From Planctomycetota bacterium (GTDB lineage: Bacteria; Planctomycetota; SZUA-567): a stretch of 27,049 nt of DNA. Positions within the stretch are counted from its first letter, which is position 1. Every line of letters starts with the position of its first letter. Location: assembly GCA_020860865.1 (NCBI GenBank), contig JAJBTL010000284.1, positions 1-27,049 on the forward strand, given 5' to 3'. The notes beneath the pieces were generated by a model. The model ran no database searches. It saw only the letters and a program-made list of their open reading frames with translations, and was not told the origin of the DNA. Below, piece after piece: positions 1-27,049 of the stretch. The translations under genes were made by a program, and so were the position numbers.

Positions 1-113
1 TCGCGTTCGGACGGCAAGCGATCGCCCGGCTGAAGCTTTCCACTACGGATAAGATCGGTAATCTGGTTGATGACTTGGGAGGCGACGGTGTTTTTGCTGA
101 TTCTCTTAAGCAT
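1..113 (-). CDS. GntR-family (FadR-type) transcriptional regulator, N-terminal fragment running off the window edge
   Basis: Not in the ORF track. Manual translation from ATG at 113: MLKRISKNTVASQVINQITDLIRSGKLQPGDRLPSER(E/D), the classic GntR wHTH start (I..G.L.PG.RLPSER). AGGA lies upstream. Confidence 0.9.
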   Translation of the reverse strand, partial: MLKRISKNTVASQVINQITDLIRSGKLQPGDRLPSER

Positions 114-299
114 GACGCCGGGCTTTCCTGTTTTGACAAGCGACCGAACTCTCTGGGATTTTTCAACCCGGAAACGGGAAGAAAAAAGTCGAATGGGAAA
201 GGCCGGAAACGTCGGGAAAGTGAAAGCGTCGGAAACGGGTCAGGCAAACAATACCAAAAATCCCTGAAACGTTTCGAGAATGGTAAACCGGATATTTAC

Positions 300-328
300 A
301 CTATACACCACGCCATACCGGTTGTCAA
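300..328 (-). promoter_or_regulatory. sigma70-type promoter for the GntR gene
   Basis: Minus strand reads TTGACA (328-323), 17 bp, TATAGT (305-300). Confidence 0.75.
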
Positions 329-342
329 GTGGTCTTACCACT
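328..342. promoter_or_regulatory. FadR/PdhR/LldR-type GntR operator
   Basis: Palindrome AGTGGT-CTT-ACCACT. The minus strand contains TGGTAAGACCA, matching the FadR-subfamily TNGT-N3-ACNA pattern, and the site abuts the -35 hexamer. Confidence 0.7.
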
Positions 343-377
343 ATTCCAAAAAAAAATGTCCAGAAAAAACACGTCAG

Positions 378-416
378 GAAAAAGAATCGGAGCGAAGCAT
401 ACCGCAGTACGCTCCG
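378..416 (-). terminator. possible intrinsic terminator after the permease gene
   Basis: CGGAGCG..CGCTCCG stem (388-394/410-416) followed on the minus strand by ATTCTTTTT. Confidence 0.4.
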
Positions 417-428
417 CCCCGAAGTCCA

Positions 429-2048
429 CTACCCCATTCGCCCGAACACCATGACGAGGACGCCGGTCGCCAGCGCGCAAAGGACCGCCACGCCAAGGAG
501 TTTCCGGATAATGGACCCTTCCTCGCCGACAATCCCGGCCGTCGTCGCGCCGAGCATGACCTTCGACGGCGATATCATGCAGCCAAGCGCGCCGCCGCTG
601 GTCTGGGCCGCCAGGATGACGGCGACATCGAACCCGGTCAGCGTCGCCGTCGCCGACTGGAACTGTCCGAACAGGATGTTAGAACTGACGTTCGACGACG
701 ACATGAAGGCGCCAAGGACGCCGACCAGCGGCGACAGGAACCCGTACCAGCTTCCCGTCGTGTCCGCCGCCGCCATGGCGAGGCCGTCTGTTTGCCCGCT
801 CCCGCCCATGACTTTGCTCATGCCGATAAGGAGAACGACGGAGAGGGACGCCGGCAGCGCCTTTTTCCAGGTCGACCGGAGGGCCGTGCCGACCGCCTTC
901 TCGTCCAGCATGCCCTTGGCCTGGTAATACAAACCGGCCACCAGGGCGGAAAGAAGGAGGAAAAACCCGGAATGGGTCAGCCAGGAAATGGGCGAATAAT
1001 TCGCCGATCCGTGACTGACAAACCCGAGGCCGGTTGTCGCGTCGCCAAAGGAAAACGACGTCGTAACGATCCCCGCGAGAAACGATTTTACCGGTCCAAT
1101 CAGAAGAACCGCCAGGGAGATAATGGTCAACGCATAATATGGCAGCATGGCCTGGTGCAATCCCATGCCGCCCGACGGCGCCGCGAGCGTCGTCGCCTCT
1201 TCACGGTGCGCCGTGTCCATTATCGGGCTGTCTATCCGCGTCTGGCCGTCCGAGTAGCGCCGGAGCCTGGACAGGACCAACGCCGCGCCAAGGGCCACCG
1301 TCGTCGGTATCACCGTCGCCAGGGACGGGAGGACGGCGGTGAGGGCGAGTTGCCCGCCACCCATGATAACGGTCAGGACGAGGAGCGCCGGCCAGCCGTG
1401 CCGGATGCCACGGAGGCCGCCGTAGAACCAGCAGATAAACACCCCGGCCATGAAGTTCATAACAAACAGGAACACCCCCGACCACAAGGCCGCCGCGAAC
1501 CACACCGACTCCGGCAGGGTCACCTGCTGGACAATGGCGTCCCAGGCCAGGCCGAGAGTGCCGAAGGTATTGCCCCAGGCATGGCCGAGAAGGGGAATCG
1601 TCACCGCCCAGAGGGGCTTGACGCCGATGGCGATAAGGAGCGGCGCTGTTACGGCAATCGGCACGCCGAAGCCTGACGGCCCCTGGAGAAAACTGGCAAA
1701 GCACCAGCCGAGCGCCAGGACCTGGAGGAGCGGGTCCGGGATGAGCCGCGTCACCTCCCGGCGAATAGCCGGGAAGGCCCCGGCCTGGAGGCTGATTTCA
1801 TAAATAAGGATGGCCGGGAAGATGACGATGATGATGGAAACGCTGTTCCACACACCTTTCAACGTCTCGGTGCCGATCTGTCCGCCCGAGGTTTTGTAGA
1901 ACGCAAACGCCACCACCGCCGCCACAAGAAACCCGGCGACGGAGGCGCGGACCGCCGTCCACTTCAGCCCGACAAGGAGGACAAGGAGGACGGCGATGGG
2001 GATAAGGGCCGAAGCGGCCAGGGCAAAGGTCGGTGATAACGTGGCCAC
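429..2048 (-). CDS. lctP: L-lactate/glycolate permease family transporter (LctP), ~539 aa
   Basis: Polytopic membrane protein with LctP motifs (FASFLQGPSGFGVPIAVTAPLL, GHAWGNTFGTLG, GAFMSSSNVSSNILFG, AAQTSGGALGCMISP). GTG 2048 has GGAG 9 nt upstream; TTG 2063 is the alternative start. Confidence 0.88.
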   Translation of the reverse strand: MATLSPTFALAASALIPIAVLLVLLVGLKWTAVRASVAGFLVAAVVAFAFYKTSGGQIGTETLKGVWNSVSIIIVIFPAILIYEISLQAGAFPAIRREVTRLIPDPLLQVLALGWCFASFLQGPSGFGVPIAVTAPLLIAIGVKPLWAVTIPLLGHAWGNTFGTLGLAWDAIVQQVTLPESVWFAAALWSGVFLFVMNFMAGVFICWFYGGLRGIRHGWPALLVLTVIMGGGQLALTAVLPSLATVIPTTVALGAALVLSRLRRYSDGQTRIDSPIMDTAHREEATTLAAPSGGMGLHQAMLPYYALTIISLAVLLIGPVKSFLAGIVTTSFSFGDATTGLGFVSHGSANYSPISWLTHSGFFLLLSALVAGLYYQAKGMLDEKAVGTALRSTWKKALPASLSVVLLIGMSKVMGGSGQTDGLAMAAADTTGSWYGFLSPLVGVLGAFMSSSNVSSNILFGQFQSATATLTGFDVAVILAAQTSGGALGCMISPSKVMLGATTAGIVGEEGSIIRKLLGVAVLCALATGVLVMVFGRMG

Positions 2049-2134
2049 AGGGTAATGCTCCAATCAAAATAACGAACGACGTGACGCCGGGACAATGGCC
2101 GCACGAATGAAGGCGGCCTGTTCACCCCGGACCC

Positions 2135-3559
2135 CTACCCGAGATATTTCTTCGAAAACGCCAACAGCGCTTTTTCCATAATATCCATGGGCGGCGTCAC
2201 AATGCCAGCCCCGACCTGGCCGATGCCGGCGAGACGGTGAGCGACGCCGGTGTTGATGACAGGGAGGATGCCGCTCGCCACCACCTGGCGGATGTCGATG
2301 GCGGAGGCGGTGCCGGTGAAATTCATGTTCGGGATAGGCAGGTCCGGGTTTTCCCCGACGCAGATCTGCCGCATCGAATCGGTATAGCGGATGGCGTCGG
2401 CCGTGCTGCCGGCGCCGACGAAGCGGACCACCGCCGGAGCCGAACCCATGGCGAAGCCGCCGATGCCGTAACATTCGACAATGGCCGAGTCGCCCATGTC
2501 CGGGTTGGCGTCGGCTTCGGTGTAACCGGGGAAATAGAGGGCCTGCGGCTTGAGGCAGGGCGCCTGGAACCACTCGCCGTCGAGTCCGGAGACGTTGATG
2601 CCGAAGTTGACGCCGTTCCGGCTCATCGCCGTGACGACGGTGCTGTAGGGTATGCCCCGGCACGGATCCATCACCGCCTTGCAGGCGGCCATGGCGAGGT
2701 TGAGGAAAAACTGCTCGTTCTTGCCGGCGAGGAACTCGACCGCCTTCCGGCCGTCCGGGCTGTCCTTGACAGCATCGAGGAACGGACCGGCGATGGCCTT
2801 GTGGAAATTGAGGCTGGCCGCGACATTCCGCTGGTGCATTTCGTCGCCCATGGCGAGGGACTGCGACATGATGTTCTTCAGGTTAACGCCGCCCGCTTCG
2901 ACGACGGCGGCGTCGAGGGCGGGAGCGAGGACCGTTTCCAGCCACTTCAGGTTGGCGACGACGGAGGCGTCGTTGGCTCCGAAGCGCATGACCTTGCCAA
3001 TGCCTTCATTGATGGTGCAGAAGGCGGTGTTGCCGAATTCTTCATTCTCCACGACGAAGACCGGCATAGAGTACGAAATCATCCCGGTCATCGGTCCGAC
3101 CGCGCCCTGGTGATGGTTGGGGGAATATTTAATCTTCCCGTCCGCCATCATCTTTTCCGCTTCTTCGTCCGTTTCGGCCAGGCCTTCGTATTTGATGGCG
3201 CCGATAAAGGCGCCCTGCATCGGGCCGCACATGTCTTCCCAGCGGATGGGCGGACCGGCGTGAAAAATAGTATGCTTATCCATACCGCCGATAACCTCGT
3301 GGGCGGGGCGGACACGTTTGAGCACAGGAAGTCCCCGCCGCAAGCGGGCGAGCGCTTCGGCATTGGCGGTATCGATAAGCGAATTTCCGTCTTCGTCCAG
3401 GAGACCGGTTTCAAGGCGGAACAACTGCTCCACCATCGCGGTGTTGCCGCCGGCTGGCGGCGTCCAGTCGAGGCGGACGAAGGGTGTGTCGGTTTCCGAA
3501 AGGGCGGCGTCGAACACATCCACGCCGACCGCGACCACTTGTATGTTTTCTTTGGACAT
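2135..3559 (-). CDS. DUF1116 family protein (YlbE/AllG- and YahG-like), ~474 aa
   Basis: Motifs HAGPP, NEGIGKVMRFGA, MGDEMHQRN, QFFLNLAMA, ANPDMGDSAI, INTGVAH, GQVGAG, plus an N-terminal DWTPPAGGN module. ATG 3559 has GGAG 7 nt upstream. Confidence 0.9.
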   Translation of the reverse strand: MSKENIQVVAVGVDVFDAALSETDTPFVRLDWTPPAGGNTAMVEQLFRLETGLLDEDGNSLIDTANAEALARLRRGLPVLKRVRPAHEVIGGMDKHTIFHAGPPIRWEDMCGPMQGAFIGAIKYEGLAETDEEAEKMMADGKIKYSPNHHQGAVGPMTGMISYSMPVFVVENEEFGNTAFCTINEGIGKVMRFGANDASVVANLKWLETVLAPALDAAVVEAGGVNLKNIMSQSLAMGDEMHQRNVAASLNFHKAIAGPFLDAVKDSPDGRKAVEFLAGKNEQFFLNLAMAACKAVMDPCRGIPYSTVVTAMSRNGVNFGINVSGLDGEWFQAPCLKPQALYFPGYTEADANPDMGDSAIVECYGIGGFAMGSAPAVVRFVGAGSTADAIRYTDSMRQICVGENPDLPIPNMNFTGTASAIDIRQVVASGILPVINTGVAHRLAGIGQVGAGIVTPPMDIMEKALLAFSKKYLG

Positions 3560-3611
3560 GACTGTCTCCAGGCTGAAAGGCATTTTTAATAACACGGACA
3601 CGCACGGAACG

Positions 3612-3651
3612 AAAACCGGACGGGCCGCATGGGAGCGCTGCCGTCGCCGGT
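3612..3651 (-). terminator. terminator-like hairpin between fdrA and DUF1116
   Basis: Minus strand: ACCGG-C-GACGG...CCGTC-CGGT stem followed by TTTTCGTT. Confidence 0.35.
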
Positions 3652-3658
3652 TGTACCG

Positions 3659-5179
3659 TTACCGGGCCAGGGCGTCGGCGGCATAGCTCGCCGCGATGGC
3701 GTTGGTTGCCAGAACGACGATACCGGCGTCCCGGAGTTTTTTCACCTCTTCCTTCCGGCTTGGCCGGTCCTTGTCCGTGCCGCAGACCGAGGCGACGACG
3801 AGCTTATTCCGGCTCTCGCCGTTCGACTGCGTGGCGGCCCGCTCCAGCGCTTCGATTGCGAGATCGGCCTGGGCCGGATGCGATCCGTAGCCGATGACCA
3901 TGTCCATAAGGACGACGCCGACGTGGGGGTTACACAGGGCATCGACGAGCCGGTCCATCTTGAGATCCGGCGCCATCATCGGGTGCGGGCGGCCGACGGT
4001 GAATTCGTCCTCGCCGAGATCCCAGAAGACGTGGCCGTCGAAAGAATCCTTGCCTGTAATCTTTTCATAGCCGGGGACGGACAGGTTGGTCGCCTTCGGG
4101 CCGGAAAGTTTTTTCCCGCACAGCACCGCCGCTTCCTGGGCCAAGGTGCCGCCGCCGAAAATGCCGACTAGGTAACCGGAGCGCTTGCCCGCGTCGGGTG
4201 CCGACGCGTTGTCGTCGAGGGCGGCGTCCTTGTTGAAGTGCTTGGCAACAGCCAGGGACAGTTCGGTCAGGTCCAGGCCGGACACGATCCCGGCCGCTGT
4301 TTCAGGGGCGTAGTCGTCGGCGCCGACGTAGTGGACGAAAACCGGTTTCCCGAGGGTCTTGACTCGTTCGAGGATTTTCGCCCGGGTCGCCTTTCCCGGA
4401 GGTTTCCCGAGGATGACAATGGCCTTGACGTCGTCGTCCTTCGCCAGGCGTTCAAGAGCGACAAAACAGGACAGCCCGCCGATGTCGTCCTTGAGGTCGC
4501 GGCCGCCGATGCCGTAGGCCTGGTTGATGCCGACGCCGAGGCGGTCGAGGAGGCAGGTCACTTCCTGAAGGCCGGTGCCGGAAGCGCCGATGATGCCGAC
4601 CGGACCGGGCCGGACGACGTTGGCGAAGGCGAGCGGGACGCCGTCAATAATGGCGGTGCCGCAGTCCGGGCCCATGACGATGAGGCCTTTTTTGACTGCC
4701 ATCGATTTGAGGGCCAGTTCGTCGGCGAGGGAAATATTGTCGCTGTAGAGCATGACGTCCATGTTGCTGGCGAGGGCCTCGGCCGCTTCATAGCGGGCGT
4801 AGTCGCCGGCGACGGAGATGAGGGCGAGGTTGAACTTGCCGTTTTTCCGCGCCGCCTGGCGGACGGTGTGGAGGTTTTCGTCTCGTTCGTCCGCCGCGTC
4901 GCCGCTGGGCGATTCGTCCAGCATGCGGTTGACCACCGCTTCGGCGGCGGCAATCTGGGCGTCGTCGCCCTCGATGGCGATGGCGAGGTCGTTGGCTTTC
5001 GCGGAGGCGATGTCCGGCGTCATCAGGCCGGAGTCGGTGAACAGTTCCTTGTTCCTGTCTGTCGCCATCATGGCGGAGACGGTGGCGGCGCCACTCTCCC
5101 TGGCGGCTTGGGCGGACAATTTCATCAGGAAAATGGAATCGCGGTAGGTGTTGTTTCGGATCACGGCTCTATGGCTCAT
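3659..5179 (-). CDS. fdrA: FdrA/YahF family protein (succinyl-CoA synthetase alpha-like), 506 aa
   Basis: N-terminal YRDSIFLM, VMGPDCGTAII, GIIGASGTGLQE, GIGGRDL, GGTLAQEA, DLGEDEFTVGRPHPM, MDMVIGYGSH. RBS GAGGAG. Confidence 0.92.
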   Translation of the reverse strand: MSHRAVIRNNTYRDSIFLMKLSAQAARESGAATVSAMMATDRNKELFTDSGLMTPDIASAKANDLAIAIEGDDAQIAAAEAVVNRMLDESPSGDAADERDENLHTVRQAARKNGKFNLALISVAGDYARYEAAEALASNMDVMLYSDNISLADELALKSMAVKKGLIVMGPDCGTAIIDGVPLAFANVVRPGPVGIIGASGTGLQEVTCLLDRLGVGINQAYGIGGRDLKDDIGGLSCFVALERLAKDDDVKAIVILGKPPGKATRAKILERVKTLGKPVFVHYVGADDYAPETAAGIVSGLDLTELSLAVAKHFNKDAALDDNASAPDAGKRSGYLVGIFGGGTLAQEAAVLCGKKLSGPKATNLSVPGYEKITGKDSFDGHVFWDLGEDEFTVGRPHPMMAPDLKMDRLVDALCNPHVGVVLMDMVIGYGSHPAQADLAIEALERAATQSNGESRNKLVVASVCGTDKDRPSRKEEVKKLRDAGIVVLATNAIAASYAADALAR

Positions 5180-5243
5180 CTCTGCTCCTCTCGGAAAAGA
5201 CCTCGACGACGCACGTGTGTGGAACCAGGAGCGTCTGTGTATA

Positions 5244-5261
5244 TATTGCGCTCATGCAATA
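5244..5261. promoter_or_regulatory. palindromic operator candidate 1 (TATTGC-N6-GCAATA)
   Basis: Perfect 6+6 dyad lying just downstream of the predicted fdrA promoter. Shares ATATATTGC with the site at 5424. Confidence 0.55.
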
Positions 5262-5271
5262 CGGCGATATC

Positions 5272-5299
5272 TTTATAATAAATGCAATCACCGTGCCAA
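5272..5299 (-). promoter_or_regulatory. sigma70-type promoter candidate for the fdrA operon
   Basis: Minus strand TTGGCA (5299-5294), 16 bp, TATAAA (5277-5272). A second minus-strand TATAAT at 5344-5339 has a poor -35. Confidence 0.5.
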
Positions 5300-5423
5300 A
5301 TGCTATCGCAACGATGATATACCTCATGTTTATGCAGTATTATACCTAAAACCCAAATATACGGCAGTTAAACGCGAGATGGCACTGCCGCGACGTATTT
5401 CGATTCTGCCGTCACCAGAACGG

Positions 5424-5447
5424 ATATATTGCATTGGTGCCATATAT
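5424..5447. promoter_or_regulatory. palindromic operator candidate 2 (ATATATTGC-N6-GCCATATAT)
   Basis: Near-perfect 24-bp dyad with the same TATTGC-N6-GC(A/C)ATA geometry as 5244-5261. Confidence 0.55.
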
Positions 5448-5501
5448 AGTCTGTATGCCATAGTCCTGCATCCGTCGGGGGAAAACTTTTACCAAACCAC
5501 C

Positions 5502-5530
5502 TTGACTAAGATGGTTTAGCGGGGTACTAG
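5502..5530 (+). promoter_or_regulatory. promoter candidate for the rightward transcript
   Basis: TTGACT (5502-5507), 17 bp, TACTAG (5525-5530). The -10 is imperfect and is overlapped by the palindrome GTACTAGTAC (5524-5533). Confidence 0.4.
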
Positions 5531-5535
5531 TACAG

Positions 5536-5741
5536 TAGAGGGAGGTTAACAGATAACCGCTCACTGCGTCCGGCGTCATCCTTTCTCCGGCGGTAGTGGT
5601 AATCCTTGACCTCACTGCCAGGTACAGCAAGTTTGCGGTATGGGTTTCTCCGTAGGGGGCGAAGCTCAGAAATGTGGTATCGTACCTGGTGGTGGGTCAG
5701 GGATTACCCCTGTCGCCGCTGTCGCCTCCCCATCCCCTCTA
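5536..5741 (+). ncRNA. candidate structured RNA (leader/sRNA) or MITE, family unknown
   Basis: Stem 5588-5625/5682-5718 has 36 pairs, 5 of them G-U, with one bulge and one U-C mismatch. The ends pair as TAGAGGG (5536-5542)/CCCTCTA (5735-5741). Confidence 0.55.
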
Positions 5742-5832
5742 TACATATATATTCACCCCTTCGGGTTTACCCTTGGGAGATGGTCGGCTCCCGGGGCGTC
5801 TTTGGCGAATTAACGACTTCGAAAGGAAATCC

Positions 5833-7027
5833 ATGAAAATCACCAGTATCGACCTGATGGCCCTGGCGCCGGATCGCGGCAATGGCTCACGGCCGATCAT
5901 CTGCCGCATCAACACCGCCGGCGGCCTGTCCGGGTATGGTGAAGCCGGCATCGCCATCGGCACCGGCGCCCCGGCCTGTTTCGCCCTCCTGAAGGATTTC
6001 GCCCCGATGATCATCGGGATGGACGCCAACGCCAACGAGGTCATCTGGAAAAAAATCTTCAAAGCCTCGTTCTGGGGCGTCGGTAATGGCGGCGTCATTA
6101 TGTCCGCCCTGAGCGCCATCGACTGCGCCATCTGGGACTTGAAAGCCAAGGCCGCCAACCTTCCCCTCTACCAGCTCCTCGGCGGCAAGCAACGGGATAA
6201 ACTCTGGTGCTACGCGAGCCAGCTCCAGTTCGGCTGGGACACGGACAGCTTCAATCCGGCCCAGGCCGCCTCCGGCGATCCGTCCTTCTACGCCGACGCC
6301 GCCCGGAAGGCCCTTGCTCAAGGCTACACGGCGGTGAAGGCCAACTTCATCCGCTACGACGCCCAGGGGAAAATCCTCCCGCCCCAGGCGACCACCGGCC
6401 GCCTGTCCCGGGATCTGATGAAACTGGCTGAGGCCCGCATCGCCGCTGTCCGGGACGCTGTCGGCCCGGATGTGGAGGTCATTGCCGAAAACCACGCCAT
6501 GACCGACGCCGCCACCGCCATCCAGTTCGCCCGCATGGCCGAGCAGTTCGACATCATGTTCCTCGAGGAACCGACCATCCCGTTGAACCCGCCCGTTATG
6601 AAAAAAAATCGCCAACGGAGCTTCCATCCCCCTCGCCACCGGCGAACGGACCTACACCCGGTGGGGATTCCTGCCGTTCCAGCAAAGCGGCTGCCTCACC
6701 GTTATCCAGCCGGATATCGGCAATTGCGGCGGCATCACCGAAGGCAAGAAGATCTGCGACATGGCCCACATCTACGATGTCGGCGTCCAGACCCATGTCT
6801 GCTCCAGCCCGGTCAACCTCGCCGTGTCCATCCACCTCGAGGCCGCCATCCCCAACTTCACCATCCACGAACACCACATCGGCAGTACCCTGCCGTCCTG
6901 CGTGGAAATGGGGAAATACGATTACCAGCCGAAAAACGGCTATATGGAAATCCCGGAACTCCCGGGCATCGGCCAGGAGGTGTCGGAAATGGCCCTGAAA
7001 ACCGCCCACATCGAAACGATCAAGTAA
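5833..7027 (+). CDS. mandelate racemase/muconate lactonizing (enolase) superfamily enzyme, probable acid dehydratase; +1 frameshift at the A8 run 6601-6608 (~397 aa repaired)
   Basis: SAIDCAIWDLKAK, LLGG, YASQLQFGW, VKAN, AENH, FLEEP. After removing one A it continues KKIANGASIPLATGERTYTRWGF...QPDIGNCGGITEGKKI...THVCSSP...HEHH to TAA 7027. RBS AAAGGA. Confidence 0.88.
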
Positions 7028-7103
7028 TGACGGGCGGTGGTGTGTTGTGTGGTTCCGTTATTAATCCTAATCCGCTTTAAGATTTCCCGGGAGGACGTTC
7101 TCC

Positions 7104-8438
7104 GTGTCAGCCACTCCTGAAAAAACCAAGACCCTTGGCCTGTTCCCCCTGGTCGCCCTCGCCACCGGCCAGGTCATCGGCGCCGGCGTCGTCACCCTGA
7201 TTGGCGCCAGCATATCCCACACCGGCCGGTCGGTCTGGCTTGCCTATGTGGCGGCTGTCGCCCTTGGCTTCAGTATCATCATGTCGTACATGCTCCTTGC
7301 CAGCATGATCCGCGTCCGGGGCGGCAACTACACCTTTGTCGCCACCCTCCTCGGCGACCGCTGGGGCGGCCTCTACGGCATGGCCTTTACCATGAACGTC
7401 TTCGCCTGCGGCATGTTCGCCATGTCCCTCGGCCAATACGTCAACCTGATTATCCCGTCCCTCGGCGTCAAGACCGTCGCCATTGTCGGCGTCACCTTCT
7501 TCTATATTTTCAACATGCTTGGCGTCAACTTCATGTCGAAGATACAGAATATCCTGGCGACAACCCTCATACTCGGACTGATCCTGTTTGTCGTTGTCGG
7601 CATGGGCAAGCTCCAGCCCGGCGTCCTTGATTTTTCCGCCCCGGACTTTTTCCTGAAAGGGAGCGACGGCTTCCTCGCCGCCGTCGCCCTCCTCGTCTTC
7701 TCCTGCTACGGCCACGCCTTCGTCGTCGCCTTCAGTAAGGAAGCGAAAAACGCCAAGCGGGACATCCCCTTCGCCATGATGATAACGACCGGCATCATCC
7801 TCGTCGTCTATACCCTCATTGCCCTCGTCGCGTCGAATGTGCTGCCGGTCCCGGAAGTCGTGGGAAAACCGCTCACCGTCGTCGCCCGGGAAATCATGTC
7901 GGAACCGCTGTACTACGCGTTCGTCTTCGGCGGACCGGTCATGGCCCTCGCCACCACCCTGAACTCGTCCCTCAGCGTCTTCGCCCGGCCCTTCCACCAG
8001 ATGACCAATGACGGTTGGTTCCCGGCCTGGCTCGGCCGCACCAACCGTTACGGCGCGCCGTTTTATATCCTGACCCTGATGTACCTGATTGCCATCATCC
8101 CGATCGCCCTCGACCTCTCCATCAGCGTCATCACCTCGAACACCGTCCTCATCGGCCGCATCTCGGACCTTGTCGCCATTACCGCCATCATCACCCTGCC
8201 GAAGCGCCTGCCGGATGCCTGGGAAAACCGCTATTTCCGCCTGTCCAAACCGGTGTTTTACTTCCTTATGTATTTCAGTTTAGCAGCGACCATCTTCTGC
8301 ATGATTATCTCCATGGGCAACATGCCCCGCTCCAATGTCGCGGTGACGGTCTGCCTGGCCCTTGCCTTCCTTCTCTATGCGGTGTGGCGCCAGAACAGCG
8401 GCAAGGTCATAATGGAGAAGAGCTACGAATTGCAATAA
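7104..8438 (+). CDS. APC-family amino acid/polyamine permease, 444 aa
   Basis: About 12 hydrophobic segments, TM1 GQVIGAGV, SKEAKNAKRDIPFA, FARPFHQMTNDGWFP. GGAGG upstream of the GTG start. Confidence 0.88.
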   Translation: MSATPEKTKTLGLFPLVALATGQVIGAGVVTLIGASISHTGRSVWLAYVAAVALGFSIIMSYMLLASMIRVRGGNYTFVATLLGDRWGGLYGMAFTMNVFACGMFAMSLGQYVNLIIPSLGVKTVAIVGVTFFYIFNMLGVNFMSKIQNILATTLILGLILFVVVGMGKLQPGVLDFSAPDFFLKGSDGFLAAVALLVFSCYGHAFVVAFSKEAKNAKRDIPFAMMITTGIILVVYTLIALVASNVLPVPEVVGKPLTVVAREIMSEPLYYAFVFGGPVMALATTLNSSLSVFARPFHQMTNDGWFPAWLGRTNRYGAPFYILTLMYLIAIIPIALDLSISVITSNTVLIGRISDLVAITAIITLPKRLPDAWENRYFRLSKPVFYFLMYFSLAATIFCMIISMGNMPRSNVAVTVCLALAFLLYAVWRQNSGKVIMEKSYELQ

Positions 8439-8538
8439 TCGCCGTGCTGAAATTTGCTGTTGTCTAGAGCGGGCATAATCGTTATAAAGGGTGATTGCGA
8501 TGCGAAACCAAGTCCTTCTGGGATCCAACGACAAATAC

Positions 8539-8566
8539 CGTCGCCGGCATTTCGGTGCCGGCGACG
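8539..8566. repeat. 12-bp GC-rich hairpin with TTCG loop
   Basis: CGTCGCCGGCAT-TTCG-GTGCCGGCGACG, ending 3 nt before the GGAG of the GntR gene. No U-tract. Confidence 0.7.
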
Positions 8567-8584
8567 ATTGGAGATACGGATAGT

Positions 8585-9301
8585 ATGGCATTAGTCAAAA
8601 TTGAAAAAAAAGCGGTCGGCGACCGCGTTTTCGACGCCATCCATGAAGAAATCAGGAGCGGGGTCTACCAACCGGGCGAACGTCTGCCGTCCGAACGGGT
8701 GTTGTCCGAGCAGTTGGGCGTCAGCAAGTCCTCCGTCAAGGTGGCGATGCAGCGGCTGGTGGCTCTTGGCCTCGTCGAGATGCGCCGGGGCGAAGGCAAT
8801 TTCGTCAAGGAACATTCCGGGAACCCGTATCTCGACCAGGTCAGGCAGTTCCTCGTCGAAGCGCAGGGCGTGTCGAAAATAACCGAATACCGTTTTTATA
8901 TAGAAATGGCTACGGCCAGGCTGGCGATGAAGCGGGCGACGCCGGACAACTACGCCGCCATGGAAAAACTCCTCGTCCAGATGGAGGACGCCGCCCGGGA
9001 AGACGACCTGGTCCGCCACGGCCGCCTCGATTTCGAATTTCACCGGGAAATATGCCGCGCCACCCAGAACGACATTTTCATTAAAACGTACGAACTCATC
9101 GGCCCCATGCTTCGCGGCCATGCCACCCTTCTCAACCAGGGCACCTTCGACAATCTGCGTTCGCAACAGCCCGGCGACGATCTCCACTGGCGGCTTTACC
9201 GCGCCATCCGCGATCACGACACCGACGCCTGCCGCCGCTGTTATGCGGAGATGTTTTCCGTCTTTGAACCGTTCCCTGAAGAGCACCTCCGGGACGATTG
9301 A
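8585..9301 (+). CDS. GntR/FadR-family regulator with FCD domain, 238 aa
   Basis: IRSGVYQPGERLPSERVLSEQLGVSK..VK.AMQRL, followed by an FCD domain (EYRFYIE..., LDFEFHREICRATQN). True start is ATG 8585, not 8495. Confidence 0.93.
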   Translation: MALVKIEKKAVGDRVFDAIHEEIRSGVYQPGERLPSERVLSEQLGVSKSSVKVAMQRLVALGLVEMRRGEGNFVKEHSGNPYLDQVRQFLVEAQGVSKITEYRFYIEMATARLAMKRATPDNYAAMEKLLVQMEDAAREDDLVRHGRLDFEFHREICRATQNDIFIKTYELIGPMLRGHATLLNQGTFDNLRSQQPGDDLHWRLYRAIRDHDTDACRRCYAEMFSVFEPFPEEHLRDD

Positions 9302-9461
9302 CCGCTCAACCGGATTAATCCGTTACCCGCCTGAAAACATATCCATCTTGAAGAAAGGTTCCCGCCGGACCCTTTCGCATGGATTATGATATATGTATAC
9401 CGCCACATCGGGTGCCTGAGCGCGTCGTAACACCTCCGGCCCGTGGCCCAAGGAGCAGCGC

Positions 9462-11620
9462 ATGACCACCCTCGAACAACGCATCGCCGCCAAACTGCCC
9501 GGCGACGACACCGGCATCGCCATCCGGAAATCCCTCTGCACCATCTGCGACCCCCTCACCCAATGCGGCCTCGACTGCTATGTCAAGGACGGCCGGGTCA
9601 TCAAGGTCGAAGGGAGCGACGAAAACCCGTTCAACCGTGGCGCCCTTTGTTCCAAAGGCGCCGCCACCCGTCAGTACCTCTACCACGAAAACCGGCTGAA
9701 AACCCCGCTCCGCCGGGTCGGACCGCGCGGCTCCGACCGGTTCGAACCGATGTCGTGGGACGATGCCCTGGGCGAAATCGCCGAAAAGCTCCTCGCCGCC
9801 AAGCGGGACTTCGGCCCCGAGTCCGTCGTTTTCTATGCCGGGTATACGAAGTATTTCCGCCCGTACCTCATCCGCCTCGCCCATGTCTTCGGCACGCCGA
9901 ACTACTGTTCCGAGTCGAGCACCTGCAACATGGCCACCGGCATGGCCCAGCGCCTCGTCTTCGGCACCCCCGGCGCTCCCGACCTCGCGAACACGGACTG
10001 CCTCCTCGTCTGGAGTTCGAACCCGTTCTACACCGGCCACGGCCGGGCCCAGATGATCCAGAAACGCCTCGACAGCGGAATGAAAATGATCGTCGTCGAT
10101 CCCCGCATCACCCCGACCACCGCCCGGGCCGACATCCACCTCCAGCTTCGGCCGGGGACGGACGGCGCCCTCGCCTTGGCGATGGCCAATGTCATCATTA
10201 GTGAAAACCTCTACGATCGCGACTTTGTCGACAACTACACCCACGGCTTCCAGGCCTACCGGGACTATGTCCAGGCCTTTACCCCGGAAGAAGGCGAGCG
10301 CCTCACCGGCGTTCCGGCCGGGAAAATCCGCGCCGCCGCCCGCCTCTTCGCCGGAGCGAAATCGGCCTGCGTCCAGCCGAGCGCCAGCCCGGTCGTCCAC
10401 CACACGAACGGCGTCCAGAATTCCCGCGCCATGTTCATGCTTGTCGCCCTGACCGGGAACTACGACGTCCCCGGCGGCAACCGGGCCGAACCGCCCAGTT
10501 ACCTTTATGTCGGCGCCGGCTTCCAGACCCGGGAGCACCAGTTCGAAAACCCGGTCCCCATCACCAGCCTGCCGCCCCGCATCGGGTCGGAACGGTTCCC
10601 GGTCTGGATGGAGACGGCGTCCCCCGAGGCCAGGCCATGGCCCTCCCGGACCAGCTCCGGACCGGACAACCCTATCCTCTGAAGGCCCTCGTCGGCTTTG
10701 GCATGAACTACCGGATGTGGCCGGATTCGGAAGGGTTCAAGGAAAGCCTGGACAACCTCGACCTTGTCGTCAACACCGACATCTTCATGACAGACACCTG
10801 CCGCCACGCCGACATCGTCCTCCCGGCCTGCACGTCCCTCGAACGGATGGAGCTCCGCGCCTACGGCCCCCGTTACGTCATGCTCAGTCAGCCGGTCATC
10901 CCGGCCCTGTACGAGTCGAAATCCGCCGTCGACATGATTTTCGAACTGGCGAAGCGGATTTGCCCGGAAGACGACCTGTTCGCCAAAGGGTACGAAGGCT
11001 GCATCGACTGGATACTCGAGCCAAGCGGCATCACCGTCTCTGAACTAAAAAAGCATCCGGGCGGCATGCCGGTCCCGCATCCGCTGCCGGTGAAGGACCG
11101 GAAGTACGAGGGCGGCGCCGCCACGCCGAGCGGGAAGATTGAATTCCAGTCCACCGTCCTCGAAAAGTACGGGGAAAAGCCCGGATTCGAATCGCTCCCG
11201 GTCTACACCCCGCCCCGGAACAGCCCGGACGGCAACCCGGATCTGGCCCGGGACTACCCGCTTGTCCTGAACGCCGGATCTCGGCTCCCCATGTTCATTC
11301 ACAGCCGGGCCAATCACCTGACCTGGACCCAGAACCTCAGGCCGAACCATCCGGCCGCCGACATCCACCCGGACGACGCCATCCGCCACGGCATCCGCCA
11401 GGACGACGCCATCCGCCTCGCGACGCCCCACGGCGCCATCCAGGTCAAGGCGAACCTCACCCGCATGGTGCTGCCGGGCGTTGTCCACATGTATCACGGT
11501 TCCAGCCTGGCCGACGCGAACAGCCTCTTCGACAAGGACTACCTGGACCCGCTGTCCGGCTTCCCCGGCTACAAGTCGGCCCTGTGCCGTATTGAAAAAA
11601 TCAAGGAGGACCAGGCATGA
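9462..11620 (+). CDS. molybdopterin (bis-MGD, DMSO reductase superfamily) oxidoreductase catalytic subunit, cytoplasmic; -1 frameshift at ~10630 (~719 aa repaired)
   Basis: N-terminal C-x2-C-x5-C-x27-C cluster (CTICDPLTQC...LCSKG), RLKTPLRR, ESSTC, VVDPRITPT, LRPGTDGALALA, TGNYDVPGG. The second frame carries DIFMTDTCRHADIVLPA and the C-terminal IHPDDA..., VVHMYHG. Adding one C gives E-A-Q-A-M-A-L-P across the junction. No twin-arginine signal. Confidence 0.9.
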
Positions 11621-12141
11621 GCCGGACCATACTTCTCGACGTTTCCCGTTGCGTCGGCTGCGGCGCCTGTGTCGTCGCCTGCCAGGACCAGAACGATCTG
11701 TACCCGGAGCAGGGCAAGCCCGCCCTCCGCCGCATCTATCAGGTCGAGCACGACGGCCGCGACACCGTTATCCAATACTTTTCGGCCGGCTGCCGCCACT
11801 GCGACGACAGTCCCTGCCTGGTCGGCTGGCCGACCGGCCCCATCTACCGGGACGACGTCACCGGCGCTGTCCGCATCAACCGGGACCGCTGCATCGGCTG
11901 TCACAGTTGCGCCCTCGCCTGCCCGTTCGGCGTGCCCCGGTACGACCGGGACGACAAGATGTACAAGTGCTACCTCTGCTCCGAACGGGTCGAAGCCGGA
12001 CTGAAACCGGCCTGCGTCAAGGTCTGCCCGTTCGGCGCCCTCCGCTTCGAAGACGCCAACGCGGTGCAGGACGACAAGGAACGCGCCTACCTCGTCGATA
12101 TTCTGGAGAGCGGCCTCGGCGCCAGCCGGGCCGAACGGTGA
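11617..12141 (+). CDS. 4x[4Fe-4S] electron-transfer subunit (DmsB/NrfC-like), 174 aa
   Basis: CVGCGACVVAC, CRHCDDSPCLVGWP, CIGCHSCALACP, KCYLC...PACVKVCP. ATGA overlap with the Mo-enzyme stop. Confidence 0.92.
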   Translation: MSRTILLDVSRCVGCGACVVACQDQNDLYPEQGKPALRRIYQVEHDGRDTVIQYFSAGCRHCDDSPCLVGWPTGPIYRDDVTGAVRINRDRCIGCHSCALACPFGVPRYDRDDKMYKCYLCSERVEAGLKPACVKVCPFGALRFEDANAVQDDKERAYLVDILESGLGASRAER

Positions 12142-12146
12142 CCGGC

Positions 12147-13409
12147 ATGACAACGCCTCCGCCCATCGCCATCATCGGGAACGGCTGCGCCGCTGTCGAG
12201 GCCTGCCGCGGCCTCAGGGAAAGCGGCTACGAAGGCGGTATCGACGTCTTCGCCGCCGGCAGTCTGCCGACGTACAACCCGATGCTGACCAGTTACTACG
12301 CGGCGGGGAAAATCGACTATTTCCTCCTGTTCCCCTACGGCGAGTCGAACCGGGTTTTCCAAAAATACGGCGCCCGCATCCACCCGAACTCCCCGGTGAC
12401 CGCCCTCGACGCCGACGCTGCCACCGTGACAGTCGGCGATGCCGTCTTCCCGTACCGCCGCTGCCTCATCGCCAGCGGCGCCTCGCCTGTCGTGCCGCCG
12501 TTCCCCGGATCGCGGCTCCCCGGCGTCTACACGATGCGCACGGTGGAGGACGCCATCGCCGTCCGGAAAGCCATGACCAGGTCGCCGACCCGCGCCCTTG
12601 TGGTCGGCGCCTCCATGGTCGGCATCAAACTGGTGGAACTGTTCTGGAAGGCCGGTCTCCGGGTTATTCTGGCCGATCTGGCGGAACGGATATTCCCCCT
12701 CGCCGCCCACCCGGACTGCTCCCGCCGCATTGAAAGCCGCCTGTCCGAAAAAGGCATAGAGCAACGTTACGGCGCCGCTCTCGAACGCATTGAAGAGCGG
12801 GACGGCGCCCTCGCCGCTTTTTTCAAGGACGCGGCCGAACCGCTGGCGGTGGATATCGTCATCCTCGCCATTGGCGTCCGGCCGAACCTGTCGTTTGTCG
12901 ACGGCGACCAAATCGCCCTGAAGCCGGGCGTCCTGGTCGACACGACGATGGCGTCAAGGCGTCCCGGCGTCTATGCCGCCGGCGACTGTGCCCAGGGGAT
13001 GAACCTCCAGTCCGGCCAACAGCAGATAATCGGCCTCTGGGCCAATGCCCGGAATCAGGGTTATACGGCCGGGTGCAACATGGCGGGCGTCCGCCGGGAC
13101 TATGCCGGCGAACTCCTTCACAACATCACCCATTTCATGGGTATGGATTTTGTCGGGATTGGCGATGTTATGGGTGGAGACGAATCGCGGAGCGAGTCGG
13201 GTGACGGCTGGTACAAGCAGATATTCTACAAGGACGGCGAAGTATGCGGCGCCAACTTCATCGACGACTACCACAACGCCGGCCTGCTCAAAAACGCCCT
13301 GGTGAAACAGGCCCTCCGCACCGGCCCGGCCCGCACGCCGGCCGACAGCGAATTCTCACCGCTGCATCAACACCTCTTGGAAGAAGTCCTCGCATTTCGC
13401 GGTGCCTGA
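12147..13409 (+). CDS. FAD-dependent pyridine nucleotide-disulfide oxidoreductase family protein (NirB/rubredoxin reductase-like), ~420 aa
   Basis: IAIIGNGCAA, LIASGASP, VVGASMVG, VILAIGVRPN, VYAAGDCA. Start is ATG 12147 or the coupled GTG 12138; the ORF-track extension to 11481 is spurious. Confidence 0.9.
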   Translation: MTTPPPIAIIGNGCAAVEACRGLRESGYEGGIDVFAAGSLPTYNPMLTSYYAAGKIDYFLLFPYGESNRVFQKYGARIHPNSPVTALDADAATVTVGDAVFPYRRCLIASGASPVVPPFPGSRLPGVYTMRTVEDAIAVRKAMTRSPTRALVVGASMVGIKLVELFWKAGLRVILADLAERIFPLAAHPDCSRRIESRLSEKGIEQRYGAALERIEERDGALAAFFKDAAEPLAVDIVILAIGVRPNLSFVDGDQIALKPGVLVDTTMASRRPGVYAAGDCAQGMNLQSGQQQIIGLWANARNQGYTAGCNMAGVRRDYAGELLHNITHFMGMDFVGIGDVMGGDESRSESGDGWYKQIFYKDGEVCGANFIDDYHNAGLLKNALVKQALRTGPARTPADSEFSPLHQHLLEEVLAFRGA

Positions 13410-13458
13410 CGGCGGTTTTTCACAAAGCGGGTAACCAGTTCAAAGCGTCGTAACCGCG

Positions 13459-15230
13459 TTACCGCAGCTTACCCTGATGCATGTCCTGGAACAGCCCGGG
13501 CGTTGTCGTCAGTTCGGCGTAGGTGCCTTCCTGGACAATCCTCCCCCGGTCGAAGACGAGGATGCGGTCGCAGTTCTTCAGCGTGGTCAGGCGGTGGGCG
13601 ATGGAAATGATGGTCACGCCTTCCTCTCGCTGCATCCGTTCAATTTCGGCTTGGACATGGCGTTCCGACGTGTTATCGAGGGCCGATGTCGCTTCGTCGA
13701 GAATGAGGAGTCGCGGCTTCCTGAGAAATATCCGGGCCAGGGCGATACGCTGGCACTGGCCGCCCGACAGGTTTGCACCGCCTTCGGACACGACGAAATC
13801 ATAATCCCCGTCCATTTTCATAATGTCCGCGTCGATGCAGGCGCGCTTGGCCGCTTCGCGGACCGCCGCCCTGTCCGGCACGTCCCGGCAGCCGTAACAG
13901 ATGTTATTGAAAACGGTGTCGGCGATGAGGAACGGCGATTGGGGAATGAGGGCGATTTCATCGGCGATATACGCCCTGGACAGCGTCGCCAGGTCGGCGC
14001 CGTCCAGGACTATCCGACCGGTCACCGGTTCGAGTTTGGCAATGGTTTTTATGAGTGACGACTTGCCGCAGCCGCTGGGACCGGCGATGCCGACGAACTC
14101 GCCCGGACGGATCAGAGTGGTGATGTCGTGGAGGATTTCCCGGTCCGGCCGCTCCGGATAGGTGAAGCGGAGGTGGTCGAGGACGAGGCCGTTTCCTTCC
14201 GCGTCGGCCGCCGCCGCCGTGGCCGTGGCCGGTTGGTAGGAGAAGTCTTGAGGAATTTCGCTGATACGGAAATATTCACCGGCCAGGACGGCGCTTTCCG
14301 ACAGTTCGTCCAGAATGCGGTGGAGTTCCCGGAGCGGTCCGGTGAGCTGGAGAAAGCACAGGTACGAGGTGAGGATGGTGCCGACGCTGATCCGGCCTTT
14401 CATTGCCAGATACACCGAAGTGGCGATGACGAGGACATTGAAAAAAGCCTCGTTCGTGAACTTCAGGCAATCGTAGAACGCCATGGCGTAATGGTGGCGC
14501 ATCTCCCGGGCGCGGAGTTCCTCCGACCGGCGCTCGAACCGGCCTTCCTCGAACGCGGTGTTGTCGGTCACCCGGATTGTCTCGATGCCGCCCAGGAGTT
14601 CCACCACCGTTCCGTCCATGGCCGCCTTTTTCCCAGTAGCTCGACGCGGATGCCGCGTTGCGTCGCAATCTGCCGAAGTACGATGACCGTGCCGATAGGC
14701 ACGACCAGGACGGTGACGACAGCCACCAGCGGCGGCAGTTTGACGAAGATGACGACGATGGCGGCGACGGCGCTGAAGACGGACGGGGCAAAATCCATGA
14801 AGACGAGCTTGATGAGCCGCGTCGTCCCCTCGAGGCTCCGGTTGAGGCGGCCGTGGATGTTCCCGGTCATGTGAGTGCGGAAATAGGCCAGCGGCGCGTG
14901 GAGGAGGGCGGCAATGGCGTTTTGCCTGGCGGTCTTGTCCGTCCGGGTCGCCGTGTCCTCGACCACCAGGCGCCGGCCGACCTTGAGGAACTCGTTGACG
15001 ATAATGACGGCGAGGATGAGGAGGAGGGAGGGGAGAACTGTTCCGAAATCGAGGCCGGCTTCCCCGATAACGTTGTCCGTCAGGTGGCCGATGGCCAGGG
15101 GCGTCACCTGGTTGAGACCGGCCGAGACCAGCATCATGACGGTGATGGCGACGAAACCGAGTTTGTGCGTGCGTCCCAGTAACCCATAGAGTTTGCCGCA
15201 CAGCCGGCGAAGGGTCGGTTGGTTTTCCAT
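13459..15230 (-). CDS. ABC exporter, fused TMD-NBD half transporter (MsbA/Sav1866-like); -1 frameshift at ~14627-14634 (~590 aa repaired)
   Basis: The TMD is encoded in ORF 14568-15230 and continues in another frame (AAMDGTVVELLGGIETIR...). Walker A GPSGCGKS, signature LSGGQ, Walker B LILDEATSALD, H-loop IAHRL. Confidence 0.9.
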
Positions 15231-15295
15231 ATCGTCCCGCTTACGAAGTCACTCTTTGAATCGCGGTGAACGCCCGCCGCCGTGGGAGCGGCAAA

Positions 15296-16057
15296 TCACT
15301 TCGCCATCCAGCGCTTCCGTTCGTCCTTGTCCATCTTTTCAATGGCGTAGCGGAGCGCCGTCCGGGGCAGGGTGGTGTGGTGTTTTGTTAAAAACCGCCG
15401 CAGCGCATCGATATCCTTCTTGCCCGCTTCCCGGAGCATCCAGCCGCTCGCCTTGTGCATGAGGTCGTGCGGGTGAGCCTTGAAAAATTCGGCCAGCCAG
15501 AAAACCTCGTCCAAATGGCCCCGGCGAATCCGGGCAATGGTCGACACCATGGCGGCCCGCTCGCGCCAGAGTTTTCCACTTTCGGCCCAGCGGCGCAGGT
15601 GGTCCCGGACAGCGTCCGGCGGCGTCTCCAGGACGTCCCAGTACGGGCCCATGATTTCATAGACGGACAGGTCCACGAGGTCCCAGTTGTTGGCCCGGTC
15701 AAGGTGCTTGTCGTACAGACGGACGACTTTGGCGAGGCCGTCACCGTCGCGGCAACGGCCGTAGCGGGCGGCATCGTCGGCGAGGAGGAGAAATCCGGCC
15801 AGCCGCACCTCGTGCCATTCCGACGCGAAAAGGACGGCGTAGTCCCTGGCCGTCATGAGGTTCCGGTAGTCCCGGATGATGCCCCGCGTCACCGGCACCT
15901 TGAGGCCGAGGAATCGGTCGCCTTCACCGTACTGTCCGGGACCGGTCTTGAAGAAGCGCATCAGGTGCGCCGCCTGCACCGGATCGCTCCGGCTTGTCAA
16001 ATCGGCCACAAGATGCGAGGCGGCCGAACCAAGTGTTATCCGTGATGTACCCGTCAC
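15296..16057 (-). CDS. DNA alkylation repair protein (AlkD-like HEAT-repeat glycosylase), ~253 aa
   Basis: FFKTGPGQYGEGDRFLG, HEVRLAG, NNWDLVD, HDLMHKASGWMLREAGK, RYAIEK. GTG 16057 lies behind GGAGGAG. Confidence 0.9.
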   Translation of the reverse strand: MTGTSRITLGSAASHLVADLTSRSDPVQAAHLMRFFKTGPGQYGEGDRFLGLKVPVTRGIIRDYRNLMTARDYAVLFASEWHEVRLAGFLLLADDAARYGRCRDGDGLAKVVRLYDKHLDRANNWDLVDLSVYEIMGPYWDVLETPPDAVRDHLRRWAESGKLWRERAAMVSTIARIRRGHLDEVFWLAEFFKAHPHDLMHKASGWMLREAGKKDIDALRRFLTKHHTTLPRTALRYAIEKMDKDERKRWMAK

Positions 16058-16098
16058 CCCGCTCCTCCAAAAGCGCCCCGCTCCGGCGCGGCATCGCC

Positions 16099-16839
16099 TT
16101 ATTCTTCGCTTTCCTTGCCCGGCTTGACATAGAGTATCCGCCCGCAGCCCTGACAGCGGCAGCTTTTTACGTCGTGGCCGATATGGACGGTGTTCATGAC
16201 GTTGGTGTTTTGCCGGATGAAACATGACTGGCAAACGCCGTCCATGGACATCTCGGCGATGGGATCGCCCTTGGTCCGCTTGAGCGCCATGTCGTAGGCC
16301 TGATACGCGCCCATGTCGATGGCCTCGACCCGTTTCACCGCGTCCTTCCGCTCTTCCAGCATGGCGGCGTGGCGGGCCTTGATGCCGGCGATTTCTTCCT
16401 GGGCGTTGTTCCGGATGGTGGTGAGTTTGAGATCCTCCTCGCCGATGCGGTTGTGGCATTCGGCGACCTTTTCCCGGAGGGTATCCAGGTCCGTCATGTT
16501 CGAGAGGACGGAGGATTCGTGATCGTCGACGCGGATTTTCAAATCCTTGATGCGGTCGGTGACGATGCGGAATTCCCGCTGGTTTTTGATGTTCTTGAGC
16601 TTCCGCTCCTGATCGGCGACTTCGGCCTCGGCGGTGCGGATTTCCATGTTGAGGCGGTCGGCGGCGAAGGCCTTTTCCTTGATCGCCTCCTCGACCTTCC
16701 GCGCCTGTTCCCGGGCGTTTTCGAGAACTTCCTCCTGGGCCGCCACCTCCCGCGTCACCTCCTGCAGGCGGAGTTTTCCCCGGACTATTCGCCGGTCAAT
16801 CCCGTTCAAATAAAGCATCGCCTGAATCAAGTCACTCAT
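16099..16839 (-). CDS. coiled-coil protein with C-terminal C4-type zinc ribbon (DUF164, CT398/HP0958-like), 246 aa
   Basis: Long heptad-rich helix followed by CQSC...CQGCGRILY. RBS GGGAG. Confidence 0.85.
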   Translation of the reverse strand: MSDLIQAMLYLNGIDRRIVRGKLRLQEVTREVAAQEEVLENAREQARKVEEAIKEKAFAADRLNMEIRTAEAEVADQERKLKNIKNQREFRIVTDRIKDLKIRVDDHESSVLSNMTDLDTLREKVAECHNRIGEEDLKLTTIRNNAQEEIAGIKARHAAMLEERKDAVKRVEAIDMGAYQAYDMALKRTKGDPIAEMSMDGVCQSCFIRQNTNVMNTVHIGHDVKSCRCQGCGRILYVKPGKESEE

Positions 16840-16879
16840 ATGCAGTTCTCCCGCTCATTTTTTTCTTATATGAAAATTG

Positions 16880-16906
16880 ATGGGCGGAGGATAAGCCCCC
16901 GCCCAT
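16880..16906 (-). terminator. hairpin downstream of hisF
   Basis: Minus strand ATGGGCGGGGG-CTTAT-CCTCCGCCCAT, an 11-bp stem with one G-U, followed by CAATTTTC. Confidence 0.5.
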
Positions 16907-16920
16907 GTGAACACTAATAT

Positions 16921-17694
16921 TTATTCCCGCATACTGACGCCCATTGCCCGGAGCTCCTGTTTCATGTCCCGGGGCGAGCGGCCGTCGATGTGCGCCATGG
17001 ACGCGATAAGGGCCGCGTCGGCGCGTCCAACCGTGAGCGCGTCTCGGAGGTGTTCAATTTGTCCGGCCCCGCCCGACGCCACCACCGGCACCGGCACCGC
17101 CTCCGCCACCCGCCGGGTGATAGGGAGATCGTATCCGTCGCGGGCGCCGTCGGCGTCGATGGAATTGAGGCAGATTTCTCCGGCGCCGAGATCCACCGCC
17201 CGTTTGGCCCAGTCGATGACGTCCAGGCCGGTCGGCGTGCGGCCGCCGTGGATGACCACCTCGCAGCCACTGGGGAACCGGGCGTCGCCCGGCCGCTGCT
17301 TCGAATCAAGCCCGAGAACGATGCACTGGTTCCCGAACTCCCTGGCGCCGTCCCGGATGATGTCCGGGTTTTTCACCGCCAGACTGTTTAACGACACCTT
17401 GTCCGCCCCGGCCAGCAAGGCCGACCGCATATCGGCGATGGAGCCGAGGCCACCGCCGACGGTGAACGGGATGAATATTTCCGCCGCCACCTTCCGGACG
17501 ACGTCGATGTCGATGGGGCGTCCTTCGGCCGAAGCGGTGATGTCGTAAAACACCATCTCGTCGACGCCTTCCTCGTAATACTTCCGCGCCAGCCCCACCG
17601 GATCGCCAATGTCCCGGTTGCCGACGAATTTCACCCCTTTCGTGACCATGCCGTCCCGGATGTCCAGGCAGATAATGAGCCGTTTCATCAGCAT
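16921..17694 (-). CDS. hisF: imidazole glycerol phosphate synthase cyclase subunit
   Basis: [46 protein letters not shown]. Overlaps the hisH stop; the alternative start is 17688. Confidence 0.96.
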
Positions 17695-18359
17695 GATGCA
17701 CCGTCCCAGCCGAGGAATCTCGCCAGAATGTCCAGCCCCGCCGGACCGCTCTTTTCCGGATGGAACTGCGTCGCGAACAGGGAACCGCGTCCGGCGATGG
17801 CGGTGAAGTTTCCGCCCGCGTATTCGGCGTAGCCGTAGACGACGCCGGCGTCCCGCCCGGGTGCGGCGGCGCCGTGGCGGACAGCCGCGTCGTCCCAGGC
17901 CGGTTCGACATAATAGGAATGGACAAAATAGAAATCCGCTCCGTCGACAGTGTCGGCCAGGAGCGGGTGTTTCCGGGGGAACGTCACCCGGTTCCAGCCC
18001 ATGTGCGGCACTTTTTCGGACGGGTCGGTCGGCTCGAACTTTCGCACCGTGCCGGGGAGGAGCTGGACCGCATCGACGCCGCCGTCCTCTTCCGACCGGT
18101 CGAAGACGAGTTGCATGCCGATACAGATGGCGAGGACCGGTTTTCCCGCCGCCACCGCCTCGTGGAGGACGGTGTCAAAGCCCCGCGCCCGCAGGTTCCG
18201 CATGCACTGGCCGGCACTGCCGACGCCGGGGAAGACTATCCGGTCCGCCCGCCGCGCCGCTTCCGCGTCCCGGACAAATTCCGGTGCGCCGCCGACGTGC
18301 CGGATGGCGAGTCGGACGCTTTCTATGTTACCGGCGTCGTAATCGAGAATCGCGAGCAT
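17688..18359 (-). CDS. hisH: imidazole glycerol phosphate synthase glutaminase subunit
   Basis: [21 protein letters not shown] (catalytic Cys), VPHMGWN, YFVHSY, QFHPEKS. Confidence 0.96.
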
Positions 18360-18424
18360 TGGGTACAGGTTCCGTTTGAGATCGATACTTCTGTAAAAAA
18401 GAATGAGAGTGAGTCCGCGCCCGC

Positions 18425-19873
18425 CTACGCCTCCGGCGGTCCGAGCATCTCGTCAAGAAGCTGTCCAACCGCCTTCGGATCGCCCTTCTTGTTAAGCGCT
18501 TTCATGACCTTGCCGAAAATGGCGTTCCGCACCGCCACCTTGCCGGCCTTGTACTCGTCCACCATCTTTTTCGCCTCGACAAGCACGGTGGCGATGGCTT
18601 CGCGGACAGCGTCGTCGTTCTGTTCGATAATGAGGTCTTCGGCTTTGGCGACCGCTTCCGGATCGCCGCCGTTCTTGTACAAGATGTCCAAAACCCGGCG
18701 GAAACCGTCGGCATTGATTTTCCCGCCCTCATGGAGGAGAACGGCGCCACGGAACGCCTCCGGCGTCAGCTTGGCCTCGTCCAGCGGGATGTTTGTCGAG
18801 TTGACGAGGGAAAAGACATCCTTGACGAGGCGCTTCGCCATGAGGACGGTCTTGTCCTGTTTGTCTCCGACAGCCACCCGGAGAAAGCCGAGGGCGTCGT
18901 TCCGGGACAGGGCCTCGATGTCCACGTCCGGCAGGCCCTTCTCGGACAGTTGGGCGATATACTGTTCGTAGGTCGCGGGCATGGTGTCGCGTTCGCCTTG
19001 CACCCATTCCGGGCTGATCCGCGCGGACGGCAGATCCGGCTCCGGGAAATAGCGGTAGTCATGGGCGTTTTCCTTGGACCGCTGCGGGAACGTCTTCTGG
19101 TTGACGTCGTCCCAGCCCATGGTCTGCTGGATAATCTTTCCGCCGGATTCGAGCACTTCCGCATGGCGCACCACTTCGTACTCGATGGCGGAGCGCATGT
19201 GGTTGAAGCCGGCCTGGTTCTTGATTTCGGTGCGGGTGCCGAGTTCCGTCGACCCGACCGGGGCGATGGAGACATTGGCCTCGACGCGCATTTCGCCGCG
19301 TTGCAGGCGGCAACGGGAAATCCCGTTGTAGACGAGGATGGCCCGGAGCTTCCGGACATACTCCTCCGCCTCCCGGCCGGAATGGAGCACCGGCTCGGTG
19401 ACGATTTCCATCAAGGGCGTCGAACAGCGGTTGACGTCGATGAGGGTGGCGCCGTCCACGTGAGTCAACTTGGACGTGTCCTCTTCCAGATGGAGTCGAC
19501 GGATGACGACCTTCTTTTCATTGCCGTCGTCGCCGGTGATGGTGAGGTGGCCCCATTCGCCAAGCGGCTGGACGTACTGGGAAATCTGGTAGCCCTTGAC
19601 GAGATCCGGATAGATATAGTTCTTCCGCTCGAACCAGATGGTTTCGTTGATCTGGCAGTTCAACGCCAAGGCCGCCCGTATGCCGAGGCGGACCGCTTCC
19701 TTGTTGATAACGGGAAGCGCGCCCGGCAGGCCGAGGCAGACCGGACAGGTGGCGTGGTTGGGCGGAACGTCCTGTGGCGCGTTCAGGCACGAGCAGAACA
19801 TCTTGGTCCGGGTCATGAGTTCGACGTGCACCTCGACGCCGACGGTGGTGACGTATTGTGTCGCGGCGGTCAT
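18425..19873 (-). CDS. gatB: Asp-tRNA(Asn)/Glu-tRNA(Gln) amidotransferase subunit B
   Basis: GVEVHVEL, TKMFC, CPVCLGLPGALP, RKNY.YPDL, HLEED, LMEIVTEP, DYRYFPEPDLP, and a C-terminal YqeY-like domain. Confidence 0.96.
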   Translation of the reverse strand: MTAATQYVTTVGVEVHVELMTRTKMFCSCLNAPQDVPPNHATCPVCLGLPGALPVINKEAVRLGIRAALALNCQINETIWFERKNYIYPDLVKGYQISQYVQPLGEWGHLTITGDDGNEKKVVIRRLHLEEDTSKLTHVDGATLIDVNRCSTPLMEIVTEPVLHSGREAEEYVRKLRAILVYNGISRCRLQRGEMRVEANVSIAPVGSTELGTRTEIKNQAGFNHMRSAIEYEVVRHAEVLESGGKIIQQTMGWDDVNQKTFPQRSKENAHDYRYFPEPDLPSARISPEWVQGERDTMPATYEQYIAQLSEKGLPDVDIEALSRNDALGFLRVAVGDKQDKTVLMAKRLVKDVFSLVNSTNIPLDEAKLTPEAFRGAVLLHEGGKINADGFRRVLDILYKNGGDPEAVAKAEDLIIEQNDDAVREAIATVLVEAKKMVDEYKAGKVAVRNAIFGKVMKALNKKGDPKAVGQLLDEMLGPPEA

Positions 19874-21348
19874 TGTGCGGCCTCCGGTTCGGGTTTGGTC
19901 CAGGGTGCGTCGGGCAGGCGGGAATTCTGTTCCGCCACCCGGGCCAGGCGGTAAAGGATATTTTCACGGAACGGCGCCGCCATGGCCTGGGCGCCGACAG
20001 GCAGACCGCCAAGCACCCCGACCGGGAACGACAACGCCGGCAGGCTGGTGAGGTTGGCGGGCAGGGTAAAAATGTCCCCGAGGTAATTTTCAAGAACGCT
20101 CGTCTCGGCGCCGATTGCCCGGGGCGGCGTCGGCGCCACCGGCATGATGATGGCGTCGATGTCCTGGAAGAGCGCGGTCAGTTCCTTCGTGAACAACCGC
20201 CGCACCCGCGCCGCCTTGAGGTAATAAGCGTCGTAATAACCGGCGGACAACGCATACGACCCCATCATGATGCGGCGCTTCACTTCGTCGCCGAAGCCCT
20301 TCCCCCGCGTCTCGCCGTAGACCTGCCAGACATCGCCGTCCCCTTGGCGTTTTCCGTAGCGGACGCCGTCGTACCGGGCCATGTTGGCGGACGCTTCGCA
20401 GGAACAGATGATGTAATAGGCGGCGACGCCGTAATCAATCAGCGGAATCGTCACCTCGCGGATCTCGGCGCCGTTCTCCCGCATGATGTCGACAGCGCGG
20501 CGGAGCGCTCCCGCCACCACCGGCGACACCCCTTCCTTGTCGAGAAGGCTCGGGTCGTAACCGAAGCGGAGGCCCTTGACGCCGTCGTCAATACCGGCCA
20601 TGCAGGCATCGGCAACGTCGGCCTGTTTTGCCGACGTGGAGTCCATCGGGTCGTGGCCGGAAATAATGTCCATAAGGAGGGCGTTGTCCCGGCCCGTCCT
20701 GGTGAGCGGTCCGATTTGATCCAGACTCGACGCCAAACTGCCCAGCCCGTAGCGGCTGACCCGGCCATAGGTCGGCTTCATGCCGACGAGGCCGCAGAAC
20801 GAGGCCGGCTGGCGGATGGACCCGCCGGTGTCGGAGGCAAGGGCCGCGAGTGCGCCTCCGTAGGCGACGACGGCGGCGCTGCCACTGGACGAGCCGCCGG
20901 TGACCCGGGCCGGATTCCACGGGTTTTTCGTCGCGCCGTAGGCCGAGTTCTCGCCGGTGGCGCCCATGGCGAATTCGTCCATGTTGGTTTTCGCATGGAC
21001 GACGGCGCCGGCGGCCTGGATTTTTGACACGACGGTGGCGTCGTAGGGCGGAATAAAGTTCTCGAGGATGCGGCTGCCGCAGGTGGAACGGAGGCCGCGC
21101 GTCATGATGTTGTCCTTGACGGCAAGCGGGACGCCGAAGAGGGCTTGGTCGGCGGCGGCCTCGTTTTTCCCGGCGGCGGCGCGGCGGGCGGCTGAGTCGT
21201 CCCTGGTGAGGACGGCGTTGATGACCGGTTCGAACCGGTCCATCCGCTGAATGGACGCCTCCACCAGTTCAATCGGTCCGAAAGCGCCCTGGCGCACGCC
21301 GGCGACGGCGTCTTCGAGGGTTAATTGGGCAAATTCATCTGCATTCAT
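19870..21348 (-). CDS. gatA: Asp-tRNA(Asn)/Glu-tRNA(Gln) amidotransferase subunit A
   Basis: AVKDNI, KTNMDEFAMG, GGSSSGSAA, SDTGGSIRQPASFCG, YDGVRYG, EVKRRIMMG, AGYYDAYY. ATGA overlap with gatB. Confidence 0.97.
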   Translation of the reverse strand: MNADEFAQLTLEDAVAGVRQGAFGPIELVEASIQRMDRFEPVINAVLTRDDSAARRAAAGKNEAAADQALFGVPLAVKDNIMTRGLRSTCGSRILENFIPPYDATVVSKIQAAGAVVHAKTNMDEFAMGATGENSAYGATKNPWNPARVTGGSSSGSAAVVAYGGALAALASDTGGSIRQPASFCGLVGMKPTYGRVSRYGLGSLASSLDQIGPLTRTGRDNALLMDIISGHDPMDSTSAKQADVADACMAGIDDGVKGLRFGYDPSLLDKEGVSPVVAGALRRAVDIMRENGAEIREVTIPLIDYGVAAYYIICSCEASANMARYDGVRYGKRQGDGDVWQVYGETRGKGFGDEVKRRIMMGSYALSAGYYDAYYLKAARVRRLFTKELTALFQDIDAIIMPVAPTPPRAIGAETSVLENYLGDIFTLPANLTSLPALSFPVGVLGGLPVGAQAMAAPFRENILYRLARVAEQNSRLPDAPWTKPEPEAAQ

Positions 21349-21432
21349 GACTCGTCCCTGTCTGGCATGGGATGAAAGATTGTCGTAAGCGGCACCGGTG
21401 CGAAAACGTCCGGTCCGTGGCGCCGTCCCCGG

Positions 21433-21729
21433 TCAGGAGAAGATCGGTTTGGTGACAAACATCTCGACCTGACTATCGAACGCCCCGCCGGACATGGATT
21501 CAAGATTTTTCACCGGCAGGGACTCGCCGGGCACGTCTTCCCGGAGTTCGGCATAGCCGCCGATGCCGACCTCCATCGGGTCGACGCCGGAGACATCGAC
21601 TTCGTCCAGGAGCCGGACATAGTCCAACACCGACGACATGTCCTCGGCCAAACGGGCCGCGTCTTCCGGGGATATGGTGATGCGGAGCATGTCCGCGAGG
21701 GCCTGCGTTTCTTTGGCGTCAATAAGCAT
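21433..21729 (-). CDS. gatC: Asp-tRNA(Asn)/Glu-tRNA(Gln) amidotransferase subunit C
   Basis: 98 aa with VLDYV..L.EVDVSGV.P and LRED, directly upstream of gatA. RBS AAGGA. Confidence 0.9.
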   Translation of the reverse strand: MLIDAKETQALADMLRITISPEDAARLAEDMSSVLDYVRLLDEVDVSGVDPMEVGIGGYAELREDVPGESLPVKNLESMSGGAFDSQVEMFVTKPIFS

Positions 21730-21966
21730 CGGGAACGTCCTTTTCGCGTTATATAAGTGCCAGACCGCTTCTCCGTAACCTGCTATTCCTGGTCCGACTT
21801 CGCTGTAAGAGGAACAATTTTACCCGGACGGCCCGTCTCTTTCCATCAAAAATCCAACCGCGACCGGAATCTCGCAAAATCATCTGAAAGAACCGGCACC
21901 GGTCGGGGTAAGTGATGGGTGAAGAACCTGCCCGGGAAACGCCACCGGGACAAAAGGGAAAAAGCC

Positions 21967-22494
21967 ATGTCAGCACGATCGCGAAGACTGCCAAGCCGCA
22001 CCGTCCCCGACGCCGATGCCGGGGAGGTCAAGGCCTGCGTCCAGCCGGAAACCGTCGCCAAACGCGACCGGATAAGCCGCCAGGAAGCCAGGCTTATTGT
22101 GCTTGTCCTGTCCCTCCTCATCGTCTGGGTGCTGTCCGTCATGACGGCGGCGGCGGGCGAGGAAGGTCTGATGGCGTTACGCGGTCTCGGCGGCGGCATC
22201 GGCGCCAACCGGTTCACCCCGGCGCCAGAAGAAGTACCGGGGCCGACCCGCGCCTTCCGCGTTGCCAGTATCAATGATGCCAGTTATTCTCCGGTACCGT
22301 CCCCGGTCGTCACGACGGGAATGAAACCGGTTCAGTGGAAAAACGGCTGCGCCCGGACCAGAATCATGGTCGGCGGCGTCCCCCTGGAGCTGAACGGCTC
22401 CGACAGCTTTGGCCTGACCCCGCCGTTTGTAAGAACGGCCGAAACGGGCCAAAGTGATTTCCTTCGTCTGCTTTTGGCGGAGTTGTCCGGATAA
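21967..22494 (+). CDS. hypothetical protein with one transmembrane/signal-anchor helix, ~175 aa
   Basis: ATG 21967 behind AAGGGA, hydrophobic stretch LIVLVLSLLIVWVLSVMTAAAG, divergent from gatC, followed by the hairpin GGAGCC-ATACC-GGCTCC. No family recognised. Confidence 0.45.
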   Translation: MSARSRRLPSRTVPDADAGEVKACVQPETVAKRDRISRQEARLIVLVLSLLIVWVLSVMTAAAGEEGLMALRGLGGGIGANRFTPAPEEVPGPTRAFRVASINDASYSPVPSPVVTTGMKPVQWKNGCARTRIMVGGVPLELNGSDSFGLTPPFVRTAETGQSDFLRLLLAELSG

Positions 22495-22712
22495 CGGCGC
22501 TCCGGAGCCATACCGGCTCCAGGCCGCGAGCGTCGGCACTTCCCGCATCCGGGTCAGTTCCGCCGATACCCGGGAGACACGGTTTCGGTTTGGCCACCGG
22601 CCGCGTCCGCCCGACAACGGTTCCACTCCTTTTCGCGAAGGGAAGGGAACCGGCTAAAACCGTCAACCCGAACCCAGCGAGCACAGCCAAACGGTGGCGC
22701 CGGGGCCGGAAT

Positions 22713-22740
22713 GGGAAATGACTGCATCATTTCCCCTTTT
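22713..22740 (+). terminator. intrinsic terminator-like hairpin
   Basis: GGGAAATGA-CTGCA-TCATTTCCC (perfect 9-bp stem) followed by CTTTT. Confidence 0.5.
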
Positions 22741-22895
22741 GCGCCCCGCCGCCGTGTCGACGCCGACGGCAGCGCCTTCTGGGTTCGAGATGACGGTTTT
22801 TTTTACCCTGACGTTCGGCGCCGGGTGGATATTTCCGACTGACCCTGAAGACGGGGAAATCGGCCAAAAACTTCCACCAGTCCCGCCGTCCGTTC

Positions 22896-22904
22896 TGATA
22901 TACT
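22896..22904 (+). promoter_or_regulatory. extended -10 promoter candidate for the epimerase
   Basis: TG-a-TATACT, about 75 nt upstream of ATG 22979. No recognisable -35. Confidence 0.45.
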
Positions 22905-22978
22905 GTACTCGACCATTAACCGCGCCGGACCACCGCGTCCGGAAACGTGGTGGGGGAGGGATGCACAGGGAGAACCGA

Positions 22979-23979
22979 ATGAAACGAAAAGCGCTCATCA
23001 TCGGCGGCACCGGCACCATCAGCCTCGCCACCGCCCGGCTCCTGGCCGAACGGGACGAATGGGATCTCTACATTCTCAATCGCGGCAGCCGGGTCGAGGT
23101 GCTGCCGGAAGGCGTCCCGCTCCTCCAAGCTGACATCGCGGACGAGGACCGCGTCCAGGATCTCCTCGGCCCGCACCATTTCGACGTCGTCGTCGATTTC
23201 ATCACCTACAAGCCGGACCAGGCCGAACGCGCCGTCCGCCTGTTCTCCGGCCGCTGTTACCAGTACATCTTCGTGTCCAGTTGCGCCACCTACGAAAAAC
23301 CGGTCAAGCACCTGCCGATCCGTGAAGACACGCCGCAGAAAAACCCATTCTGGCAATACGCCCGCGATAAAATCGATTGCGAAAACGTCTTCCTGGACGC
23401 CTACCGCCGGGACGAACTGCCCCTCACCATCGTCCGCCCGAGCCACACCTATGACAACCGGAACATCCCGGTCGCCGTCCGTGGCGCCAACAGGTCGTGG
23501 CAGGTCGTCTGCCGGGCCAGGCAGCAAAACCGGTCATCATCCACGGCGACGGCAACACCTTCTGGACCCTGCCCCACGCCGCCGATTTCGCCGTCGGCAT
23601 GGCCGGCCTCATGGGGAACCCGGGCGCCCTCGGCGAAGCGGTCAACCTCGTCTCCGACGATGTCATGACCTGGAACGAAATCCACCAGCACCTCGGCCGC
23701 GCCCTCGGCCTCGAACTGTGCACCGTCCATATCGCTTCGGGCACGCTGGCCAGGCACAACGAGGAATTGTACGGTTCCCTCCTTGGCGACAAGGCTCACA
23801 ACCTCTATTTCGACAACTCGAAACTGCGTCGCCTGGTGCCCGAGTTCCAGACCCGCATCCGCTTCGCCCACGCGGTCCGGGACATAATCCGAACAATGGA
23901 CGCCGACCCGACGCTCCAGCGCGAAGATCCCGAGTTCGACGCCTGGTGCGACGCCATGTGCGACCGTTACGCGACATAA
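22979..23979 (+). CDS. NAD-dependent epimerase/dehydratase (extended/atypical SDR); -1 frameshift at ~23512-23527 (~333 aa repaired)
   Basis: LIIGGTGTIS, YILNRG, YIFVSS, YARDK, IVRPSHTY. The second frame carries KPVIIHGDG..WT, LMGNP.ALGEAV, GDKAH..YFDNSK. RBS GGGAG. Confidence 0.88.
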
Positions 23980-23994
23980 TTCCGGTGTGTATTG

Positions 23995-24026
23995 AAACCC
24001 GCAAAGCGCCGTGCCTTGCGGGTTTT
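23995..24026 (+). terminator. probably bidirectional intrinsic terminator
   Basis: AAACCCGCAA-11 nt-TTGCGGGTTTT, 15 bp after the epimerase stop. Confidence 0.7.
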
Positions 24027-24041
24027 ACATAAAATCCTGGC

Positions 24042-24071
24042 CTTATAGTCCGGCATATACGTGAATGTCAA
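24042..24071 (-). promoter_or_regulatory. leftward sigma70-type promoter candidate with no downstream gene
   Basis: Minus strand TTGACA (24071-24066), 18 bp, TATAAG (24047-24042). Confidence 0.45.
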
Positions 24072-24103
24072 CCTCATGAAGTCGGAAACGGTGTACTTTT
24101 TTC

Positions 24104-24132
24104 TTGATTCCGGTTAAAAACTGTAGTACTAT
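24104..24132 (+). promoter_or_regulatory. rightward sigma70-type promoter candidate upstream of the inverted-repeat segment
   Basis: TTGATT (24104-24109), 17 bp, TACTAT (24127-24132). Confidence 0.55.
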
Positions 24133-24176
24133 ACGTAAAGTGCCGATGTAGTAAGTAGATTGCGTCAAGAATAGGG

Positions 24177-24343
24177 GCAACATAAGCCCTATTATACTCA
24201 CATGCTGTTAATCGTAGTCATGCCTTGGGGTTAACCAACCACACGATTGGTCACGCACCCCCCCTCCTCCGCTCTCGACTGATCTCGAACGGTCCTCCAG
24301 TCTCGGCCAACGCAACATGCTCTGATAATAGGGCTTATGATGC
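24177..24343. repeat. 19-bp inverted repeats flanking 129 bp; candidate invertible DNA switch
   Basis: Left GCAACATAAGCCCTATTAT (24177-24195). Right ATAATAGGGCTTATGATGC (24325-24343), whose reverse complement is GCATCATAAGCCCTATTAT. 18/19 identical, with a 15-bp perfect core. Confidence 0.8.
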
Positions 24344-24366
24344 GTTTGGAAGAAATGGAGAAGAGA

Positions 24367-27049
24367 ATGGGGAAGAACCGCAGAACAACATGGCGAGCAT
24401 GGTTGTTGCTTGTCTGTATACTGGTTCCGTTCACCGCGCAACACGCAGCCGCGGCGAACCGGGAGGGATGGAGCGAGGATTTTCAATACGGATATGAGCA
24501 TTATAGGTACCTCGTCAGTGATTCTCAGCAGGGCATCACTGAAACGAGTAAAATATTCAGTGCACCTGCACCAGCGCCGGGCGAGGTGAACGGTCGACAG
24601 TATTATTACATAATTGGGACGGAAACTCCTGGACAGGATTGGGAAAAAAGCGCGCCCGCTCCCTGGTACCGCGTTGAAGGTGATGTGACCCTGACCAACT
24701 CAACATACGACCAAGGCTCTGCCTGGGCGTATGTAAGAATTTATGACACAGAAGTCACAATCACCGGTTCTTTAAATCTGGCCCATGCGTTTGATTCCCT
24801 GACCACCATTCCTTTTTCACAGCAGCACTTCTTTCACGTCATGGGTAACAACTTTACAGTCGAAAACGATATAAACATTGGAAGCTCGGCGTCGATGGAT
24901 TTGAGTTCAGGTGCTCCATTCCTTGGAGACATCCCTGCTGATTTGGAGGCCGTTGTAGGCGGTACGCTGAATATCGCCTCGGGCGGTCTTTTAAACTCCG
25001 TCAGCGCCGAACGAACAACAGCCAACATAACCACCGGGTCGCTGGTGATGAACGGGAAGGACAACACCGGAACTACCGGCAACGAATATAGTTATTACTC
25101 CCATATCTGGATGAATAATGGAACGGGCAGTTACTCCGAAAACGGCACGTTTGCCTTTGAAGTTATCAACGACGCTGTAATCGATCACGGTTATATAGAG
25201 ATCAATACAGAGGTAGGCTCGTTTACCGTGGGCGGCAACACCACGATGACCAACAGCGTCTTGAGAGTTGGTACCCTCATTGTACAGGATTCAAATGCGG
25301 CCTATGATTTCGATCTTTCCTTTGGAGGCGACCTCTCCCTGACCGCAAGTAAAATTTCCAGTAACAATAAGGAATTCTCCTTTACGGTTGGTGGCGCGAT
25401 GACCCTCGCGGACGAGTCCGATATCGATTTTCGTCAACTCGTCGAAGACTTCACCGTCGGCGGCGATGTGTCCCTCACCAACCAGTCGGAACTGTACCTG
25501 CGGGGCACCGATTACAACATCATGATCGGTGGTGACATGAGCCTGGACGCCTCGAAGTTCGACGCCATTGCCGACGCGATGACCATCGACGGCGGACTCT
25601 CGCTCCTGAACAATTCGGAGTTCAAGCTGGAAGGCGACCTGACTGTCAATGGCACATTGACCATAAGCGGCGATTCCAAATTCTCCGGCATAACCAGCGA
25701 CAGCACCCTTACCTTCCGGGACGACGTCACGGTCACGGATACCACCTGGAATCTCGAGGGAACCGTCGTCATCGCCGATGATGCGGGAGTGGCGAAGAAT
25801 ATCTATTTGACCGGCGCCAGCATTCTCGCGAACGGTCCACAGTATTACTCAACCTTCCAATCCCTGACCGCCGATACGGTGTTTATTCAGGACGCTTCAA
25901 GGTTGGACGTTTGGAGAGACTTTGACGCGGAAAACACCAGCTTCGTCTTTGACACCACGGCGTACAACTCGCTGAACTCCAACGTGACGATGAACGATCT
26001 CGAAATCAAGAATGGCACCATCGTCTTCGCAGGCGATACGTCCACCATTACCGGCGACACCGTTATCGGCGGAGCGCAGTCCACAGAGGCAATCCTCACC
26101 AACCATTCCTATCAGGAGTAACTGGTCTTTAACGGCGATGTCACGGTCAAGGACAATGGTTTCCTCCGCTTGAAAAACGACGATGGATGGGGTTCCTTGT
26201 ATAACGCGGCGTCCTTCGCCAACGGCCTGACCCTGGACGGCGGCGCCATCCAGGCCCTGGACAACTACAGCTACCTGACCGCCGCAGCCGGTAAGCAACT
26301 GACCATCGGCGCTTCGGATAACAGCCGGATTCTCCTGACCAGTGAACTAACGTATTCGTCCAACCCGATAGACCTTGGCGTCCGTATCGACATGCCCATC
26401 GTCTTCACCGCGAACAGCGGCACCCTGACCGCCGATTACTCCCTTCAGTACGACAATCCGGGCGTCCTCGAAATTTGGGCCGACAGCCTCGTCATGGACG
26501 GCGGCGAATTTTACATCAACGAAGACATCGACCTCGTCATCGACAAGGGCATCACCGTCAATTCCGGCGCCAAGCTGTTCAGTCAGGCCCTTTACGTCGG
26601 TGAAGACCTGGTGGTGAATAGCGGCGGCGTCATCGGCACCCGTGACCGGGCCCTGAACCAGGCGCGTTTTTCCGCCAACGGCAGCATCCTCTTCAAGAGC
26701 GGCAGCTCCCTCATGATCGGCACCGCCGGCGCGGCCGGCGACCGGCTGGGACAGGTGGCGCTCGGGACCAACGCGTCCTTCGAACAGGGCTTCAAGGTCG
26801 CCTTGAGTATCGAAGCGGAAGATGTCGCCCGGGCCACCGAGGTCGGCGACCTTACCGCCGCCTCGCCCAAGGTGGTGGACGAACTTGCCAGCGGCCTCGG
26901 CGACACCCTGACCAACCTCGTGCACGAAACAGTCGCCGGCAAGTACAACTTCGCCTACGACGACACCATCGCCGGCGGCGCCATCTATTACACCGGCTTC
27001 GGCGAGTCTGGAGAAGATCCAGATCCGGGTCCAGGCCCCGGTCCCGGCC
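24367..27049 (+). CDS. large secreted beta-helix protein (autotransporter passenger/adhesin-like), 3' end beyond the window; in-frame TAA at 26119-26121
   Basis: Signal peptide MGKNRRTTWRAWLLLVCILVPFTAQHAAA behind GGAG, then G/S/T/N/D-rich beta-strand repeats. After the TAA the same frame stays open for 309 codons (LVFNGDVTVKDNG...YTGFGESGEDPDPGPGPGP). No beta-barrel lies in the window, so the autotransporter call is inferred. Confidence 0.7.

Follow-up and report, generated by a model that had tools for sequence, protein, structure and literature searches.

An FdrA-AllG-LctP operon as the likely first unit of a planctomycete allantoin-to-oxamate locus, with a candidate oxamate carrier

Do an FdrA protein and a DUF1116 protein, encoded together with an LctP-family permease, form a two-subunit enzyme with a chemistry of its own, or the core of an oxamate carbamoyltransferase whose partners are encoded elsewhere? 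The reference for such enzymes is the AllF-AllG-AllH oxamic transcarbamylase of E. coli, which is encoded with the carbamate kinase AllK by allFGHK (Kim & Kim 2024, PMC11326118). The original prediction on the operon studied here had left both answers side by side, on the grounds that genes for DUF2877 (AllH) and carbamate kinase were missing. The operon lies in a stretch of 27,049 nt, hereafter the window, which is contig C284 of a planctomycete MAG. We think it likely that fdrA and allG of this operon encode the canonical AllF/AllG core of an enzyme of the oxamate carbamoyltransferase type, that the third gene encodes a dedicated carrier of an LctP subfamily, and that the operon forms the first unit of an allantoin-to-oxamate locus. 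Gene content, contig tiling, orthology and conserved synteny are the observations behind this reading.

As first described, fdrA, the DUF1116 gene (allG) and the LctP-family gene are all intact and lie on the minus strand as one unit. The fdrA gene (allF-like, 3659-5179) encodes a 506-aa succinyl-CoA-synthetase-alpha-like subunit of the oxamate carbamoyltransferase type, with Ligase_CoA (PF00549) and CoA_binding (PF02629) domains; it starts with an ATG at 5179 preceded by GAGGAG, and in a profile search its product scored 440 bits against NF004760 'acyl-CoA synthetase FdrA' (cut-off 433). It is followed by allG (2135-3559; 474 aa; PF06545, 282 bits), with its ATG at 3559 and a GGAGA ribosome-binding site, and by the permease gene lctP (429-2063; about 539-544 aa; PF02652, 276 bits), whose start is probably the GTG at 2048. 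The intergenic gaps measure 99 nt and about 71-86 nt and leave no room for other genes, in agreement with the prediction; the window lacks the mini-membrane protein gene that some genomes have after lctP. A terminator followed by a new promoter had also been correctly foreseen. The former is a terminator-like hairpin on the minus strand (422-387; 16 pairs, 9 of them G-C, then a T-run) directly after the lctP stop, and the latter a promoter-like TTGACA-17-TATAGT (328-300, minus strand; 11 of 12 consensus matches) in front of gntR. Only the 5' end of this GntR/FCD regulator gene lies in the window (1-113, minus strand, ATG at 113); the complete gene, on contig C66 (7598-8344), encodes GntR and FCD domains and opens the gene row allE-...-allD-allB-NCS1-carbamate kinase. 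Directly upstream of its promoter, the palindrome TGGTCTTACCA (330-340, minus strand) may be read as a putative GntR-type operator. It has one match in the window, but at least one match was also found in 25 of 100 shuffles, so it is not significant alone; a palindrome of this type stands at the gntR promoter only, with none upstream of fdrA.

The DUF2877 and carbamate kinase genes are absent from the window because its position 1 is a contig end. Three contigs of the MAG (76% complete, 4.7% contaminated) overlap end to end, the tail of C38 with the head of C66 over 73 nt (97.3% identity) and the tail of C66 with the head of the window over 138 nt (93.5% identity). The allantoinase reading frame runs on across C66/C38 and that of gntR across window/C66. 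These joins are imperfect overlaps, and the three contigs may stem from co-assembled strains; the synteny is certain, a single molecule less so. The locus assembled in this way spans about 24 kb. It begins with fdrA-allG-lctP in the window, continues on the same strand with gntR-allE-(OTCase-like)-allC-allD-dctA-like-allB-NCS1-carbamate kinase, and ends with a sigma-54 activator gene on the opposite strand followed by fdrA'-allG'-allH. AllD (C66, 2875-3924) scored at equivalog level, with 575 bits for NF011599 (cut-off 356) and 563 bits for TIGR03175 (cut-off 496), and C66 also encodes an allantoinase, an allantoate amidohydrolase and a ureidoglycine-aminohydrolase-like cupin. C38 carries the carbamate kinase, the NCS1 permease, a second FdrA-AllG pair and AllH.

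A search of the genome for DUF2877 and carbamate kinase thus found both on C38, about 10 and 16 kb downstream on the same strand, as expected if the partners were encoded elsewhere; the absence first reported holds for the operon and the window but not for the locus and the genome. The allH gene (DUF2877, PF11392; C38, 1118-2020; 75 bits) occurs in one copy in the genome, and the carbamate kinase (C38, 6793-7785) scored 426 bits with NF009007 (cut-off 266) and 355 bits with the arcC model (cut-off 358). The OTCase/ATCase-like gene is a conserved member of the locus, present also in the orthologous loci L006 and L104, and its product could itself act on oxalurate. Of 301 sampled Planctomycetota only 7 had AllG, and the 8 sampled genomes of the same family, including the same genus, had none; this sample was of no use for synteny statistics, but it suggests that the locus was acquired.

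A sigma-54 type promoter match, TGGCACGGTGATTGC (5284-5298, minus strand), ends 104 nt upstream of the fdrA ATG. It is the sole exact match in the window, where 0.07 would be expected by chance, and a match of like position and orientation stands upstream of the orthologous fdrA in L006 (one mismatch) and in L103 and L016 (exact). We infer from these motifs that this promoter drives the window operon. The sigma-54 activator gene of the locus lies on the plus strand of C38 (5271-6686), opposite to the other locus genes; a 501-aa ORF on the minus strand there (5247-6752), without family or atlas match, was rejected as its shadow. Upstream of fdrA' on C38, the best sigma-54 promoter match has two mismatches and is no better than chance.

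Read as an oxamate-forming system, the locus would work as follows. AllD would make oxalurate for the FdrA-AllG enzyme, and the window pair, working with the single AllH of the locus, would catalyse the reaction oxalurate + Pi -> oxamate + carbamoyl phosphate. The carbamate kinase would use the carbamoyl phosphate to make ATP, and the LctP protein would remove the dead-end product oxamate, most likely by export with H+.

The position of allH calls for a second look at this scheme. It is translationally coupled to the fdrA'-allG' pair (GTGA overlap), and AllH could serve that pair only, while the window operon terminates without it. Together with the recurrence of 'bare' FdrA-AllG-LctP units (Thorsellia L102, L039) and the excess of AllG over AllH genes in many genomes, this speaks for a self-sufficient two-subunit FdrA/AllG enzyme that dispenses with AllH and has another substrate or chemistry, such as another N-acylurea, or CoA and ATP as in succinyl-CoA-synthetase relatives. 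Such an enzyme nevertheless seems quite improbable to us in view of the orthologous loci. The closest, L006 (AllG 97%), shares the gene order of our locus, lctP-gntR-allE-OTCase-allC-allD-SDF-allB. In a related planctomycete with one AllG and one AllH (L104, AllG 75%), the order is LctP-amidohydrolase-FdrA-AllG-GntR-cupin-OTCase-AllD-AllB-CK-AllH, and in Thorsellia kenyensis (L007, AllG 67%) it is allE-allD-...-allB-AllH-FdrA-AllG-LctP-IclR-CK. AllG orthologues at 67-75% identity share loci with AllH and carbamate kinase, which disfavours the different chemistry first envisaged, and orthologues that occur as a single pair (74-75% identity) keep both partners in the same locus. The arrangement AllH-FdrA-AllG-LctP-CK is widespread in our survey, and four of the five genomes with 'bare' FdrA-AllG(-LctP) loci have exactly one AllH elsewhere. 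Moreover, the window unit adjoins allD, the maker of oxalurate, and AllD is linked to the enzyme genes also in L006, L104, L007 and L102. In E. coli, where the pathway ends in oxamate, AllF, AllG and AllH are required together (PMC11326118).

The two pairs of the locus also differ in conservation, and the divergence is in the pair next to allH. The window AllG keeps 93 of 93 family-conserved columns and the window FdrA 75 of 75 (the FdrA columns being those with conservation in 95% or more of the family), whereas the C38 copies have lost 9 AllG and 5 FdrA conserved columns. The C38 copy forms a long branch nested inside the clade of the window pair, with 46% (FdrA) and 53% (AllG) identity to it; judged by its sequence, the AllH-adjacent pair is a diverged duplicate. 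Since the window pair retains every family-wide conserved residue and the AllH-adjacent copy has diverged, the canonical AllF/AllG core is the best reading of the former. A complex prediction of the window AllG with the C38 AllH gave a score of 0.27 (mark 0.32), which weighs on neither side of the question of binding. AllH itself was modelled with a pLDDT of 92, and comparison of the model with solved structures returned no clear relative (Foldseek best E 0.06; VIA-align best Z 5.0 over 76 residues) and hence no clue to mechanism. By sequence, no solved structure was found for AllH or the LctP protein, and AllG matched one only, the uncharacterised structural-genomics entry 3CLQ.

Twin pairs accompanied by one AllH are found repeatedly, in Planctomycetota, a Desulfovibrionaceae MAG and Clostridia (L005, L009, L015, L016, L021, L103), members of the clade of the AllH-adjacent copy (pair-1) have in common the substitutions G96A, T99A and T377S in an otherwise invariant AllG loop, and twin-pair and twin-AllG loci often come with an AtzD/TrzD-type amidase. 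These features are consistent with isoenzymes, or one mixed complex, sharing AllH, in which the window pair would act on oxalurate and the diverged pair on another ureide, possibly imported. We give this slightly less than an even chance: substrate cannot be read from sequence, and the pair-1 duplicate could be merely redundant or decaying.

Turning to the carrier, the LctP protein matches PF02652 over its full length (profile positions 5-520 of 522) and is the product of the sole LctP gene in this genome. It falls below the curated cut-offs of TIGR00795 (266 vs 341), LldP (150 vs 918) and GlcA (107 vs 1121), shares 26.7% identity with E. coli LldP and 25.6% with GlcA, and belongs to a separate deep clade. 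In other genomes this clade shows linkage with AllG, carbamate kinase or AllD, and AllG/AllH/CK or allB/allD/CK clusters also house more distant LctP homologues. The original prediction had called for the frequency of the gene triplet: among 80 loci from several phyla, LctP is present in 25 and directly follows AllG in 21. Within the surveyed stretch of each of these 25 loci, AllH was present in 16 and carbamate kinase in 19. This conserved synteny and the deep clade lend support to the earlier suggestion of oxamate or oxalurate, and not lactate, as the substrate of the permease, and the LctP protein may be regarded as a candidate oxamate exporter. Many LctP-linked loci have an AtzD/TrzD-type ring amidase in place of AllD, and some of these carriers may have a substrate other than oxamate. 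Our literature searches returned no oxamate transporter and no link of LctP to allFGH, and the exit of oxamate is undescribed in the literature searched.

The characterised LctP members, LldP and GlcA, are H+ symporters for 2-hydroxy-monocarboxylates, a class that includes ureidoglycolate. The protein could accordingly import oxalurate, ureidoglycolate or allantoate, exchange oxalurate for oxamate, or be an ordinary lactate/glycolate permease. The operon-linked GntR regulators, which resemble LldR and GlcC, would fit such a function, as would a clade member from Carnobacterium (L101) whose flanks, read over 8 kb each, contain no linked genes. We nonetheless hold these alternatives to be rather unlikely, as the tightest linkage of the carrier is with FdrA-AllG and carbamate kinase, even in loci without AllD, and separate uptake carriers (NCS1, ABC, DctA-like) are found in the same loci. 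Furthermore, its identity to LldP and GlcA is low, its scores are far below their model cut-offs, and no lactate or glycolate oxidation genes lie nearby in the window, C66 or C38.

A broader and distinctly speculative proposal, to which we would not give better than modest odds, combines these points: the LctP subfamily would be the missing exporter of oxamate and similar small amide-carboxylates in an ATP-yielding ureide fermentation, and one AllH would be a shared, exchangeable subunit of two diverged FdrA-AllG cores, which would differ in the N-acylureas they split. In anaerobic allantoin breakdown, the branch to oxamate was genetically completed in 2024, in E. coli only. A carrier subfamily that sits inside the enzyme operon across several phyla is a directly testable candidate for oxamate exit, and the recurrent combination of one AllH with two FdrA-AllG pairs poses the question of subunit sharing and substrate range. 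For annotation, the lesson is that an FdrA-DUF1116 pair without a nearby DUF2877 gene should not be taken for a new two-subunit enzyme until the locus and the genome have been checked.

Compared with E. coli allFGHK, the planctomycete locus has homologues of all four proteins, FdrA being 37% identical to AllF and AllG 47% identical to its E. coli namesake over residues 62-474. The unit is likewise linked to allB, allC, allD and allE, with AllD-derived oxalurate as the expected substrate. In contrast to E. coli, the genes are divided among three transcription units instead of forming one operon, two FdrA-AllG pairs go with one AllH, an LctP-family carrier is encoded within the enzyme operon, a sigma-54 type promoter is present and the locus contains an extra OTCase-like gene. 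The module of about 50 residues at the C-terminus of E. coli AllF (509-555) stands at the start of AllG here (residues 4-50). The paralogous E. coli set yahE-yahF-yahG with yahI, for which we know of no established function, also comprises FdrA-like, DUF1116 and DUF2877 proteins and a carbamate-kinase-like gene, but, compared by description only, has no linked LctP or allantoin genes. Finally, the carrier resembles the lactate/glycolate:H+ symporters LldP and GlcA of E. coli in its full-length PF02652 match and similar size, and differs from them in that its clade resides in FdrA-AllG/carbamate kinase/allantoin clusters and not beside lactate or glycolate oxidases.

The interval 429-5179 of the window is filled by three intact genes, all on the minus strand: fdrA (3659-5179; 506 aa with Ligase_CoA and CoA_binding domains, NF004760 440 bits against a cut-off of 433), allG/DUF1116 (2135-3559; 474 aa from an ATG with a GGAGA site ahead, PF06545 282 bits) and the LctP-family permease gene lctP (429-2063; PF02652 276 bits over its full length), with the GTG at 2048 as its probable start codon. 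The intergenic gaps leave no space for additional genes, a G+C-rich 16-bp hairpin with a T-run lies directly 3' of lctP (422-387, minus strand), and downstream of it a TTGACA-17-TATAGT sequence (328-300, minus strand) precedes a GntR/FCD regulator gene that starts with the ATG at 113 (minus strand) and continues beyond the window edge. The short gaps, the hairpin and the promoter-like site thus match the transcription unit originally described. The original prediction also held that this FdrA/DUF1116 enzyme lacks DUF2877 (AllH) and carbamate kinase, which is correct for the operon but not for the locus or the genome. This impression was due to the operon boundary and to a contig edge, as position 1 of the window is the end of contig C284 in a planctomycete MAG that is 76% complete and split into 456 contigs.

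A genome search for DUF2877 and carbamate kinase found both on the 9.5-kb contig C38, the former as the only AllH gene of the genome and the latter with 426 bits against NF009007, together with an NCS1 permease and a second FdrA and AllG (hereafter FdrA' and AllG'), 46% and 53% identical to those of the window. Contig C66 was recovered with a query from the closest relative, namely the DNA that follows its lctP. A scripted comparison of contig ends revealed a 73-nt overlap between the end of C38 and the start of C66 (97.3% identity) and a 138-nt overlap between the end of C66 and the start of the window (93.5% identity), both without any overhang; the open frame of allantoinase continues from C66 into C38 and gntR from the window into C66. 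The overlap mismatches suggest that the contigs broke because strains were mixed. The tiled locus starts on the minus strand with fdrA-allG-lctP, the terminator and the promoter, and proceeds with gntR, a ureidoglycine-aminohydrolase-like cupin, an ATCase/OTCase-like gene, allantoate amidohydrolase, the ureidoglycolate dehydrogenase AllD (575 bits, cut-off 356), a DctA-like carrier, allantoinase, the NCS1 permease and carbamate kinase. It ends with fdrA'-allG'-allH, the last two of which overlap, the GTG of allH and the stop of allG' sharing the sequence GTGA, and a sigma-54-dependent response regulator is encoded on the opposite strand between carbamate kinase and these three genes. Carbamate kinase and AllH lie about 10 and 16 kb from lctP, respectively.

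The ATCase/OTCase-fold gene (C66, L090:5352-6377, minus strand, 341 aa) scores below all equivalog cut-offs; it has counterparts at L006:15292-16317 and L104:13423-14448, and is conserved within the allantoin loci of planctomycete relatives as well as in that of one Desulfovibrionaceae MAG. Three OTCase-fold genes are found elsewhere in the genome. It could provide an alternative carbamoyl-phosphate-forming or -consuming step. Contig C441 (region ~8048-12006) encodes a second carbamate kinase, which passes the arcC cut-off with 385 bits, and, about 2.6 kb away, a fourth OTCase-fold gene (open frame of 437 aa); together they suggest another carbamoyl-phosphate-yielding pathway. Elsewhere in the window, the molybdopterin oxidoreductase (9462-11620, plus strand) appears split into two overlapping frames of 406 and 327 aa, where L006, the 97% relative, has one gene of 719 aa; conversely, the APC permease (7104-8438, plus strand) is intact here (444 aa) but interrupted in L006. 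Both splits are probably frameshift errors or decay in either assembly.

In a tree of AllG proteins, the window sequence is short-branched and has single-pair, AllD-linked orthologues as neighbours; the AllH-adjacent copies (C38, L005, L021, L016) make up a subclade on a long branch inside its clade, indicative of a lineage-specific duplication. Of the columns kept in at least 95% of the other family members, the window proteins retain all (93/93 in AllG, 75/75 in FdrA), and AllG' and FdrA' have lost nine and five, G96A, T99A and T377S being common to the AllG' subclade. By tree position and conserved columns, it is thus the "AllH-less" window pair that is the conservative oxalurate-enzyme orthologue, and the AllH-adjacent pair that is derived. 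Interest now rests on the conserved carrier and on the architecture with a putatively shared AllH.

The nearest relative, L006 (AllG 97% identical), has the same gene order from fdrA through allantoinase. A planctomycete genome with one AllG (75%) and one AllH (L104/L013) carries, in a single stretch, an ABC transporter, LctP, an amidohydrolase, FdrA, AllG, GntR, the cupin, the OTCase-like gene, AllD, allantoinase, carbamate kinase and AllH. Thorsellia kenyensis (AllG 67%) has allE-allD-...-allB-AllH-FdrA-AllG-LctP-IclR-CK and a second unit, allE-allD-allB-FdrA-AllG-LctP, devoid of AllH and carbamate kinase, with one AllH in the genome. Twin FdrA-AllG pairs with a single AllH also occur in L005, L009, L015, L016, L021 and L103, and among five genomes with an AllH-free FdrA-AllG(-LctP) locus four have exactly one AllH elsewhere. 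To survey the fdrA-DUF1116-lctP triplet, we scanned the 80 best loci, one genome per species, with profiles built from the locus proteins; this sample is biased toward relatives of the query, so the counts are not family-wide frequencies. LctP was present in 25 of the 80 loci, directly downstream of AllG in 21. Within the DNA examined, AllH accompanied LctP in 16 of the 25 and carbamate kinase in 19, the others being mostly on short contigs; the usual order in firmicutes and mollicutes is AllH-FdrA-AllG-LctP-CK. A sample of 301 Planctomycetota yielded AllG in only 7, the eight sampled genomes of the window's own family had none, and the nearest AllG and LctP relatives beyond planctomycete MAGs belong to Desulfovibrionaceae and Thorsellia; the locus thus looks horizontally acquired.

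The window LctP, the only family member in the genome, scores far below the curated cut-offs of LldP, GlcA and TIGR00795 and shares 26.7% and 25.6% identity with E. coli LldP and GlcA. The LctP proteins of the surveyed loci form a single clade separated from these two by a long branch. Among homologues chosen from the carrier side, that of a Rhodoplanes (54% identity) belongs to an AllG/AllH/CK/AtzD cluster, that of a Bacillus (45%) is flanked by allantoinase on one side and by AllD plus carbamate kinase on the other, and that of a Carnobacterium (44%) has an unrelated setting. Since these loci encode separate carriers (NCS1, ABC, DctA-like) for the upstream pathway substrates and oxamate is the pathway end product in E. 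coli (PMC11326118), the simplest candidate role is oxamate export; import of oxalurate or ureidoglycolate, or operation as an exchanger, is also possible. We found no mention of the LctP link or of an oxamate carrier in the literature searched. As an AtzD/TrzD-type ring amidase replaces AllD in many LctP-linked loci, the subfamily may handle small amide-carboxylates more generally. Genes of this family (cyanuric acid hydrolase/barbiturase type; L009, L015, L025, L029, L032, L036, L041, L042, L084, L099) accompany many two-AllG loci, most also with LctP, which hints that some AllG paralogues split ring-opening products other than oxalurate. Small hydrophobic ORFs (53-85 aa) directly follow lctP in L007, L015, L031, L099 and L100, and none does in the window; those of L015, L031 and L100 have a common motif near FPFLYLGG, which may mark a putative mini-membrane partner of the carrier.

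Upstream of fdrA, TGGCACGGTGATTGC matches the sigma-54 consensus exactly; it ends 104 nt before the start codon and is the sole exact match in the window (0.07 expected). It recurs upstream of orthologous fdrA genes in L006 (one mismatch, equal distance), L103 and L016, and a sigma-54 activator gene adjoins fdrA'-allG'-allH, making joint sigma-54 control of both units plausible.

Among known systems, E. coli allFGHK comes closest, and all its sequence-level features are found when the locus is taken as a whole. Unlike in E. coli, the genes are divided among three transcription units, the core is duplicated around one AllH, an LctP-subfamily carrier is embedded, a putative sigma-54 promoter and an additional OTCase-like gene are present, and a 50-residue module that closes AllF there has been transferred to the N-terminus of AllG. 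This module appears as a separate small ORF ahead of AllG in some alphaproteobacterial loci. Residues 4-50 of the window AllG match residues 509-555 of E. coli AllF (L098:10681-12348; 36% identity, E 2e-7), and NF004760 also detects this module at the AllG N-terminus; the gene boundary has shifted within the AllF/AllG pair.

Follow-up and report, generated by a model that had tools for sequence, protein, structure and literature searches.

Long double-stranded helices of 27-36 bp are the kind of substrate that bacterial RNase III cuts. In the leaders of rnc and pnp of Escherichia coli, a long stem that is processed by this enzyme acts in cis on the stability or the translation of the mRNA. A comparable arrangement is formed in Neisseria by the Correia elements (CREE or NEMIS), hairpin-forming inverted repeats of about 100-155 nt that are located between promoter and gene and are transcribed into the mRNA, where RNase III can bind the stem and cut or protect it, with altered expression of the adjacent gene as a result (PMC2649163).

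The element described here comprises positions 5536-5741 of the plus strand of a 27,049-nt stretch of DNA from a Planctomycetota bacterium (hereafter the window). Like the rnc and pnp leaders it presents a long double-stranded stem in a 5' leader and its host encodes RNase III, but it has no sequence relation to them and the conservation of its stem and apex exceeds what such leaders need. The likeness to the Correia elements extends to size, position and the long perfect helix. Correia elements, however, are mobile, exist in many copies and have defined terminal repeats with a duplicated TA. The element lacks such termini, is single-copy, is fixed at an orthologous position that the three lineages share and is more strongly conserved than expected at the neutral rate. 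The analogy thus would concern a possible mode of action and not membership. As a structured, non-coding leader RNA the element invites comparison with the riboswitches, 6S RNAs, leaders and sRNAs of Rfam, but it matches none of these. In line with the initial annotation, which recognised no riboswitch, SRP, tmRNA, RNase P or 6S consensus, a cmscan search against Rfam yielded nothing inside 5536-5741 at E<=10; for the region 5200-6000 (Rfam 15, same threshold) there were three weak matches, all outside the element and far below the gathering scores.

That annotation had left the choice between a novel cis-regulatory leader and a MITE. The first half has held, considering the position behind a promoter, the presence at the same site in two diverged relatives, the structure-preserving substitutions on the plus strand and the lack of an Rfam match; the second half has not. 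We consider it somewhat better than an even bet (a probability of roughly 55%) that the element is a structured 5' leader RNA, restricted to a small clade, kept by selection and acting in cis, most plausibly as a processing or stability determinant of the RNase III type.

The operon and the architecture of its leader

The element precedes a three-gene operon on the plus strand (5833-9301), which on basis of Pfam matches encodes a dehydratase of the MR/MLE enolase superfamily (5833-7080, frameshifted in the window), an APC amino-acid permease (7104-8438) and a GntR/FCD regulator (8495-9301). The same three-gene cassette is found in L024, L126, L129, L130, L133 and L134, and the closest orthologous records are from Planctomycetaceae or Planctomycetota MAGs. 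Upstream, FdrA-like and AllG-like genes (Pfam) are transcribed divergently, and the spacer of 653 nt between the two directions is AT-richer than the genes on either side. The dehydratase start (ATG 5833) is preceded by the Shine-Dalgarno sequence AAGGA at 5823-5827 (feature 5823-5835), part of a GAAAGGA motif that is conserved before the ATG in the orthologs. The distance between the 3' end of the element and this start, given earlier as about 90 nt, was measured at 91 nt.

Several reading frames in these assemblies are interrupted. The dehydratase gene of the window carries one extra A in a run of eight A (6590-6602) as compared to L126, which shifts the frame of the last ~160 codons and limits the MR_MLE_C match to profile position 93 of 219. 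The molybdopterin oxidoreductase of the window is divided over two overlapping frames (9462-10682 and 10637-11620), where a single gene of 719 codons is present in L126 and L133, and the permease is split in L126. Such scattered frameshifts in the window and in L126 suggest assembly errors in these MAGs. The dehydratase frameshift is either an error of that kind or the mark of a recent pseudogene and, if real, the operon may be decaying in the lineage of the window.

The promoter candidate that had been noted just upstream of the element proved to be conserved in position across the orthologs. It consists of a -35 box TTGACT (5502-5507), a spacer of 17 nt and a -10 box TACTAG (5525-5530) on the plus strand. 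A simple consensus promoter scan made no call at 5502-5530; the arrangement TTGAC[T/C]-17 nt-T/A-rich hexamer is found at the same place before the small hairpin in 11 of the 12 orthologous leaders, and the hexamers are invariant in L126 and L133. Judged from this promoter, transcription would start at about 5536-5539 and run through the element, the 5' leader appears to be some 295 nt long, and the element appears to make up most of it.

Folded in isolation, the plus strand of 5536-5741 reaches -97.7 kcal/mol (RNAfold, z -5.3); shuffled versions average -71.6 kcal/mol and none of the 200 is as stable as the native strand. For the minus strand the values are -78 kcal/mol and z -3.0. The structure is dominated by the long stem formed by 5588-5625 and 5682-5718, the 36 pairs of which had been counted correctly: 31 are Watson-Crick and five are G-U (positions 5593, 5594, 5606, 5616 and 5617 in a pair-by-pair check), with no A-C, and the stem is interrupted by one 1x1 mismatch (5597/5709) and one bulge (5612) only. 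Its conserved inner part (5' arm 5598-5625, 3' arm 5682-5708) is a 27-bp consensus helix across three sequences, whereas the outer part is variable and on the 5' side (5572-5597) combines the outer stem (5588-5597) with a 9-nt internal loop of pyrimidines (5579-5587). On the 3' side (5709-5741) the outer stem (5709-5726) gives way to a tract rich in C and poor in G, with CCCTCTA at its end; in L126 and L133 the composition of this region is kept and its sequence is not. The apex had been proposed to fold through the pairings GGTAT/GTATC and TTTCT/AGAAA, for which we found no support; the conserved apex is a hairpin at 5641-5668, with a 10-bp stem that contains one 1x1 mismatch and a loop GUAGGG.

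Closure of the ends by TAGAGGG (5536-5542, the 5' strand of helix P1) and CCCTCTA (5735-5741) is part of the minimum free energy structure of the isolated element, but in the full leader an alternative register competes with it: in the fold of 5538-5870 the long stem is unaltered and the 5' purine tract is able to pair otherwise with the C-rich tract 3' of the stem. Between P1 and the long hairpin lies a small hairpin, hp1 (5544-5558, GGTTA acaga TAACC). Directly 3' of the structure an AU-rich box, CTCTATACATATATA (5737-5751), is identical at all 15 positions in the window, L126 and L133, amid flanks of ~50% identity. The box may serve as an operator, as a weak promoter element or as a site of the RNase E type, and the consensus scan made no call for a second promoter there.

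An intrinsic terminator or attenuator was considered and rejected, for the stem is followed by the C-rich tract and then by alternating A and U, with no U-tract; in addition, no terminator-like site was found on the plus strand in 5100-5900. Elsewhere in the window (22656-22800), 33-nt inverted repeats at a distance of 79 nt are followed by eight T, a combination that is single-copy in the genome and looks like an unusually long terminator-like hairpin. An anti-Shine-Dalgarno role was discarded as well: TCCTTTC (5579-5585) is complementary to GAAAGGA (5821-5827), but L126 and L133 have TCCCTCC, and the pairing is unused in the full-leader fold.

Conservation and substitutions in two related leaders

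A search with the dehydratase protein led to a 95%-identical protein on contig L126 (identical in L127 and L128), and L133 was found as a cluster mate of the L126 dehydratase. Both contigs share the synteny of the window, with a spacer of 663-673 nt, and carry the element at the same location. A covariance model built from the window sequence and its fold alone (R1) scores them at 87 and 83 bits (E ~1e-20). Since the three sequences include two that are close together, they represent effectively about two independent lineages. A search with the FdrA homolog gave, outside its 90% cluster, nearest proteins of at most 71% identity and so reached no further element-bearing lineages, and exact look-ups of the permease and FdrA proteins of the window gave no record. 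In L133 a run of 10 N, flanked by a duplicated CTGGTAATC, lies exactly in the left arm of the hairpin (L133:2749-2766), where the palindrome appears to have disturbed the assembly.

The core of the element, i.e. the inner stem (5598-5625/5682-5708) and the apical hairpin (5641-5668), is identical to the two homologs at 76 and 77 of its 83 positions (~92%), against 48-50% for the leader outside the core. For comparison, the DNA of the adjacent gene is 89% (L126) and 88% (L133) identical to the window, and 73.5% and 70.4%, respectively, at third codon positions. The corresponding binomial p-values of core versus background (3e-5 and 6e-7) are overstated because the blocks were chosen after the alignment had been seen, but the contrast is nonetheless large. 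Specified per part, the identity to L126 amounts to 24/28 for the 5' arm of the inner stem, 26/28 for the apical hairpin and 26/27 for the 3' arm, and to only ~50% for the outer part 5572-5597, the pairing of which is kept in the window and L133 and weakened in L126.

The conserved apical block starts exactly at an ATG (5640), which raises the question whether it represents the start of a gene for a small leader peptide (MGFSVGGE...), the more so since no stop interrupts the first 23 codons, which resemble each other across the three homologs. Past codon 23, however, frames and lengths diverge (57, 39 and 43 codons), the conserved blocks lack synonymous variation, and the variable block changes amino acids freely. 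Moreover, the ATG lies inside a stable helix and has no Shine-Dalgarno sequence before it. The small ORF was rejected on basis of this frame comparison, and we regard a peptide as highly improbable.

The substitutions within the conserved stems respect the fold. In the three-sequence alignment six changes keep the pairing and one, at 5621 and in L126 only, breaks it. The pair-keeping changes include U-G to C-G at 5616, C-G to U-G at 5625 and A5684 to G, which is the sole change in the 3' arm with respect to L126 and turns U-A into U-G; the variants AG, GA and AA at 5663/5664 each still pair with UU, and the bulge at 5611/5612 is shifted among the homologs with the pairing kept. A rough binomial estimate of this excess (6 of 7 events against a null of ~0.3-0.4) gives p ~0.01-0.04. 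Compensatory double changes are found at 5547/5555 (in hp1, U-A to C-G in both L126 and L133), 5560/5566, 5578/5720 and 5595/5711, with a further one, identified by eye, at 5593/5713 in L133. The complementarity of P1 is likewise kept in both relatives, where one C-to-U change results in a G-U pair.

The strand on which the changes are tolerated is informative. In the conserved stems all simple changes are transitions that create or remove a G-U pair on the plus strand, and over all helices about 12 positions change to G-U on that strand versus two to A-C. Three G-U pairs (5606/5700, 5617/5690 and 5643/5666) are invariant. The core is also more stable on the plus strand in all three homologs (-61.7, -65.1 and -66.8 kcal/mol, versus -43.4, -36.9 and -44.9 kcal/mol on the minus strand), an advantage of 18-28 kcal/mol. 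The argument that an excess of G-U over A-C favours selection on a plus-strand RNA was sound, weak as long as it relied on one sequence and stronger with the homologs. The G-U excess could in part arise from a C-to-T mutation bias on the non-template strand, and the correction of quasi-palindromes by template switching could mimic compensatory change, but the latter would not preserve G-T mismatches. Taken at face value, the pattern suggests that the plus-strand RNA fold appears to be kept by selection.

The same pattern bears on the idea that the element works as DNA, in the form of a palindromic operator, a cruciform or a small invertible segment near the promoter. The element does lie 40-220 bp from the promoter and the sequence of both of its arms is conserved. 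In addition, the window holds an unrelated inverted-repeat switch (24177-24343), and AT-rich boxes with a common CATATATA flank the promoter (5439-5462 and 5737-5751). Yet a DNA palindrome is symmetric and does not predict a bias towards G-T on the plus strand, whereas every tolerated transition is G-T on that strand and A-C on the other, and G-T mismatches that are conserved would make a cruciform or a symmetric operator weaker. A spacer of 56 bp is very short for recombinase-mediated inversion, and the arms are dissimilar to the repeats at 24177-24343. These last two features, together with the same orientation in all three homologs, led us to reject an inverton, and a DNA-level role in general is in our view quite improbable. 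As to the boxes themselves, the upstream one, GCCATATATAGTCTGTATGCCATA (5439-5462), lies 40-63 nt 5' of the -35 box and is kept in L126 and partly in L133, and it has CATATATA in common with the AU box at 5744-5751. From their sequence the two may be paired operators around the promoter for the GntR regulator of the operon.

Origin of the hairpin module

The leader can be compared with those of nine related dehydratase-permease-GntR operons (L024, L025, L130, L129, L132, L134, L059, L060 and L065), the enzymes of which are 75-87% identical to that of the window where scored. Eight of the nine have the TTGAC[T/C]-17 nt-T/A-rich hexamer promoter (L060 has no TTGAC), most have kept a GAAAGGA-type ribosome-binding site, and the distance from the -35 box to the ATG ranges from 93 to 251 nt. 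The long hairpin is absent from all nine leaders, which are short or different. With the alignment anchored at the -35 box, positions 5536-5567 of the window are clearly homologous to the hairpin-less leaders: L024, L025 and L130 contain, a few nucleotides past the transcript start, a counterpart of hp1 (GGTGAAC..GTTCACC), and the leaders of L129 and L134 align across the hp1 stretch. Hence hp1 belongs to the ancestral leader and lies outside the lineage-specific part, which extends from after ~5570 nearly to the ribosome-binding site. Across the orthologous operons the fourth pair of hp1 covaries (U-A, C-G, G-C), and the hairpin is probably a 5' stabiliser of the ancestral leader, as far as its sequence can tell. 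The operon leader turns over quickly, as follows from L134, the enzyme of which falls in the 90% cluster of that of L126 (81% nucleotide identity to the window): despite this close kinship L134 has a different leader of 251 nt (L134:2750-3000) without significant structure (z +1.35), and the genes upstream of it differ as well. The best reading of these comparisons is a single gain of the hairpin module, in the common ancestor of three Planctomycetaceae lineages that are close relatives.

How it was gained touches on the second proposal of the initial annotation, a MITE with the ends TA-GAGGG...CCCTC-TA. This does not agree with the data on two counts. Firstly, the left end is shared with orthologs that lack the hairpin, so that TA-GAGGG represents the ancestral transcript start and not a transposon end; around the hairpin proper (5572-5726) no TA flanks are present. 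Secondly, a BLAST search within the genome, which had been put forward as the way to tell a MITE from a regulatory RNA, returned one copy only, as did the covariance model R1, in an assembly of 3.56 Mb that is 76% complete, from which a few copies could be missed. No other copies were found in 60 relatives (BLAST and R1), in 400 genomes sampled separately from the phylum (BLAST; only chance matches of 20-38 nt) or in 31 genomes of the family (BLAST), and a 28-nt stem pattern had no match in viral contigs. Considering that R1 finds L126 and L133 at E ~1e-20, copies of comparable divergence in the genomes searched with it would have been detected.

Genuine MITEs are abundant in the same genome (G000). 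An inverted-repeat scan revealed at least five families of TA-flanked hairpin MITEs of 150-170 nt, with examples outside the window at C130:225-391, C329:1211-1363, C404:16692-16842, C396:1115-1277 and C388:9131-9292. The families count 3-32 full-length copies each, with up to 77 matching places, and have ends such as TAGAAGCTGTT/TAGAACCTGTT. The first genome-wide scan used exact seeds of 9-10 nt and missed the element because G-U pairs break such seeds; it offers no basis for calling the element unusual among hairpins. Resident MITEs such as C130:225-391 and C329:1211-1363 are like the element in their length of 150-170 nt and in having long arms around an apex of 55-120 nt with its own hairpin. 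They are unlike it in being present in 3-32 full copies with TA-flanked terminal repeats (e.g. TAGAAGCTGTT), whereas the element is a single copy that neither BLAST nor the covariance model relates to them. Since MITEs of equal size assemble well in this genome, the single copy is meaningful.

A functionless, decaying relic of a MITE or of another palindromic mobile insertion in the leader is a more modest version of the proposal. It would agree with the shape of the resident TA-flanked families, one of which likewise has 5 G-U and 0 A-C on one strand, and with the orthologous operons that lack the hairpin, which must therefore have been gained. Those empty sites, present in the nine orthologous leaders, nevertheless fit any one-time gain and not transposition alone. 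The relic is difficult to reconcile with a single copy where the assembly recovers genuine MITE families at 27-32 full copies, with the lack of any copy in the 60 relatives or the 400 phylum genomes, with the dissimilarity to the resident MITE ends and with the ancestral nature of the TA-GAGGG terminus. Moreover, neutral decay predicts neither a core of 92% identity between flanks of ~50% nor substitutions that preserve pairing. We consider a mere relic unlikely, and a selected leader RNA the better account; in a genome so rich in MITEs its hairpin is perhaps descended from a palindromic insertion.

Possible mode of action and meaning

As a cis-acting leader RNA the element would function as follows. 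The transcript would start at about 5536-5539, from the promoter that is conserved in the orthologous operons, and its first 30 nt, with the purine-rich 5' end and hp1, would be ancestral. The module of ~5572-5726, composed of the conserved inner stem of 27 bp, the variable outer stem and the conserved apical hairpin, would be followed by the AU-rich box (5737-5751) and ~70 nt of new leader. Acting in cis on the operon mRNA, the helix of 27-36 bp would be a substrate for cleavage by RNase III, and the closing helix would hide the 5' end of the transcript. Together the two would set how the transcript is processed, how stable it is or how it is translated, in addition to control of transcription by the operon's own GntR repressor. 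A homolog of RNase III is encoded in the genome itself (PF14622 at C285:26361-26732, 113 bits), and where substrates of this enzyme offer an uninterrupted double strand of at least about two helical turns, the conserved helix has 27 bp and the stem in the window 36 pairs. Cleavage by RNase III, protection of the 5' end and any regulatory consequence are inferred.

The conservation of the inner stem, with 24 invariant nt on its 3' arm, exceeds what RNase III needs, which hints at a sequence-specific partner; judged from the alignment, such a partner is possible. A new riboregulator of this kind could be a ligand- or protein-binding leader or a stable RNA that is processed from the 5' UTR and acts in trans. 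Consistent with it are the invariant 24-nt blocks of the inner stem, the invariant apical hairpin with its GUAGGG loop, the invariant G-U pairs, the conserved AU box right after the structure and the absence of a matching Rfam family, as well as the junction-like way in which the closing helix encloses hp1 and the long stem. In the three sequences compared, however, the element consists mainly of a single long helix and a conserved apical hairpin. No multi-helix junction or internal loop is conserved among them, although with so few sequences a ligand pocket is conceivable, and they show no conserved terminator, U-tract or alternative that sequesters the Shine-Dalgarno sequence, the anti-SD-like TCCTTTC being specific for the window. 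The operon already has its own GntR regulator, only three lineages carry the element, and no complementary target stood out in the genome, where the matches were short and of the chance type. A dedicated partner is thus a doubtful reading next to that of a processing or stability determinant.

The practical weight of the element is limited, considering that it occurs in three uncultured lineages only and that leader hairpins that affect the fate of an mRNA are an already known device. Even so, it adds a candidate regulatory RNA for the Planctomycetota, a phylum for which few have been described. The relatives have the same promoter, hp1 and ribosome-binding site with or without the module of 150 nt, so that its gain and the later selection can be compared directly and, if the preferred reading is right, the locus would be a clean natural example of the origin of a structured leader RNA. 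It is a tentative thought, to which we attach a low probability, that the element is an undescribed, partner-specific riboregulator (a sensor of a protein or metabolite, or an RNase III-gated switch) that arose by domestication of a palindromic insertion and now governs a catabolic operon in gut planctomycetes. If that were true, the locus would record a rare and datable birth of a cis-regulatory RNA between close relatives.

Follow-up and report, generated by a model that had tools for sequence, protein, structure and literature searches.

The locus described here raises the question of whether a short stretch of intergenic DNA, bracketed by inverted repeats directly ahead of a gene for a putative secreted surface protein, is a switch that a recombinase can turn over, an insertion that is fixed or mobile, or a structure that acts in the RNA leader of the gene. 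The window, i.e. the whole stretch of DNA analysed (27,049 nt), is contig C284 of the G000 assembly (456 contigs, 3.56 Mb, 76% complete, 60.7% G+C). Our preferred reading, to which we assign a probability of about three in four on comparative sequence evidence, is that the leader of that gene holds a site-specific recombination switch (an inverton), in which positions 24196–24324 would invert. Support for flipping comes through related elements; inversion at C284 itself, the enzyme and the ON/OFF read-out are inferred.

The inverted repeat and its surroundings

An inverted-repeat scan identified two 19-nt arms (24177–24195 and 24325–24343) that are 95% complementary, have a single A/A mismatch and are separated by 129 nt; a gap of 23 nt lies between the right arm and the ATG at 24367. 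The geometry reported in the earlier note (a 19-bp repeat with one mismatch, enclosing 129 bp and ending 23 nt before the start codon) was thus recovered in full. No other inverted repeat of such quality is present in the 27-kb window. A comparable pair occurred in 1 of 200 Markov-shuffled windows (mean 0.02 per window), and a chance origin of the C284 repeat is excluded. The locus shows the arrangement by which invertons are recognised, namely an inverted-repeat pair bounding a short intergenic segment that adjoins a gene start.

Upstream of the repeat, an ORF with a match to the Pfam Epimerase family is followed by its intrinsic terminator (23995..24025, plus strand), which consists of an inverted repeat with a terminator-like site at 24009–24021 and then a T-rich tail. 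This terminator precedes the surface-protein gene, transcription of which must therefore begin downstream of it. The promoter previously proposed at 24104–24132 (plus strand), outside the switch, can be read as TTGATT, 17 nt and TACTAT, but at 8/12 it is a weak candidate and lies below the 9/12 threshold at which a promoter scan of 23900–24420 returned no promoter-like site. The distal (left) dif-like core site (24175..24202, minus strand) comprises the inner arm, ATAA, the centre TAGGGC, TTATG and the outer arm TTGCCC, and the gene-proximal (right) site (24318..24345, plus strand) comprises TGCTCTG, ATAA, the same centre, TTATG and the outer arm ATGCGT. Between the arms lies the 129-nt segment proposed to be invertible (24196..24324, plus strand), which has 48 C and 25 G on the gene strand and a sequence unique in G000. 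The surface-protein gene has its Shine-Dalgarno motif (GGAG) and start codon (ATG) at 24357..24369 (plus strand). A 23-nt tandem direct repeat (24348–24393, 74% identity) covers this ribosome-binding site together with the opening codons of the ORF.

The putatively switched gene (24367..26121, plus strand) is a 584-aa ORF with an N-terminal signal peptide. It has no Pfam match and no paralogue in G000, an exact-protein look-up with two alternative starts gave no match in public data, and no near-identical relatives of the proteins flanking the C284 switch were found there. The ORF is closed by an in-frame TAA at 26119–26121, after which the same frame stays open to the end of the window (∼310 codons) and encodes the same kind of repetitive, beta-helix-like sequence. 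The TAA could reflect a nonsense mutation (a pseudogene), a sequencing error or read-through. Since the stop interrupts the ORF, the C284 locus could be decaying, and the switched gene may be broken.

A family of paired sites with likeness to dif

A search with the repeat core identified five inverted pairs in G000, i.e. the C284 pair and pairs on C414, C149, C333 and C388, with inter-arm lengths of 306, 130, 139 and 146 nt, respectively. A relaxed arm motif gave 12 matches in this genome, ten of them within the five pairs, compared with two for a control pattern. ATAA-N6-TTAT sites number 46 in G000, and eight of them combine, within 800 nt of each other, into four pairs whose centres are perfectly complementary, compared with none in a reversed-genome control. 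The interiors of the G000 loci show no BLAST-level cross-match with one another. G046, from another genus of the same family, has at least seven pairs, three like those of G000 and four that form a second type, the interiors of which measure 155–157 nt, and the congener G007 has an orthologue of the C414 pair in which the 6-bp centre and the orientation are unchanged. The set considered below thus comprises 13 lineage loci with 26 sites (five loci in G000, seven in G046 and one in G007).

The elements sit 23–160 nt upstream of their genes. The C414 neighbour encodes a classical autotransporter with PF03797 and PATR domains, the C388 neighbour encodes a PATR-repeat protein, and the C333 neighbour is an operon headed by a glucose-1-phosphate cytidylyltransferase gene (rfbF-type); at C284 the neighbour is the signal-peptide ORF of the window. 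A protein search with the rfbF-like protein beside the C333 switch returned no relative above 57% identity, and the G007 synteny partner of the C284 locus has neither the switch nor the gene. The earlier note had suggested searching the genome for further copies of the repeat near surface-protein and recombinase genes; the additional inverted pairs do lie at surface-protein, polysaccharide or similar genes, and none is near a recombinase. A scan of the phylum gave nothing new; with four of the five G000 loci missed by its own pattern, it says little.

Every arm has a dyad of its own, in the order outer arm, ATAA, six bases, TTAT and inner arm, a layout which, as read here, is that of a tyrosine-recombinase core site. 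The 6-bp centres are asymmetric and are identical within all 13 pairs, including C284, where both arms have TAGGGC. All five G000 centres differ from one another, whereas two pairs of G046 loci share a centre (CTTTAA in C213 and C264, TTACGT in C237 and C248), so that recombination between loci would be possible there, unlike in G000. The imperfect symmetry that had been noticed to extend inward from the C284 arms (CATGyTG) is partially present at that locus but is not a feature of the family.

The dif sites of E. coli and B. subtilis have an ATAA-N6-TTATGT core (PMC3025954), which is common to the arms described here. We derived a family dif consensus, GTCCGATAA-TGTATG-TTATGTTGCGTT, the pattern of which was found in 14 of 32 genomes, including eight of the nine high-quality ones, with one control match overall. 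The 14 genomes have one match each, except for G043, which has two; the candidates in the family genomes are L229–L242 (e.g. G046:C267:12665-12682). The dif site of G000 itself was not found in its 76% complete assembly, and a candidate on C410 was dropped, since it is not conserved. The outer arms of the 26 inverton sites are TTATGTTGCG-like and agree with the right arm of the family dif at a mean of 10 of 12 positions; at C284 the values are 11/12 for the right site and 9/12 for the left. Agreement of the inner arms with the left arm of dif averages 7.2/11 and is weak at C284 (7/11 right, 4/11 left), a point that counts against a C284 switch. The second G046 type reads TTCCTATAA where dif reads GTCCGATAA. 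A solitary dif-like site in G007 (L217 1570–1583, G007:C151) has the centre TTAAAG that is also found in two switches of G046. It lacks a neighbouring partner arm and could represent either a remnant or a site of the attachment type.

Orientation, cargo and the predicted OFF state

A metagenome scan with a two-arm pattern returned three true members. At the termite-gut locus L175 (2348–2533) the interior is perfectly palindromic, whereas L215 (1734–1919), an independent assembly of the same locus, has a normal interior between flanks that are identical at 1729 of 1733 and 366 of 366 positions. The L175 interior is reproduced exactly by joining the initial 83 nt of the L215 interior to the final 67 nt of its reverse complement, and together the two assemblies carry both junction types at the gene-proximal site. 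The L175 palindrome is likely to be an assembly artefact of a population of mixed orientation. Relative to the secreted-protein gene downstream, the L215 terminator runs antisense, opposite to the G000 copies. Both orientations are also seen within G046, where the C213 interior can be aligned with that of C264 only after reverse complementation (119/157), although both have the downstream gene on the same side, and where the terminator is antisense in C202 and C264 and sense in C213 and C236. With perfect repeats, an element inserted either way round would give the same picture, and the G046 evidence is therefore supportive rather than decisive.

A further member, L166, lies on a Firmicute-like metagenomic contig (48% G+C), between a PF00589 tyrosine recombinase gene (277 aa) and a gene for a 2312-aa FctA/VWA adhesin; this compact module, noted at 10052–11066, is made up of the recombinase gene, a 177-bp switch and the adhesin gene. 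Both of its arms are fully symmetric GCAACATAA sites, and its orientation is the same in three assemblies. With dif-like sites in multiple copies at autotransporter and polysaccharide genes, both orientations among relatives and a recombinase-adjacent member, the central proposal of the earlier note, i.e. a short invertible segment acted on by a recombinase encoded elsewhere and phase-varying a surface-protein gene, is well supported at the level of the family. Searches for sequencing runs behind G000 and G046, in which flipped junctions might be seen directly, listed none.

The five G000 elements, the three first-found G046 elements and the G007 orthologue all have one orientation relative to the gene, which fits OFF-biased switches but also fits fixed elements. 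On the latter explanation, the C284 element is a fixed, non-inverting relic or a mobile mini-module (dif-module- or MITE-like) with inverted Xer sites, inserted upstream of genes and acting at most as a static terminator or insulator. Besides the like orientation of all G000 copies relative to their genes, such an explanation can draw on G046 copies in which the arms and even the centres are alike despite unrelated flanks, suggesting that the element itself has spread, on the mobility of which Acinetobacter dif modules with inverted Xer sites are capable (PMC9947245, PMC13141974), and on the solitary G007 site, with its centre of two G046 loci. We nevertheless regard it as unlikely: the centres, although mostly locus specific, never differ within a pair, an argument for ongoing exchange or for selection on each pair, every copy is close to a gene start, and the termite-gut locus has both junction types between identical flanks. 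The G000 interiors are unique without cross-match and no target-site duplications were seen at the ends; together with the five differing G000 centres, these observations rule against a MITE.

The cargo of the elements is strand-asymmetric. The ratio of C to G on the gene strand is 1.7–2.4 in all eight first-found elements (five in G000 and three in G046), and six of the eight carry a hairpin and T-run on the C-rich strand. These terminators were confirmed by scan at C388 and C333 and identified by reading at C149 and in the three first-found G046 elements; all four second-type G046 elements also carry one. The hairpins act one way only, because no T-run follows them on the opposite strand. 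C284 and C414 have no T-run terminator (a terminator scan of 24196–24324 found none on either strand) and keep CCUCC-type tracts; this difference from most paralogues also counts against a switch at C284. The C284 tract (24256..24270, plus strand) is a predicted anti-Shine-Dalgarno element, which pairs with the ribosome-binding region in the minimum free energy (MFE) fold, and it could conceivably double as a Rho-loading tract. Promoter-like sites upstream of the element are present at C333 (10/12) and C414 (9/12).

Flipping the segment in silico raises the mean predicted unpaired probability from the Shine-Dalgarno motif to the start codon at all four loci folded, from 0.29 to 0.82 at C284, from 0.23 to 0.65 at C414, from 0.22 to 0.52 at C388 and from 0.35 to 0.45 at G046-C225. 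These folding predictions suggest that C284 is now probably in the OFF (silent) orientation. The same state had been proposed in the earlier note, and that part is probably right, but for other reasons than those given there: in this orientation the terminator of the paralogues is in the sense direction and the ribosome-binding site is predicted to be masked. Silencing would then operate via termination in most copies, via masking of the ribosome-binding site and, possibly, via Rho loading on a C-rich untranslated leader.

An invertible promoter within the segment is compatible with our preferred explanation, a recombination switch. The earlier note had proposed that the base just inside each repeat sets a −10 hexamer at the repeat junction, which faces away from the gene now and would face it after a flip. 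The named hexamers exist (GATAAT at 24324–24329 on the plus strand, TATAAT at 24196–24191 on the minus strand), and flipped C284 would read TATAAT at the proximal junction. With a simple sigma-70 model applied in both orientations to 11 elements, the consensus of which may not be that of this lineage, the best score is higher in the flipped than in the native state at C284 (6.7 versus 3.1), C414 (12.7 versus 7.8) and L166 (12.7 versus 4.8, with TGATATAAT). The flipped state is also preferred at C333 and L164, but the native state is preferred at C388, G046-C225, G046-C248 and L215, so that the scores are inconsistent across the family. Moreover, C149 has TATAAT in the orientation in which C284 has GATAAT, several loci have GATAAC both ways, and the −35 element at C284 is poor, with a 19-nt spacer. 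The contrast between the two hexamers is thus specific to C284, and the family does not support it as the mechanism; we consider an invertible promoter possible but doubtful. An internal promoter is likely at L166, where the terminator is in the sense direction and the other strand carries TGATATAAT, and where an extended −10 element faces away from the adhesin gene, but it is not the common denominator of the family.

The arms could alternatively act as RNA, by forming a long-range stem in the mRNA leader in the manner of a riboswitch or attenuator. They could indeed pair in RNA, and the centres co-vary between loci in a way that would preserve the stem. However, Rfam searches at gathering and E-value thresholds gave no covariance-model match, and the MFE fold of the native leader has no long-range arm stem, its z-score being only −1.74. 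The arm cores have no G-U pairs, as had been pointed out for C284 and as is true family-wide, the core mismatches being A-A, A-C and A-G. The internal dyad of each arm matches dif, for which there is no RNA rationale, and in most paralogues transcription would seldom reach the 3′ arm, as a sense-strand terminator stands between it and the 5′ arm. We regard an RNA element as very improbable.

If C284 is a recombination switch, as we favor, an Xer-family tyrosine recombinase would exchange strands inside the 6-bp centres and so flip the 129 nt; candidates for the enzyme are the host XerC/XerD and a paralogue missing from the assembly. As the segment now lies, the CCUCC tract would pair with the ribosome-binding site and the C-rich untranslated leader could load Rho, probably leaving the gene OFF, and after a flip the tract would become G-rich and the ribosome-binding site would be freed. 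Since most paralogues carry an intrinsic terminator on the same strand, flipping would remove a transcription block from them.

The candidate recombinase and known switches

Profile searches of G000 gave six matches to PF00589 and none to PF00239 (serine recombinase). The six comprise one Xer gene (C368), three integrases of ∼540 aa and two apparently broken genes. No recombinase gene was found near any of the 13 lineage loci, and no tyrosine invertase gene lies within 5 kb, either in the window or at the other loci. Two Xer genes are present in each relative, compared with one assembled in G000 (76% complete), and within this lineage it is these Xer proteins that the L166 invertase matches best. 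A search for a recombinase confined to element-bearing genomes found none; the Xer pair and the large integrases were both rejected as element-specific enzymes, as both also occur in G019, in which narrower patterns found no element. The ∼540-aa recombinases form a family with a shared N-terminus on short contigs (C259, C138 and C55 in G000; C88, C178, C105, C52 and others in G046), which probably belongs to integrative elements.

The match of the sites to the dif arms makes the host XerC/XerD a serious candidate for the enzyme, and an unassembled Xer paralogue is equally possible. We tentatively raise the fuller proposal, which we think has the odds against it, that XerC/XerD serve as the invertase for a set of dif-mimic switches (at least five in G000, seven in G046) without a dedicated invertase, most of these switches being insulated from each other and from dif by a centre of their own, and each having a one-way terminator and/or an anti-Shine-Dalgarno cassette.

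The E. coli fimS element, which is inverted by FimB and FimE, is a tyrosine-recombinase inverton that likewise controls a surface structure, but it carries its promoter internally, has 9-bp repeats and lies adjacent to its dedicated recombinases. The closest working likeness is cwpV of C. difficile, also a leader switch of a surface-protein gene, in which imperfect 21-bp repeats recognised by the tyrosine recombinase RecV flank 195 bp. Its promoter lies beyond the repeats, the OFF orientation alone produces an intrinsic terminator, and the gene for RecV is at another locus (PMC2784873). Most paralogues here similarly have a terminator in the predicted OFF orientation only. In cwpV, however, the terminator forms at the repeat junction, whereas the paralogues here hold a complete hairpin and T-run inside the segment and C284 holds none; furthermore, the sites here are dif-like and the host is a diderm with autotransporters. 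The flgB flagellar switch of C. difficile has a Rho-dependent OFF state and is controlled after initiation by the orientation of a leader segment, and a C-rich, rut-type logic has been proposed for it (PMC7446863). The elements here may resemble it, a possible role for Rho being suggested by a gene strand in which C outnumbers G 1.7- to 2.4-fold.

In the PhaseFinderDC survey, Clostridia inverton group 139, with tyrosine invertase group 35, precedes adhesin or fibre genes (PMC11892184). L166 is like this group in its layout of recombinase, switch and adhesin, whereas the invertase that is adjacent in group 139 is not adjacent at any of the 13 lineage loci. Xer-type invertases are known from Mollicutes, i.e. 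Xer1 of Mycoplasma agalactiae at vpma and XerC of Ureaplasma parvum at mba/UU172 (PMC2268961, PMC3599477). These systems share short inverted sites with ours and would also share phase-variable inversion by an Xer-type enzyme, but there the inversions switch between gene copies or occur in tiny genomes, whereas here there are many small regulatory cassettes, with centres of their own and the arms of the host dif. The pdif modules of Acinetobacter plasmids have inverted XerC/XerD sites and are rearranged, including by inversion, by the host Xer enzymes (PMC9947245, PMC13141974); they are gene-carrying plasmid modules, in contrast to the 130- to 320-bp chromosomal, non-coding cassettes at gene starts described here.

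Invertons as such are well known. The unusual feature here is the combination of arms that copy the host dif, no invertase gene at any of 13 loci and a cargo of terminator and C-rich tract rather than a clear promoter, a cargo that recalls the synthetic “transcriptor” design in a natural form. In lineages that have received little study, phase-variable genes could be sought by a simple sequence rule, namely inverted ATAA-N6-TTATGTTGC sites whose centres match. If the host Xer proteins flip these switches, enzymes of dimer resolution would gain a second, regulatory job, and the largely locus-specific centres would show how a chromosome can hold many recombination sites without being scrambled. 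Should this reading of XerC/XerD be true, the recombination machinery of cell division would run the phase variation of autotransporters and surface polysaccharides in an uncultured diderm lineage.
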